The translations under genes and the position numbers were made by a program. The notes beneath the pieces are model-generated. The model was not told where the DNA came from. It made no database searches and saw nothing but the letters and a program-made list of their open reading frames with translations. A DNA stretch of 62,897 bases, the filler included. It is 8 parts of 8 records of this genome, joined end to end, with 100 filler letters (N's around TTAATTAATTAA, not from the genome) between each part and the next. Parts side by side here need not be neighbours in the genome. Positions count along the whole stretch, not along the records: positions 22,336 to 49,639 come from SRR20825010_4810; 7 more parts are not named here. The stretch is one strand, 5' to 3'. Positions 1-62,897 of this stretch are shown here, in pieces. The stretch's first letter is position 1. Each line of letters opens with the position of its first letter.

Positions 1-153
1 CCTTCAATCTATGCGGCCGCCGGAAGCGAGGACAAGACCTATCATGTGATTGAGGGGGGCACGCACTATTATGCCGGTCAACCGGATCACCTTGAAAAAG
101 TAGTTGCGAAGCAGTTGAGCTGGTTGAGCAGTCATTCGTTGTTCGATGTCTGA
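1..153 (+). CDS. C-terminal fragment of a probable alpha/beta hydrolase (5' truncated)
   Basis: Frame 1 reads PSIYAAAGSEDKTYHVIEGGTHYYAGQPDHLEKVVAKQLSWL...TGA at 151-153. The 'IEGGTHYY' segment followed by a terminal helix fits the catalytic-His region of alpha/beta hydrolases. Not in the ORF track. Confidence 0.6.
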   Translation, partial: PSIYAAAGSEDKTYHVIEGGTHYYAGQPDHLEKVVAKQLSWLSSHSLFDV

Positions 154-192
154 AACAGCACACCTCCCCGCAGATATGAACAGGAGCACCAC

Positions 193-1362
193 ATGAATTC
201 CGCAATCGTTGGCTGGCATCACCTGCCGTTTGGCAAACATGCCGATGAAACAGTTGAAACCATGATCAAAGCCGCCGCAATGGGTGCGCTGGAGCATGCC
301 GGATTGGAACCGGGGGATATCGACGAGATTGTCCTGGGCCATTTCAACGCAGGCTTCTCGCAGCAAAGCTTTACGGCAAGCCTTGTGCTGCAAGCGGACA
401 GCGGCTTTCGCTTCAAGCCGGCCACCCGAGTTGAAAATGCTTGCGCCACGGGTTCCGCAGCAGTCTACCAGGCATTGAAATCCATCGCGGCGGGTGAGGC
501 CAAGACGGTTCTGGTGGTCGGAGTCGAGAAGATGACCGACTCCAAAGGCCCCGAAGTTGGAAACAACCTTCTAAGGGCGTCTTATCTTCCCGAAGAGGGC
601 GACATCGCCGGAGGGTTTGCCGGTGTGTTTGGCAAGATTGCCTCGGCGTATTTCCAAAAGTATGGCGACCAGTCGGACGCTCTGGCGCGGATCGCGGCCA
701 AAAACCATAAAAACGGGGCATCAAATCCACTTGCGCAGATGCAAATAGACCTCGGGTATGAGTTTTGCAGGACGGAAAGTGAAAAGAATCCCTTTGTTGC
801 CGGGCCTTTAAAGCGCACTGACTGTTCTCTTGTGTCGGATGGCGCTGTGGCCATGGTGATTACCAATCAGGACACCGCACAAACCATGCAGCGTGCAGTT
901 GCGTTTCGTGGCATGGCACACTGCAACGATTATTTGCCGATGTCCGGACGCGATATCCTGAAGATGGAAGGGTGCACACGCGCCTGGCAAACCGCGTTCG
1001 ACAGATCCGGCACCAGCCTAGATGATCTTTCCTTTGTAGAGACCCATGATTGTTTCACCATTGCCGAGTTGATCGAATACGAAGCGATGGGCCTTGTTCC
1101 GGCAGGACAGGGTGCGAGCGCCATTCGCGACGGGCTTGTTGATATGGATGGGAAACTTCCCGTGAACCCGTCGGGAGGCCTGAAAGCCAAGGGCCACCCC
1201 GTCGGAGCGACCGGTGTTTCCATGCACGCCATTGCCGCCATGCAGCTATGCCAAGAGATGCCAGACCCGATTCAGATCCGTGATCCAAAGCTTGCAGGGG
1301 TGTTCAACATGGGCGGCACCGCAGTCGCCAACTATGCCAGCATTCTAGAGCGGATTCGCTAA
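193..1362 (+). CDS. Thiolase-family acetyl-CoA acetyltransferase (SCP2-type)
   Basis: ENACATGS, ETHDCF, KGHPVGATG and C-terminal NMGG motifs; AGGAG RBS upstream. Confidence 0.9.
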   Translation: MNSAIVGWHHLPFGKHADETVETMIKAAAMGALEHAGLEPGDIDEIVLGHFNAGFSQQSFTASLVLQADSGFRFKPATRVENACATGSAAVYQALKSIAAGEAKTVLVVGVEKMTDSKGPEVGNNLLRASYLPEEGDIAGGFAGVFGKIASAYFQKYGDQSDALARIAAKNHKNGASNPLAQMQIDLGYEFCRTESEKNPFVAGPLKRTDCSLVSDGAVAMVITNQDTAQTMQRAVAFRGMAHCNDYLPMSGRDILKMEGCTRAWQTAFDRSGTSLDDLSFVETHDCFTIAELIEYEAMGLVPAGQGASAIRDGLVDMDGKLPVNPSGGLKAKGHPVGATGVSMHAIAAMQLCQEMPDPIQIRDPKLAGVFNMGGTAVANYASILERIR

Positions 1363-1450
1363 AGGGTCCCACTAAGGGGGACATATACCTCTCAGGGAAA
1401 TCCCTATCTTCTTCATAAATATCGCTGACCTAAAATTTGAGGAACTGACT

Positions 1451-2086
1451 ATGTCCAAAACTGATGTTCAACCGTCAAAAGCTCCGGAAATCCGCAATCC
1501 CGGCCTGACGCCAATGATGCTGAATCATGCTGCTTGGGTGACGCATGATGTCGAGGCCACCTATAATTTTTACACCCGCATCATGGGTATGGAAATCGCC
1601 AGCACGGTCATCGACGATTCCGTCCCGTCGACCGGCGACGAGTTTCCCTATTTCCACATATTCTTCAAGATGAAGGATGGATCAACCTTTGCCTTCTTTG
1701 AGGCTCCAGGCCTGCCTGCTCCTGCAAAGTCGACACACCCGGCCTATGATGTCTTCACGCACATTGCGCTTGAGGCAGAATCCAAAGATGTCCTGATGCA
1801 ATGGTACGATTGGCTGTTGGCCAATGACATTGACGTAGTTGGGCCCACCGATCACGGGATCATCTTGTCCATCTATTTCTTCGACCCCAATGGGGTTCGA
1901 CTGGAGATCACTGTTCCGTTGGATGAAAACTGGAACAACCATATCGAAACCGCGGAGCAAGATTTCAAATTGTGGACAACAGCAAAGCGGCAGGCAAAAG
2001 AAGAAGGTCGGGACGTGGTTCAAGCCATGGTCGAACTCGCTCAGAAGCGTCGTGCAGAGAGAAACCTGGCTGGCGAGGGCCACTGA
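1451..2086 (+). CDS. VOC (glyoxalase/dioxygenase) family protein
   Basis: LNHAAW...FYTRIMGME, HIALE, SIYFFDPNGVRLE; GAGGA RBS. Confidence 0.85.
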   Translation: MSKTDVQPSKAPEIRNPGLTPMMLNHAAWVTHDVEATYNFYTRIMGMEIASTVIDDSVPSTGDEFPYFHIFFKMKDGSTFAFFEAPGLPAPAKSTHPAYDVFTHIALEAESKDVLMQWYDWLLANDIDVVGPTDHGIILSIYFFDPNGVRLEITVPLDENWNNHIETAEQDFKLWTTAKRQAKEEGRDVVQAMVELAQKRRAERNLAGEGH

Positions 2087-2121
2087 CGGCCTCTTAGCAT
2101 ACCATCTTTTCAAAACCAGAA

Positions 2122-2148
2122 AAACGGGCGAATGATCGCCCGTTTCTT
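2122..2148 (+). terminator. Stem-loop after VOC gene
   Basis: AAACGGGCGA-atga-TCGCCCGTTT followed by CTT. Confidence 0.55.
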
Positions 2149-2164
2149 CGAATTAGGCTGAAGC

Positions 2165-3373
2165 ATGAAGAATGTCGTCGTCATCGGCGCAGGGCAGGCT
2201 GGTTGTTCTGTTGTAACACGGCTCCGAAGCAACGGGTTTGACGGGTCAATCACCTTGATCGGGGAAGAACCTGTTGTACCCTATCAGCGTCCCCCCTTGT
2301 CGAAACAATACCTTCAGGGAGAAATGGAGCGCCCGAGACTTTTTCTACGGCCAGAAAAATACTATTTTGACAACAACATTGATATCCGCCTCAACCAGAT
2401 GGTAACGGCGGTCGACCGTGACAATAGAACAGTGCGTTGTGGTGAAGACACGCACAGCTACACCGACCTGGTTCTGGCCACTGGTGCCAAACCTCATCGT
2501 CTTCCCCGTGCCATTGGGGGTGAACTACAGAATGTCTTTTGCGTACGGACACTGAAAGATATCGACCAGATGAAACCAGCGTTTCGTCCCGGCGCGCGGC
2601 TTTTGGTTATTGGCGGAGGATATATCGGCTTAGAGGCCGCTGCCGTAGCGGCAAAAACAGGGTTGAAGGTGACTCTTGTCGAAATGGCCGAGCGGATATT
2701 GCAGCGGGTGGCGGCAAAAGAAAGCTCTGATTACTTCCGGTCTTTGCACAAGGGGCACGGGGTCGACATACGTGAAGGCGTGGGCGTAACGCGGCTGTTG
2801 GGAGACACGCAAGTAACAGGTGCCCTGCTGTCCGATGGTTCCAAGCTGGAGGCCGACTTTGTGATATCGGGGATCGGCGTGGCCCCAGCGACCAAACTGG
2901 CCGAAGACGCCGGTTTGGCGATTGAGAACGGCGTCCGCGTTGATGAATTTGGGCGCACATCGGATGCAAACATCTGGGCGGCCGGAGATTGTGCGTCTTT
3001 CCCATATCAGGGCTCTCGTGTTCGGCTGGAAAGCGTGCCAAACGCGATCGACCAATCTGAATGCGTGGCAGACAATGTTATGGGCGCTGAAAAAGAGTAT
3101 CAGGCCAAACCTTGGTTCTGGTCAGACCAATATGATGTCAAATTGCAGATTGCAGGGCTGAACCAAGGATATGACCGTGTTGTTTCCCGGACAACGGACA
3201 ACGTCAGCAAATCGTTCTGGTATTATCAGGGAGAACGGCTGCTTGCCGTCGATGCCCTGAATGCTCCACGTGACTACATGGTCGCCAAGCGCTTGATTGA
3301 AAGCGGGAAATCACCTGTGCCAGAGTTGGTTTCCAATGTGGAGACCAATCTGAAAGCGTTGCTGCAAACATAG
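2165..3373 (+). CDS. NAD(P)H:ferredoxin reductase (putidaredoxin-reductase/HcaD-like)
   Basis: GAGQAG, YQRPPLSK, GGGYIGLE, WAAGDCA, PWFWSDQYDVKLQIAG. Confidence 0.92.
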   Translation: MKNVVVIGAGQAGCSVVTRLRSNGFDGSITLIGEEPVVPYQRPPLSKQYLQGEMERPRLFLRPEKYYFDNNIDIRLNQMVTAVDRDNRTVRCGEDTHSYTDLVLATGAKPHRLPRAIGGELQNVFCVRTLKDIDQMKPAFRPGARLLVIGGGYIGLEAAAVAAKTGLKVTLVEMAERILQRVAAKESSDYFRSLHKGHGVDIREGVGVTRLLGDTQVTGALLSDGSKLEADFVISGIGVAPATKLAEDAGLAIENGVRVDEFGRTSDANIWAAGDCASFPYQGSRVRLESVPNAIDQSECVADNVMGAEKEYQAKPWFWSDQYDVKLQIAGLNQGYDRVVSRTTDNVSKSFWYYQGERLLAVDALNAPRDYMVAKRLIESGKSPVPELVSNVETNLKALLQT

Positions 3374-3455
3374 CCTCAGGATTATCCGATCAGGTGCATT
3401 GGGGGCTACATGACGTGCCATGCGGCTCCCAGCGAAATGGCACAAGATGTGGCTC

Positions 3456-3670
3456 TATCCGCTGCGCGGGTTGCAGGTGGATCACCCCAACCGGGTCTGG
3501 GCGGCAGGCACCACTTGCCTGCCGACACGCAAGGGTTTCCCGTATCTGGTAGAGACCAAGACAGAGTTCACCTGACGACGGTCATGGAAAACGCAGTGGC
3601 AGGCGGAGATGGCCATCTTCGAATACCTGAACGGGTTCAGAAATCCGCGACGCAGAAACTCAGCAGTTGG
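3456..3670 (+). pseudogene. Decayed IS3-family transposase fragment
   Basis: Frame from 3456 reads YPLRGLQVDHPNRVWAAGTTCLPTRKGFPYLV..KTEFT*RRSWKTQWQAEMAIFEYLNGFRNPRRRNSAV. This matches the IS3 OrfB motifs PNxVWxxDIT and ELIWRR..YINGFYNPRRRHS, with an in-frame TGA at 3573 and a large internal deletion. Confidence 0.75.
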
Positions 3671-3770
3671 NNNNNNNNNNNNNNNNNNNNNNNNNNNNNN
3701 NNNNNNNNNNNNNNTTAATTAATTAANNNNNNNNNNNNNNNNNNNNNNNNNNNNNNNNNNNNNNNNNNNN
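3671..3770. other. Artificial contig-joining spacer
   Basis: N44-TTAATTAATTAA-N44 (stops in all six frames). Confidence 0.98.
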
Positions 3771-4206
3771 GCTGACCGGCGAATACCGGGTCGAGCGCAC
3801 CGACATCCTGCATGACGTGGGCCGCTCACTAAACCCGGTGCTGGACCGCGGTCAAGTCGAGGGCGCATTTCTGCAGGGGATGGGCTGGCTGACCACCGAA
3901 GAGCTTTGGTGGGACGATCAGGGCCGCCTGCGCACGCACGCGCCCTCGACCTACAAGATCCCGCTGGCCAGCGACCGGCCCCGCATCTTTAACGTCGCCT
4001 TGGCGGAATGGTCGGAAAACCGTGAGCGGACCATCAAACGGTCCAAGGCGGTGGGTGAGCCGCCCTTCATGCTGGGCATCTCCGTGTTCGAGGCGCTGTC
4101 GATGGCGGTCGCCAGCGTCGCCGACTATCGCGTCTGCCCGCGTCTGGATGCGCCCGCCACCCCCGAACGGGTGCTGATGGCCGTCGAACGGCTACGGGCG
4201 GGGTGA
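3771..4206 (+). CDS. xdhB: Xanthine dehydrogenase molybdopterin-binding subunit, C-terminal part (5' truncated)
   Basis: LTGEYRVERTDILHDVGRSLNP..GQVEGAFLQGMGWLTTEEL..SKAVGEPPFML. Confidence 0.93.
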
Positions 4207-4210
4207 TCCG

Positions 4211-5059
4211 ATGGTACGCGAAACGCTTTCCTGCTTTCTCAATCGCCCTGGCCCGGTCGTGCGCCTGCACCTGTCCCGCGTGCGCGGCTCTTCCCCGCGT
4301 GAGGCGGGGACGCAGATGTTCGTCACCGCCGAGGCGCTGTTTGGCACCATCGGCGGCGGGCAACTGGAACACCGCGCCATCGACGCCGCGCGGCAGATGC
4401 TGCGCGCCGGGGATATGGCACGCCACCTTGACCTGCCGCTTGGCCCCGAGATCGGCCAGTGCTGCGGCGGGCGGGTCGAGGTTACTCTGACCCGGATGAG
4501 CCGCTCCGACCGGCAAAAGGCCGTCGAGGCCGACATGGCGGCGCAGGACGCGCAACCCGCCGTCTATATCCTTGGCGCAGGCCATGTCGGACGGGCGTTG
4601 GCGCGTCAGTTCCAGCACCTGCCGGTGCGCACCATCCTGATCGACCAGCGCGCCGAGGAACTCAGCCTGTCCGATGCCGCTGTTGAAACACGGCACAGTG
4701 CGATCCCCGAATTCGACATCCTGACCGCCCCCGCTGGCAGCGCCTTCATCGTGCTGACCCATGATCACGGGCTGGATTTTCTGCTGGCCTCTGCCGCGCT
4801 GGAACGGCGCGACGCGGCCTATGTGGGGTTGATCGGATCGGCCACCAAGCGGGTGAAGTTCCGCAACTGGTGCCACACACATTGCGATGGCCTGTCCATT
4901 GCGCCCCTGATCTGCCCCATCGGGGCAGCCGGTAACCGCGACAAACGGCCAGCCGTGATCGCCACATTTGTCGTGGCCGAAGTGATCGCGGCGCTGACCA
5001 GTGAACCTGCCGAAGACCACCCCGAACGGGGCACCGCGCCGCATATCGCGGCGCAGTAA
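4211..5059 (+). CDS. xdhC: Xanthine dehydrogenase accessory protein
   Basis: GSSPREAG, GTIGGGQLE, GQCCGG, GAGHVG, THDH, GLIGSATK; directly after xdhB. Confidence 0.93.
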   Translation: MVRETLSCFLNRPGPVVRLHLSRVRGSSPREAGTQMFVTAEALFGTIGGGQLEHRAIDAARQMLRAGDMARHLDLPLGPEIGQCCGGRVEVTLTRMSRSDRQKAVEADMAAQDAQPAVYILGAGHVGRALARQFQHLPVRTILIDQRAEELSLSDAAVETRHSAIPEFDILTAPAGSAFIVLTHDHGLDFLLASAALERRDAAYVGLIGSATKRVKFRNWCHTHCDGLSIAPLICPIGAAGNRDKRPAVIATFVVAEVIAALTSEPAEDHPERGTAPHIAAQ

Positions 5060-5127
5060 ACAGCGCCGGCACCGGACGCCCAAGGAGGAAGGGACACCCG
5101 GTGCCGGATCACAAAGAGGAGGTCCCG

Positions 5128-6699
5128 ATGAGGGATGGGAGTTACACCTACAGGCTGTTTCACCGCAGCGACTTCAGCGCGTTCTGGGCGCTGTTCACCG
5201 ACAACCTGATCAACCTGATGGTTCTGGCGGGCATCTGCCAGTTTGTCTTTCAGATGCCGGCCGAGATTGTCTTTGGCCGCATCGTGCCGGGCGCAGCTGT
5301 TGCCATCATGGCCGGAATCGCGGTCTATGTCTGGCTCGCGAAACGCGCCGCCGCACAGCATGGCCGCGACGTCACCGCCCTGCCCTACGGCATCTCGACC
5401 CCGGTGATGTTTGTCTATCTCTTCGGCGTGATCGGCCCCATTTACTGGAGCACAAACGATCCGGTGCTGGCTTGGCAGGTGGGCATTGGCGCGGGCTTTA
5501 TGGGCGGCATCGTGGCGGCCATGGGCGCCATCGTCGGTCCCTGGCTAAAACGGGTGACACCGCGCGCGGGCATGTTGGGCACGCTCTGTGGCATCGCGCT
5601 GGTGTTCATCGGCACCGTGCCGCTGGCCATCGTGTTCGAGAATCCGTTTGTCGGCTTTGCCTCGATGATCATCATCCTCTGGGGCCTTGTCGGGCGCTTT
5701 CGGCTGCCGTGGAACATCCCCGCCGGTCTGCTGGCCCTGATTGTCGGCACGATCGTGGCCTTTGCAATGGGCGAGGCCAAAATCAGCACCGAGGGCGTCG
5801 GCTTTTACCCGCCCCTGCCCTATGTCGGCGACCTGATCGCCGGTATCCAGCATCTGTTTGCCAACCCCGAGCTGTTCCTCGTGCTGGTGCCGGTGCAGAT
5901 CTACAACTTCATCGAAACCATGAACAACGTCGAAAGCGCCGAGGCGGCGGGCGATCACTATCCCGTTGCCACCTGCCAGATCACCGACGGCGTAGGCACG
6001 ATGATCGGCGCGGTCTTTGGCTCGCCCTTCCCGACGACGGCCTATATCGGCCACCCGGCCTACAAACGCATGGGCGCGCATGCGGGCTATATCATCGGCG
6101 TCGGTGTGGTCATTCCGCTGGCCGCCTTCTTTGGCCTGCTGGCCTTCCTCAACAACCTGATCCCGGTGGCCGCTGCCGCGCCGGTTCTGGTCTTTGTGGC
6201 GCTCAGCTTGGTGACCAACACGGCGATGTCGGTGAAACCCGCGCACATGGCCGCTGTGACCATTGCGATGATGCCGCATGTCTCGGCCTTTCTGATGGTC
6301 AAATGGGGATCCATGATGGGCGCGCTGGGGGCCAGCGGAGTCGAGGGCCTGCCGCAACTTGGCGACCCGGCGCTGACCGCCGCGCTGCTGCAACAGGGCG
6401 CGCATTTCGAGGGCCATCTTGCGCTTAGCCAAGGGGCGATCCTGACCGGGCTGATCTGGGGGGCCATCGTGGCCTCGGTGATCGACGGGCGGTTCCGCAA
6501 CGCAGGCGGCTTTGCCCTTGCGGCGGCGGCGATGTCCTCTGTCGGCATCATCCACGGCGCCAGCCTGCACTGGCCGGAACTGGGCGGCGTCTCTGCCGGC
6601 TATCTGATCGCAGCGACCTTCCTCTATGTCTATCCGCTGTTCCATCGCGACGACACGCCCCAGCCCACGCTGGAAGAGGTCACAACCCCGGCGGAATAG
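5128..6699 (+). CDS. NCS2-like nucleobase (xanthine/guanine) permease
   Basis: Many hydrophobic segments, TALPYGISTP and PTTAYIGHPAYK motifs; GAGGAGG RBS before ATG 5128; located between xdhC and guaD. Confidence 0.8.
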   Translation: MRDGSYTYRLFHRSDFSAFWALFTDNLINLMVLAGICQFVFQMPAEIVFGRIVPGAAVAIMAGIAVYVWLAKRAAAQHGRDVTALPYGISTPVMFVYLFGVIGPIYWSTNDPVLAWQVGIGAGFMGGIVAAMGAIVGPWLKRVTPRAGMLGTLCGIALVFIGTVPLAIVFENPFVGFASMIIILWGLVGRFRLPWNIPAGLLALIVGTIVAFAMGEAKISTEGVGFYPPLPYVGDLIAGIQHLFANPELFLVLVPVQIYNFIETMNNVESAEAAGDHYPVATCQITDGVGTMIGAVFGSPFPTTAYIGHPAYKRMGAHAGYIIGVGVVIPLAAFFGLLAFLNNLIPVAAAAPVLVFVALSLVTNTAMSVKPAHMAAVTIAMMPHVSAFLMVKWGSMMGALGASGVEGLPQLGDPALTAALLQQGAHFEGHLALSQGAILTGLIWGAIVASVIDGRFRNAGGFALAAAAMSSVGIIHGASLHWPELGGVSAGYLIAATFLYVYPLFHRDDTPQPTLEEVTTPAE

Positions 6700-6771
6700 C
6701 GCACCACGAACAACCGGGCGGGCCGGACACGGCCCGCCCTCTTTGACCCTTTCCCAACATGGACATGCCAA

Positions 6772-8109
6772 ATGACCCAGACCCCCAGCCGGGTGCTGCT
6801 GCGCGGGCGCATCCTTGATTTCAAGGCAGAACCGCAGGACGACCGCGACACCGACGCCTTCACCTATCATGAGGACGGCGCGATCCTGATCCGGGACGGG
6901 CTGATCGAGGCCACGGGCCCCTTTGCCAGCGTGCAGGCGCAGGCGCATGATGTGCCGGTGATCGACCACAGGCCGCACCTTTTGATGGCAGGTTTCATCG
7001 ACACACATATCCATTTCCCACAGGTGCAGGTGATCGCCTCTTGGGGGGCGCAACTGCTGGACTGGCTCAACACCTACACTTTCCCCGAAGAGACCCGCTT
7101 TGCCGACCCGGTGCATGCGGCGGCGATGGCGTCGGGGTTCTACGACCTGCTGATCGGGCACGGCACCACCTCTGCGGTGGCGTTCTGTTCGGTCCACCCC
7201 ACCTCGGTCGACGCGTTTTTCACAGAGGCCGCGCGGCGCAACATGCGCATGATCGGCGGCAAGGTCATGATGGACCGCAACGCGCCAGACGGATTGCGGG
7301 ACACGCCGCAATTCTCCTACGACGACAGCAAGGCGCTGATCTCCAAATGGCACGGCAAGGGGCGCGCGCACTATGCCATCACCCCCCGCTTTGCCATCAC
7401 CTCAACCCCCGACCAATTGGACATGGCGGGCGCCTTGGTGGCCGAACATTCGGACTGCTTCCTCCAAACCCACCTGAGCGAAAATGCCGATGAGATCGCC
7501 TATACCGCGCAACTGTACCCCGACGCGCCGGATTATCTGGGGGTCTATGAGGCGCATGGCCTGCTGACACCCAAGACCCTGCTGGGCCATTCCATCCACC
7601 TGACCCCGCGTGAGATTGGCGTGCTGTCCGACACCGGCGCAAAGCCCGTGTTCTGCCCGACCTCGAACCTGTTTCTGGGCAGCGGCCTGTTCGACGATGC
7701 GGGCCTGCGCGGGCGCGGCATCTGCAACGCCATTGCCACCGACGTGGGCGCGGGCACCAGCTATTCGATGCTTCAAACCCTCAACGAGGGCTACAAGGTG
7801 CTGCAACTTCAGGGACAGAAACTGCACCCCTTGCGCGCCTTTCACTGGATCACGCGCGGCAATGCCGTGGCCCTGGGGCTGGAGGACCGCATCGGCACGC
7901 TGGCACCGGGGACAGAGGCGGACGTCATTGTCCTGAATGCTGGAGCGACACCGGCGGCGGCGCTGCGGATGGCACGGGCCGAAACCCTGTCCGAAGAGCT
8001 GTTCGTGCTGCAAATGCTGGGGGATGACCGCGCGGTGGCCGAGGTTTATCTGGCCGGTCAGGCGGCAAAGAACGGCAGCATTCCGGTGCGTGCGCTGGCT
8101 GGGGTGTGA
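6772..8109 (+). CDS. guaD: Guanine deaminase
   Basis: GFIDTHIHFPQ, ITPRFA, QTHLSEN, CPTSNLFLGSG, TDVGAGTS. Confidence 0.95.
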   Translation: MTQTPSRVLLRGRILDFKAEPQDDRDTDAFTYHEDGAILIRDGLIEATGPFASVQAQAHDVPVIDHRPHLLMAGFIDTHIHFPQVQVIASWGAQLLDWLNTYTFPEETRFADPVHAAAMASGFYDLLIGHGTTSAVAFCSVHPTSVDAFFTEAARRNMRMIGGKVMMDRNAPDGLRDTPQFSYDDSKALISKWHGKGRAHYAITPRFAITSTPDQLDMAGALVAEHSDCFLQTHLSENADEIAYTAQLYPDAPDYLGVYEAHGLLTPKTLLGHSIHLTPREIGVLSDTGAKPVFCPTSNLFLGSGLFDDAGLRGRGICNAIATDVGAGTSYSMLQTLNEGYKVLQLQGQKLHPLRAFHWITRGNAVALGLEDRIGTLAPGTEADVIVLNAGATPAAALRMARAETLSEELFVLQMLGDDRAVAEVYLAGQAAKNGSIPVRALAGV

Positions 8110-8124
8110 GACAGCCCTAACAGC

Positions 8125-8155
8125 AAAAAAGCGGCGTGCCTCGGCACGCCGCTTT
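8125..8155. terminator. Intrinsic terminator after guaD
   Basis: AAAAAAGCGGCGTGC-ctcg-GCACGCCGCTTT. Confidence 0.75.
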
Positions 8156-8215
8156 CGAAATTTTCTCAAAGGTCGACCTTACCCGTGACCGCTCTGTCCC
8201 AACGACCCTTTGCCA

Positions 8216-8315
8216 NNNNNNNNNNNNNNNNNNNNNNNNNNNNNNNNNNNNNNNNNNNNTTAATTAATTAANNNNNNNNNNNNNNNNNNNNNNNNNNNNN
8301 NNNNNNNNNNNNNNN
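8216..8315. other. Artificial contig-joining spacer
   Basis: N44-TTAATTAATTAA-N44. Confidence 0.98.
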
Positions 8316-8319
8316 CGCA

Positions 8320-9864
8320 ATGACTCAGGCCATCCTGATCGTGGACGACGACCCAGCCCAGCGCCGCATTCTTGAGGAAGTGGTCAATCGTGACGGCTAT
8401 CGCGCTATTCCAGTGGAAAGCGGCGAAGCAGCCCTCGCATATCTGGAAGGCCCATCTGGCGCGGAAATTTCCCTTGTCGTGCTTGATCTTGTCATGCCCG
8501 GCATTGACGGTATGGAAGTGCTCAAACGCACCCACCCCAGCAAGCCGAACCTCCCTATTATTGTACTCACCGCGCATGGCGGTATTGAGACGGTCGTAAA
8601 TGTCATGCGCGAAGGCGCAACCGACTTCGTAATCAAGCCTGTCAGTCCCGAACGCCTGCATGTCTCTATGCGCAATGCGCTGAAAGTTAATGCACTGACC
8701 GGCGAAATTTCACGCCTTCAAAAGAAAAAATCAGGACGCCTCACATTCGACGACCTCATCGCACGCTCGCAGGGCATGGATCAGGTGAAGCGTCTTGGCA
8801 AACGCGCCGCACAATCCAACATTCCGATTCTTATTGAAGGCGAAAGCGGCGTCGGCAAGGAACTCATCGCCAGCGCCATTCAGGGCGAGAGCGATCGCGC
8901 GGGCAAACCGTTCATTACAGTCAACTGTGGTGCCATTCCTGAAAATCTGGTCGAGAGTATTCTATTCGGCCATGAAAAAGGTGCCTTCACCGGTGCCAAC
9001 GACAAGCATGCAGGCAAATTCCAGGAAGCCAGTGGTGGCACACTATTTCTCGACGAAATTGGCGAACTCCCGCTTGATGTGCAGGTGAAGCTGCTGCGCG
9101 CCTTGCAGCAAGGCGAAGTCGATCCCGTTGGCTCCAAAAAGCCGGTAAAAGTTGATATCCGCCTGATCTCTGCCACCAATCGCGATCTGTTGCAGATGGT
9201 CAAGGAAGGCCGCTTCCGCGAAGACCTTTATTATCGCCTCAATGTTTTCCCTATGAATGTTCCGCCTCTGCGCGAACGCAAGGAAGACCTTCCGGATCTT
9301 GTCGCCCATTTCATTCGTCGCCTTTCGGCGGAAGAGGGTAAGGCAGTTGTCGGCATCTCGCATGATGCGATGACAATGCTTTCGGCTTTTGACTGGCCGG
9401 GCAATGTGCGCCAGGTCGAAAATACTGTTTTCCGCGCCATCGTTCTGAGCGACGGCGAAACACTTGAGATTTCAGACTTCCCTCAGATCGCAAGCACTGT
9501 GGAAGGCTATGCGGGTGCAGCTATGCCATTCGGTGTGCGTGAACCCTCACCTGCTCCGGTCGCACGGCCTGCCATGAACCACGATTATATTCCGGCGACA
9601 CCAATGGCTGCCGCATATAGTGAGCCTGCGGAAAACCGCAACACATTGGCTGAATTCGCCCGCTCGAATTTCTCGGACGGTATCGCGATCACCGATGACT
9701 CAGGCAATGTGCGTAAGCTGGAAGATATCGAAGCGGAAATGATCCGCCTCGCCATCGAAAAATATAAAGGTCATATGACCGAAGTTGCACGTCGCCTCGG
9801 CATCGGTCGCTCCACGCTTTATCGCAAAGTCCGCGATCTCGGCCTCGAAGTCCGCGAAAGCTGA
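8320..9864 (+). CDS. tacA: Sigma-54-dependent response regulator (REC-AAA-HTH), TacA-like
   Basis: VDDDPAQRR receiver, GESGVGKE Walker A, GAFTGA loop, WPGNVRQ, GHMTEVARRLGIGRSTLYRK HTH; closely resembles Caulobacter TacA by recall. Confidence 0.8.
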   Translation: MTQAILIVDDDPAQRRILEEVVNRDGYRAIPVESGEAALAYLEGPSGAEISLVVLDLVMPGIDGMEVLKRTHPSKPNLPIIVLTAHGGIETVVNVMREGATDFVIKPVSPERLHVSMRNALKVNALTGEISRLQKKKSGRLTFDDLIARSQGMDQVKRLGKRAAQSNIPILIEGESGVGKELIASAIQGESDRAGKPFITVNCGAIPENLVESILFGHEKGAFTGANDKHAGKFQEASGGTLFLDEIGELPLDVQVKLLRALQQGEVDPVGSKKPVKVDIRLISATNRDLLQMVKEGRFREDLYYRLNVFPMNVPPLRERKEDLPDLVAHFIRRLSAEEGKAVVGISHDAMTMLSAFDWPGNVRQVENTVFRAIVLSDGETLEISDFPQIASTVEGYAGAAMPFGVREPSPAPVARPAMNHDYIPATPMAAAYSEPAENRNTLAEFARSNFSDGIAITDDSGNVRKLEDIEAEMIRLAIEKYKGHMTEVARRLGIGRSTLYRKVRDLGLEVRES

Positions 9865-9922
9865 ATAAGAGGCACTTTTCCACACAGGGTATTCGGGCGG
9901 TTTCGTCCCCTTGTTGAGACAT

Positions 9923-9956
9923 AAACGGCGCAAGTCCAGCACTTGCGCCGTTTTTT
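9923..9956 (+). terminator. Intrinsic terminator
   Basis: AAACGGCGCAAGT-ccagc-ACTTGCGCCGTTT followed by TTT. Confidence 0.8.
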
Positions 9957-10099
9957 CATGCTCGTCGAAATCGACATATCGCTGTGATTGATCCACCCGC
10001 CTAATCAGTGCTATCCCTCGCGCCCCGAAAGCCTTGCGGACCTGCATCAGCGCTCGCAAACAGACCTCTAACAATTAAGTGCAGAACGAGTTTCGACGC

Positions 10100-11755
10100 A
10101 TGAAAATGGCGCCCCTCCCCTTTCTGCTTGGCATCGTCGCAGCTGCTCTGATCAGCGTTTGCGTCTGGAAATTCCTCGGTGTTCCCGTCGAAATGACAGA
10201 TGCGCCTGCGGGCAAGGTCCATTGCGTCAGCTACACGCCCTATCGCGGAGCAGAAAGCCCGTTCACACCCGGTTTCCGCGCTGACCCGGCACGCATCAAT
10301 GCCGACTTTGCGCAGCTCTCAAAAATCACGGATTGCGTCCGTATCTACAGCGTGGATCTAGGCCTAGATGCCGCCGTTCCCCTTGCCGCCAAACATGGGA
10401 TTCAGGTTTTACTCGGTATCTGGATCGGTTATAGCGACGACTTCAACAAAGCTCAGATTGCCAAAGCCATCACAGTCGCAAAGGAAAACCCCGAAGCGAT
10501 ACGCGCGATCATTGTGGGCAACGAAGTCATCCTACGTGGCGAGCAACCTGCGTCACGAATCGCCGAATATATGCTCGAAGTGAAAGCAGCAACTGGCCTG
10601 CCCGTCACCTATGCTGACGTCACACATTTTTGGCTCACAGCGCCCACCGAACTCGCAGACGCCGCCGATTTCATCACCATCCATGTCCTGCCTTACTGGG
10701 AAAACGATCCGACTTCGGCCGAAGGCGGCGTCGCCTATCTCGATAGAGTGCGCAAGGAAGCGACAGCACATTTTCCAGACAAGCCTATCTTCATCGGCGA
10801 AACTGGCTTTCCCAGCGCCGGACGCCAGCGTGAAAGCGCAGTGCCTTCAATCGTGTCGCAAGCCAGATATTTGCGGGAATTCGCAGCCTATGCCGAAGAA
10901 GAAGGCTTCGACTACAATCTAATCGAAGCATATGACCAGCCGTGGAAACGTGCTCAGGAAGGCACGGTCGGCGGATCATGGGGCATGTTCACATCGGATC
11001 GTGAAGCAAAGTTCCCCTGGACCGGCCCCGTTGTCGAACATCCACAATGGCGTCTGGAAGCCGGTATCGCCATGGCACTCTCCTTCCTCATTCTGACAAT
11101 CATGGCCTTTCGTGGCGGCAAGCCAGAAGCATTGGGCGGCATGGGTGCAGGCTTCGGCGCTGGCTTTGCAGGCTCAGGCCTTCTCCTGCAGATCGAGCAC
11201 TCCCTTATGGCATGGCGCACACCATCAGAAGCCGCTGCTGAAATCTTTCTTCTCGTTCTATCGATAGCGGTCATAGTCTTTGTCTTGCCGGAAATAACAA
11301 AAAAACGCGCTGCCACCGCACCGCTTTCATTTGCCAAAACATTGAACTTTCTGCGCCATCCCAACCGCACCCAATTAGGCACTGCACTAACGATTGGCCT
11401 GATCCAGCTATTGGTCACCATTGCCGCTCTCGTTGTATCGCTGGGGCTGAGCTTCGATGCGCGTTATCGCGACTTCCCGCTCGCAGCATTCGCGCTGCCC
11501 GCCGTAAGCTTTGCTCTCCTGGCACTTAATCGCGGCGACCAGAAACGCGCGCTGGATGGCCGTCGCGAAGAACTCGTCATAGCTCTGCTATTTGTGATTT
11601 GCACCGGCATGATTGCCGCCAACGAAGGCCCGCTGAACGGGGCCGCCGTCAGCTGGTGTCTTATCAATCTGCTGTTTATTCTGCCCTGGCTTGGTCAGAT
11701 AAAATCTGTTTTCCGCAACCTGCTCACGCGACGCGAGGCATTGCCAAACACGTAA
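10100..11755 (+). CDS. GH17 glucanase/transglycosylase with C-terminal membrane domain (NdvC-like periplasmic beta-glucan protein)
   Basis: CVSYTPY, VGNE, HVLPYWE, GETGFPSAGR, EAYDQPWK, then TM helices with FDARYRDFP; start chosen at ATG 10100. Confidence 0.85.
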   Translation: MKMAPLPFLLGIVAAALISVCVWKFLGVPVEMTDAPAGKVHCVSYTPYRGAESPFTPGFRADPARINADFAQLSKITDCVRIYSVDLGLDAAVPLAAKHGIQVLLGIWIGYSDDFNKAQIAKAITVAKENPEAIRAIIVGNEVILRGEQPASRIAEYMLEVKAATGLPVTYADVTHFWLTAPTELADAADFITIHVLPYWENDPTSAEGGVAYLDRVRKEATAHFPDKPIFIGETGFPSAGRQRESAVPSIVSQARYLREFAAYAEEEGFDYNLIEAYDQPWKRAQEGTVGGSWGMFTSDREAKFPWTGPVVEHPQWRLEAGIAMALSFLILTIMAFRGGKPEALGGMGAGFGAGFAGSGLLLQIEHSLMAWRTPSEAAAEIFLLVLSIAVIVFVLPEITKKRAATAPLSFAKTLNFLRHPNRTQLGTALTIGLIQLLVTIAALVVSLGLSFDARYRDFPLAAFALPAVSFALLALNRGDQKRALDGRREELVIALLFVICTGMIAANEGPLNGAAVSWCLINLLFILPWLGQIKSVFRNLLTRREALPNT

Positions 11756-11943
11756 GCACGAGACCGATGCCTGCCAGATCGGCATTATAAAGCACTAGCC
11801 CCATTACACTGAAAACAAGACCAATCAGAACTGCCGGCCGCCAATGCAGCATCAGGCCAAGCGCACCGCCTACCAGACCGATCTGGCCCCAGCGATAGTC
11901 AATATGCATCAGCAACAATCCATGACGTGGCACACACCACAAC
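11724..11943 (-). CDS. C-terminal part of a small membrane protein (5' truncated)
   Basis: Open hydrophobic frame ...GLVLYNADLAGIGLVLTCLAMPRVA*; overlaps the GH17 gene 3' end convergently. Confidence 0.5.
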
Positions 11944-12043
11944 NNNNNNNNNNNNNNNNNNNNNNNNNNNNNNNNNNNNNNNNNNNNTTAATTAATTAAN
12001 NNNNNNNNNNNNNNNNNNNNNNNNNNNNNNNNNNNNNNNNNNN
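11944..12043. other. Artificial contig-joining spacer
   Basis: N44-TTAATTAATTAA-N44. Confidence 0.98.
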
Positions 12044-12639
12044 ACGCGTCCGAGGCATCGATGTCCGGGCCGGCTTCCGCGGCCGCTTCTGCCGCGGCGG
12101 CCGAGACACCGCTCCGCATCGCGGGCACGCCCGCCGATGCTCCGGCACCCCGCGTGTCGGTGATCGCGTGGTCGGGCTGGATCGCCGCGGCCGCGTGCCT
12201 TGTGGTCGCGGGTCTGACGGTGCTGAACTCGCCGCGTCCTCTGCCCCCGACCGAGGCCCGCAGCCGCTTCCTGCAGACCGCGTCAGACGTGGCCGTGGCT
12301 AACTGGGGCGACTGGGACAATCCGGAGCAGCCCGGCGTGACCGGCACGATCGAGTGGAGCGAGTCGGCGCAGAAGGGCTACATGACCTTCGAGGGGCTCG
12401 CCGTCAACAACCCGACGGTGGAGCAGTACCAGCTCTGGATCATCGACGAGCGCGGGATGGAGCAGCGCATCAGCGGCGCGATCTTCGACGCCGACTCCGA
12501 GGGCCGCGTGGTTGTCGAGGTCGATCCCGCGATCGAGGTCCACAACGCCGCGATGTTCGCTGTCACGATCGAGAAGCCGGAGGGTGTCTGGAACTCTGAC
12601 ATGTCCCGCCGGGTCGTGATCGCGGAGCTGAAAAGCTAG
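12044..12639 (+). CDS. RskA-like anti-sigma factor, TM plus extracytoplasmic domain (5' truncated)
   Basis: GWIAAAACL TM, YQLWII, FAVTIEKPEG. Confidence 0.8.
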
Positions 12640-12674
12640 CCGGCCGGGCCCCCTCGCACAGAAAGCGCACCGCC

Positions 12675-13190
12675 ATGACTATCCGTATCGAACGGTCGGG
12701 CCGGGGGTTCCGGCTCTCGGCCGAGACCCGCCTGCCGCGGACCATCGACGAGGTCTTCCCGTTCTTCGCCGACGCCCGCAATCTCAACACGCTCACCCCC
12801 GCGCGGGTGCGGTTCGAGATCCTGACGCCGGGCGAGATCCCGATGGCGACGGGCACGCTGATCGACTACCGCATCCGCATCCGCGGCGTGCGGGTGCGGT
12901 GGCGCACCCGCATCCGCGACTGGGACCCGCCGCGGGGCTTCGTGGATGAGCAACTCCGCGGACCCTACCGGTGGTGGATCCACCGCCACACCTTCGAGCC
13001 CGACGGCGACACGACGATCGCCCGTGACGAGGTCGAGTACGGGGTCCTCGGCGGGTCGCTCGTGCACGGGCTGTTCGTCAGGCGCGACCTCGAGCACATC
13101 TTCGCGTACCGCGCCGAGCAGATGGAGCAGGTCTTCGGCCGAGCCGCAGACGCCGAGGCGTTCTCATCGCGAGAACCCGTCACGGTGTGA
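12675..13190 (+). CDS. SRPBCC (START-like) family protein
   Basis: VFPFFADARNL..TP, FVDEQLRGPYRWWIHRHTF, IFAYR. Confidence 0.85.
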   Translation: MTIRIERSGRGFRLSAETRLPRTIDEVFPFFADARNLNTLTPARVRFEILTPGEIPMATGTLIDYRIRIRGVRVRWRTRIRDWDPPRGFVDEQLRGPYRWWIHRHTFEPDGDTTIARDEVEYGVLGGSLVHGLFVRRDLEHIFAYRAEQMEQVFGRAADAEAFSSREPVTV

Positions 13191-13191
13191 A

Positions 13192-14955
13192 TCAGCCGGA
13201 GCGCCAGCGCTGCGCGATCGGCACGCGCCGGCCTGTCCCGAAGGCGACGGTGGTGACCTTGATGCCCACGGGCGTCTGCTTGCGCTTGTACTCGTTGATG
13301 TCGATCAGCCGCGTGATGCGGGCGACGAGGTCGCGGTCGAAACCCGTCTCGCGCACGATCGAGGCGACCGCCTGCTTGCGCTCGACGTAGCGATCGACGA
13401 TCTCGTCGAGCACGTCGTAGGGCGGGAGCGAGTCGTCATCGCGCTGGTCGGGCGCGAGCTCGGCGCTGGGGGGTTTCTCGATCGTGCTGATGGGGATGGG
13501 CGGCGTGGCGAAGCCGGCCTCGGCGTGGTGGGCGTTCATCCAGCGGGCGAGGGCGTAGACGCGGAGCTTGGGGACGTCACTGAGCAGCGACAGCCCGCCG
13601 TTCATGTCGCCGTAGAGCGTGCAGTAGCCGACGGCGAGTTCGCTTTTGTTGCCGGTGGTCAGCAGCAGTGCGCCGGTGCGGTTGGAGAGGGCCATGAGGA
13701 TCGTGCCGCGGGCGCGGGACTGGAGGTTCTCTTCGGCGATATCCGGCAGTGCCGAGCCGAGTGCACGCTCGTCGATGGAGGCCATCGCCGGGTCGATCGA
13801 CTCGCGCAGGCCGTCGAAGGGCGGGGCGATGGGCACGGTGATGCATCGAATGCCCAGACGCTTGGCCAGGTCGTCAGCATCGGCGAGCGCGTGGTTGCTG
13901 GAGTACTTGCCCGGCATCGCAACGCCGAGGACATTGTCCGGCCCGAGCGCCGCGGCGGCCAGAGCGCAGGTCACGGCCGAGTCGATCCCGCCGGAGAGGC
14001 CCAGCAGCACCTTGCGGTGCCCGGTCTTGTGCAGATAGTCACGCCCGCCGAGGACCAGGGCGCGGAAGAGCAGCTCGTCTTCTGACTCGGTCAGCGCGGG
14101 GTCGGCGGGCACGTCGCGGCCGCTGTCATCACTCGCGGGCGCGGCGCTCGCAGCATCGGGGACATCCACCATCGTCACCGCGTCCTCGAAGCCGGGGCCG
14201 AAGCCGAGCGGCCGCCCGCCCGCGCCGAAGGCCGCGGCGTGGCCGTCGAAGACCAGATCATCGTTGCCGCCGACCTGATTTGTCGCGAGCACGTTGACGC
14301 TGTGCCGCGTCGCGTGGGCGATGAGGATGTCGCGGTGCCGTCTGCCCTTGCCGAGCACAAAGGGGCTGGCCGAGGGGCTGATGATCGTCTCCGCCCCGGC
14401 CTCGACCAGGGCCGCAACGGGGTCGGCGTCGTGCAGATAGCGCGAGGCGAACCCCGCGTCCTCGCCCTTCCAGAGGTCTTCGCAGATCGAGAGCCCGACG
14501 CGCCGTGTGCCGCCCGATGTCGGCACGTCGATCACCACCGCCCGGTCGCCCGGCACGAAGTAGCGGTGTTCGTCGAAGACGTCGTAGGTGGGCAGGAGGC
14601 GCTTGTCGTAGTAGTCCACCATCGCGCCGTCGCGGTAGGCCAGCAGGCTGTTGGCGATGCCGCTGCCCAGATCGTGGCGTGCGTCGGTGCGGTCAACCGG
14701 GAGCGGGCAGCCGAAGACGAGCGTGAGGCCGGCCGAGTGCCGCTCTCCGAGAGCCTTGGCCGCGTCGGCGCACGCGGCGACGAAGCCCTCGTGCAGCAGC
14801 AGATCGCGGGGCGGGTAGCCGCAGACCGCAAGCTCCGGGAACACGACCAGCTCGGCCCCCTTCGCCCGGGCGTCGTCGATCATCTCGGCCATGCGGGCGG
14901 TGTTGCCCGTAAGGTCGCCGACGGTCGGGTTGAACTGGATGAGAGCGGTTCGCAT
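13192..14955 (-). CDS. nadE: Glutamine-dependent NAD+ synthetase
   Basis: Nitrilase domain (FPEL, KRLLPTYDVFDE, ICED) fused to synthetase domain (GLSGGIDS, ENLQSR, TGNKSE, PPSAEL); start re-set to MRTALIQ at 14955. Confidence 0.95.
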   Translation of the reverse strand: MRTALIQFNPTVGDLTGNTARMAEMIDDARAKGAELVVFPELAVCGYPPRDLLLHEGFVAACADAAKALGERHSAGLTLVFGCPLPVDRTDARHDLGSGIANSLLAYRDGAMVDYYDKRLLPTYDVFDEHRYFVPGDRAVVIDVPTSGGTRRVGLSICEDLWKGEDAGFASRYLHDADPVAALVEAGAETIISPSASPFVLGKGRRHRDILIAHATRHSVNVLATNQVGGNDDLVFDGHAAAFGAGGRPLGFGPGFEDAVTMVDVPDAASAAPASDDSGRDVPADPALTESEDELLFRALVLGGRDYLHKTGHRKVLLGLSGGIDSAVTCALAAAALGPDNVLGVAMPGKYSSNHALADADDLAKRLGIRCITVPIAPPFDGLRESIDPAMASIDERALGSALPDIAEENLQSRARGTILMALSNRTGALLLTTGNKSELAVGYCTLYGDMNGGLSLLSDVPKLRVYALARWMNAHHAEAGFATPPIPISTIEKPPSAELAPDQRDDDSLPPYDVLDEIVDRYVERKQAVASIVRETGFDRDLVARITRLIDINEYKRKQTPVGIKVTTVAFGTGRRVPIAQRWRSG

Positions 14956-15007
14956 GCGGGTTGCAGGAGGGTATTCGCTGCGGCTGGCGCGGGCTCGCGG
15001 CAGTCGA

Positions 15008-16117
15008 TCACTCGATATCCGTGGTGTTGGTTTCCGAGGCGTCGAGAGTGTTCGGCTCGCCCGGGCGTGCGGTCTGGCGGAGCAGCTTGTCCGGCCGGAG
15101 CCACACCAGCCCGGCCGCGGCACCGGCGACGAGCACGATCGACTCGGTGCCGGTAATAAACAGTGTCAGCACCGTGAGCGATCGGGCGACCTCGTCGGCG
15201 GTCTGCCCGGTCGAGGCGGCCAGCCCGAGCGTGCCGGCCATCCACACCGTCCCGGCCTCGCGCGCGCCGAGCATGCCGAAGGGGCTGAGCATGCCGATGA
15301 TGTAGTAGGCGCTCGCAACCAGCACCGCCTCTTCCCAGCCGAAGGCGATGCCGACGATCGAGCCCGCGACGACGAACCGTGCGGACATCACGCCCAGATC
15401 GAGCAGGCGGAACGCGACGCCCCCGGCCATATCAACCGGCGAGGCACCCATGTCCGCGGCCGTATGCATCCGCTCGAAGTGGTCGGTGCGCGCCAGGCGG
15501 CTGACAATGGGCAGACGGACGCCGTCGATGACCTTGTGCAGGCGAGCGAGACCCGCTTCGCCGGAGAAGAGCCTCGAAACCAGCACCAGCGCGGCGCACA
15601 GCACCGCCGCGCCGCCGAGGCAGACCGCCCACCACGTGCCGTCCAGCCCGCGTCGCCAGACGCTCGCGCCCATCGCCGGCACGTAGGCCGCGAGCATGAC
15701 GGTGAACATCACGCCGTACCACGCGCCGATGGTCAGCAGCGGCACATTGTCGCGCCGGTTGTTGATCGCGACGCGTGTGAGCGTGCCGATCTTGAAGGGC
15801 AGGAAGGCCAGGAACGTGCACAGCGCGTTGATCGCGACATGGTCGGCGGCGCGGACCTTCTGCACCGGGCGCAGCGTGATCCAGAACAGCAGGCCGTTGA
15901 TCAGGAGCGTCCCCGCCGAGAGCGCCAGCAGCAGCGCCACCTGCCCGACGCTCGCCTCGCGCAGGCGGGCGAGTTGCTCGCGGTTCTCATCCGAGAGCGC
16001 GACGCGCACGCACCAGCCCATCAGCGCCAGGCCGATCAGGAACCCCACGCTCTGCAGCACCAGCCGCAGCACGCGCCGGGGGCGGGGCGTTGCCTCGGTG
16101 GTGGTGCCGACCGTCAC
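15008..16117 (-). CDS. Flippase-like membrane protein (lysylphosphatidylglycerol-synthase TM domain type)
   Basis: About 8 TM segments, FLPFKIG and PFGMLGAREAG motifs; GTGA overlap with the upstream gene. Confidence 0.7.
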   Translation of the reverse strand: MTVGTTTEATPRPRRVLRLVLQSVGFLIGLALMGWCVRVALSDENREQLARLREASVGQVALLLALSAGTLLINGLLFWITLRPVQKVRAADHVAINALCTFLAFLPFKIGTLTRVAINNRRDNVPLLTIGAWYGVMFTVMLAAYVPAMGASVWRRGLDGTWWAVCLGGAAVLCAALVLVSRLFSGEAGLARLHKVIDGVRLPIVSRLARTDHFERMHTAADMGASPVDMAGGVAFRLLDLGVMSARFVVAGSIVGIAFGWEEAVLVASAYYIIGMLSPFGMLGAREAGTVWMAGTLGLAASTGQTADEVARSLTVLTLFITGTESIVLVAGAAAGLVWLRPDKLLRQTARPGEPNTLDASETNTTDIE

Positions 16118-18261
16118 GGCGAGCCTTCCGGGGCGAGCCGCACGAGGTAGCGGCGTTCATCGGGCCAAACCATCTCGGCCCCGCCCAGATCATCGGTGAA
16201 GGCCCGCAGGCTGTCGGGTGTGACGTCGGGGTCGTACCACCCGCTCTGTTGCAGGCGGCGCAGCTCGCTGTCGTTGACCAGCACCCAGCCGATGCCCTGC
16301 GCGCGCAGGCCGCGTGCGATCGCGGCCGCGTCCGCGGGTGTCTCTCGCAACAACTCGCCCAGCGGCGAGGTGTCGTAGGTGGTGTGGTACACCACGCCGG
16401 GGCCGAAGTAGAGCGGCGTGCTGTCGCCGACCAGCAGCACGAGGCCGCCGTCGAGCGGGCGGGTGTTGCACCATCCGACCGCGGTCAGGGAGGGCTCCTC
16501 CACCTCGCGGTCGGTAAACGCGGCCGGGTAGACCGGCAGGCCGATCCCGGCGTTGCCACCCTGCTGCGAGGCGTAGATACCGATCACGAAGACCGACTGA
16601 GCCGCCACCACAAAGCCCGCCAGCAGCGCCACACCACCCCGCCCGTCCGGCCGGTCGCCCGCGAGCGTGCGGAGCCTCGCGATCGCGAGACCGACAACGG
16701 TTGCGCCGAGCGGCAGCAGCGGCAGCAGGAACCGCGACTGCAGGTGCGTGAAGGCCAGCCACGCGACGACCTGCGCGAGCAGGCACGCCGCGAGCAGGAA
16801 TCCGGTGATGTGGAGCCGCGTTCTGGACAGCAGCAGCACGACGATCGAGCCGAGCGTCAGCACCGGCAGCAGCCCCCATTGCGGGTTGGCCAGCCCCCGG
16901 AACCGTTCCACGGCAGGAGAGCCCGGGGCGGCGGTCGGGCTCGACCAGAGCAGCGTGCGGAGGCGGTCGGCGACCGAGCCGTCGAAAGTGTGGGCGCTCT
17001 GGTAGCGGGCGAGCTGCTCGCCGGTCCAGTGGGCCGAGCCGAGCAGGTCGCTGGCGAACGGGAAAACCGGGTTGCCGCCGTGGAGGGCGTTGCGGACCAG
17101 CCACGGCGCAAGCGTGACCAGCCCGACGACCGCGCCCGCAGCGAGAGCGGGCACGAGCGTCTTGCGCGCGCGCGGCGTCGCGACGATGAGCAGCAGCCCC
17201 GCCGGGACACCGACAAAGAACATCGCGGTCGGCTTGAAGCCGCAGGCGACGCCCACGAGCAGGCCGACGAGCGCTCCACGTGAAACAGGCGACATCCGCT
17301 CCTGCGCGCACACCAGCAGCACGCCGGCCAGCATCGCGTTCACGCCCGCCTCGTTGTAGGCCAGCGAACCGGTGACCACGGCCCAGGGCGTCGCGAGGGT
17401 GAGGCACCCGGCCACAGCGCCGGACCAGCGGGCAATCGGTTCGGTGATGTCGGCCCGCAGGGCGAGGCGCGTCGTTGCGCGCGCGGTGATCCATGCGGTG
17501 GCGACCACGAGCCCGGCGTGGAGGCCCTGGCAGGCGAGCAGGCGCCAGCCATCGCCGGCGACCAGGCCGCGGTCGAGCGGTGCGAGCGTCAGTGCGCCCA
17601 GGTGCGTGAACGCCGACTCGATGTAGCCGGGCAGATAGGAGTAGACGTTGTGCTCGAGCGGGGCGAGTTGCCCGGCACCGAGCCACTCCTGCGGCAGCTG
17701 CAGGTGGTAGCTCAGGGCGTCGAACCCGCCGTATTCGGATCCCCACAGCCAGCCCGGCGGCATGAGTGCGGCGACGACGAGCACCGCGGCTGCGGGCATC
17801 GCCAGCGCCGCGATGACGATCTGCCCGGGACCGAGCCGTGCGGGCGTTGTGCCGGAACGGCTCGCCCGGGCGATCTGTGCCAGCAGCAGCCCGATGCCGA
17901 CGACGCACGACCCGATCGCGGTGACGCTGTTGAGCAGGCCGAGCACGCCGAGGAGGTGGCTCAGCGAGACCATCATCGCCACGCCGACGGCGAGTTGGAC
18001 GGGCACGCTGTCGGGGGAATCCTTCCAGAGCCGGCGGAGCGGCCAGGCGAGGCCGCAGGCGGCGAGGAGGTAGACAAGGCCGGGCCAGAGCGAGCCGAGC
18101 TTGAGCACGAGGCTGCCGAGGGCGACGATGGGCGAGAGGCTGGAGCCGAGCAAGCTGACGACCAGCAGCGAGGCGGCGAGGGCCAGCGCGATCAGGCCGG
18201 GTCCTCGCCAGTGGCTCGCGGACGGGTTGTGCGGCTGTTGGGCCTCGTTTGCGCCGGTCAT
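16114..18261 (-). CDS. GT-C-fold (ArnT/PMT-like) polytopic glycosyltransferase candidate
   Basis: DALSYHL loop motif, GFKPT, PWLVRN..GNPVFP, RFLLP; start re-set to ATG 18261 because the track's extension overlaps the Fur gene. Confidence 0.7.
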   Translation of the reverse strand: MTGANEAQQPHNPSASHWRGPGLIALALAASLLVVSLLGSSLSPIVALGSLVLKLGSLWPGLVYLLAACGLAWPLRRLWKDSPDSVPVQLAVGVAMMVSLSHLLGVLGLLNSVTAIGSCVVGIGLLLAQIARASRSGTTPARLGPGQIVIAALAMPAAAVLVVAALMPPGWLWGSEYGGFDALSYHLQLPQEWLGAGQLAPLEHNVYSYLPGYIESAFTHLGALTLAPLDRGLVAGDGWRLLACQGLHAGLVVATAWITARATTRLALRADITEPIARWSGAVAGCLTLATPWAVVTGSLAYNEAGVNAMLAGVLLVCAQERMSPVSRGALVGLLVGVACGFKPTAMFFVGVPAGLLLIVATPRARKTLVPALAAGAVVGLVTLAPWLVRNALHGGNPVFPFASDLLGSAHWTGEQLARYQSAHTFDGSVADRLRTLLWSSPTAAPGSPAVERFRGLANPQWGLLPVLTLGSIVVLLLSRTRLHITGFLLAACLLAQVVAWLAFTHLQSRFLLPLLPLGATVVGLAIARLRTLAGDRPDGRGGVALLAGFVVAAQSVFVIGIYASQQGGNAGIGLPVYPAAFTDREVEEPSLTAVGWCNTRPLDGGLVLLVGDSTPLYFGPGVVYHTTYDTSPLGELLRETPADAAAIARGLRAQGIGWVLVNDSELRRLQQSGWYDPDVTPDSLRAFTDDLGGAEMVWPDERRYLVRLAPEGSP

Positions 18262-18306
18262 GGGCGGGAGTCTACCCCCGGGGCCCGGTGGTCGTACCAT
18301 TGGGCG
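18262..18306. promoter_or_regulatory. Back-to-back -10 elements for two probably leaderless genes
   Basis: TAGACT (minus, 18269-18274) lies 7 nt before ATG 18261; TACCAT (plus, 18295-18300) lies 6 nt before ATG 18307; no SD on either side. Confidence 0.6.
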
Positions 18307-18786
18307 ATGAGCCCGCCCGCAGAGAGCACCAACCAGACCGGCAACGAGTTCGAGATCCGGATCGAGGAGCCGCTGTGCTCGGTGTTCCGGCGCAAGCTGC
18401 GGGCCGAGGGGCTCAAGTACACGCCTGAGCGCGCGCAGGTGCTCGACGCGATCATCCACTTCGACGGGGTGTTCGAGGCCGAGCGGCTGCTGGACGATCT
18501 GAAGACCAGCAGCTTCCGCGTGAGCAAGGCGACGGTCTACCGCACATTGAAGCTTCTGCAGGACGCGGGGATCATCCAGCGCGTGCTGAGCCAGGACGAC
18601 CACGCGAAGTACCAGCTTGTCTATGGCTCGACGCCGCGGGATCAGCTGGTGCGGCTGGATACGGGCGAGGTGCTCGATCTGGAGCTGCCGGAGCTGGTGG
18701 AGCTTCGCGACCGGATCTGCCGGGAGCACGGGTTGTCGCCTCAGGGGCACCGGTTGCAGGTCTTTGCGGTGGGTGAGGGCGAGTAG
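18307..18786 (+). CDS. Fur-family transcriptional regulator with degenerate metal sites
   Basis: GLKYTPERAQVL and VSKATVYRTLKLLQDAGII winged helix, HRLQVFA tail; C-terminal 159 aa of track ORF 17518..18786. Confidence 0.85.
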   Translation: MSPPAESTNQTGNEFEIRIEEPLCSVFRRKLRAEGLKYTPERAQVLDAIIHFDGVFEAERLLDDLKTSSFRVSKATVYRTLKLLQDAGIIQRVLSQDDHAKYQLVYGSTPRDQLVRLDTGEVLDLELPELVELRDRICREHGLSPQGHRLQVFAVGEGE

Positions 18787-18825
18787 GGACTCGCTGGGAC
18801 ACAGATCGAGTAGCTACCCGAGATA

Positions 18826-18903
18826 GAGCCCCTCGCGCGAGCGAGGGGAGGGTTTGGCGTGCGCGGGGGATGCGGCGATTCCCCTCGCTTGCGCGAGGGG
18901 CTC
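18826..18903. repeat. Inverted REP-like doublet
   Basis: 24-nt unit GAGCCCCTCGC-GCGA-GCGAGGGGA at 18826-18849 and its inverted copy (one mismatch) at 18880-18903. Confidence 0.75.
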
Positions 18904-18941
18904 CAGGCGGAGCGTACATGTGGTGATGGGATCGCGATCGG

Positions 18942-19031
18942 CTACTCGACCTCGTCGAGGTCGCGCTGGTCGAGGGGGCGGCTGATCTCGTGCTGGCCGC
19001 TGAACCACTTGTAGAGGTCGGCCATGCGGGC
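18942..19031 (-). CDS. 3' end of an unidentified gene (truncated)
   Basis: Open frame ARMADLYKWFSGQHEISRPLDQRDLDEVE* with G/C at every third position. Confidence 0.5.
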   Translation of the reverse strand, partial: ARMADLYKWFSGQHEISRPLDQRDLDEVE

Positions 19032-19131
19032 NNNNNNNNNNNNNNNNNNNNNNNNNNNNNNNNNNNNNNNNNNNNTTAATTAATTAANNNNNNNNNNNNN
19101 NNNNNNNNNNNNNNNNNNNNNNNNNNNNNNN
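19032..19131. other. Artificial contig-joining spacer
   Basis: N44-TTAATTAATTAA-N44. Confidence 0.98.
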
Positions 19132-19431
19132 ACAACGACGATACTGTTCGCGGCCGTTATGGGGTTCCTCTGGCTTGGTGTCTCACCGCTTGTCGCCGGA
19201 TCCGTTGTTGAGATGTTCGGTCTGCGCTGGCAAGCAATGATCCAGGGGCTCGCTTTTTTTAGCCACCAGATTGGCAGTTTTTTCGGCGCCTTCGGTGGCG
19301 GCTGGCTGTTTGACCTGCTCGGTTCTTATGATCTGGCGCTGCAAATTGGCGTTGGACTGGGGATTTCAGCCGGTCTGGCGCAAATTATGTTTGCCCTATA
19401 CAGACCGCCCGAGAAACCCCTGCCCGCGTAA
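19132..19431 (+). CDS. MFS transporter, C-terminal part (5' truncated)
   Basis: MGFLWLG..P...FG....GLAFFSHQIGSFFGAFGGGWLFD.LGSYD. Confidence 0.8.
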   Translation, partial: TTTILFAAVMGFLWLGVSPLVAGSVVEMFGLRWQAMIQGLAFFSHQIGSFFGAFGGGWLFDLLGSYDLALQIGVGLGISAGLAQIMFALYRPPEKPLPA

Positions 19432-19459
19432 GCATTTGTAAGAAATGCAATGCGCTCAT

Positions 19460-20284
19460 CTATCGTCCTGAAAACTTCGCGGGACGCTTTTCCAGAAAAT
19501 GGGCGACGCCTTCTTTAAAGTCTTCACTCGCAAAACTCTTGATCATCTCCTCATTGCCGGTTGCGACGGCATCGCTCAGGCTTTGGAACTGGGCTTCATA
19601 CAGTTGGCGTTTCATAACCGCCATGGAGCGCGGCGAGACGTTTTGCGCAAGATCCGCTGCATAGGCTTTGACAGCTGGCATCAGAGCGTCAGCATCATGG
19701 ACCTGGTTCACAAGGCCGAGGTGCAGGGCTTCCTCCGCCGCCACTTTACGCGACGACAGCAGGAGATCCAGCGCCGCCGAGTGCCCAATCAGCCGGGGAA
19801 GCATCCAGGAAATGCCGTGTTCCGCAATCAGACCCCGTTTCGCAAACGCCGTCATGAAGATGGCGTCCCGGCTGGCGAAGCGCATATCGCAATACAGGGA
19901 CACAACCATCCCCAATCCGGCAGCGGGGCCATTAATAGCGCCAATGATGGGTTTGCTGATGGATGGAAAATAGGAATATTGCGTCTGGAAGTCCGACCGG
20001 ACTGCAACATTATATGCCTTTGTACCGTATACCGCGCCGGCCTCTCGCTTTTCCGATCCATCCTCAATTCCGCTCAAGAGATCCATATCGGCCCCGGCGC
20101 AGAACCCACGACCTTCCCCGGTGAGGATAATAACCCGAACCGCATCATCTTTTTCCGCAGATTCCATCGCGTCACGCACTTCGCGTTCCATCGTCCGGGT
20201 CCAGGCGTTCAGCTTATCCGGCCGGTTCAGGGTTACTATTGCGACACCGTTTTCTGTTTCGAATTTTATATGCTCATAGGCCAT
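19460..20284 (-). CDS. Enoyl-CoA hydratase/isomerase (crotonase family)
   Basis: LNRPDKLNA, FCAGAD, KPIIGAINGPAAGLG, DFKEGVAHFLEKR. Confidence 0.92.
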   Translation of the reverse strand: MAYEHIKFETENGVAIVTLNRPDKLNAWTRTMEREVRDAMESAEKDDAVRVIILTGEGRGFCAGADMDLLSGIEDGSEKREAGAVYGTKAYNVAVRSDFQTQYSYFPSISKPIIGAINGPAAGLGMVVSLYCDMRFASRDAIFMTAFAKRGLIAEHGISWMLPRLIGHSAALDLLLSSRKVAAEEALHLGLVNQVHDADALMPAVKAYAADLAQNVSPRSMAVMKRQLYEAQFQSLSDAVATGNEEMIKSFASEDFKEGVAHFLEKRPAKFSGR

Positions 20285-20797
20285 TACATTTCCCTTTTTA
20301 TTGCTTTTGACGGGGAATAAAGTTTAACCCAAATCAGAAGAGGCGTCTCGCTGTCTTTTTTGAGGCCCCAATCTCGACCTTAATCCACGTACTACAGACC
20401 CATGTAGCTATTGATGAATTCTTGCGGCAAGAGCAATTACTTTCATTTAAAGATGCGCCGCCCTAAAGCATCCATAAGAGAAAACCTTGCCCTGCATTGA
20501 TTGCGGCAGCTAACGGTACTTATGATAGAACGAGGTTCAAGATTTCAGCCTTTTTATGCATCCCGTGGCCAACCTATATTTGGCCTTCAAAAATTTCGTA
20601 TTTCGGATCATTTCAACAAGCCTAATAAGATTGCTCCCCATTTACATCATTTTAATCTATTATGTGATCGGGGGACGATTGTATCGACGCATATATTTTC
20701 TAGTTTCGATTTTTTGCCCTCCCGATATTTTGTAGCAATAACATACTCTTAGCAAGTGTGTGCAAATAACGGTATTTTTAGAGGAGGGGAAGTAAAA

Positions 20798-21235
20798 ATG
20801 ACAACTACACTGGTAATTGGTCTTGATGGCCATGAGTCGGGGGAACGTGTTCTTGACTATGGCAAGCGAATGGCAGGTCTGATCAAGGACAGCGAACTTC
20901 TGGTCGTCTATGTCGTTGAATGGTCACCCTATTCATTTCAGACGCCTGAGGAAAATGCGCAGCGCCACAAGCGAAGAGATGAAGAAATCTCCCTCGCGAC
21001 CGAACGGGTGATCGATCCAGCATTGGCGAAGCTGAAAGAGTCCGGCGTCAAGGCCCGGGGCGTCGTTCGCCATGGCCATGTCGCAGATATTCTAAACGCT
21101 GTCGCCAAGGAAGAAAATGCGGAGCAAATCATCGTCGGGCGTGCCTCAAATCAGGGGTTGGTCGATCGACTGTTTGGAAGCTCAACGTCTACTCTGGTGA
21201 TGAGCGCACATGTACCTGTAACTGTGATTGGCTGA
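20798..21235 (+). CDS. Universal stress protein
   Basis: VIGLDG, IIVGR..LFGS..VPVTVI; GAGGAGG RBS before ATG 20798. Confidence 0.88.
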   Translation: MTTTLVIGLDGHESGERVLDYGKRMAGLIKDSELLVVYVVEWSPYSFQTPEENAQRHKRRDEEISLATERVIDPALAKLKESGVKARGVVRHGHVADILNAVAKEENAEQIIVGRASNQGLVDRLFGSSTSTLVMSAHVPVTVIG

Positions 21236-21248
21236 AGGGGGAGTTGTC

Positions 21249-22235
21249 ATGAGAAAAATATTTATCGCACTGCTAGTTCAGATTGCCGCAATCGCCGCCG
21301 TCGGGCCTGCGCTCGCCCAGGAGGCAATGTCGCTGGACGCTCAGGTAAATCAGACGTTCGCCGCCGTCACAGGCCCGTTTGTCAGTTTTATCTTCGCACC
21401 CATCCCGGGAACCAGCTTTCCCTGGATCGTGATGTGGCTTGTCATTGCCGCCTCTATCTTCACAATCTATTTCGGTTTCGTCCAGTTCCGCTTCTTCGGG
21501 CATGCAATCAGCCTGGTGAAGGGCGATTATTCAGACCCTAATGACGCAGGTGAAGTCAGCCATTTCCAGGCCCTTGCAACAGCCCTCTCGGGCACTGTCG
21601 GGCTTGGCAATATTGCTGGTGTGGCCGTCGCTGTTGGCATTGGCGGCCCGGGCGCTACCTTCTGGATGATCCTTGCCGGGCTTCTTGGCATGGCGTCAAA
21701 ATTCACGGAATGTACGCTCGGCGTTAAGTACCGGAATGAATATGAAGATGGCACGGTCTCAGGTGGACCGATGTACTACATATCGAAAGGTTTCAAGCAG
21801 CTCGGCATTCCGGGCGGCAAGCCTCTCGCCATCCTCTTCTCTATTTTCTGCATTCTCGGCGCCCTTGGCGGCGGTAATATGTTCCAAGCGAACCAGGCTC
21901 ATGCCCAGATTTCCGGCATTGTTGGGGAGTATCCCGGATGGATTACAGGCGTCGTCTTCGCCGTCGTCGTGTTTGCTGTGATTGTCGGTGGCATGAAGTC
22001 AATTGCGCGGGTAACTGAAAAGGTCGTCCCCTTTATGGGCATCATGTATGTAGCCGCCGCGATTATTATTCTCGCGGTCAATTACGACCAGATCGGCTGG
22101 GCTTTCGGTCAGATTTTTGAAGGTGCCTTTACAGGTCTCGGCGTCGCTGGTGGGTTTGTCGGCGCGTTGATTCAGGGATTCAAACGGGCGGCCTTCTCCA
22201 ACGAAGCCGGTGTCGGCTCCGCCGCCATCGCCCAT
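21249..22235 (+). CDS. Alanine/glycine:cation symporter (AGCS), 3' truncated
   Basis: SHFQAL..SGTVGLGNIAGVA, GGPGATFWM, GGPMYY, FSNEAGVGSAAIAH. Confidence 0.93.
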
Positions 22236-22335
22236 NNNNNNNNNNNNNNNNNNNNNNNNNNNNNNNNNNNNNNNNNNNNTTAATTAATTAANNNNNNNNN
22301 NNNNNNNNNNNNNNNNNNNNNNNNNNNNNNNNNNN
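22236..22335. other. Artificial contig-joining spacer
   Basis: N44-TTAATTAATTAA-N44. Confidence 0.98.
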
Positions 22336-23812
22336 CAATTAAATTCATTAAAACTTGTGAAATTCTTACTGAATTACCTACTAATTGTACTGGGACTTCT
22401 TCCTCAATTTCAAGGTTAATTATATTCTGATTTTGTAAACGTATATACTCAAAAGAAGAAATTATACTAATTATAAGTTCTTTGAGATTGAAGGTAATTT
22501 CATCATTTTGAGCATTATTAGCGTCAATTTTATTAATCTGTAAAACATCGTTTATAAGCGCCAATAAATAATCTGCTGAAAACTTTAAAGATTTTAAATC
22601 TTTTTTGTGCTCATTTAGTCTTTCATCCTCAAGTAATATTGAACTTAGCCCAATAACTCCGTACAATGGTGTTCGTAATTCATGGCTAATAGTTGAGAAA
22701 AAATTACTTTTCGCCTTAGCTAAATGCTCTGATTTCTGTTTTGCTTCTAAATACTCTTGGTTTTTTATTCTAAGCGCTTTATTTAATTCTTTTCTTTTTT
22801 GATATGCGAAATATAAAATGACTATTAATAATAAGCCTAATATACACACTAATATTAAAAAATTATTTTGTTTGTTTTTAGTTTGCGCTATTTGTTCTTG
22901 TAAATTAGAATATTCTTCTGCTTTTTTTATATCTTTCTGATACTGTTCTAGTTGGTATTTTGCAACAATAGATTTGGCATATACACTTTCTTCAGTTAGG
23001 ATATTTTCTAAATATAATTCTTGATACAAATTAGTATACTTGTATGCTTCCTTATATTTATTTAATGCAGCAAGCCCCATTGAATATTGATTATAGGCTT
23101 GAGCAAGTTCTGGAGGATAATCTTTGCTAGTAGGATAATCAATTGTTTTTTTAGAATATAAATTAGCCTTTTCATATTCTTTTTTATGCAGATAATAGGA
23201 AGCCCAAAAGTTGTTAATACCTATAATGTAATTATCATCTTTTATGCTTTTTATATTAGATATTTTTACAATATATGGATAAGCCAACTCAAATTCTTCT
23301 TCTTCTACACAAGATATTATGGTATTAAAGTATGCATTAACTAAACCACTAGTATCTTTCGCTTTTTCATAAAGTAAAATAGACTCTTTATGGTAGTTTA
23401 ATACTTTATTAAAATTGGAACCAGAATCAGCATATAAATTTGCAAGATCCATTTTAACTTCAGCATTGCTTGATAGACTACCGGAAATTTTAGCATACTC
23501 AATTGCTTTTCTAAAATTTCTCTCAGCTTGCACCGTATCCTTCATGAATAAGTAATCATAACCAAGATAACGATACCCTTTATAAATATAATTAGGATCG
23601 TTGATTAGAAGTGCTTTTTCTAAAATTTCAATGTTGTATTTAAAAGAAGCGAGATAATTTCCTTTTATATAGTTATCATTAGAGGAATCGAGCAATATTT
23701 CCATTAATAACCTCTCTTTGTCAACCAACTTAGAAATGCTGTCAGTATGTTCTTGAGAAAAAAGAATGACAGGGCTAAAGAGTAAAATTAAATGGAAAAT
23801 TATAGATTTCAT
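22336..23812 (-). CDS. TPR-sensor histidine kinase, 3' truncated
   Basis: Signal peptide, TPR-like helices, one TM, H-box FFSTISHELRTPL, N-box QVLMNL. Confidence 0.9.
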
Positions 23813-23902
23813 TTTATTTTGCCTTAATGTAATTAGCATAAATTTATATAATTACAATTTATGCTTTACGATTTCAGTGAGCTTATTTAATTTTTTTCAA
23901 TT

Positions 23903-25222
23903 CTATGATTCATTAATTTCATTCTTATTAATCAGTTTCACATCAATATTCTTACTAGCTATAGCTCCAAGTTTTCTTAATTTTTCTACTCTTCGTACAA
24001 GATTTCCTTTGCCTTCCAATTTTACCAATGCGTTATCAAAAGTACCTTGAACCGTTCCTAATTGGCGTTTTATTTTACTCAATTCATCTAAAAGCCCAAC
24101 GAAGGAATCGTACAAGCGTCCAGCTTCAGTTGCTATTTCAAGGGTGTTTTTCTTTTGGTTGTCGTTTTCCCACAGGTTTTCTACCAATCGTAAAGCTGCT
24201 AAAAGTGTTGAAGGAGTTACAATCATTACTTTTCTTTTGAAAGCTTCTTGATATAAATTTTTCTGATTGGCAACCGCAATGGCAAATGCAGGTTCAATGG
24301 GTACGAACATAAATATAGTGTCTGGACTTTCATTTATAGCGTGATAATACTTCTTTTCACTTAAAGTAACAATATGCCGTTTTATAGAATCTATATGGTC
24401 CTTTAAATATTTGCGCTTCAATTCTTCATTCTCTTCGGAAACATATCTTTCAAAATCTGTTAGCGACACTTTACTGTCTATTATCATCTTTTTTCCGTCG
24501 GGAAGATGTATAATAACATCGGTTTGCAATCTACCTCCATCCGGATTTTCGTGACTATCTTGAACGGTATATTCTCTACCTTTTTCAAGGCCAGATTCTT
24601 CTAAAACTCTGGAAAGTATCATTTCTCCCCAATTTCCTTGAATTTTAGAATCACCTTTTAAGGCTTTTGTAAGATTATCTGCTTCTTGACTAATTTTGAT
24701 ATTTTGTTCGTTTAAAAACTGAAGTTGTTTACCTAATTCCGCGTGAGTTCTTATAAAATCTATGTTGTTTTTTCCTACTTTTTCTTCGAAATCCTTAATT
24801 TTTTCATTCAATGGTTTTAGTATATTTTCTATACTTTTTTTGTTTGAATCAGTAAATTCTTCCGTTTTATCAAGCAAAATTTTATTAGCGAGGTTTTCAA
24901 ATTTATCTTTAAAATCTTTTTCAAAATTTTTAAACCGTTCTTTCTCCTTTTCAAGTTCTGAGTAAAGTGAATTGTATTCAGCACTTTGTTTAGAAAGTTG
25001 CATGTTTAATTGTTCTTTTTCAGCTCTTATTTGGTCTTTTTCAGCTGTAATTAGGGCAAAACGTACATCCAATTTTTCTACTTGAAATTGTGCATTTTCA
25101 AGACGCTCTTCAAGCTTGCTAGTTTCCGTTTTGTTTTTCAGTCGCGCAAAAAGATTTCCAATAAATGCCCCAATTAATAGGCAAATAGCTGCCAATAGAA
25201 GAAAAAGGAATGTTTCGTTCAT
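23903..25222 (-). CDS. rmuC: DNA recombination protein RmuC
   Basis: N-terminal TM, coiled coil, QGNWGEMIL..LE.SGL, IIDSKVSL, MFVPIEPAF, TPSTLLAAL. Confidence 0.92.
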   Translation of the reverse strand: MNETFLFLLLAAICLLIGAFIGNLFARLKNKTETSKLEERLENAQFQVEKLDVRFALITAEKDQIRAEKEQLNMQLSKQSAEYNSLYSELEKEKERFKNFEKDFKDKFENLANKILLDKTEEFTDSNKKSIENILKPLNEKIKDFEEKVGKNNIDFIRTHAELGKQLQFLNEQNIKISQEADNLTKALKGDSKIQGNWGEMILSRVLEESGLEKGREYTVQDSHENPDGGRLQTDVIIHLPDGKKMIIDSKVSLTDFERYVSEENEELKRKYLKDHIDSIKRHIVTLSEKKYYHAINESPDTIFMFVPIEPAFAIAVANQKNLYQEAFKRKVMIVTPSTLLAALRLVENLWENDNQKKNTLEIATEAGRLYDSFVGLLDELSKIKRQLGTVQGTFDNALVKLEGKGNLVRRVEKLRKLGAIASKNIDVKLINKNEINES

Positions 25223-25248
25223 TATAAATTATTTTAAAGTAAATATAC

Positions 25249-26043
25249 TTATTTCCGAATAGTAAACCTTCCCGTTTTTCCATCAAAATCGATGGTTTCT
25301 TTTGGGAAAAGTGCATCAAACCTACCAGTTTCAATAAGTTTACAGGGATTGTCAAAAAAAGTTTCTTGCGTTGTCATTACAAGCATTTTATCAGTAAGCT
25401 GAATGGCTAAATCTATTTCATGAGTTGAAAAAAGAATGGTTTTATCCATTTCTGAAGCTAATTTCTTCAACAGTTTTAAAATGTAAGCTCGATGATAAAT
25501 ATCTAAATGTGTTGTTGGTTCATCTAAAATAATAACTGGAGTATCCTGCGCTAATGCACGTGCAATAGCAACTCGTTGCATTTGACCATCACTGAGTTCA
25601 AAACATTTTCTTTGAGCAAGGGCTGTAATTTCTGTGGCTTCTAAAGCAAATTTTACGGCTTTTTTGTCATTTTCTGAAAGTGAACCAATCCAATTGGTGT
25701 AGGGTTGTCTGCCCAATGAAACGAGTTCCAAAACAGTTAGGTTTTTGGAAGCTGGAGCTTCTGTTAAAACGATACTTAGTTGGGTTGCTAGTTGAAAAGG
25801 TGCATATTGTTTTAAATCTTTTCCGTTGAGTAAAATTTTCCCATTCAATAGATTTTGCATACCCGCTAAAGTTCGCAAAAGTGTGGATTTTCCGATGCCG
25901 TTTGCGCCTACAAGTCCTATCAATTCTCCTTTCATAAAAGAAAAATTAATTCCTTCTGAGACAATAGCATTCTCTTTTTTGTTGGAATAACCTACAGCAA
26001 GATTCCGAGCCTCAAAAGTTGGATGTTTTTCTTCTGATTCCAT
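25249..26043 (-). CDS. ABC transporter ATPase (BtuD/FepC-like)
   Basis: GANGIGKS, LSDGQ, LDEPT; TAATG coupling to the permease gene. Confidence 0.9.
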   Translation of the reverse strand: MESEEKHPTFEARNLAVGYSNKKENAIVSEGINFSFMKGELIGLVGANGIGKSTLLRTLAGMQNLLNGKILLNGKDLKQYAPFQLATQLSIVLTEAPASKNLTVLELVSLGRQPYTNWIGSLSENDKKAVKFALEATEITALAQRKCFELSDGQMQRVAIARALAQDTPVIILDEPTTHLDIYHRAYILKLLKKLASEMDKTILFSTHEIDLAIQLTDKMLVMTTQETFFDNPCKLIETGRFDALFPKETIDFDGKTGRFTIRK

Positions 26044-27074
26044 TAAAAGAATAGTTTTCGTTTTCGAACCAATAACCAAATCACTACGGGTGCCCCAATT
26101 AAGGAGGTTATAGCGTTTATTGGAAGTGTATATTCACTAAAGGGCAATTGTGCAACGGTGTCACAAACTAGCATTAACAAGCTTCCGCAGAGTAATACGG
26201 CTGGTAATAATATTAAATGATTTGATGTTTTAAAAAACTGACGCACCAAATGTGGTACTGCTAACCCTACAAATGCTATTGGCCCAACGAAGGCTGTAAT
26301 ACTTCCCGCTAAAATACTTGTTGCTAAAATTATAATGAATGTATTTCGCTTTATATGAAGGCCCATACTCTTAGCATAATTTTCACCTAAAAGTAGCGCA
26401 TTTAATGATTTACTACTGGAAAAACTGATGATTAAGCCAATTAAAAAACAAATTGTTAGAATAAAAACACCTTGCCACGATTGATTTCCTAAGCTACCGA
26501 ATGACCAAAATATGTATTGTTTCAATTGCTCTGCTTCACTAAAATAGGAGAGTACAGAAACTACAGCAGTAGTGACGCTGCCAAACATCAATCCAATTAT
26601 TAAGATTGCCATTGTATCTTTTATTCTGAAAGTAACCGCTAACACAGATAATAGAACCAAAAAACTTCCTAATCCGGAAGCGATTACCAAACTCCATTGG
26701 CTTAGTAAAATGGTTCCAAAAAATCCTCCAAATGCACTTGCGCCCATTATTAATATGGCAACACCCAAACTAGCACCACTGCTCAATCCCAACACAAAAG
26801 GACCAGCAAGCGGGTTTCTAAATAATGTTTGCATTAACAAGCCAGAAATAGCTAAACCTCCTCCGGTAAGCATTGCCGTCAGCGCTTTTGGTAATCTATA
26901 CTCTAATAAAATATACTGCCATGTTTCTTTGGAAGTACCGTTCCCTATAAAGACAGAGAAAATTTCGTCTAATGGAATAGCAACTGAACCTACACTTAAA
27001 TTTAAGAAAAAAGCAAGGAGTAACGCTAAAAATAGGAAGCTAAAAAGCCCGCGATATGTTGGTGTAATTTGCAT
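26043..27074 (-). CDS. FecCD/BtuC-family permease
   Basis: MQTLFRNPLAGP..LGLSSGA, LLLGENYAKSMG, GPIAFVGLAVPH. Confidence 0.92.
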   Translation of the reverse strand: MQITPTYRGLFSFLFLALLLAFFLNLSVGSVAIPLDEIFSVFIGNGTSKETWQYILLEYRLPKALTAMLTGGGLAISGLLMQTLFRNPLAGPFVLGLSSGASLGVAILIMGASAFGGFFGTILLSQWSLVIASGLGSFLVLLSVLAVTFRIKDTMAILIIGLMFGSVTTAVVSVLSYFSEAEQLKQYIFWSFGSLGNQSWQGVFILTICFLIGLIISFSSSKSLNALLLGENYAKSMGLHIKRNTFIIILATSILAGSITAFVGPIAFVGLAVPHLVRQFFKTSNHLILLPAVLLCGSLLMLVCDTVAQLPFSEYTLPINAITSLIGAPVVIWLLVRKRKLFF

Positions 27075-28219
27075 TACTGAAGCTTGTCGAAAAAGTAAAG
27101 TTCGTAATTTGGAAATAGTTCAGGATGAAGTACTTTAATTAAATCTTTTAAAACCAAATCGGGTCTATTTGGTGCTAATTCAAAATAAATAACCCCCCCA
27201 GTTTTACCTTTTTTAAGGCTATATGTAAACACATTTTCGTTTTTGAAAGCTTTAAATTGTGTGTATGCTTTGCTGGCGTTTTTCATTTCATCTAAGCTTG
27301 TAAATTGCCCTGGACCAATCCAAAACTCCGCATCGTGGCCTTTTTCAAGCACAGATTCTAAATTTAGCGATAAAGAGCCGGTTCCTTCAGAGTCTTTCCA
27401 TAGATAATCCCCATTGGCATCAGCAATAAACTGTGCTCCCCAGCTATCGCCTTGCGGTATATACCAAACATCCTTATACATGGCGCCACTAATTACTGTA
27501 GGTTTTGTCTTAGCTTGTGATGCTATTTTTTTTGCAGAAATATATGCTGTTTCAATATTTTTAAAAATACTATCCGCTTCTTTTTCTTTATTGAAAAGTG
27601 CTCCAAAAAATTTAATCCATTCTGCTTTTCCCAAAGGTGAAGTTTCAGTCCAATCTGAATTATATAGTACTGAAACCCCCATTTTTTCTATTGTGCTGAA
27701 TGTAGAATTATTTCCATCTATAGCAAAACCAATCACTGCATCAGGCGCTAAATCGATTAGAATTTCAGTATTTATGTCTTCATTTCTTCCAAGTTCAGTA
27801 ATTTTTCCTGCTACTATATTTTCGCGTGTTTTTTCTGAAGAAATATAATCAAGATTAGGAAAACCAACTAGACTATTGGTTTCATTAAGTATTTCTAGCG
27901 AAGGAATGTGCGTAGTAGAGGTAACCACGATTCGTTTTATTGGCATTTCAACAATGGCATCAAAACTATCCGCATTCGGGGGTAAAGTTCCTTTTTCAAC
28001 CAATGCATATTTAAAAGTTTTATCGGTTCCTGGCCAAGGGTTTTTTAGGGAAATGGTTTTATAATTTTTGAAAGAGCTTATCTCAAAACCATTTGCGTAT
28101 TTAATTTCTGTGATTTTTTCTTCTGAAGTAACAACAGACTCTAAGCTATCGTTGGAGTTTGGATTCTTGCAAGAAGCTAAAATAATTAGGGTAGTAAGTA
28201 GGAAAACAATTTTTTGCAT
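27074..28219 (-). CDS. BtuF-like ABC substrate-binding lipoprotein
   Basis: Lipobox LASC, SPLGKAEWIKF, RPDLVLKDL; divergent from the B12 riboswitch. Confidence 0.85.
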   Translation of the reverse strand: MQKIVFLLTTLIILASCKNPNSNDSLESVVTSEEKITEIKYANGFEISSFKNYKTISLKNPWPGTDKTFKYALVEKGTLPPNADSFDAIVEMPIKRIVVTSTTHIPSLEILNETNSLVGFPNLDYISSEKTRENIVAGKITELGRNEDINTEILIDLAPDAVIGFAIDGNNSTFSTIEKMGVSVLYNSDWTETSPLGKAEWIKFFGALFNKEKEADSIFKNIETAYISAKKIASQAKTKPTVISGAMYKDVWYIPQGDSWGAQFIADANGDYLWKDSEGTGSLSLNLESVLEKGHDAEFWIGPGQFTSLDEMKNASKAYTQFKAFKNENVFTYSLKKGKTGGVIYFELAPNRPDLVLKDLIKVLHPELFPNYELYFFDKLQ

Positions 28220-28222
28220 CCC

Positions 28223-28272
28223 CAAAAATAATGGTTTTGTTTGGGCGAACCAGTATTTAAAACCTATTTTTG
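28223..28272. promoter_or_regulatory. Divergent Bacteroidota -7 promoter elements
   Basis: TATTTTTG on minus (28223-28230) and on plus (28265-28272); both match TAnnTTTG. Confidence 0.7.
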
Positions 28273-28276
28273 CACT

Positions 28277-28566
28277 GAATTTTGGTGAGTAGTTTTCAAA
28301 TACTGAAAATACTCTTAAAAGGGAAATAGGTGAAAGATTTTAAAAATGTTTGTCGAAAATAAAAAAATCGATACTAGTAAATCTAAAATAATTAATCCTA
28401 TGCTGTTCCCGCAACTGTAAGTCGTCCCGAAAAAAATTTTGGGCGTGCATGCTTCAAAAACCACTGTCTTGATAGTTTTCGGGATGGGAAGGTGGCACAA
28501 AAGACAAGCCAGGAGACCTGCCAAATTCATAACATAAAATTATCAAACTTTCGGGATAAAGGTTGA
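28277..28566 (+). ncRNA. Cobalamin riboswitch
   Basis: AAAAGGGAA, GGTG..ATCC, GCTGTTCCCGCAACTGTAA, CCACTG..GGGAAGG, AAGCCAGGAGACCTGCC. Loop CGGGA (28552-28556) is complementary to TCCCG (28407-28411). Upstream of a TonB receptor. Confidence 0.93.
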
Positions 28567-28569
28567 ATT

Positions 28570-30402
28570 ATGAAACAAAATTGGTTCCATATTGTCTTGG
28601 GTATTTTTCTGTGCACGGCTTCTGTTCATGCGCAATTAGACAGTATTCAGCAATTGCCTGAAGTGTTACTTATTGATGCAAAACTTATTCAGTTTTCAAA
28701 AGGGTTTAAGGTTGAAAAGCTAAGTGATTCTATTGTTGAAAAAAATGCAACATCGCTTACCGAAACACTGCGTTACAATTCTTCAATTTATTTTAAGGAA
28801 AATGGCTTCGGAATGGTTTCTTCGCCATCATTTAGAGGTACAAATGCGGCGCAAACAGCTGTTATTTGGAATGGAATAAATATTAATTCAGTTTTTACGG
28901 GACAAACAGATTTTAATACCATTTCACCTTTAAATTATGATGAAATTTCTATACGAAGTGGCGGTGGAGGCGTACAATACGGTAGTGGTGCTGTTGGCGG
29001 AAGTATTCATTTAAATAATACTTTTTCATTCAAAAAAATTGACACAACTGAAGTCGGATTGCGTTATGGAAGTTTCTCAACCCTCGGTGGAAGCGCAAAT
29101 ACAACTCATGCTTGGAATGATTACTATATAAATGTGGGTGTAGATTTTATTAATTCTGAAAACGATTACGATTATATAGGAAAGCATAAAACCAACACAC
29201 ATGGAGAATTTTTGAGATTTGCATCAAAACTAAACGCTGCAAAAAAACTTAAAAATGGTATTACAACATGGAATTCAGAATACACCTTTAATGACCGCAA
29301 TTTTCCAGGGAGTTTAACTACAATTGGTAAAGATGCTTATAAAGATATTGCAACCCGAAATCTATTTCAATTGCAACAAAATATTGGAGCTTTTACAACA
29401 AAAGCAAGTGTTGCACATCTTTTTGAAGAGTATAGATATTTTCCTGATAGTAAAAAACCGTTTTTTGATGGAGGAAAAGCAAATACTATTATTGGAGCAT
29501 TTCAGACAGAGGTTTTGTTGTTAAAAAAACTTCGATTAAACACTAGTGTAACGTATAATTATATTAACGCGACAGGTGAAAATGTTGGAGAAAATACCCG
29601 TAAAACCCTTGCTGCCGTTGTTTTGTTGAATCATAAAGTTTCTGAGAAATTCACATATGGACTTAATTTTCGGAAAGAATTTTTGAATGGATTCGATAAT
29701 CCGTTGCTTTTTTCTGCAGATGCAAAGTGGAATGTTTCAAAAGATTATGCACTTCGAATTAATGGTTCAAAAAACTATCGTGTTCCTACGTTTAATGATT
29801 TGTATTGGTATGCTGGCGGTAATAGTAATTTGCAGCCTGAAACCTCTTATCAAGTTGAATTAGGGCAGGAATTGGTTTTTAAAGATTTTAAAATTGATTT
29901 GGCAGGATATTATATTTCTTCCGAAGATTTAATTAAATGGGTTCCCGGAAATGGAGGGCTTTGGCAGCCTATAAACATTAGCAATACCAGAAATTTCGGC
30001 GCAGAATTTAAAATTGATTACACCTTAAAGTTTAAACCGAAACACTTTTTAAATTTTACTGCAAATTATTCATTTACCAATGCGGAAGATTTAGAAAAGG
30101 AAAAACAGCTTATGTATGTGCCATTTCATAAAACTGGGGGGACATTGGGTTATAATCACGATCAATTTTCATTTTATATTCATGGTTTGTATAATGGAGA
30201 AGCTTATACAACCACAGATAACAGTGATAGTGTAGCAGCTTTTACTGTGTTTAATCTTGGAGCAGAATATATTTTACCCTTTAGTTCAAATACAACAATA
30301 GGAGGTAGGCTTAAAAATGTTTTCAATAGCTATTATGAAAACGTTGCATACAGACCCATGCCTTCACGAAATTATCAAATATTTTTAAACTTTAAATTTT
30401 AA
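28570..30402 (+). CDS. btuB: TonB-dependent cobalamin receptor
   Basis: Plug motifs SFRGT..WNGINI, YGSGAVGG; RVPTFNDLYW; C-terminal Phe; under the B12 riboswitch. Confidence 0.85.
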   Translation: MKQNWFHIVLGIFLCTASVHAQLDSIQQLPEVLLIDAKLIQFSKGFKVEKLSDSIVEKNATSLTETLRYNSSIYFKENGFGMVSSPSFRGTNAAQTAVIWNGININSVFTGQTDFNTISPLNYDEISIRSGGGGVQYGSGAVGGSIHLNNTFSFKKIDTTEVGLRYGSFSTLGGSANTTHAWNDYYINVGVDFINSENDYDYIGKHKTNTHGEFLRFASKLNAAKKLKNGITTWNSEYTFNDRNFPGSLTTIGKDAYKDIATRNLFQLQQNIGAFTTKASVAHLFEEYRYFPDSKKPFFDGGKANTIIGAFQTEVLLLKKLRLNTSVTYNYINATGENVGENTRKTLAAVVLLNHKVSEKFTYGLNFRKEFLNGFDNPLLFSADAKWNVSKDYALRINGSKNYRVPTFNDLYWYAGGNSNLQPETSYQVELGQELVFKDFKIDLAGYYISSEDLIKWVPGNGGLWQPINISNTRNFGAEFKIDYTLKFKPKHFLNFTANYSFTNAEDLEKEKQLMYVPFHKTGGTLGYNHDQFSFYIHGLYNGEAYTTTDNSDSVAAFTVFNLGAEYILPFSSNTTIGGRLKNVFNSYYENVAYRPMPSRNYQIFLNFKF

Positions 30403-30418
30403 CATTCAAACAAAACTT

Positions 30419-31465
30419 ATGAAAAAGATTCTTTTAACATTTTTATCCCTTGCAATTTTAACGGCTTGTAGTGATGATGATAGCCCACAACAGGAATTTG
30501 TACCTTCAGATTACCAAACTGGAATATTCATCACAAACGAAGGCCCTTTTAATAATGGAAGTGGAACAATTACCTTCGTTTCTGAAGATTATAGTACTGT
30601 AGAACAAAATATTTATCAAAATGTAAATGGAAACTCACTAGGAAACATTGTCCAGTCTATGGGCTTTGAAGACGAAAATGCTTATATCGTAGTTAACAAT
30701 TCATCAAAAATAATGGTGGCGAATCGATATACTTTTCAAAGTGTAGATTCAATTACTTCAGGTTTGGTAAATCCACGTTATTTTGTTGGTTCTTCAGGAA
30801 GTAAAGGATATGTGACAGATTGGGGTGATCCAAATGATAGCTCAGATGATTATGTAGCGGTATTAGATTTAAGAACCAATACAGTTTCTGCAACAATTCC
30901 AGTTGCTTTAGGGCCTGAGAAAATAGTTTCTTATGACAATAAAATATATGTTGCTCATCAAGGTGCTTATGGGCAGAATAATTTGATATCAATAATTTCT
31001 GGAACTAACGTTACAAGTACGATTACCGTGGGTGATGTTCCAAATTCAATGGTAGTTGCTGGTAATTCTCTTTACGTTCTTTGCGGAGGAAAACCAAGTT
31101 ATACAGGTACGGAGACAGCAGGGTCGTTAGTTAAAATTGACCTTACTACTGGGCAGGTTTCTCAAACATACACTTTTGACACAACGGAACATCCTGGAAG
31201 CCTAACAATGGATGGTACAAACTTATTATATAGCTTAGATGGAAAAGTGTATAAACTAGACACTGCAGCAATTACGTTACCTGGAACTGGGATTATTGAT
31301 GGTTATTTTTATACACTTCAAGCAAAAGACGGGAAACTATATGCTACAGATGCTGGAGACTTTACAAGTCAAGGTTCAATGTTTGTATATGATTTGACTA
31401 CGAATCAACAAATTCAAGATTTTCCAACAGGAATTACTCCAGGTGGAATCTATTTTAATGAATAG
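30419..31465 (+). CDS. btuG: YncE-type beta-propeller surface lipoprotein (BtuG-like)
   Basis: Lipobox LTAC followed by acidic SDDD, ITNEG.F, LGNIVQSM, IVVNNS.KI; immediately after btuB. Confidence 0.78.
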   Translation: MKKILLTFLSLAILTACSDDDSPQQEFVPSDYQTGIFITNEGPFNNGSGTITFVSEDYSTVEQNIYQNVNGNSLGNIVQSMGFEDENAYIVVNNSSKIMVANRYTFQSVDSITSGLVNPRYFVGSSGSKGYVTDWGDPNDSSDDYVAVLDLRTNTVSATIPVALGPEKIVSYDNKIYVAHQGAYGQNNLISIISGTNVTSTITVGDVPNSMVVAGNSLYVLCGGKPSYTGTETAGSLVKIDLTTGQVSQTYTFDTTEHPGSLTMDGTNLLYSLDGKVYKLDTAAITLPGTGIIDGYFYTLQAKDGKLYATDAGDFTSQGSMFVYDLTTNQQIQDFPTGITPGGIYFNE

Positions 31466-31479
31466 TAATAATTTATAAT

Positions 31480-31519
31480 AAAAAAAACCTCCGTGAATTT
31501 ATATTTACGGAGGTTTTTT
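31480..31519. terminator. Bidirectional terminator
   Basis: AAAAAACCTCCGTGAAT / ATTTACGGAGGTTTTTT between convergent genes. Confidence 0.85.
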
Positions 31520-31536
31520 AATTTATTCTATAGTAA

Positions 31537-32931
31537 CTAATTACCAATCATTTTCTCATTAATTGGAGAATCAACATTGCTGTCAGAAATTTCTTTTAAA
31601 ACTTTAAAATTTGAATTATTCGGCATTGGTTTTCCAGCAATTTCAAAAAGTGCAGCTGCAAGAAGCGGTTCGTTTTCATCACCCAGTTGCCCAAGGTTAA
31701 AATAATCTTCTTTTAAATTAATCTGAGGAAATAAACCATCCACAAAATCAGTGTTTCCAGCCACGTTAGCAGTTTTAAATACTAAAGGAAGCATTGCATA
31801 ATAGTGAGTTGGATTAGCTTCTTCTCTACTAAAAATTGGTGCTGGGGCATCATAAAGTAAAAACGATGCCTGAAATTTTCCAGTAGTTGTATCACCAACT
31901 TGTATGGTATTTATATATGGATTAAGCCCGTTTATAATTAATTCACTTGCAGAAGCAGTTCTTTTTGAGGTAAGCACATATACATTATTTAAATTAAGGC
32001 TGTTTATTGGCGCCCCTGTACTAATTGAAGCATCAAATAATCCATCACGTGCATTATCTGCTTGTCGGTCTTCATTCCAATATTCTTTATAGAAAACTTT
32101 TCCATTAAATTGACCTGTAATCATACTTGCCAAATCAGTTGCAGTTTCCACGGCTCCGCCACCATTATAGCGAAGATCTAAAACTAAATTGGTGGCACCT
32201 TCAGCTTTTAATTGTGCAAAAGCATCATTTAGCTCTTCGTCATAATCTTTAATAAAGGCATTGTACATTAAGTAGCCAATTTTTTCGCCGTTTATATCAA
32301 AAGTTTTTACTTTATAAACAGGGTTTTCGGTATACTGAGTTTTGTTTAAAAGTGCTGTTTCTCCTGTAGGAATAAAGTTAACACCATCATAAGTAGCAAA
32401 ACCAATGGTATAGCTATTTGCTTCTAATAAATCAATATAATTTGTACTTGTCAGCTGCTGTCCATCAATTGTGGTAAAGATATCCCCGCGTTTTAAACCT
32501 TGCGTTGCAGCATCGGTATTGGGTAGCACATAACGTACATAACCAAAAATATTATCACTTTTATCTGGATAGTAAACGAGTCCAAACGCCATTCCATTAC
32601 TTAGGCTAATACCGCTTAAGGCATCTTCAATAACCCTATAATCACTATATAAATTACTAAAACGATCTTGTGGCGACTTTAAATAATCAAATAAAGATTC
32701 GGGAGAATCATATTTTTTTAGAAACCCATCTAGTTCATCTTGACTTGAAAAGGCGTCGTTAGCAAGTTCAGGAGTATCAGCTTTATATAAGTAGTAATAG
32801 TTTAATCCGCGGTAAATAAAGTTTTGAATATCAATACTTGACGCTTGTTGTAAAGTATCGTCTAGATCTTCAAAACACGAAACAAAAAGCATTGAAATTG
32901 CTAAAAAAGGAATGAAAATTTTTCTTTTCAT
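31537..32931 (-). CDS. S41-family peptidase lipoprotein with PDZ-like domain
   Basis: Lipobox FVSC, IGYLMYN.F, LDLRYNGGG, TASASE, TTGK. Confidence 0.9.
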   Translation of the reverse strand: MKRKIFIPFLAISMLFVSCFEDLDDTLQQASSIDIQNFIYRGLNYYYLYKADTPELANDAFSSQDELDGFLKKYDSPESLFDYLKSPQDRFSNLYSDYRVIEDALSGISLSNGMAFGLVYYPDKSDNIFGYVRYVLPNTDAATQGLKRGDIFTTIDGQQLTSTNYIDLLEANSYTIGFATYDGVNFIPTGETALLNKTQYTENPVYKVKTFDINGEKIGYLMYNAFIKDYDEELNDAFAQLKAEGATNLVLDLRYNGGGAVETATDLASMITGQFNGKVFYKEYWNEDRQADNARDGLFDASISTGAPINSLNLNNVYVLTSKRTASASELIINGLNPYINTIQVGDTTTGKFQASFLLYDAPAPIFSREEANPTHYYAMLPLVFKTANVAGNTDFVDGLFPQINLKEDYFNLGQLGDENEPLLAAALFEIAGKPMPNNSNFKVLKEISDSNVDSPINEKMIGN

Positions 32932-33077
32932 AAAAGAGGTATATTAACGTATTTAATTAGAACAGGTAAATTAGGTATAATATTGCAGTTGTAAAAATAT
33001 GTTTTTCAGGCGAATTTAAAAGTATCTTACAAAGCCATACCTATTTCTAAAGTATTTTATTCGATTGAAAATATAAT

Positions 33078-33103
33078 TGTAACAAAAAATGACATCATTC
33101 GTC
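33078..33103 (+). promoter_or_regulatory. ECF-type promoter (probable autoregulation)
   Basis: TGTAAC-N16-CGTC ending 36 nt before the ECF sigma start. Confidence 0.65.
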
Positions 33104-33139
33104 ATTTAAATAAGACAGCATCTAAGGAAGCTAACCAAC

Positions 33140-33646
33140 ATGGACAAAACCGAATTTATAACGATAGTAATGCCTTTTAAGGACAAACTGTACCGTTTGG
33201 CTAAAAGAATACTAACGTCTCAAGATGAAGCCGAAGATGCCGTTCAGGAAGTTTTTTTGAAGTTATGGAAAGGAAAAAAGAATATAGAAAACTATAAAAA
33301 CCCTGAAGCATTTGCCATTACAATGACAAAAAACTATTGTTTAGATCGCTTGAAATCGAAACAAGCATCAAACTTAAAAATAGTTCATAGTAATTATCAA
33401 ACCTCTGAAAATATTGAAAAGGATATTGAAGCCAATGATGGGGTAGCAATAGTTTTTAAAATAATGGAAACATTGCCTGAACAACAAAAATTAGTACTTC
33501 AATTGCGTGACGTAGAGCAGTTTGAGTTTTCAGAAATAGCAAAAATGCTCGATAGTAATGAAACAGCAATAAGAGTGGCACTTTCCCGCGCCCGAAAAAC
33601 AGTACGGGATGAAATGATTAAAAAATACAATTATGGAATCAGTTAA
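33140..33646 (+). CDS. ECF sigma factor
   Basis: AEDAVQEVFLKLW (region 2), EIAKML..VALSRARK (region 4); 168 aa. Confidence 0.93.
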   Translation: MDKTEFITIVMPFKDKLYRLAKRILTSQDEAEDAVQEVFLKLWKGKKNIENYKNPEAFAITMTKNYCLDRLKSKQASNLKIVHSNYQTSENIEKDIEANDGVAIVFKIMETLPEQQKLVLQLRDVEQFEFSEIAKMLDSNETAIRVALSRARKTVRDEMIKKYNYGIS

Positions 33647-34070
33647 AATAGAAAAATTATTGGAAGCTTATTTTGAAGGCGACACAAGTCTTGCTGAAGA
33701 AAAAATATTGCGGAATTATTTCAACAATGAAAATGTAGCTGATCATTTAATTCAGTATAAAGCTCTATTTGTTGGTTTGCAAAACGCCAAAGAAGAACGC
33801 TTAAGTAAAGAAATAAATTTGCCTGAAAGTAAATCTAAGTTACCCACAAAATGGTGGTATTCCGTTGCAGCAATGCTGGTGGTGGCTATTGGTTTGGGAA
33901 GTTTTTATTTTTCAGAACCGACATATTCACAAGAAGAAAAAGAAGCTTTGGCAGCCTTTGAAGAAAGTAAAAATGCAATGATGTTGCTTTCCGCAAATTT
34001 AAATAAAGGTGCAGAACAACTTACACTTATGGATCAATTTGAAATAACAAAAGATAAAATATTCGAATAA
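33633..34070 (+). CDS. Putative single-TM anti-sigma factor
   Basis: Overlaps the sigma gene; LLEAYFEGDTS.EE N-domain, WYSVAAML TM. Confidence 0.7.
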   Translation: MESVKIEKLLEAYFEGDTSLAEEKILRNYFNNENVADHLIQYKALFVGLQNAKEERLSKEINLPESKSKLPTKWWYSVAAMLVVAIGLGSFYFSEPTYSQEEKEALAAFEESKNAMMLLSANLNKGAEQLTLMDQFEITKDKIFE

Positions 34071-34118
34071 TTTTTAAACAAACTCTAATTAATAACAGTT
34101 AAAAATAACAATCAAACA

Positions 34119-34658
34119 ATGAAAAAAATAGCAATTTTAATAGCACTGGCAGTAGCGCCAATGATTTCATGGTCTCAAAACGCTTTTGACTCTTTTGAAA
34201 ACGAAAAAGATGTAACTTCAGTAGTAGTTACAAAGAATATGTTTAAGCTTTTAAGCAAAATGGATTTAAACTCTTCTGATCCTGAAGCACAGGCATATCT
34301 TAAAATGGTAAACGAACTAGATAACATCAAAATCTTTACAACAGATAACCCTGGAGTTTCAAAAAAAATGGATGAAGCTGTAGCTAAATATATTTCTGGG
34401 TCTAAAAACTTAGGAGAATTAATGCGTGTAAAAGAAGATGGTAAAAACATAAAATTTTATAGCAAGGAAGGAAAAAGTGAAAACTTTGTGAGTGAACTTT
34501 TAATGCACCTTGAAGGTATGGTTGAAGGTAAGCAAACCACCGTTATTATGAGTGTTACTGGTAATATAGATTTAAAACAGATTTCAAAACTTACGGCAGA
34601 TTTAAAAGTTCCTGGTAGCGAAGAGCTAAAAAATATTGATAAAAAGAAAAATAAGTAA
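34119..34658 (+). CDS. DUF4252-family exported protein
   Basis: Signal peptide, VTSVVVTKNMF, ELMRVKE, TGNIDL. Confidence 0.75.
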   Translation: MKKIAILIALAVAPMISWSQNAFDSFENEKDVTSVVVTKNMFKLLSKMDLNSSDPEAQAYLKMVNELDNIKIFTTDNPGVSKKMDEAVAKYISGSKNLGELMRVKEDGKNIKFYSKEGKSENFVSELLMHLEGMVEGKQTTVIMSVTGNIDLKQISKLTADLKVPGSEELKNIDKKKNK

Positions 34659-34659
34659 T

Positions 34660-35196
34660 ATGGTATTGGCAAAATATATTTTAGCATTAACACTCGGAAT
34701 GGTTGCCTTGACCTCTTGTAGCGACAGATCCTTACAGAAATATTTAGTTGAAAAACAAGATGATGATAAGTTTGTGAAAATGGATATTGCAACAAGTTTA
34801 TTGCAAGGCGCAAATAGTGATTTTTCTGAAGAAGAAAAAGAAGTTTTAAAAACCATCAAGAAGGTAAACGTAGTTGCATACCCATTAAAAGGTGATACCG
34901 CAGATTACGAGAAAGAAAGACAGGATTTAAAGTTAATTTTAGATCAGGATCAATACAAAGAATTAACCCGAACAAAGAGTAACGACTGGAATGCTACTTT
35001 AAAATACACTGGTGATGAAGATGCAATTAACGAGATTATTGTGTTTGCAAGTAGTGATAAACACGGATTTGCAGTTTTTAGGCTGTTAGGTGAAAACATG
35101 CAGCTTGACCAAATGCTTAAACTTATGAATTCTGCTGAACGTGGTGATTTAGACTTCTCTCAATTAGAAGGTTTGGGTGAAATATTTAAGATTTAA
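34660..35196 (+). CDS. DUF4252-family lipoprotein
   Basis: Lipobox LTSC, SLQKYLVE, GFAVFRLLG. Confidence 0.7.
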   Translation: MVLAKYILALTLGMVALTSCSDRSLQKYLVEKQDDDKFVKMDIATSLLQGANSDFSEEEKEVLKTIKKVNVVAYPLKGDTADYEKERQDLKLILDQDQYKELTRTKSNDWNATLKYTGDEDAINEIIVFASSDKHGFAVFRLLGENMQLDQMLKLMNSAERGDLDFSQLEGLGEIFKI

Positions 35197-35214
35197 ACAC
35201 AGTTTTTTTTAGTT

Positions 35215-35260
35215 AAAAAAAGGCTTCATTCTATTGCTAGATGAAGCCTTTTTGTTTTTT
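35215..35260. terminator. Bidirectional terminator
   Basis: AAAAAGGCTTCAT / ATGAAGCCTTTTT. Confidence 0.85.
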
Positions 35261-35276
35261 GAAATACGATTTCTAT

Positions 35277-36620
35277 TTAAATTCCAGTATAATTTCCAGG
35301 AGTAATATTTCGCATTTCTTGTTTTACGCTTTCAGGTATTTCTAAAGTTTCAATAAAATTTGCAATTGAAGTTTTATTTATCCTTTCGTTGGTGCGCGTT
35401 AAACCTTTTAATGCTTCGTATGGATTTGGATACCCTTCACGACGAAGAATGGTCTGAATTGCTTCCGCAACAACAGCCCAATTATTTTCAAGATCTTCTG
35501 CAAATTTCGATTCATTCAGCAATAACTTATTCAATCCTTTTAAGGTAGAGTGAAAAGCGATAAGTGTATGCCCAATTGGCACACCAATGTTTCGTAATAC
35601 CGTACTATCAGTTAAATCGCGTTGTAGTCTACTAATAGGAAGTTTTGCTGAAAGGTGCTCAAAAATAGCATTTGCGATACCTAAATTTCCTTCACTATTT
35701 TCAAAATCTATTGGGTTTACTTTGTGAGGCATTGCGCTAGAACCAACTTCCCCAGCTTTGATTTTTTGCTTGAAATAATCCATTGAAACATATGTCCAGA
35801 TATCTCTATCCAAATCAATTATGATGGTGTTAATTCTTTTTAAGCAATCAAAAAGCGCGGCCATATGGTCGTAATGTTCAATTTGTGTGGTTGGGAAGGA
35901 GTGGTGTAATCCCAAAGTGTTTTGAACAAATTGTTTTCCAAATGCTCGCCAATCTACAGTTGGGTATGCAACCTTATGTGCGTTAAAATTTCCTGTTGCA
36001 CCACCAAATTTTGCAGCACTTTTTATATCGTTCATTAAATCGAATTGCTCTTCAATACGAACAACAAAAACCTCGATTTCTTTACCCAAACGTGTTGGAG
36101 AAGCAGGCTGGCCGTGTGTTCTAGCAAGCATAGAAACTGCTGCCCAATCTTCAGAAAGGTTTTTTAATTTATTTTTAACTTCCAATAAAAGAGGCACATA
36201 CACATTGTTAATAGCATCCTTTAGTGAAAGCGGAATAGCAGTGTTATTAATATCTTGAGAAGTTAATCCGAAGTGAATAAACTCTTTGTATTTCTGAAGG
36301 TTTAAATCATCAAAGCGTTCTTTAATAAAATATTCAACCGCTTTTACATCATGGTTGGTAATCTTTTCAGTCTCTTTGATTTTATATGCATCTTCAACTG
36401 AAAAATCAAGATAGATAGAACGTAATTTTGAAAAAATAGTTCTGTCAAAATCACTTAACTGCGGAAGATCTAGTTCTACCAAAGCTATAAAATATTCAAT
36501 TTCTACCTGCACACGATAACGAATCAGTGCTTCTTCAGAAAAATACGGAATCAGACTTGCAGTTTTTCCTGCATAACGGCCGTCAATAGGCGAAATTGCT
36601 TGTAAAGCGTTGGTGTTCAT
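35277..36620 (-). CDS. purB: Adenylosuccinate lyase
   Basis: SPIDGRY, TNHDVKAVEY, ARTHGQPA, GSSAMPHKVNPIDFEN. Confidence 0.97.
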   Translation of the reverse strand: MNTNALQAISPIDGRYAGKTASLIPYFSEEALIRYRVQVEIEYFIALVELDLPQLSDFDRTIFSKLRSIYLDFSVEDAYKIKETEKITNHDVKAVEYFIKERFDDLNLQKYKEFIHFGLTSQDINNTAIPLSLKDAINNVYVPLLLEVKNKLKNLSEDWAAVSMLARTHGQPASPTRLGKEIEVFVVRIEEQFDLMNDIKSAAKFGGATGNFNAHKVAYPTVDWRAFGKQFVQNTLGLHHSFPTTQIEHYDHMAALFDCLKRINTIIIDLDRDIWTYVSMDYFKQKIKAGEVGSSAMPHKVNPIDFENSEGNLGIANAIFEHLSAKLPISRLQRDLTDSTVLRNIGVPIGHTLIAFHSTLKGLNKLLLNESKFAEDLENNWAVVAEAIQTILRREGYPNPYEALKGLTRTNERINKTSIANFIETLEIPESVKQEMRNITPGNYTGI

Positions 36621-36732
36621 GGGTTCAAAATTTAAAAGTGCAAAGATACATAACTCTGTCGAGTTATACCGAAATAGGTTTGTTTTATAAATAATAAAAC
36701 ATTTTTTATCTTCTTATAATTATGGAAATAAT

Positions 36733-38640
36733 TTATAACGCTTCGTCAATAATAGTTTGAACAACTTCTGGATTTAAAAGTGTAGAGATATCACCAAGAT
36801 TATTGGTGTCTTTCTCTGCAATTTTTCTGAGGATGCGACGCATTATTTTTCCACTTCGAGTTTTAGGAAGCCCTTCAGTAAATTGAATTTTATCAAGTTT
36901 AGCAATTGGTCCAATATGCTCTGTAATTATCTGATTAATTTCTTTCCGTAGATTATCATGCAAACGACTTTCTCCAGTTTCTTTAAGAATCACAAAACCG
37001 TACAGTGCATTACCTTTTACATCGTGTGGAAAACCTACAATTGCGCTTTCTGCCACCGCTGGGTGTTCATTGATAGCATCTTCAATTGGAGCCGTTCCCA
37101 AATTATGCCCAGATACAATAATAACATCGTCCACACGGCCCGTAATTCTATAATAACCTGTACTATCGCGTAATGCACCATCACCAGAAAAATAGTTGTT
37201 TTTAAAAGTTGAAAAATATGTTTCCTTATACCGTTGATGGTTCCCCCAGATAGTACGCGCCATTCCTGGCCACGGAAATTTTATACACAAACGACCGTTT
37301 ACTAGATTACCAATTAATTCTTCGCCGTTTTCGTCCATGAGCGCAGGTTGAATACCCGGTAAAGGGAGTGTTGCATAGGTAGGAATTGTAGGCGTAGAGT
37401 AGGGTATAGGCGAAATCATAATACCTCCTGTTTCAGTTTGCCACCATGTATCTACAATTGGGCAGTTTTTCTTCCCAATATTTTCGTCATACCAATGCCA
37501 AGCTTCTTCATTTATGGGCTCGCCTACAGTTCCTAAAATTTTTAATGAAGAAAGATCATAATTCTCAGAGAAATCCAAACGTTCCTTTGCCAACGCTCGA
37601 ATTGCAGTAGGTGCTGTATAAAATTGGGTTACTTTATGCTTTTCAACAACTTCCCAAAAACGTCCGAAATCTGGATATGATGGAACACCTTCAAAAAGCA
37701 CTGTTGTAGCTCCATTTGCTAATGGGCCGTATACTATATAACTGTGTCCTGTTATCCAGCCAATATCTGCCGTACACCAATACACATCATTTTCGCGGTA
37801 TTGAAACACATTTTTAAAAGTATAGGATGTATATACCATATATCCAGCCGTTGTATGCACCATTCCTTTTGGTTTTCCTGTAGAGCCAGAAGTGTATAAT
37901 ATAAATAGTGGGTCTTCAGCATCCATAATTTCTGGGGAGCAATCGGCACTAGCCGCGTCTAGTAAAGGTTGCAGCCATTTATCTCGATTTTCCTTCATGG
38001 GAATATCAGTGTGTATGCGCTTTGCAACTAAAACGGTTTCTATATTCGGACAAGATTCTAAGGCTTCATCAACTATAGCTTTTAAATTTATTGTTTTATT
38101 TCCGCGGAAAGAACCGTCACTGGTAATTACCATTTTGCAGTTAGAATCGATAATTCTAGTAGAAAGTGCGGTTGCAGAAAACCCAGCAAACACAACAGAA
38201 TGGATTGCTCCAATACGTGCGCAAGCTAATAATGAAACGGCCAATTCTGGAATCATCGGTAAGTATATACAAACACGATCTCCTTTTTTTATACCGTTTT
38301 CTATAAGCACGTTAGCAAATTTACATACGCGTTCATGAAGTTGCTTATAGGTTATATGTTCAGCTTTCTCTGAAGGGTCATTTGGTTCAAAAATAATGGC
38401 AGTTTTATCGCCACGTGTATATAAATGTCTGTCTAAACAGTTTTCGGTAATATTAAGTTTCGCCCCCTTAAACCATGAAATCTCTGGTTTGGATAAGTCG
38501 TATTCTAAGACTTTATCCCATTGTTTTTGCCACATAAAATTTTCTTCCGCAATTTCTCCCCAAAAGGTCTCGGGATCACGGACTGATTTTCTATACACTT
38601 GAAAATATTCTTCTAAATTTTTAATGTGGTAATTACTCAT
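36733..38640 (-). CDS. acs: Acetyl-CoA synthetase
   Basis: YTSGSTGKPKG, GEPINEEAW, DTWWQTETG, PKTRSGKIMRR. Confidence 0.97.
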   Translation of the reverse strand: MSNYHIKNLEEYFQVYRKSVRDPETFWGEIAEENFMWQKQWDKVLEYDLSKPEISWFKGAKLNITENCLDRHLYTRGDKTAIIFEPNDPSEKAEHITYKQLHERVCKFANVLIENGIKKGDRVCIYLPMIPELAVSLLACARIGAIHSVVFAGFSATALSTRIIDSNCKMVITSDGSFRGNKTINLKAIVDEALESCPNIETVLVAKRIHTDIPMKENRDKWLQPLLDAASADCSPEIMDAEDPLFILYTSGSTGKPKGMVHTTAGYMVYTSYTFKNVFQYRENDVYWCTADIGWITGHSYIVYGPLANGATTVLFEGVPSYPDFGRFWEVVEKHKVTQFYTAPTAIRALAKERLDFSENYDLSSLKILGTVGEPINEEAWHWYDENIGKKNCPIVDTWWQTETGGIMISPIPYSTPTIPTYATLPLPGIQPALMDENGEELIGNLVNGRLCIKFPWPGMARTIWGNHQRYKETYFSTFKNNYFSGDGALRDSTGYYRITGRVDDVIIVSGHNLGTAPIEDAINEHPAVAESAIVGFPHDVKGNALYGFVILKETGESRLHDNLRKEINQIITEHIGPIAKLDKIQFTEGLPKTRSGKIMRRILRKIAEKDTNNLGDISTLLNPEVVQTIIDEAL

Positions 38641-38702
38641 TTTTGATGTTTTTTAAAGGATACGTTTGGTAAAATTTGTTTCAATCAGAAATATATTTAA
38701 TT

Positions 38703-38734
38703 ATGAGGACTATTGAAACAAAATGAGGACTATT
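38703..38734. promoter_or_regulatory. Perfect 12-bp direct repeat, probable transcription-factor operator
   Basis: ATGAGGACTATT at 38703-38714 and 38723-38734 (20-bp period), 63-94 nt upstream of the acs start. Confidence 0.6.
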
Positions 38735-38820
38735 TTGATAAAAACTTTAACAGTTTTAATTATTAAAATAAATATCTCAAAGTTTTCCCAAATCATAATT
38801 CAAGCTCAAAAAAAATATCA

Positions 38821-38828
38821 TAGATTTG
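38821..38828 (+). promoter_or_regulatory. Bacteroidota -7 promoter element
   Basis: TAGATTTG (TAnnTTTG) 10 nt before ATG 38839. Confidence 0.7.
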
Positions 38829-38838
38829 CATCATAATT

Positions 38839-38898
38839 ATGAAAAAATTTCGCTCATATACTATTTGTAAGAAGCACAGAGAAATCTCTGGGATGTAA
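38839..38898 (+). CDS. Putative leader peptide 1 (19 aa, MKKFRSYTICKKHREISGM)
   Basis: ATG just after the promoter, in A/T-rich context; followed by a terminator. Confidence 0.6.
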   Translation: MKKFRSYTICKKHREISGM

Positions 38899-38919
38899 GG
38901 CGATTATATATATAATAAT

Positions 38920-38953
38920 AAAAGCGTTTCTCCCCAAAGAGAAACGCTTTTTT
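38920..38953 (+). terminator. Attenuator-type intrinsic terminator 1
   Basis: AAAAGCGTTTCTC-cccaaa-GAGAAACGCTTTT followed by TT. Confidence 0.85.
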
Positions 38954-38973
38954 AGTATAATAAATTAACTGAT

Positions 38974-39060
38974 ATGGAAAAAATGACACATATTAATATT
39001 TTAAAACATTCAATGCGTAAGTGTTCGAGTGCGTATATACCTATACATCAAAGTGAATAA
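38974..39060 (+). CDS. Putative leader peptide 2 (28 aa, MEKMTHINILKHSMRKCSSAYIPIHQSE)
   Basis: ATG in A/T-rich context 20 nt after terminator 1; followed by a second terminator. Confidence 0.55.
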   Translation: MEKMTHINILKHSMRKCSSAYIPIHQSE

Positions 39061-39080
39061 AAAAACAAAATAACAGTTTT

Positions 39081-39123
39081 AAAGTCCCTTTGATAATTCT
39101 AAAAATCAAAGGGATTTTTTTTT
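39081..39123 (+). terminator. Attenuator-type intrinsic terminator 2
   Basis: TCCCTTTGAT-N10-ATCAAAGGGA followed by T9, ending 13 nt before the yitT ATG. Confidence 0.85.
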
Positions 39124-39136
39124 AAATGAAATTAAA

Positions 39137-39997
39137 ATGAAAAACGTTTTCACAATTAAACTGGAAAAGCAATTAGTGCTTAACGAATTAAAAAGCTACA
39201 CTCATGTGTTTTTGGGGTCTCTTTTACTTTCTATAGCATATTCTCTGTTAATAATACCACACAATATTGTTCCTGGTGGAATTTTAGGACTGAGTATTGT
39301 TATTAAAGAGCTTACAGGGTTTTCTGTAGGTTGGATTGCGTTGTTTGTTAATATTCCATTATTGCTTTGGGGTACCAAAGTTTTAGGTGCTAAAACAGGT
39401 GTTAAAACTTTGTTTTCAATGGTTTTAGTTTCTTTCTATATTGATCTTATTTCATCTATTACTGGAGGAAAAATATTTATAGACGACGTTTTAATGTCTT
39501 CCGTCTTTGGTGGGGTAATTATAGGGGTTGCAGTTGCATTTGTTATGAATGCAGGAGCAACAACGGGCGGAAATGACATCTTGGTGCGAATTCTTTCTAC
39601 AAAATTAAAATTGCCTTACAATCAATTAATTTTAATTGTAGATGGTATTGTTATTATATTAGGCACAATTGTCTTTGCAGATTTTACAATGGCTGCTTAT
39701 AGTATTGTTGCAATCGTTGCAATCAGTAAAACTATTGAATATTTTATGAAGAAATCTGTCCAAAATAAAACCATCTTAGTGTTTTCAGATAAAAATATTT
39801 TGATTCAGGAAGAAATTCTCTTGAATAAAAAAAGTACTGAAGGAATATTAAAATTAATCCATCACGACAGTAATGAAAAAATGATATTAGTAACTCGAAG
39901 CACTAAAAAGTTGGATGTGGTAAAAGATATTATTTATAAAATAGACCCACGGGCAACTATTACTGTTTTGGAATCTAATAATTCCGCCACCCTTTAA
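39137..39997 (+). CDS. YitT-family membrane protein
   Basis: IVPGGILGL, VNIPLL, FGGVIIG.....GATTGG.D, C-terminal IDP. Confidence 0.88.
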   Translation: MKNVFTIKLEKQLVLNELKSYTHVFLGSLLLSIAYSLLIIPHNIVPGGILGLSIVIKELTGFSVGWIALFVNIPLLLWGTKVLGAKTGVKTLFSMVLVSFYIDLISSITGGKIFIDDVLMSSVFGGVIIGVAVAFVMNAGATTGGNDILVRILSTKLKLPYNQLILIVDGIVIILGTIVFADFTMAAYSIVAIVAISKTIEYFMKKSVQNKTILVFSDKNILIQEEILLNKKSTEGILKLIHHDSNEKMILVTRSTKKLDVVKDIIYKIDPRATITVLESNNSATL

Positions 39998-40003
39998 TAA
40001 AGT

Positions 40004-40038
40004 AAAGCCGCTTGCTAGTTAAATAGCAAGCGGCTTTT
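40004..40038. terminator. Bidirectional terminator
   Basis: AAAGCCGCTTGCTA-gttaaa-TAGCAAGCGGCTTT. Confidence 0.85.
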
Positions 40039-40070
40039 ATACCTCAATTGAAAATTTTGAACTTCTCTAT

Positions 40071-40505
40071 TTATGAAAGCCAACCATTTCTTGTGGCTCC
40101 TTTACTATAAAAGTATTCAAAAATTGCAATAGCTATTACTATAAGCGGCATAATAAGAGCAGTTGGTCCCATAACCGTTACTATGTCCATTGCAAATACC
40201 CAGTATAATTGTAAAATTAGAATTGCAACTAATGAGATTGCAAAAACTGCGATCGAAAACTTTTTACGCATAAGCAGTAGTATGGATGCTAAAAAACCAC
40301 TAATTGTAGCTATACCATAAACAATCATATTCCATGAAGGTGAATTATTCATTAGTTCCACTTGTTCTGGCGGCAAAGTAGCTTTTAGTTCTTCCGTCAT
40401 TAAGAAACTATCAGAAACCCACAAGAATACTCCGATTAAATTCCATAAAACGGCGAGCACGGCGATTATCCAAAAAGCTGTATTTGGTTTGGTTGCGGTT
40501 GTCAT
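40071..40505 (-). CDS. Conserved 4-TM hypothetical protein
   Basis: FWII..LWNLIG, PSW, C-terminal GWL. Confidence 0.75.
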   Translation of the reverse strand: MTTATKPNTAFWIIAVLAVLWNLIGVFLWVSDSFLMTEELKATLPPEQVELMNNSPSWNMIVYGIATISGFLASILLLMRKKFSIAVFAISLVAILILQLYWVFAMDIVTVMGPTALIMPLIVIAIAIFEYFYSKGATRNGWLS

Positions 40506-40579
40506 ATTGATTTGGTTTTTGGTTAATTATAACTATAAAGATAAGTTTTTTAAATAATCTATATATTTACTTTAAAAAA

Positions 40580-41260
40580 ATGAACTTAACAATTCCTAAA
40601 GTACTCTTCGATTTTCTTTTAAAATTAAAAGCAAATAATAATAGAGAGTGGATGCTGGAGAATAAAAAAGAATATCTTGCTAATGAAAAAACACTAAAAA
40701 CATTTTATGAAGTTATAGAAAATGGTTTAAACAAAACTGATGAAATAAGTAAAGTAAAAATTTTTAGGATAAACAGAGACATCCGTTTTAGTAAAAATAA
40801 AACACCATATAACGTACATCGAAGCGTTAGTTTTAGCAGGGCAGGAGCTCAAAGGCGTGGCGGCTATTACCTTCGGTTAGAATCTGGAAATAGCTATATG
40901 GCTGGAGGTTTTTTTGATCCAAATTCAGCTGATTTATTACGTATTCGGAAAGAATTTGAAATGGATTCTTCAGAGATTAGAGATGTTTTGAATAAAAAAG
41001 AGTTCAAAAAAGCATTCGGAGGTTTTAATCAAGAAAATGCTGTAAAAACCGCTCCCAAAGGTTTTAATAAGGAAGATGAAAACATAGATTTAATAAGGCT
41101 TAAAAGTTATTTTGTAATACATCGTTTTACTGATGAGGAAGTTTTTGCGTCAGATTTCTCTAAAAAACTACTTTACCATTATCACTTACTTCTTCCATTT
41201 TTTGAATATATGAGTGAAGTACTAACAACAGATTTAAATGGAGTATCTTTAATCGATTAA
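40580..41260 (+). CDS. DUF2461-family protein
   Basis: LKANNNREW, FRINRDIRFSKNKTPY, KTAPKGF. Confidence 0.88.
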   Translation: MNLTIPKVLFDFLLKLKANNNREWMLENKKEYLANEKTLKTFYEVIENGLNKTDEISKVKIFRINRDIRFSKNKTPYNVHRSVSFSRAGAQRRGGYYLRLESGNSYMAGGFFDPNSADLLRIRKEFEMDSSEIRDVLNKKEFKKAFGGFNQENAVKTAPKGFNKEDENIDLIRLKSYFVIHRFTDEEVFASDFSKKLLYHYHLLLPFFEYMSEVLTTDLNGVSLID

Positions 41261-41272
41261 ACTTAATTGTAC

Positions 41273-41305
41273 AAAAAAAGCCCCCAATATTGGAGGCTTT
41301 TTTTT
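41273..41305. terminator. Bidirectional terminator
   Basis: A7-GCCCCCAA / TTGGAGGC-T8. Confidence 0.75.
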
Positions 41306-41320
41306 AATATAAATTCTAGT

Positions 41321-42610
41321 TTATTTTAATCTAAATGTTACTCTTCTTACAAGTTGTCTAGCTGGAGAAGAAGATTTCTCTACGCTAGCATCTTCGCCGT
41401 TTCCTGTATAAGATAATCTGCTTTCAGCAATTCCAGAGGCAATTAAAATATCATATACTCTTTTTGCTCTTTTCTTAGAAAGCTCAAGATTAAACTCAGG
41501 TTGACCAAGTTCATCTGCATATCCAATTAAATCAGCTGAAGCAGCCGTATTTTCTTGCATGTATTTTATCAAATAATTGATGGCGCTTAATGAATATGCT
41601 TCAGGTTTATCACTATTAAATTGAAAATATACATTTACATATCCTTTATTTATTAATTCTTCAATACTAATTCCCCCATTAATAATATAATCTTCTTCGT
41701 TTACATAACGGTTATCTAGAGAAGATTCAATTTCATCAGGAATATTATTATTGTTTTTGTCTACTGCAACACCTTTACTATCTACGGTTACACCAGACAT
41801 TGTATTTTGCTCACGGTCTAAGTAATTTGGAACTCCATCTTGATCTGAATCTATCAAATCTGATTCAAGTTTTGCTACTCTATCTTCAAGCCCAATTACC
41901 TTTTCTTTAAGCGAATTTTTTTCTGAATACCAATCTGCATGCTTTTCAGCATCGCCAAGGTAGAAACTAAGTCCTAAAGAAAAATTAACGGTAAATCCAT
42001 CAAGACCTCTAATGTGTGAAACTTCAGTGCCGTCCCAAGTTAATGTTTGTCTTGAGTGGCCTATTGCAGAAACATCTCCAAAAAGAGCAACTCCGTTACC
42101 AAGTTTCATTTGAGGTGTTACCCCAATCATAAAGTTTAGCATTTGGTCATTTACATCTAACTCAACAGGTTCGTTATAGTTAGCAAATGAGTAGCCGGCC
42201 CCTCCATGAACTAAAAGGCCAAATGTGCTTGTCCAATCTTGAAAGTTTAGCACACTTGTAAGGTTTATAACACCTTCAAGAGTACTTCTGTAATAAGTAG
42301 ATTTAAAAGGCAGACTATTGTCGTCGTTTTCTACACTGCCGTAACCAAGCCCTAGACGAAGTCCAAACTTATTATTAAACATATAGCGAACACCTAATCC
42401 AGCTTGCCCAAAACTTGGCGTACTAGTAGCATATCCGTCTGCAAAAGGTCTCGAAGGCTTGTGCATTCCGCCAGAAATTTCAATAGACCATTTGTCATAA
42501 TTATTTTCACTTCCTACTACTATTGAAGTTTCTTCTTGAACAGAGACTTCTTCCTGAGCAGTAAGTAAATAGCTCGTAAAAACTAAAAAAGGTAGTATTA
42601 ATTTTTTCAT
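41321..42610 (-). CDS. OmpA-family outer membrane protein
   Basis: Signal peptide, beta-barrel, DSDQDGVP repeat, VYFQFNS..GYAD..N.ELSKKRA..RRV. Confidence 0.92.
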   Translation of the reverse strand: MKKLILPFLVFTSYLLTAQEEVSVQEETSIVVGSENNYDKWSIEISGGMHKPSRPFADGYATSTPSFGQAGLGVRYMFNNKFGLRLGLGYGSVENDDNSLPFKSTYYRSTLEGVINLTSVLNFQDWTSTFGLLVHGGAGYSFANYNEPVELDVNDQMLNFMIGVTPQMKLGNGVALFGDVSAIGHSRQTLTWDGTEVSHIRGLDGFTVNFSLGLSFYLGDAEKHADWYSEKNSLKEKVIGLEDRVAKLESDLIDSDQDGVPNYLDREQNTMSGVTVDSKGVAVDKNNNNIPDEIESSLDNRYVNEEDYIINGGISIEELINKGYVNVYFQFNSDKPEAYSLSAINYLIKYMQENTAASADLIGYADELGQPEFNLELSKKRAKRVYDILIASGIAESRLSYTGNGEDASVEKSSSPARQLVRRVTFRLK

Positions 42611-42725
42611 AATTGTTGGTGTTAGTGTGCAAAAATACTTACAAAATGTAAAACCAACATAATCTTGTTGAAAATTAATTATAATTTAACAGGAAAATTA
42701 TGAAAAAATTAGGTATAACTAATTG

Positions 42726-43142
42726 TTATTGAGCCTTTAAGAAGGTTTTATGTTCGAAGAACAATAAATTATCTTTTAGACGTTCCTTAACAATATCCAT
42801 CATCCTTTTATTTAACGCAGATGAATTTTGAATGTAAAGTTCAAACTCATTAAGTGTAAACTGTCCAATAATGATTCCTTTTAATGAATTTCGGAATTTC
42901 ATATCCTTATGAATAGCATTTTCTATATAATCTAACTTTTTTTCTACATTAAGATCATAAAAAACATTTTTGTGCTTTACCACATAATTTTTAAAAGCCG
43001 CCAGTAACAATTCATGCTGAAGTTTCACTACAGGCCTTAATGTTTTATTTTGAAAACATTCATCGGCAGACATATTTGTAGTGATTTTTGCTGAAGAAAT
43101 TTCGGGGCGCATACTTAGTAATAGACTATCTCTTGTTTCCAT
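42726..43142 (-). CDS. Conserved hypothetical protein
   Basis: Clean 138-aa ORF, FQNKTLRPVVKLQ motif. Confidence 0.7.
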   Translation of the reverse strand: METRDSLLLSMRPEISSAKITTNMSADECFQNKTLRPVVKLQHELLLAAFKNYVVKHKNVFYDLNVEKKLDYIENAIHKDMKFRNSLKGIIIGQFTLNEFELYIQNSSALNKRMMDIVKERLKDNLLFFEHKTFLKAQ

Positions 43143-43312
43143 AGTATGTTTTTTTATAAAATTAAAGATTAACCAAGGTGTATTTATAAATACTTCGATT
43201 AGTTATAAACGTTGTTTTCAACAATACAGAAGAATGTTATCTTTGAATTTATTGGAATAAACAAAAAACCTTTTTCCAGTTTTTAAGAATTAATCCTCAA
43301 CTTGAATTTATA

Positions 43313-44863
43313 ATGAAAATATTTTCTTCAGAACAATTATACGAAGCCGATACAATTACAATCGAAAATCAAAATATTACTTCAGAAGCTTTAATAGAAC
43401 GTGCTGGCACACAAATATTTAATTGGTTACATCAACGTTTACGCGGCGCTCAGGTTCCTATTCGTGTTTTTTGCGGTATTGGAAATAACGGGGGTGATGG
43501 GTTAGTTGTAGGAAGACTTCTGATTGAACATGGTTATAATGTAACCATGTATGTAGTAAACTGTAGCGATAAAAGATCTAAAAACTTTCTGTTGAACTAC
43601 GACAAGATTAAAAACATAACAAAAAAATGGCCGCATTTAATGAAAGGAGAAGGAGATTTTCCTGAAATAAATCCAGAAGATATTATTGTGGATGCTATTT
43701 TTGGAATTGGTCTTAATCGCTGTCCTGACGGCTGGGTTAAAAAGCTAATCCAGCATATAAATGTGAGTAAAACCTTTAAACTTGCAATTGATATTCCGAG
43801 TGGATTATTTCCTAATTCGGCAGTAAAAGACAAAGAAGCAATTTTGAAAGCCAATCACACATTGACGTTTCAAACACCTAAACTAGCTTTCTTCTTACCC
43901 GAAACCGCTCCTTTTGTTTCAAACTTTGATATTTTAGATATTGGGTTGGATCGTGCATTTTTAAATACAACCGAACCTTTGGCACAACTTATTTCAAAAA
44001 TAGAAGCACAACGATTTTACCAACCGCGTGAAAAATTTGGACATAAAGGCACATACGGTCACACATTAATTGTTGCAGGTAGTTATGGGAAAATTGGAGC
44101 TGCCGTACTTTCAACTACTGCAGCTTTTAGAATTGGCGCAGGTATGGTAACCACATTTGTGCCTAAATGTGGCTATACAATTTTGCAAACGGCTATACCT
44201 GAAGCAATGGTAATTACCGATAGTCAGGAAGAATTTATAAGTGCTATTTCAATCGATTTTGAACCTTCTGCAATCGCAGTTGGGATGGGTATTGGAAAAA
44301 ATAACGCTACCGCCGAAGCATTAAAAAATCTTTTTAAAACGCATAATACACCTTTTGTTGTTGATGCAGATGCGTTAAATATTATTTCTGAAAATGAAGA
44401 TTTATTGAAATTCCTTCCGAAGAATTCAATTTTAACACCACACCCTGGTGAATTAAAACGATTAATTGGTGAATGGAAAGATGATTATGAAAAACTTGAA
44501 AAAACAAAAGAATTTTCAAAAAAACACGAAGTTGTAATTGTAATTAAAGGTGCATATTCCATTATTGTTTATGGTGAAAAAACGTATATTAATACCTCAG
44601 GAAATCCAGGAATGGCAACTGCTGGAAGTGGCGATGCTTTAAGCGGAATTATTGCAGGCTTGCTTTCTCAAGGCTACGATCCTTTGTTAGCTTCGGTTTT
44701 TGGGGTATATATTCACGGCAGTGCTGGCGATATCGCTCTAGACCAAATGGGTTATGAAGCTATTATGGCAGGCGATATTATTGATAATCTATCAGCAGCA
44801 TATTTAGAATTATTTGCATCCGATGAGCAAGAAGTTGAAAAAAATTCTTCAGAAAAAAAATAG
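43313..44863 (+). CDS. nnr: Bifunctional NAD(P)H-hydrate epimerase/dehydratase
   Basis: GIGNNGGDG, DAIFGIG, DIPSG; HKGTYG, DADAL, TPHPGE, MATAGSGD. Confidence 0.93.
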   Translation: MKIFSSEQLYEADTITIENQNITSEALIERAGTQIFNWLHQRLRGAQVPIRVFCGIGNNGGDGLVVGRLLIEHGYNVTMYVVNCSDKRSKNFLLNYDKIKNITKKWPHLMKGEGDFPEINPEDIIVDAIFGIGLNRCPDGWVKKLIQHINVSKTFKLAIDIPSGLFPNSAVKDKEAILKANHTLTFQTPKLAFFLPETAPFVSNFDILDIGLDRAFLNTTEPLAQLISKIEAQRFYQPREKFGHKGTYGHTLIVAGSYGKIGAAVLSTTAAFRIGAGMVTTFVPKCGYTILQTAIPEAMVITDSQEEFISAISIDFEPSAIAVGMGIGKNNATAEALKNLFKTHNTPFVVDADALNIISENEDLLKFLPKNSILTPHPGELKRLIGEWKDDYEKLEKTKEFSKKHEVVIVIKGAYSIIVYGEKTYINTSGNPGMATAGSGDALSGIIAGLLSQGYDPLLASVFGVYIHGSAGDIALDQMGYEAIMAGDIIDNLSAAYLELFASDEQEVEKNSSEKK

Positions 44864-44902
44864 CCACGAATACATAACTTTTTATGGATTCGTGGCTAAA
44901 AA
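44853..44902. terminator. Terminator hairpin between convergent genes
   Basis: TAGCCACGAAT..ATTCGTGGCTA preceded by A8. Confidence 0.7.
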
Positions 44903-44917
44903 TAGATTAAAAAGCTA

Positions 44918-46285
44918 TTACATTAGTTCATCAAATGTTTTTCTCAATTCAGGATCTGATGGTCTTGGCGCATCTGCTGAAACAATATTTCCTTGTGGAT
45001 CGATTAAAATAAATCTTGGAATTCCAAGGATAGCATAATCTTCAACAAATTTAGATTTCCAGTTATTGTCAGCCATCAATTGGATTCCGCCTAAATCCTT
45101 TTCAGTAACCATTGCTTTCCATTTGTCATAATCCTTAGGCTCGTCAATAGAAATACTTACAACCTGTATGTTCTTAGTTATATAATCCTTTTCAATTTCC
45201 TTCAATGAAGGGATTTCACGAATACACGGGCCACACCAGGTTGCCCAAACATCTACATAAACATATTTTCCTTTTAAATCTTCCAAAGCTGTAGTTCCAC
45301 CTTTATGATTTTCATAATTGAAAGTAGGGGAAGGGTTTCCAGCAGTAAGCGTGCTTAATTTAGTATAGCGTTCTGTTAGTTTTGCAAGATTTTCAGGATT
45401 AGGCTCACTGTTTTTGTAAATTGTAAAAGCTTCTTCTAACGACTCGTCTGGCTTAAGGCCAAACTGTAAGTAGGAGCTCATCAAATTATCTTTTGCATAG
45501 CCATTAGGTAATGCTTCGTCCACTTTTTTCAGAAAAAGTACAGTTTGGTTTTTTGCATCATCTTCAGTTGTTTCTTCGCTTACCAGTCTGTTGTAATGTG
45601 TTTCAAGTAAATTTTGGTAGGAAGTAGAATTGCGATACGCAACAGTATCTTGATAGTTTATGCCCTTTATTTGATCGTAAAAACCTTCTGAAACCTTAAA
45701 GTCTTCCTTCCCAGAGTAATAACTGTGAGCGTCTTTGTAATTTTCTATCATTATTGCGTGAGAATATTTATCTTCTTCAGCGAGCATATTTTTAAAAGCA
45801 TTGTTTTCTATTTTGTAGGAATCATAAATGCTGTCTACACTTTTTTTATTGTTGCTTAATTCACTTAAAAACTCTTTTTCATCTAATAAGAAAGTTTCTT
45901 TAAAATTCATGTTTTGTTCATTCCAAAGGTATTTTGTAGCTAAAAAATTATTTACAGAAGCCAAATCTCCAGAATATTTCAGTGATTCATCAAATTCATC
46001 TGCATTCAAATTAACTGTAAGGTTTTTGCCTTTTTCAAGATAAATTCCAGTGCGTTCTCGTCCCACAAAAAGATCATAAAATCCATCATTTTTTAAATGA
46101 AGTGTATCTGCGAATGTGCCATTTTCATTTATGGCGATACGAGCTTCAAAATCATTTCCGCGAATCACTGCAGTTTCAGCGGCATTATTTTCAACAGTTC
46201 CATTAATCAGAGAATATTCTATTTTCACTTCTTGCTTACACGAGATAATGAAAAGCATTAAAAAGACTATGCTTAATTTTTTCAT
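44918..46285 (-). CDS. TlpA-family thiol:disulfide oxidoreductase lipoprotein
   Basis: Lipobox IISC, DVWATWCGPC, IPRFILID. Confidence 0.9.
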   Translation of the reverse strand: MKKLSIVFLMLFIISCKQEVKIEYSLINGTVENNAAETAVIRGNDFEARIAINENGTFADTLHLKNDGFYDLFVGRERTGIYLEKGKNLTVNLNADEFDESLKYSGDLASVNNFLATKYLWNEQNMNFKETFLLDEKEFLSELSNNKKSVDSIYDSYKIENNAFKNMLAEEDKYSHAIMIENYKDAHSYYSGKEDFKVSEGFYDQIKGINYQDTVAYRNSTSYQNLLETHYNRLVSEETTEDDAKNQTVLFLKKVDEALPNGYAKDNLMSSYLQFGLKPDESLEEAFTIYKNSEPNPENLAKLTERYTKLSTLTAGNPSPTFNYENHKGGTTALEDLKGKYVYVDVWATWCGPCIREIPSLKEIEKDYITKNIQVVSISIDEPKDYDKWKAMVTEKDLGGIQLMADNNWKSKFVEDYAILGIPRFILIDPQGNIVSADAPRPSDPELRKTFDELM

Positions 46286-46466
46286 TTATATAAAATTTAG
46301 GTTGGTGTAAATTTACATATTGCTTTGTCATTTCAGTTTATTAATAGGTATAATTTTATGTTATTCTTTTAATAATAAATGTTGTGTTTAGTAAGTTTTT
46401 GAAAGAAATAAAGAGTGTCAGAGCAATTAAAAATCTGTATTTTTGTGAAAAGAATACCACTACCTA

Positions 46467-47978
46467 ATGCAAGAAGTACATTATATAAGCTCAGAAATCC
46501 TTGATTTAGTCTTAGTCAAGGAAATAATTGACAATCATAAAACCTTAGCGCTTTCAGAAGAAGCAGAATTAAACATAAAAAAAGCCAGAGAATATCTTGT
46601 TGAAAAAATGAGAGACAACGACACTCCTGTGTATGGTATAAATACTGGGTTTGGATCTTTGTGTAATGTAAAAATTACTTCAGAAAATCTTTCTAAACTT
46701 CAAGAAAACTTGGTAATGTCTCACGCTTGTGGAACAGGGGAGTTGGTTCCAAAACCAATAATAAAATTGATGCTTTTATTGAAAATTCAATCGTTAAGCT
46801 ATGGGTATAGTGGCGTTCAGATTGAAACTGTACAGCGATTGATTGACTTTTATAATAATGACATTTTACCGGTTATTTATACACAAGGAAGCCTTGGCGC
46901 TTCTGGTGATTTGGCTCCTTTGGCACATTTATCGTTGCCTTTACTTGGAAAAGGAGAAGTTTATTATGAAGGAAAACGAGTTTCTTCACAAAAAATAATG
47001 GAGAAATTTGATTGGAAGCCTATCGTTTTACAAGCAAAAGAAGGACTTGCATTATTAAATGGAACTCAATTTATGAGCGCCTACGGTGTATATTGTCTTC
47101 TAAAAAGCTATAAACTTTCCTATCTGGCTGATTTAATTGGCGCGGTTTCAGTTGATGCTTTTGATTGTAATATGAGCCCATACAATGCGCTGGTACATTT
47201 GGTAAGACCTCATCGAGGTCAGGTTAAAACTGCTGAACGCATTTTAGAATTTTTGGATGCTAGTGAATTAGGGCTTTCAGAAAAGAAAAATGTTCAAGAT
47301 CCATATTCTTTCCGTTGTATTCCGCAAGTTCATGGAGCAACAAAAGATACTTTACAATTTGTACACAAAACGTTTAAAACTGAAATTAATTCAGTAACAG
47401 ACAATCCGAATATATTTGTAAAAGAAGATTTAATAATTTCTGGAGGAAATTTTCACGGACAACCCCTAGCATTGGCGTTAGACTACCTTTCTATCGCAAT
47501 GGCGGAATTAGGAAATATTTCAGAAAGAAGAACATATCAACTTGTTTCAGGCTTACGCGATTTACCGGCATTTTTGGTTGATAATCCTGGCCTTAATAGC
47601 GGTTTTATGATTCCACAATATACCGCAGCAAGTATTGTAAGTCAAAATAAACAATTGGCAACTCCAGCTTCGGTAGATTCTATTGTTTCTTCAAATGGGC
47701 AAGAAGATCATGTAAGTATGGGAGCTAACGGAGCTACAAAATGTTTGCGTGTTATAGAAAATATTGAAACTATACTTGCTATTGAATTAATGAACGCTTC
47801 GCAAGCTTTAAGCTTTAGACAGCCTAAAAAATCATCACCCTTTGTGGAGTCTTTTTTGAAACCCTATCGTTCAGTAGTTACTTTTATTGAAAATGATCGA
47901 TTATTAGCAGACGATATTCATGCTAGCGTTGCATTTTTACAATCTTTAGATGTAGATAGTGAAATTCTTTTTGGGTAG
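46467..47978 (+). CDS. hutH: Histidine ammonia-lyase
   Basis: YGINTGFG, GASGDLAPL (MIO), QDPYSFRC, SGGNFHG, QEDHVSM. Confidence 0.93.
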   Translation: MQEVHYISSEILDLVLVKEIIDNHKTLALSEEAELNIKKAREYLVEKMRDNDTPVYGINTGFGSLCNVKITSENLSKLQENLVMSHACGTGELVPKPIIKLMLLLKIQSLSYGYSGVQIETVQRLIDFYNNDILPVIYTQGSLGASGDLAPLAHLSLPLLGKGEVYYEGKRVSSQKIMEKFDWKPIVLQAKEGLALLNGTQFMSAYGVYCLLKSYKLSYLADLIGAVSVDAFDCNMSPYNALVHLVRPHRGQVKTAERILEFLDASELGLSEKKNVQDPYSFRCIPQVHGATKDTLQFVHKTFKTEINSVTDNPNIFVKEDLIISGGNFHGQPLALALDYLSIAMAELGNISERRTYQLVSGLRDLPAFLVDNPGLNSGFMIPQYTAASIVSQNKQLATPASVDSIVSSNGQEDHVSMGANGATKCLRVIENIETILAIELMNASQALSFRQPKKSSPFVESFLKPYRSVVTFIENDRLLADDIHASVAFLQSLDVDSEILFG

Positions 47979-47998
47979 ATTAACACTAAATTAAAGTT

Positions 47999-48886
47999 AT
48001 GAAGAATAGGTTATTATATTCAGTGATAGTAATGATTGTTGGTCTAACGACGTATTCTCAAAATTACAAACCATTGCTTGATAATTTGAATGAATGGCAT
48101 TTCACATCCTGTTATTCAGGTTGCTTAACGGATGTATATTATACTGATGGTGATACAATTGTAAATGGGAAAAACTATAAAATTTTAGATGGCTTTCATT
48201 TTATATCCCGCACTTTTTTACTTCGTGAAGAAGTCGCAAATAAAAAGGTTTACTTAAATTTTATATCCGCAGGTTCTAGTGAAGAATTTCTATTGTATGA
48301 TTTCTCCTTAAATGAAGGAGATACATTTAATATGCTTAATCCCGTTTCTCCTTTTCCAAGTGATGGCGGTCCTTTTATTTTAGATGCTATTTTTGAGGAA
48401 ACCCTTGCAGATGGTAATGATTATAGGCATTTCTATTTTACTCCAGCTCCAGGAAACACAGTAAGTACAGAAAATGCTGTTTGGGTTGAAGGCGTTGGTT
48501 CTTTATCTTTAATTAACGCTCCAGGGGGACATCCTAATATTAATAAAGCGGGGCATTTAAGTTGTTTTTTTAAAAATACAGAAGTGTTCTATGCTAACTT
48601 AGATTCAATAAGTAATTGCAGTCCAATTCATTTAGAAGTTGAAAAATATAGTTTAAATGCTGTTAAGCTCACTAAAGTTTTAAACGAAGATGTGTGTGTG
48701 ATAAACAACGCTAAGAATATTAAAAACTTAAGTGTTTATGATATTTCTGGAAAAAAATTAAAACATATAAATAATTTTGGTGAAAACACTCTAAAAGTTG
48801 ATTTGTCAAGTTTTAAAACCGGTTTGTATATTCTATTGGCCACTGCTGAAAATTCAAATAGAAAATCTTTTAAAGTTATAAAATAA
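47999..48886 (+). CDS. Secreted protein with probable T9SS C-terminal domain
   Basis: Signal peptide, GDTIVNGK.Y, LYDFSL, WVEGVG, tail YDISGK..GLYIL..KVIK. Confidence 0.8.
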   Translation: MKNRLLYSVIVMIVGLTTYSQNYKPLLDNLNEWHFTSCYSGCLTDVYYTDGDTIVNGKNYKILDGFHFISRTFLLREEVANKKVYLNFISAGSSEEFLLYDFSLNEGDTFNMLNPVSPFPSDGGPFILDAIFEETLADGNDYRHFYFTPAPGNTVSTENAVWVEGVGSLSLINAPGGHPNINKAGHLSCFFKNTEVFYANLDSISNCSPIHLEVEKYSLNAVKLTKVLNEDVCVINNAKNIKNLSVYDISGKKLKHINNFGENTLKVDLSSFKTGLYILLATAENSNRKSFKVIK

Positions 48887-49265
48887 CCTTATTTTCATTT
48901 TGAGCAATTATCTCGTAAACCCATAATTTAGCATCATCTAAATTATTGAAATGCTTAAATGGTTTTGTATAAAACCTTTTCTCTAATTCTACATTAGTGC
49001 ATTTAATTCCATCGGAAGAAACAACTGCAAAAGCGACCAAGGTTTCTATTTTTGAAGTTTTCAAATAAATTAACGGGTCAACAGCATATGAGTTTCTTCG
49101 AAATGATATATACCCAAATAATTTATCTTTATAATATTTTTCTGAAATATTTTTTAAATCCTTAAAGTATTCACTTTTTATACTCACGCCTTCATTCATT
49201 ACGGCAACAACAAAATTGCTAAATATGCGAACCTCACCAAATTCAAAATATAAAGTGTCAATCAT
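48876..49265 (-). CDS. Hypothetical STAS/SpoIIAA-like protein
   Basis: YISFRRNSYAVDP, F...DAKLW. Confidence 0.6.
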   Translation of the reverse strand: MIDTLYFEFGEVRIFSNFVVAVMNEGVSIKSEYFKDLKNISEKYYKDKLFGYISFRRNSYAVDPLIYLKTSKIETLVAFAVVSSDGIKCTNVELEKRFYTKPFKHFNNLDDAKLWVYEIIAQNENKVIL

Positions 49266-49357
49266 AAAAGTATGTGTATTTAAAATGTAATTTACAATAT
49301 TTTCTTAAGTGTGAATTCTGAACTTATTTTTTAATAATAAGCAATAGAATGCTAAAT

Positions 49358-49389
49358 AAAAAATCCTCAAGATTACTTGAGGATTTTTT
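49358..49389. terminator. Terminator downstream of the clp gene
   Basis: AAAAAATCCTCAAG-atta-CTTGAGGATTTTTT. Confidence 0.85.
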
Positions 49390-49406
49390 AGTGTCAACTC
49401 AAAATT

Positions 49407-49639
49407 TTACGATTCAGTTGTTTTTTTCTGTTTCTTAATTTTTATGGTAAGTTCATTTGTTTTTTCATCCAAATCCATTGTAATAACATCACCTTCTTGA
49501 AGGCTACTATTTATTATTTCTTCAGCCAATGCATCTTCTATATACTTTTGAATAGCTCTGTTTAAAGGCCTTGCGCCGTATTGCTTGTCAAATCCTTTAT
49601 CGGCAATATAGTCTTTTGCTTTCTCAGAAAGTTTAAGCT
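49407..49639 (-). CDS. clpC: Clp ATPase (ClpC-like) C-terminus (5' truncated)
   Basis: KGFDKQYGARPLKRAIQKYIEDALAEEI; not in the ORF track. Confidence 0.8.
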
Positions 49640-49739
49640 NNNNNNNNNNNNNNNNNNNNNNNNNNNNNNNNNNNNNNNNNNNNTTAATTAATTAANNNNN
49701 NNNNNNNNNNNNNNNNNNNNNNNNNNNNNNNNNNNNNNN
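49640..49739. other. Artificial contig-joining spacer
   Basis: N44-TTAATTAATTAA-N44. Confidence 0.98.
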
Positions 49740-49881
49740 AGCGTTAACAAACCACGTCTTTGCCACAAATTTCCTGCCATGACCATGGATCAGCGCCCCC
49801 ATGCGCCTTTGTCAATCAACGCAGAAGGAAGCCCACGGAATTTTGGATGAAACGCAACTTACTAAACACCTCAAAACAAAC

Positions 49882-49911
49882 AAAAATCCCCCGGATAAAT
49901 TCCGAGGGATT
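49882..49911 (-). terminator. Intrinsic terminator
   Basis: AATCCCCCGGA / TCCGAGGGATT with an A-run that reads as a U-tract on minus. Confidence 0.65.
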
Positions 49912-49952
49912 CTTAATTTACCGACGCCAACTTTTGGCCTTAGGAACCCGTT

Positions 49953-51035
49953 TTAACGATTCGCTTCGTAATAACGGCCGAACCTGTTGGCAAGAAGGTC
50001 ATCTAGTTTGACTTCTTCCTGACGCACATAGCCTGCCCCCGGCAAGGTCCCGGTCAAAACCATATCCATCACGGCGCAAAGCCCGGCAGATGTCGTAATC
50101 TGGATTGCCGACCAGTTTTTGCCGCCAATTTCAGTGCCGTGAACTTTGCGGATGAAGTTTTCTTCGCACAGCTCGCCATTACGGGTACCGATTGCATCGG
50201 CGAAAATTACGATCACATCCTGCTGCGTCACCGGAAGTGCGTTTTCAAAAATTTCTTTCATCATATCGGGGCGTTCGCCCAAGCGCAGATCTTCAATCAG
50301 GATTTTCAGAATTTCCTGATGCCCGGGATAGCGCACAGTTTTGTAATCAAGATTATCGACCTTACCGTCAAGCATGTCGCACAATGCGCCAACACCGCCT
50401 GATGTATTAAAGGCCTCATACTCCGTACCATCGATTGTAAAGCGCTCATAGCCTTCTAACGGCAACACTTCGACCCGTTTGCCATTCAGGATCGCTTCGC
50501 ATGGATTTAGATATTCATTGATCAGCCCATCGGTCGACCATGTCAGATTGTATTTCAAACGGTTGGTCGGGTTTTGCGGCAAGGCACCTACACGCAAACG
50601 CAGCTTTTTAACCGTATCAAACCGCTTGAACAGATCATGCGCAGCAATTGAAATAAAGCCCGGCGCCAGACCACATTGTGGAACAAAAGCCCCACCGGCA
50701 CCCTTGGAAATTTCCCGAATGGCGCGGGTGGTTTCGACATCTTCCGTCACGTCAAAATAAGATGCGCCAACCGCACGTGCCACACGGGCAATCGCCACAT
50801 TCAGATAAAACGGACAAGTCGACAAGATCGCATCATGACCAGTTGCGACTTCGGTCAAGGCAGCCTCATCTGTAACATCAACCTTTATCAGGGTTGCAGC
50901 ATGATCTTGCGCGCAATATTCCAGCATATCGCCATTGGCATCGGCCAAGGTTACCGCATAATCGCCGCTTTCATTAAGCATCACGGCCGCCATACGCCCG
51001 ATTTTACCGGCACCAAGGATCAAAATCTTTTTCAT
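49953..51035 (-). CDS. Saccharopine dehydrogenase family protein (lysine 6-dehydrogenase-like)
   Basis: GAGKIG, CGLAPGF, RVGALP, TWSTDGLINEY, EAFNTSGG, YKTVRYPGH; start at MKKILILG. Confidence 0.88.
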   Translation of the reverse strand: MKKILILGAGKIGRMAAVMLNESGDYAVTLADANGDMLEYCAQDHAATLIKVDVTDEAALTEVATGHDAILSTCPFYLNVAIARVARAVGASYFDVTEDVETTRAIREISKGAGGAFVPQCGLAPGFISIAAHDLFKRFDTVKKLRLRVGALPQNPTNRLKYNLTWSTDGLINEYLNPCEAILNGKRVEVLPLEGYERFTIDGTEYEAFNTSGGVGALCDMLDGKVDNLDYKTVRYPGHQEILKILIEDLRLGERPDMMKEIFENALPVTQQDVIVIFADAIGTRNGELCEENFIRKVHGTEIGGKNWSAIQITTSAGLCAVMDMVLTGTLPGAGYVRQEEVKLDDLLANRFGRYYEANR

Positions 51036-51200
51036 TTTTAGAACTCCCAGACAAACAGTCGGAATGGAACAAACAGCCCTATCCACCCTGATAATGTTGT
51101 TGTTTTTAACCTGTTTATCGTCCGCCTCTGGACTAACGCTTTCAACCCGGCAATACTGTTAAAACACTTGAATAACCCATCATTTTTATGGGGAGAACCG

Positions 51201-51638
51201 ATGAAACGTCAGCTTGATGAAACCGACCGCCGCCTGATTGCCAGATTGCAGGAAAATGCCCGAATCCCGACCGCGGCACTTGCCCGTGATGTTAGGCTGT
51301 CACGCAGTGCGGTTCAGGAACGCTTGGAGAGACTGGAAAAGTCGCAAACCATTGTGGGATATACGGTACGGCTTGGCGATAATGCCCGTCCGGTTTTACT
51401 CGCAGAAGTCATGATCCAGCTTGAACAAAAGCAATCCGCAGGTGTTGTTGGCGCATTGCAGAACATTCCGCACTGTATTCGCTGCCTTGCCATTTCCGGT
51501 GAATATGACCTGATTGCTGAAGTTGCGGCCAATACCCCCGAGGAACTGGATGCCGTATTGGACCGGATCGGTGAATTATCCGGAATAAAGCGCACTTCAA
51601 GTTCAATCATCCTTTCCACCAAATTCGATCGCCGCTAA
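51201..51638 (+). CDS. Lrp/AsnC regulator
   Basis: LDETDRRLIARLQENAR HTH, ISGEYDL; divergent from the dehydrogenase. Confidence 0.92.
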   Translation: MKRQLDETDRRLIARLQENARIPTAALARDVRLSRSAVQERLERLEKSQTIVGYTVRLGDNARPVLLAEVMIQLEQKQSAGVVGALQNIPHCIRCLAISGEYDLIAEVAANTPEELDAVLDRIGELSGIKRTSSSIILSTKFDRR

Positions 51639-51683
51639 GATGCTCCAAAGGTTGGGGAACCTATTTTCGGAAAGAAACACTGA

Positions 51684-53534
51684 GTGAGATCAAAACGCAG
51701 ATATTCTGTCCTTTCCGTCCTGTTGGCTGGCTTCATTAGCACCAGTGTCTTCGGCGTCGGTCTTTCCCTTTATGTCGGCCTTGGGACTGCCATTGAAAAC
51801 ACCCGAAATCTTTGGGTCATGCTGGCGGATATCGACCTGACATCAGTTCAGCGCACCATGAATGAACGCATGAACGAAGTGGATGAACGATCCGACTGGG
51901 TTGCCCAACAGGTCGCCGAAGGATCCCTTGATCCAAGCTTTCAGTATGGCTGGACCAATGCCATGCGCGCGCTTGCGGCGGCAGGCATGGATGTCATGGC
52001 CTATGGGTTGATTACCGGCGAACGGCAATTTATCGGCTTTAATCCCGAAGATATGAGCGACATCCGTCGCACCCTGCCGGCTGACGACATGCTGTTTTCC
52101 GAACTAGCGCAAATCCGCGGCCCGATCACCAATCGCACCGGCTTTCCGCGCTGGGACCCGTATTTCAACCGGACCGTTCTGACAAACTGGGTGCCCCTAT
52201 TTTATGACGGGCACTATGTTGGCACCTTCATTCAATATCTATCACTTTCCAATCTGTCAGACAGCTTGCTCAGAGGACGCGAAAACCTGCCGGGTACCCC
52301 GTTTATCTTGATCGCAGGCAACCGTGTCATGGCGCACCCGCGCCTAAGGGATTGGGGCGAGAACACAGCAAACGCCCTGATCAATGGTGCGGACATAGCA
52401 CGCAGCCCGATCCCCCTTCCGACCATTCATGACATTGGTGATCCGGTTCTTGCCAATCTGGGCAAATCCGAGAACATCAAAAACGATCAGAACGACACGC
52501 GTCAGAGTGGCGGCCTCAAGCTGTCAGGCCTTGATCTTGATGATAAATATCATCTGATCGTCACCCGGCAGGTCCTGGACGCACCGATTTCGCCGGTGAT
52601 TATTGGCATGCATTTCGACGAACGACTGTTTGATGATGAATGGAACCGCCTTGTTCTTGCGTCTATTCTTGGTGGTGGTGTTCTCGTACTTGCGATCCTG
52701 GTTGCGATCTTTATGTCCAAACAGTTCACCAAACCAATTCGACGCTTTGCCGCTGCTGCGCGCGCGTTCGAGGATGAAGACATCGCATCTGTTGACGTCC
52801 CGCAACTCGTCGGAAGTCGCATTCGCGAATATGACGATGCCGCCCGGTCATTCAACAATATGATGATGGCTGTGCATGATCGCGAACGCATTACCAGCCT
52901 GTTTGGTAAGTTCGTCCCGCAATCGATTGCCAAGAAACTTCTGGCATCGGGCAATGATTCCGGGGTCTTGCCCCCTCAACAATCAGAAGCAACCGTTCTG
53001 TTTATTGATATCGCTGGTTTTACGACCATGTGTGAGGCGCTTGATCCTAACCAGATTATTGCGATGCTAAATGACTATTTCGACTGTGCGACGCAAATCA
53101 TCGAATCCCATGGCGGTATCATCACCCAGTTCCAGGGCGATGCAATTTTGGCAGTCTATAACGTGTTTGATGATCTTGATCACCATGCTGACGCTGCCTT
53201 GGATAGCGCCATTGCCCTTCAACAGCAGGTCACAACCAGAACCTTTGAAGGGCTTAAAATCAAAGTCCGCTGCGGGGTAAATACGGGATCGATGGTTGCA
53301 GGTAATGTTGGTGCCAAAGCCCGACTTTCCTTTACCGTTCACGGCGATGCGGTCAATACCGCCTCACGGCTGGAACAGGAAAACAAGGTTCTTCATACTG
53401 ACATTCTGATTTCTGAAACCACGCGGGTTTTGCTTGTAGAGCCGGACCGGGTGATCAAAGCAGGCGAAGTCCTGTTGCGCGGCCGCCATAGCATGACGGG
53501 ACTTTATACTGTCCCGTCTGACAAAACTAAGTAA
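51684..53534 (+). CDS. Membrane class III nucleotidyl cyclase (periplasmic sensor, HAMP)
   Basis: Two TMs, HAMP, LFIDIAGFT, QFQGDA, GVNTG, GDAVNTASRLE. Confidence 0.9.
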   Translation: MRSKRRYSVLSVLLAGFISTSVFGVGLSLYVGLGTAIENTRNLWVMLADIDLTSVQRTMNERMNEVDERSDWVAQQVAEGSLDPSFQYGWTNAMRALAAAGMDVMAYGLITGERQFIGFNPEDMSDIRRTLPADDMLFSELAQIRGPITNRTGFPRWDPYFNRTVLTNWVPLFYDGHYVGTFIQYLSLSNLSDSLLRGRENLPGTPFILIAGNRVMAHPRLRDWGENTANALINGADIARSPIPLPTIHDIGDPVLANLGKSENIKNDQNDTRQSGGLKLSGLDLDDKYHLIVTRQVLDAPISPVIIGMHFDERLFDDEWNRLVLASILGGGVLVLAILVAIFMSKQFTKPIRRFAAAARAFEDEDIASVDVPQLVGSRIREYDDAARSFNNMMMAVHDRERITSLFGKFVPQSIAKKLLASGNDSGVLPPQQSEATVLFIDIAGFTTMCEALDPNQIIAMLNDYFDCATQIIESHGGIITQFQGDAILAVYNVFDDLDHHADAALDSAIALQQQVTTRTFEGLKIKVRCGVNTGSMVAGNVGAKARLSFTVHGDAVNTASRLEQENKVLHTDILISETTRVLLVEPDRVIKAGEVLLRGRHSMTGLYTVPSDKTK

Positions 53535-53659
53535 GGAGAATGCCCAACATGGGCCTTCCCCTTTTTAAAAGTCATTGTTGCATAGAGTAACGGGCACAAT
53601 TGGGCGTAACCGGGATGATCAACATTCCATAACGGCCGACCAATCCCAGGGGAACTTTA

Positions 53660-55516
53660 ATGGCACGACGTCAACGACGCCTTTCAATTTTCGCTGTATT
53701 GCTCAGCGGGGTACTCCTAAGCAGCGTTGGCGGCGTTGGCATGTCGCTTTATTTCGGCGTGCAAACAACAATTGAAAACACCCGCGATCTTTGGATCACC
53801 ATGACCAGCGCGGATCTTGCCAATGCCGAACGCGCTGTCGAAAATCGCATCACCCGTCTTGCCAACCGTAACAGATGGATTGCCTCGAAAATCGCCGAAG
53901 GGCGGATTGATCCCAAAACCCCTTCCTTCTGGATCGATAATATTTCTTCGCTTATTGCCAGTGACACGGACATTGCCGCCATCGGATTGACGACACCCGA
54001 TGGCGAGTTTTATGGCTATGATCCTAAAACACATCAGTTTCTGAACACAAAAGCAGACCTTCTTGATGGCATTCTTGCTGAACAGCTCCCGCTTTTTGGT
54101 CCGGGGCCAAGCCAAACCCTGTTTCCATACTGGCAAAGTGCACTTCGTCAGGTCGTTATCGGCGAAGCCATTCCGGTTTTCCAGAATGGCCAATATCTTG
54201 GTCTGTTGATTCAATATCTGACATTGCCCGGCTTGTCGCGAACCCTTCCAAAACAGGAAGAAGGCGACGGGCGCACGGCCTTTATCATCGTCGATGATCA
54301 CATTATCGCCCATCCCAGCCTGTCAAACTGGCAACGGGTCAACATGCGCGCAGACGACAGTCCATTTGTCCCCAAAACCATCGAAGAAACCACAAGTGTC
54401 CTGCCACGCATTGATGAAATTGGCGATGCGGTCCTTGCACAACGCGCGCGCTGGCGCCCCGTGGATTTGGGCAACAGCATTAAATACGCACTTGATCAGC
54501 GCCTTGATGTTTCTCAGGTCCAGATCAATTCGATCTACAGCATTATTGTTACCCGCGATGCACTGCAATCTTCGGCAGTACCGATTACATTTGGCATGCA
54601 TTTCGAACCATCCGTTTTTGAAACCGAAGGTCGTCGCATCGATAATCTGATCATGATCGGCGCTGCGGTACTACTGAGTGCGCTGATCGGGGCCGCTGCC
54701 ATTGCGCACTATTTCTCTCGTCCGTTACGACGGTTCTCGTCTGCGACCCGGCAGCTGGAGGACGGCGACCTTCGATCCCTTCCCAAGCTCCCTTCAAGCA
54801 TCGTCACAGAGTTCAATGATGCTGCGACTTCCTTTAATCATATGGTCGCCACCCTGAATGACCGCGAACGCATTGGACGGCTGTTTGGTAAGTTCCTGCC
54901 ACCAGCAATTGCCGAACAACTTCTTGCCTCGGAAAGCGATGCAGGCACAATCGCACCACATAAATGCGTTGCCAGCATCCTGTTTGTTGATTTGCAAGGC
55001 TTCACAAGCATGAGCGAAAAGGCAGACCCCCAAGACGTTGTCGATACCCTGAACGCCTATTTCGCCGATGCAACGGCCATCATTGAAAACAACAAGGGGA
55101 TCATCACCCAGTATCAGGGCGATGCAATTCTGGCTGTCTTTAACGCGGTTGGAGAATTACCCGATCATGCCGATGCCGCACTTGAGACCGCAATCTCGCT
55201 GCAGGAACTTGTTCATGCCAAACAGTTCAATGGCATAACCTTGCGATGCCGTTGCGGGGTCAATACGGGCGAGCTGGTTGCAGGAAGTGTCGGCGCACCA
55301 GACAGGTTGTCCTTCACCGTCAATGGTGATGCGGTCAATAGTGCGGCCCGGCTTGAAGCCATGAATAAGGAACTGGGGACCAAAATCCTGATTGGTGAAA
55401 CCACACGCAATCAGCTAAGTGACCCGTCCCGCGCCTTTCTTGCCAAAGAAGTCCTGCTACGCGGGCGCAGCGAAACAACGGCCGTTTATACCGTCACGCT
55501 GGACGGCATTGATTAA
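53660..55516 (+). CDS. Membrane class III nucleotidyl cyclase, tandem paralogue
   Basis: Same architecture; LFVDLQGFT, QYQGDA, GVNTG, GDAVNSAARLE. Confidence 0.9.
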   Translation: MARRQRRLSIFAVLLSGVLLSSVGGVGMSLYFGVQTTIENTRDLWITMTSADLANAERAVENRITRLANRNRWIASKIAEGRIDPKTPSFWIDNISSLIASDTDIAAIGLTTPDGEFYGYDPKTHQFLNTKADLLDGILAEQLPLFGPGPSQTLFPYWQSALRQVVIGEAIPVFQNGQYLGLLIQYLTLPGLSRTLPKQEEGDGRTAFIIVDDHIIAHPSLSNWQRVNMRADDSPFVPKTIEETTSVLPRIDEIGDAVLAQRARWRPVDLGNSIKYALDQRLDVSQVQINSIYSIIVTRDALQSSAVPITFGMHFEPSVFETEGRRIDNLIMIGAAVLLSALIGAAAIAHYFSRPLRRFSSATRQLEDGDLRSLPKLPSSIVTEFNDAATSFNHMVATLNDRERIGRLFGKFLPPAIAEQLLASESDAGTIAPHKCVASILFVDLQGFTSMSEKADPQDVVDTLNAYFADATAIIENNKGIITQYQGDAILAVFNAVGELPDHADAALETAISLQELVHAKQFNGITLRCRCGVNTGELVAGSVGAPDRLSFTVNGDAVNSAARLEAMNKELGTKILIGETTRNQLSDPSRAFLAKEVLLRGRSETTAVYTVTLDGID

Positions 55517-55554
55517 GGCCTGAAAGACGACACAAATCGCAAAGCGACAAACAA

Positions 55555-55591
55555 CAAAACGCCGCACTGGATAACCCGGTGCGGCGTTTTG
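55555..55591. terminator. Bidirectional terminator
   Basis: CAAAACGCCGCACTGG / CCGGTGCGGCGTTTTG. Confidence 0.85.
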
Positions 55592-55620
55592 TAAAACCTG
55601 TAGAAACAAGGTACCGGGAA

Positions 55621-55675
55621 TTAACCCTGGCGAGCCTTGAAACGTGGGTTCTTTTTATTGATCACGTATACGCGG
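55621..55675 (-). CDS. rpmJ: 50S ribosomal protein L36, zinc-free type, C-terminus (5' truncated)
   Basis: RVYVINKKNPRFKARQG*; not in the ORF track. Confidence 0.9.
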
Positions 55676-55775
55676 NNNNNNNNNNNNNNNNNNNNNNNNN
55701 NNNNNNNNNNNNNNNNNNNTTAATTAATTAANNNNNNNNNNNNNNNNNNNNNNNNNNNNNNNNNNNNNNNNNNNN
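55676..55775. other. Artificial contig-joining spacer
   Basis: N44-TTAATTAATTAA-N44. Confidence 0.98.
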
Positions 55776-56639
55776 TGGGAATCCTCCTGGAATTTGGTCA
55801 ATAGGTTGGTAGTCTAGGTTTAGTGCATACGCACCGACTGAAACTACCAGTAATGCCACCAAGGTACTTGGTATTTTAGTAGTTATTTTTTTGAAACCAA
55901 AAATTATTAAAATGGTAAGCGAAGCTAAAATAAACTCTAACCAATTTATAAATGAAAGGGCTCTAGGCAATGCTTTAATTGCGCCGGCTACACCAGAGTT
56001 TTCTGCTTTTGCTAGCGTTTTTGCTTCTTGTAAAATTTCTTCTTCTGAAATTTTTTCAGAGCGTTCTACGGTTTCTCTAAAATCTTCAAGAACCAAAATG
56101 CCTTCACCAGCTTCGTCCTTAAGGATTTTTGTCATTAATACTTCTTCAGCTTTTGGCTTGAAGGTTTCAATAAAAGCGGTGTCATTTTCAGTATAATATC
56201 CTAAAACAGGAAGTAGTTGCGTAATTAAAATTATCACCCCAATTGCCGTCATAAATCCTGAAACCACGGGATATGGAATGTACTTTATGTATTTACCAAC
56301 GCCTGTAATGCCTAATAAAATCTGCATTAAACCTGCCATTAAAAAAACAAGTAAAATGTAAGGCATGGCTACTTCTACATCGCCATTATTTGCGGCAATA
56401 ATACCTGCAACCATCACCATGGATACAGCCGTCATTGGAGCTGTTGGGCCTGAAATTTGGGTATTCGTACCTCCGAAAAGTGAAGCAAAAAATCCAATAA
56501 ATATGGCGCCATACAATCCTGCATCGGGACCTAGCCCAGATTGCACCCCGAAAGCTAAGGCTAGTGGAAGTGCAACAATACCAGCGGTAATACCGCCAAA
56601 TAGGTTTCCTCTAAAATTTGAGAATATATTTTTAGTCAT
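55776..56639 (-). CDS. SulP/SLC26 anion transporter, BicA-like (3' truncated)
   Basis: GGITAGIVALPLALAFGVQSG, GGTNTQISGPTAPM, IPYPVVSGFM. Confidence 0.9.
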
Positions 56640-56872
56640 AATTATTGGGTATTAATTCATTAAAAATTTCGTTTTCACAACGGGTTCATTACAATTTCAG
56701 TTGTAATATATTTTTTGAACTTAGTCATGAAATCGTTACTAATTTAATCTTTTCAAGGTCAAAACAATTGATTTATGCCGTTGATTATCAAAAAGTTATA
56801 AATTGGATAGTATTAATAGTTCAATTAACACTATCCAATCTTTTTTTGCTCTTTATCAATTAACAATATCTT

Positions 56873-57502
56873 TTATTCTATAAAAGAAACAGCTCCAGTG
56901 TTGATATCGTACATAGCACCTACAACATCAATTTCGTTTTTGTCTTCCATTTCTTTTAATACGGGGCTTAAGCTTCTTATTTTATCAATAGTAAGGCTTA
57001 CATTTTTTTCAGCGACAGCATCTACAAAATCGAGGTTTTTAGAGTTTCGTAGCGATTCTTCTTTTGGAAGTGGGACTGCTTGTACCGCTGGTTTTATTTT
57101 TTCAAGCATCGTTGTAAGATTTCCCATTTTGGCATCATCACATGCTCCTTTTATTGCGCCACAGCTGGTGTGCCCTAATACAACAATTAGTTTGGTTCCT
57201 GCCAATTTAGAAGCAAACTCCATGCTTCCTAGAATATCTTCATTGACGAAATTTCCAGCAATTCGCACACTAAAAATATCTCCTAAACCTTGGTCGAAAA
57301 CCAGTTCTGCAGATACTCTTGAATCAATACAACTTAAAATAGTAGCAAAAGGAAATTGGCCATCACTTGTATCATTAACCTGCTCTAACAGATTTCTATT
57401 TGCTTTTAAGTTATTTTGAAACCTTTGGTTTCCTTCTTTTAAATATTGTAATGCTTTTTGAGGCGTCATTGTAGCCTGTGTTTCTCTTGTATGTGCTTTC
57501 AT
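56873..57502 (-). CDS. Beta-class carbonic anhydrase
   Basis: LKEGNQRF, CIDSR, HTSCGA zinc ligands. Confidence 0.95.
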   Translation of the reverse strand: MKAHTRETQATMTPQKALQYLKEGNQRFQNNLKANRNLLEQVNDTSDGQFPFATILSCIDSRVSAELVFDQGLGDIFSVRIAGNFVNEDILGSMEFASKLAGTKLIVVLGHTSCGAIKGACDDAKMGNLTTMLEKIKPAVQAVPLPKEESLRNSKNLDFVDAVAEKNVSLTIDKIRSLSPVLKEMEDKNEIDVVGAMYDINTGAVSFIE

Positions 57503-57517
57503 AATATTTTAATTTTT

Positions 57518-58333
57518 TTATAATGAATTGTTTAATTGTAGTTTCTCTCTGTTTACTAAAAGGGAAACATTTAGATTGTCCATTGCTTCTTTAATGTTTG
57601 ATTCTGCAAGGGAAACCCCATTTTTTCTATTAATGCACAATAAATTAATATTGTTTACAGAAATATATTTTGATACGTTTTTAACTGCATTATCACCTTG
57701 CTCAAACGTGTATGCTTCTGTCTGTATAGGTGATGTAGTTTTGTTTAATTCAGAATCCTTTTTTGAAAGAATATTAAATGATTTTAAAGGCGTTTCTGAA
57801 TTTGCTAATAATGCTGCCGCAAAATCAATATTGAATGAATGCGTAACATCATTAAACAAGCCAATCGCAACTTTTTTATTTGGCTCGATTGCATTTTTTT
57901 CAGCAGCTATAAACACAACTCCTTCAAAATTAGTGAGCATAAAATGTGTAAGGCTATCACCAATAAACTTTAATCGTTTTGGTTTTCTTTTTCCAAGAAC
58001 AACAATGTCTGGTTTGGTTTCTTTAATATAATCTTTAATTTCATTTTTTACATTTCCTATGGTAAAACTATAGCTGATTGGCATCCCAAATTCTTCTGAA
58101 ATTGGTGTAATAAGCTGTTGTATATTTTTACTAATTAGGTGATGCTCTTCTTTAATATTTCGAATTGCTGAAAGTTGATTATCTCTAACTACAACGTCAG
58201 TGGGTTTTTTAACGTGAAAAAAATCAATTTGCCCACCAATCATCTTGGCTAGACTAACTGTACTTTTTAAGGTGTTTTCAGTAGTTTTTTTCAAATCTGA
58301 AAGCACGAGTATTTTATAATTATTATTTTTCAT
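57518..58333 (-). CDS. Universal stress protein-like
   Basis: KILVLSDL, PDIVVLGKR..IGDS.T. Confidence 0.75.
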   Translation of the reverse strand: MKNNNYKILVLSDLKKTTENTLKSTVSLAKMIGGQIDFFHVKKPTDVVVRDNQLSAIRNIKEEHHLISKNIQQLITPISEEFGMPISYSFTIGNVKNEIKDYIKETKPDIVVLGKRKPKRLKFIGDSLTHFMLTNFEGVVFIAAEKNAIEPNKKVAIGLFNDVTHSFNIDFAAALLANSETPLKSFNILSKKDSELNKTTSPIQTEAYTFEQGDNAVKNVSKYISVNNINLLCINRKNGVSLAESNIKEAMDNLNVSLLVNREKLQLNNSL

Positions 58334-58343
58334 AGGATTTCGT

Positions 58344-59924
58344 TTAAGCAGATTTAGGTCTTAATTTGAAAAACTCAATAAAGCTTTCAGGATTTTCAAC
58401 TATTTCTCTTTCTGAAATTAATTTGATATCTATATTTCGCTCTTTAGCTTTAAATGCGAAATCATCCAATATTTCAATAATATCGTTATCTAAAAATCGT
58501 GTTTTGGTAACATCCAGCTCTAAGTAGGTATCTCTTGGCAAGCTATCTAGTTCATTTAAGATTGCACCTTTATTAAAAAATGTAACTTCTTCAGCAAGGG
58601 TCATTTTTATTTTATGCTTTCCATTACTTTTATCTTCAATATGAAGAAAGTGTGAGTTTTGGTAGCTTTTAATCAAAATAACAACCACTCCAACGCCTAT
58701 TCCTAAACCAATACCAGTTAATAAATCGGTGAAAACAATACCTAAAACAGTAACAATAAAAGGAATCCACTGCTTCCAACCTTGTTTGTACATTTGTTTA
58801 AATAAGGATGGTTTTGCCAGTTTATAGCCTACAACTAATAATATTGCTGCTAAAACAGATAAAGGAATCATATTCAGTAAGCGAGGTATAATAATTACCG
58901 AAATCAGTAAAAGAAACCCATGAAGGATTGTTGCTAATTTCGTTTTTCCACCCGACTGAATATTTGCCGAACTTCTTACAATTACTTGTGTAATAGGTAA
59001 GCCTCCAATTAAACCAGAAATAACATTACCTGTCCCTTGTGCCAATAACTCTCTGTTAGTAGGAGTTACGTTTTTATCAGGATCAATTTTATCGGAAGCT
59101 TCAACACACAATAATGTTTCTAAACTTGCTACCAATGCAATAGTAAAAGCAACCACCCAAACATCCATATTGGTAATTACTGCAAAATTTGGAAAACTAA
59201 ATTGACCTAAAAATGAATCAAGGTTATCTGGGATAGGCACTTCAACTAAATGCTTTCCATTTATGGCAAAATAACTATTTCCTTGAGTTACAATATGAAA
59301 TAAAATACCAAGTACAACTACCACGAATGGTCCTTGAATAATCTTAAATAATTTAGATTTTTTTGTTAAAACTTTATCCCAAAGAATTAAAAGCAATAAA
59401 CTTATAATTCCAATTAAAGCGGCACCTGGCGTTACATTTCCTATTATAGCAAACAATTCTGAGAAGGTATTACCACCGTCAATTTCAAAAAACACTAGAT
59501 CCCAGGCAGATTCTTCATCATACCCAAAAAAGTTAGGAATTTGTTTTAATATAATAATTATTCCAATCCCCGTCAGCATTCCTTTAATAACAGATGAAGG
59601 AAAATAATAACCAATAATTCCTGCTTTTAAAACTCCAAAAAGAATTTGAATAATTCCTCCTAAAACAACGGCTACAAGAAAATTTTCATAACCGCCTAAA
59701 GTACCTATGGCAGTTAAAACTATAGCAGCCAATCCTGCCGCGGGACCACTAACTCCAACTTTAGAACCACTTAAGGCTCCAACAACAACTCCTCCAATAA
59801 TACCAGCAATTAAGCCGGAAAACAAAGGTGCACCACTTGCAAGCGCAATACCTAAACACAATGGTAAGGCAACAAAAAACACGACAATACTTGCCGGCAA
59901 GTCATTTTTAATATTTTTAAACAT
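58344..59924 (-). CDS. SulP/SLC26 anion transporter with short STAS domain
   Basis: ASIVVFFVALPLCLGIALASGAP, VSGPAAGL, NRELLAQG.GN, VIVRSSAN. Confidence 0.93.
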   Translation of the reverse strand: MFKNIKNDLPASIVVFFVALPLCLGIALASGAPLFSGLIAGIIGGVVVGALSGSKVGVSGPAAGLAAIVLTAIGTLGGYENFLVAVVLGGIIQILFGVLKAGIIGYYFPSSVIKGMLTGIGIIIILKQIPNFFGYDEESAWDLVFFEIDGGNTFSELFAIIGNVTPGAALIGIISLLLLILWDKVLTKKSKLFKIIQGPFVVVVLGILFHIVTQGNSYFAINGKHLVEVPIPDNLDSFLGQFSFPNFAVITNMDVWVVAFTIALVASLETLLCVEASDKIDPDKNVTPTNRELLAQGTGNVISGLIGGLPITQVIVRSSANIQSGGKTKLATILHGFLLLISVIIIPRLLNMIPLSVLAAILLVVGYKLAKPSLFKQMYKQGWKQWIPFIVTVLGIVFTDLLTGIGLGIGVGVVVILIKSYQNSHFLHIEDKSNGKHKIKMTLAEEVTFFNKGAILNELDSLPRDTYLELDVTKTRFLDNDIIEILDDFAFKAKERNIDIKLISEREIVENPESFIEFFKLRPKSA

Positions 59925-60072
59925 AAATTTTTTACACTATAATACTTACAGAAAACCTGTAATTTTTAAATTAATAATTTGATAGATTGAATACAGTCCG
60001 AGCAATACATATTGTCGGATATTATTCAAGAAACCCTTCCTTTTTGGAAAGATTAAAAAGATGTAAAAATGA

Positions 60073-60366
60073 TTATGCTAATTTTGGCGGAGGTGAAACC
60101 ACATCCAGAAATACCATCTTGTAGTTATTTAGATAGTATTGAAAATTATTTTTTTGTTGTTTTAAGAATTGAATAGCCGCTAAACTGGACTTTAAATCAT
60201 TCACTTGATATTCTGAAACTAACTTAGGAAGTTTAACAGAATTTTCCTCTTCATTCATTGAAAAGAAGGCAGAAACATCTGCTTGATTCCCAGAAATAGT
60301 AATAATAGCAGGCGTTACAAGAAAACTTGTAAATACTATTAGAAGAAAAATACTGGTTAACCTCAA
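60073..60366 (-). CDS. Small protein with N-terminal hydrophobic segment and C-terminal SPPP (candidate regulatory uORF)
   Basis: TTG start 20 nt after the TATTTTTG promoter element (60387-60394, minus); 97 aa; ends DVVSPPPKLA. Confidence 0.7.
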   Translation of the reverse strand: MRLTSIFLLIVFTSFLVTPAIITISGNQADVSAFFSMNEEENSVKLPKLVSEYQVNDLKSSLAAIQFLKQQKNNFQYYLNNYKMVFLDVVSPPPKLA

Positions 60367-60433
60367 GCGAATTTTTTTTAAGAGAACAAAAATAAGTGTT
60401 TGAAGATTATTTCCTGTTAAGTAAATATTAAAA

Positions 60434-61222
60434 CTAAAGCTGTTTTAAGTCGGTAGCAGGAATCCAACCGTCTTTTCCATCTGCCAAAGTTATACGGTAC
60501 CAATTTCCGTCTTGCGCAGCAATTTGAACTTTAGTGCCTTCATGAAGTGTAAACGCCACATTACTGCCCATAGAGGGTTCTGTTTTTACTTCAATTTCAC
60601 TTGTAAAAATAATTGCGGGTTGGTTTTTTGAATTATCGCCATAAACCAAAAATGCCATCGTTAACGAAGTAACCAAAAATAACCCAATAATCATTGAACT
60701 AACAAAAAGCAATCGTTTTCTTCTTTCCGTAAATGCGAAATAATAAAAAAGAAATAAAGCCACAAAAAATACAGAAAATGCGACTGCTAAAATTGCCCAA
60801 CCTTCAAAAGTAAATATGGTTGAAACGTTTTCATACCATTTAGCAAAAACAGTTTTGGGTAAAGGTTCTATGGAGTCAATTCGAGCGTTTTCGGCATATG
60901 CCAAGTTGTTTTTTATATCAGCATCGTTAGGAGAAAGCTGGAGCGCTTTTTCGTAATAATAAACACTCGGCCCAATATGATTCAATTTATACTGCGCATT
61001 TCCTAAGTTGAAATAAAGCTCTGCTGAATGCTCACCTTTCTCTAAAATTTCCATCCAAACATTAACTGCTTGTTGGTATTTTCCGTTTTTATAAAGTTCC
61101 TTTCCTTGTTCAAAAAGATTTTGATTTTGTGAAAAAGCAGAAAATGAAAGAAAAACCAACCCGAAAAAGAGAAAGATTTTCCCTTGAAATTTTTTAGCCT
61201 TTTTATTTATTTCGTTATTCAT
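60434..61222 (-). CDS. batE: BatE (TPR, TM, SH3-like)
   Basis: YFNLGNA..K TPR, LHEGTKV..DGKDGWI; follows batD. Confidence 0.88.
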   Translation of the reverse strand: MNNEINKKAKKFQGKIFLFFGLVFLSFSAFSQNQNLFEQGKELYKNGKYQQAVNVWMEILEKGEHSAELYFNLGNAQYKLNHIGPSVYYYEKALQLSPNDADIKNNLAYAENARIDSIEPLPKTVFAKWYENVSTIFTFEGWAILAVAFSVFFVALFLFYYFAFTERRKRLLFVSSMIIGLFLVTSLTMAFLVYGDNSKNQPAIIFTSEIEVKTEPSMGSNVAFTLHEGTKVQIAAQDGNWYRITLADGKDGWIPATDLKQL

Positions 61223-61224
61223 AA

Positions 61225-62897
61225 TTAAACAATCTGTTTATCAATGTTTGAAATAATCTCTACTGCCTTGCTGTAATCTTGTTGTACAGACGCAGTGGAA
61301 GACGAAGCATAACGAGCAAATTCACAGCTTTTTAACAAGCCAATAAAATTCTCTACAACCGAAGTTTCTACATTGCGCTCCAATAACATTTTTGAAATCC
61401 CGCTTTTCTCCATTTCTGAAGTTTCAATATTTAACTTCGCTTTTAGGTAATTGTGAAGTGCGCGTTCTAAAGATTCATAAAAAGTAACTGGGTTTGAAAT
61501 GTTCTTTTTAGCCTCAGAAAGGTATTTTTTGGCAAGTTTATTCGCGCGTCGCAATTTGTTTCCTTCCACATCGCTTAAACGTGCTTTGCGTTTTTTGCCT
61601 GCTAGAATAAATAAAGGAATTAATAAAAATGGGCCGCCTAAAAGTGACCAAAACAATGGAGATTTAAAGAAATCTTCCTGTGCTATTGGCTTTAAGTTGG
61701 CATCCAATTTTAAATATTTGAAATTGTCTTTTGAAAGTACAACCTGCTTATTTGTTTCATTTGAATTGGTGGAAGCAGCTGCGCTAATAGGTCCGTTTTC
61801 AACTTCAATAGTAAATTCTTTTGATGTGATGGTTTTATACGTTTCAGTTTTGGGATCGAAATACGAAAAAGTTATTGGGTTTATCGGATACGTTCCCTTA
61901 AATTGAGGCACAATGGTATATGAATCTGTGATGGAACCTTGCATTCCACCTACGGTAGTATTTACACTTTCCGTATGTTCTGGCTCATAAACTTCCAGTG
62001 TATTTGGTAGTTTTAAGGTTGGTGCTGTAAATAATTTTAAATTTCCTTTCCCAGAAATCTTTACATCAAGTTGTAAGGATTCGTTCGCGTTGAGCGTTGT
62101 TTTATTTGTAGTAACATTAAAAGAAAGATCACCCACCGCCCCATTAAAACCATCAGGTTTTCCTTCTAAAGGAAGCGGTTTTACATCTATCGTTCTATTT
62201 CCTGCAGAAATGGTTTTATTAACACGCTCCATTAATCTACGCCCAAAAATATCGCGGCGATTGCCTTGAACGTCTATGGGAATATCTAGCGTAAGTGGCT
62301 CAATATCTAATTTTCCAGTTTTTTGAGGATAAAGAACGGTGGTTCTTAAAACTACGTAGCGGTAATTTTCACCATTATATTTGCCTTCGTAAACTTTAAA
62401 ATTGTTTTTATTGTCAATATTCTGGCTCCAGAAATCAGCGTATTTTGGATTGTCTATTTCACGCCATTGGCTGGTAATACTTACATCGTGTGAAACATAA
62501 AGTTTGTAAGTAACGGTAATAGCTTCGTTTAAATAAGGGTTTGCGTTTGAAACTTCTGCAACCAAATGCACATTCTCACTCGCCACATAATTTGCGTTAC
62601 TTCCATCTTTAGGCACGTCAACTGCAGCAGTAACTTCCACTTCAACAGGCAAGGTTTTATAGGTTTCTCCACTAACCTCAATGGTTGCTTGCCCAATAGT
62701 TACTTTTCCACGAGTTTGTGGTGCCAAAAAATACGAGTACGTTTTTGAAAAACTTCGCTTGCCGTTTATCCATGAATTGCTGATAGATTGGTTCGGACCA
62801 CCTACTACTTTAAAATTTTCAAAACTTGGCGGTCTAAAATTGTCGCCATCTTGGTTCATTTCAAAATCTACGCGCAAACGCTCGTTTATTCCCAGTC
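61225..62897 (-). CDS. batD: BatD (5' truncated)
   Basis: GPNQS..SWING, VLYPQKTG, FNGAVG, GKGNLKL, SYFDP, CEFARY. Confidence 0.88.
   Translation of the reverse strand, partial: LGINERLRVDFEMNQDGDNFRPPSFENFKVVGGPNQSISNSWINGKRSFSKTYSYFLAPQTRGKVTIGQATIEVSGETYKTLPVEVEVTAAVDVPKDGSNANYVASENVHLVAEVSNANPYLNEAITVTYKLYVSHDVSITSQWREIDNPKYADFWSQNIDNKNNFKVYEGKYNGENYRYVVLRTTVLYPQKTGKLDIEPLTLDIPIDVQGNRRDIFGRRLMERVNKTISAGNRTIDVKPLPLEGKPDGFNGAVGDLSFNVTTNKTTLNANESLQLDVKISGKGNLKLFTAPTLKLPNTLEVYEPEHTESVNTTVGGMQGSITDSYTIVPQFKGTYPINPITFSYFDPKTETYKTITSKEFTIEVENGPISAAASTNSNETNKQVVLSKDNFKYLKLDANLKPIAQEDFFKSPLFWSLLGGPFLLIPLFILAGKKRKARLSDVEGNKLRRANKLAKKYLSEAKKNISNPVTFYESLERALHNYLKAKLNIETSEMEKSGISKMLLERNVETSVVENFIGLLKSCEFARYASSSTASVQQDYSKAVEIISNIDKQIV

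Follow-up and report, generated by a model that had tools for sequence, protein, structure and literature searches.

A tandem leader-peptide attenuator ahead of a flavobacterial yitT gene, possibly derived from methionine/cysteine leaders

A YitT-family gene in the 62,897-nucleotide stretch of DNA analyzed here (the window) is preceded by a real and conserved tandem leader, in which two short ORFs are each followed by an intrinsic terminator and whose mechanism is textbook in kind. On balance, the comparisons favor a reading in which this tandem attenuator is derived from the Met/Cys family of Bacteroidota leaders and YitT is a candidate sulfur-amino-acid importer. Both leader-ORF/terminator units would then act as ribosome-coupled transcription attenuators in series, each reading shortage of charged Met-tRNA and Cys-tRNA. 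A ribosome at the last 2–5 codons would cover the antiterminator strand so that the terminator forms; a ribosome stalled earlier, or absent, would leave the antiterminator in place and let RNA polymerase read through. Two serial units would multiply the read-through, making the response to a single signal sharper, and yitT would be transcribed mainly under methionine/cysteine starvation.

All of the sequence features that a sequence-only reading of this DNA had named are present at their positions when the sequence is re-read (Table 1). The promoter is predicted from the TAnnTTTG consensus, which we take to be the Bacteroidetes-type −7 element; a sigma-70 scan of the window addresses the wrong promoter type and gave chance-level matches. 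The predicted fold of the 309-nt leader has an energy of −69.7 kcal/mol (z −5.95), a value equaled by 0 of 100 shuffles. The 3’ half of leader 1 folds more stably than shuffles in 30 of 53 loci, and the leader-2 hairpin is listed as weakly supported because only 18 of the 53 homologues beat shuffles. No Rfam family reaches its gathering score in the window yitT leader (best E 0.62, to unrelated families), and none exceeds threshold in five homologous yitT loci or in L001, the closest relative. Window positions 39126–39140 also hold a four-codon ORF (M-K-L-K) whose TGA overlaps the yitT ATG; it is readable in L001 too and absent from most other loci. On the far side of yitT, a strong hairpin (40004–40037) separates it from a convergent gene (40071–40505) for a 144-aa membrane protein with no Pfam match, and is likely a terminator shared by the two genes.

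Table 1. Features of the tandem leader and the yitT gene (window coordinates).
Feature	Position	Strand	Remarks
TAnnTTTG promoter element (TAGATTTG)	38821..38828	+	predicted; Bacteroidetes-type −7 element
Leader ORF 1, 19 aa, MKKFRSYTICKKHREISGM	38839..38898	+	Cys10 codon at 38866–38868
Hairpin within leader 1	38877..38890	+	predicted pause or ribosome road-block
Antiterminator strand, unit 1	38890..38902	+	spans stop codon; predicted to pair with terminator-1 5’ arm
Intrinsic terminator 1 (predicted)	38921..38953	+	stem 38921–38950, −15.7 kcal/mol; U-tract to 38953
Leader ORF 2, 28 aa	38974..39060	+	Met4, Met14 (39013–39015), Cys17 (39022–39024)
Hairpin within leader 2 (predicted)	39007..39031	+	holds Met14 and Cys17 codons; weakly supported
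Antiterminator strand, unit 2 (ATCAAAGTGA)	39047..39056	+	last four codons; predicted to pair with terminator-2 5’ arm
Intrinsic terminator 2 (predicted)	39082..39123	+	stem 39082–39117, −14.9 kcal/mol; U-tract to 39123
YitT-family membrane protein gene, 286 aa	39137..39997	+	monocistronic; ATG at 39137; PF02588

Conservation of both mini-ORFs, on which the sequence-only reading turned, is borne out among yitT homologues. A profile from 32 YitT proteins yielded 69 loci, and a tree of 66 rows (L049, L061, L062 and L067 left out) places 56 of the 69 in one yitT clade with support of 100. Leaving aside L049, which has 24 nt of upstream sequence, 55 clade loci are evaluable, and 52 of them retain the order promoter, ORF 1, terminator, ORF 2, terminator, yitT; L010, L042 and L055 keep a single unit. 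The record titles of carriers name Flavobacteriaceae, Crocinitomicaceae, Salibacteraceae and one Chitinophagaceae MAG, and no comparable tandem leader was seen at 13 distant yitT loci. Across the 53 tandem loci (window included), TAnnTTTG lies 12–20 nt before ATG1 in 50, the first leader measures 17–22 aa and the second 23–38 aa, the stop codon is followed by its terminator after 20–31 nt, and both terminator stems with their U-tracts are conserved. ATG1 is invariant in the alignment of these loci, the start codon of leader 2 is TTG in L024, and, for leader 1 and leader 2 alike, the remaining frames are closed in 105 of 106 cases. The proposal of a single promoter, with yitT transcription passing through terminator 2, also fits the comparison: TAnnTTTG occurs between terminator 1 and yitT in 0 of 53 loci. 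Three DNA contigs from one study are identical to the window over 38600–39400 and may be its source sample.

The peptide itself does not appear to be the conserved unit, because non-synonymous changes are numerous: among 17 close loci, codon differences number 847 non-synonymous and 240 synonymous in unit 1, and 1397 and 258 in unit 2. In this the yitT leaders differ from those of the arrest-peptide type, such as TnaC and ErmCL, which have a conserved peptide sequence.

What the leaders do preserve is predicted pairing between their 3’ ends and their own terminator 5’ arms, which the comparisons show together with covariation. In unit 1, cognate duplexes average −11.38 kcal/mol against −9.36 with permuted partners, and in unit 2 −7.95 against −7.59; 0 of 2000 and 31 of 2000 permutations, respectively, are as good, figures that are not clean probabilities, the loci being related by descent. 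Compensating changes are found in unit 2, where ATCGAA accompanies TTCGAT in L050, L051 and L069 and CCAAAG accompanies CTTTGG in L068. In the window, ATCAAAGTGA (39047–39056) resembles the terminator-2 arm ATCAAAGGGA (39105–39114). The covariation sought between each leader 3’ end and its terminator arm is therefore present, with cognate pairing better than permuted, and the assignment of AGAGAAA (38878–38884) as the unit-1 antiterminator has to be given up: that segment is able to pair with the terminator-1 arm in the window genome (−7.1 kcal/mol), but the stop-codon segment 38890–38902 pairs better in 51 of 53 loci. The 38877–38890 hairpin leaves this antiterminator unsequestered in the folding model.

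Nascent RNA from the 53 loci was also folded with the ribosome footprint masked. In unit 1, the modeled probability that the terminator arm is sequestered is 0.75–0.80 while the A site is between codons −18 and −5 and drops to 0.07 once it is at the stop; in unit 2 it is 0.65–0.69 at codons −27 to −6 and 0.11–0.29 from −5 on. The alternative structures called for earlier would thus switch sharply at the last 2–5 codons. Naked RNA retains the antiterminator as well (P 0.72 in unit 1, 0.65 in unit 2), and the model contains no trp-type protector (1:2) helix that would terminate an untranslated leader; such a helix is a trp-type feature and not universal. Since untranslated RNA also keeps the antiterminator, termination would need a ribosome that arrives on time, and an earlier stall would give read-through. 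Conservation, frame retention and cognate antiterminator pairing together support the original suggestion of a ribosome-mediated attenuation geometry in both units.

The classical leader attenuators are E. coli trpL, hisL and leuL. The yitT leader shares with them a short ORF, an intrinsic terminator, an alternative helix and codons matched to function, but it has two serial units and no single-codon run, its antiterminator strand coincides with the stop codon or the final codons, its folding predicts read-through rather than super-attenuation when translation is absent, and its target is a membrane protein gene. The classical mechanism is summarized in the portion of PMC3641672 drawn on here. 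Closer in kinship are the leader-peptide elements of Flavobacterium psychrophilum ilvE, hisG and pheA, described in the consulted part of PMC9723704 with runs of Ile, His and Phe/Tyr/Trp; these come from the same bacterial family and likewise have an AT-rich spacer and a terminator 20–30 nt after the stop. The five ‘leader peptide’ places in the table seen from that source include no Met/Cys leader and no yitT, and its ilvE 5’ sequence reads by eye as three Ile-rich ORF-terminator units where the table names one. The his and pheA leaders of F. psychrophilum in the same material carry Cys or Met near their ends, which counts against a special Met/Cys connection for yitT. His-run and Phe/Trp/Tyr leaders like those of F. 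psychrophilum were also observed in Flavobacteriaceae at L078, L181 and L188 (his) and at L088 (pheA-like).

The codon content of the leaders bears on the signal. Composition was taken over 52 distinct first and 53 second leaders, rows that are related and not independent. Among internal codons, Met makes up 5.5% in leader 1 and 7.5% in leader 2 (last four codons trimmed) compared with 2.0% in neighboring genes, Cys 4.4–4.5% compared with 0.7%, and His 5.8–6.0% compared with 1.8%. Every one of the 53 second leaders has an internal Met, as do 46 of the 52 first leaders. Against position-wise shuffles, Met counts are 54 versus 24.4 ± 4.4 (unit 1) and 102 versus 47.2 ± 5.7 (unit 2), Cys counts are 43 versus 30.8 ± 4.8 and 61 versus 35.1 ± 5.0, and His is enriched too. 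There is no run of codons for one amino acid in the yitT leaders; 53% and 70% of the leaders have Met or Cys codons no more than two codons apart, compared with 12% of 1297 random AT-rich small ORFs. Met is also the commonest residue (42%) at the codon-12 distance from the stop among first leaders, a codon (38872–38874) that is AAG in the window and ATG in L001. Leader 1 of the window has no effective Met, its only internal Met being codon 19, itself under the antiterminator, and the first leaders of L006 and L050 have neither Met nor Cys; both facts weigh against Met/Cys sensing. Of the single Cys codon and KH pair per peptide that had been singled out earlier, the Cys codons prove relevant; conservation does not extend to the KH pair as such. 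Two further candidates were dropped: queuosine-type codon sensing, as Asp codons are almost absent (0.1–0.2%), and metal sensing through Met/Cys/His residues, which are not conserved in place.

Units 1 and 2 probably respond to a single signal rather than two. Whole-leader composition matches between units 1 and 2 (Met 5.5/6.7%, Cys 4.4/4.0%, His 5.8/5.5%), as it does in both units of the met-operon leaders described below, and this match argues for one signal, multiplied. The earlier proposal of a two-input AND gate with unknown signals consequently loses ground; we regard two different signals as very improbable. Serial terminators do both need read-through, leader 1 of the window has Cys and no effective Met where leader 2 has both, and a precedent exists in Salmonella mgtCBR, where, in the excerpted account of PMC3641672, mgtM and mgtP respond additively to different signals and have no intrinsic terminators. 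That system resembles yitT in having two leader ORFs in one 5’ leader before a membrane-protein/transporter operon, yet each yitT unit has its own intrinsic terminator and the two match in codon content over the 53 loci, the related met-operon units are both Met/Cys-rich, and L010, L042 and L055 keep one unit only. Tandems that repeat one amino acid are found before ilv genes: the three Ile-rich units read by eye in the F. psychrophilum ilvE sequence are one case, and L096 has two matches some 4.5 kb ahead of ilvC. At the L096 site (L096:1377–1619, minus strand, genome G003), at least two Ile-rich leader/terminator units were observed in series upstream of the ilv cluster.

The link to methionine genes comes from a covariance model of yitT unit 2 run over ~300 genomes (two sets of 150). 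Its 25 non-yitT matches comprise nine Met/Cys leaders, two his leaders and 14 ordinary gene-end terminators, and the top six are all Met/Cys leaders, lying upstream of metY or metX-like genes. Of the nine, seven stand before metY (TIGR01326 above cut-off), one before a metX-like gene, and one before a short ORF and cysH. In five genomes, the best second-site match lies upstream of a metX-like gene and is a tandem leader (peptides such as MKQSITSYNLSQMMVMCNMMMCQMMQQMLRYYPN); in L075 and L121 the order continues from metX-like (below cut-off) to aspartate kinase/homoserine dehydrogenase, sulfhydrylase and cysH/D/N, and genome G005 carries the tandem design at yitT and at the met operon alike. 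A reciprocal model built from 46 met-type units alone finds window positions 38998–39122 at 54.8 bits, with the next site at 22.9. It finds 18 of 20 yitT loci at 32.2–63.1 bits, two of these at 33 and 32.2, and scores five his/phe/ilv leader controls at 32.1 bits or less. Similarity is carried largely by terminator 2, and the unit-1 scaffold is generic, since an Ile-rich ilv leader obtains 54 bits from the unit-1 model and met leaders at most 41.7; both points tell against the Met/Cys reading. A metagenome pattern for terminator 2 returned 48 met-type, 5 yitT and 27 unrelated loci among the 80 of 100 stretches listed, with genes named from N-terminal likeness only; as it was written with both terminator types in view, it speaks to abundance and not to independent homology.

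Two loci look like bridges between the met-type and yitT leaders, judging by their sequence features: in L042, yitT is preceded by a met-type arm (GGTAA) and antiterminator (TTACCAAG), and in L055 by a single Cys/Met-rich unit, CMCMHRHMCLCL. Part order, ORF lengths, spacing, a near-identical terminator 2 and the placement of Met/Cys codons 5–20 codons before the stop are common to the yitT leaders and the Bacteroidota Met/Cys tandem leaders; terminator-1 sequence and a shifted antiterminator register set them apart, and the target is the YitT gene, not biosynthesis. They also differ in density. Met-operon leaders contain 15–21% Met and 9–11% Cys, with the Met/Cys cluster at 24–32% of codons and little His or AAG, whereas in yitT leaders Met and Cys together make up ~10% of codons, about one third of the met-operon density, and His, Arg and AAG-Lys are commoner. 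These differences in Met/Cys and in His, Arg and AAG-Lys are compositional points against the Met/Cys reading, under which the yitT leader would belong to the Bacteroidota family as a derived form rather than a typical member. It would have descended from a met-operon element with its Met/Cys codons thinned to about a third, giving a weaker or later response and possibly added His sensitivity. Early-branching yitT leaders are the richest in Met. The literature covered, which is without most subscription journals, describes neither a Met/Cys leader attenuator in Bacteroidota nor a yitT leader; the predicted attenuators that Lopatovskaya, Seliverstov and Lyubetsky surveyed in 2010 may include such leaders.

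Other arrangements were seen around methionine genes. In L232 and L252, before one aspartate-kinase-like and one metX-like ORF, met-type tandem leaders have many Met codons replaced by Lys (AAG), a possible retuning toward Lys/Met that resembles the yitT drift. L176 has a single Met-rich leader unit before metY, with a GC-richer structured stretch upstream that may be a riboswitch. In L147, L148, L150, L167, L168 and L169, a SAM-I riboswitch is followed directly by a short ORF before metY/metX-like genes; these ORFs end in a Cys/Met cluster, e.g. ...MMMHKTRCCSCC, ...MMFGMCCCMC and ...CYMCCHNYW, so that a riboswitch and a leader peptide may act one after the other. In L152, L154, L157–L160, L162 and L171, metK and metY are divergent, and most of these loci have a SAM-II (long loop) riboswitch back to back with a SAM-I riboswitch.

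Unlike the yitT leader, which reaches no Rfam threshold, the metY/metX genes of yitT-bearing genomes carry SAM-I (RF00162) in 19 of 20 upstream regions and at three further loci. With the met operon of most carriers under SAM-I, the yitT leader would sense the same nutrient at the level of charged tRNA. Leader ORFs with Cys codons ahead of sulfur-metabolism genes are also known from actinobacterial cys operons, whose Cys-rich leader peptides are single and without terminator hairpins in the part of PMC1262725 consulted, which reports no structure before methionine operons.

The same leaders can be read more broadly. In a possible, though unlikely, alternative, stalling at Met, Cys, His, Trp and perhaps Lys/Arg would open both units, and YitT would be, with equally limited likelihood, a broad amino-acid or small-peptide importer of protein-degrading bacteria. 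In the folding model, a stall anywhere ahead of the last codons leads to read-through. Met, Cys, His, Trp, Arg, Asn and Lys are over-represented in the leader bodies, as are the rare codons AAG, CGT/CGC and CCC; Asp (0.1–0.2%), Glu, Gly and Ala are nearly missing from them. Biosynthesis markers were found in yitT-bearing genomes as follows: metX in 27 of 50, hisD in 35 of 51, argG in 11 of 51, trpA in 37 of 48 and ilvC in 18 of 48; a MetX search over 151 order-level genomes gave three matches and was of little use. Leader pairs average 3.71 His codons where hisD was not found and 2.15 where it was (p 0.0005, n 14 and 34), and Trp codons make up 4.1% where trpA was not found and 1.0% otherwise, raw links that run the way a broad sensor would predict and are confounded by kinship and by incomplete MAGs, many of unstated completeness. 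Independent pairs give 3.6 same and 0 opposite of 5 for His (median p 0.125), 1.9 same and 0 opposite of 4 for Trp (p 0.5), and no link for Ile or Arg. Moreover, His, Trp and Met codons increase together in the same genomes, three Lacinutrix leader pairs have no His at all, and CAT/CGT and TGG codons often lie opposite ATG/TGT or TCC within leader hairpins, so that hairpin pairing may be an alternative cause of the His/Arg/Trp codons.

Host markers do not single out methionine either: Met-codon number does not track metX absence (3.17 versus 2.84, p 0.35), and no met/cys gene was recognized beside yitT in 69 loci (ORF listing, read from N-termini), both of which count against Met/Cys sensing. 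Gene neighborhood is not conserved over the 69 loci and offers no substrate clue, and 29 Bacteroidales yitT loci, judged by ORF N-termini only, gave nothing usable, 20 of them being without an Rfam match. In distant relatives, hutG lies directly upstream of the YitT gene at L054:958–2800 and L058:2956–4711 (Aminicenantes and Marinimicrobia MAGs), and the L057 YitT gene has a glutaminase upstream; the hutG neighbors favor the broad importer, and all three loci speak against a Met/Cys-specific one. A combined scenario, in which a met tandem attenuator moved onto the YitT gene and its codons were rewritten to the Met, Cys, His and Trp that the host is missing, seems to us rather doubtful. If true, the YitT clade would be an amino-acid importer of protein-eating Flavobacteriales, and YitT/DUF2179 would gain a testable nutrient substrate.

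YitT proteins are widespread, mostly without a known substrate. The window protein matches PF02588 (E 2e-49, 168 bits) and is 97% identical to a protein of Aequorivita sp. Q41; DUF2179 (PF10035) scores 19.8 bits, under its 22.8 cut-off, consistent with a degenerate C-terminal domain. An AlphaFold model (pLDDT 82, pTM 0.70) combines a helical membrane portion with a PII/CutA/DUF2179-like domain at the C-terminus, residues 208–286 matching DUF2179, CutA and PII folds with Z 8–10 and rmsd ~2 Å over 64–74 residues (DUF2179 structure 3hlu: Z 8.5, rmsd 1.6, 64 residues). Foldseek on the whole model gave no match at E ≤ 0.001, and a VIA structure search with the whole model matched the C-terminal domain only, with no solved relative of the membrane part.

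Antibiotic-induced leaders are known for ABC-F or efflux genes. By analogy, the yitT leader might be a general ribosome-speed sensor, in which slow codons and hairpins race RNA polymerase and translation inhibitors induce a YitT exporter. We consider this improbable. The race geometry without a protector helix and the enrichment of rare codons would suit it, as would the placement of YitT in the TCDB Novobiocin Exporter family in the part of a preprint consulted (10.1101/2021.08.21.457196), but it explains neither the likeness to met-operon leaders nor the internal Met in every second leader. Starvation-type induction, as expected of a leader derived from the Met/Cys family, fits import; the window YitT is a candidate Met/Cys importer, its transport role being read from the leader.

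The sequence-only reading had hoped that the leader could reveal the substrate of YitT. A starvation-type leader does name candidate substrates (Met, Cys, possibly His), together with an inducing condition, while the transport itself is deduced from the leader. YitT function would be directly testable in culturable Aequorivita, Xanthomarina or Lacinutrix. If the derivation is right, the finding would extend the Met/Cys leader-attenuator family from biosynthesis to transport and would present a leader caught in the course of changing its codon content.
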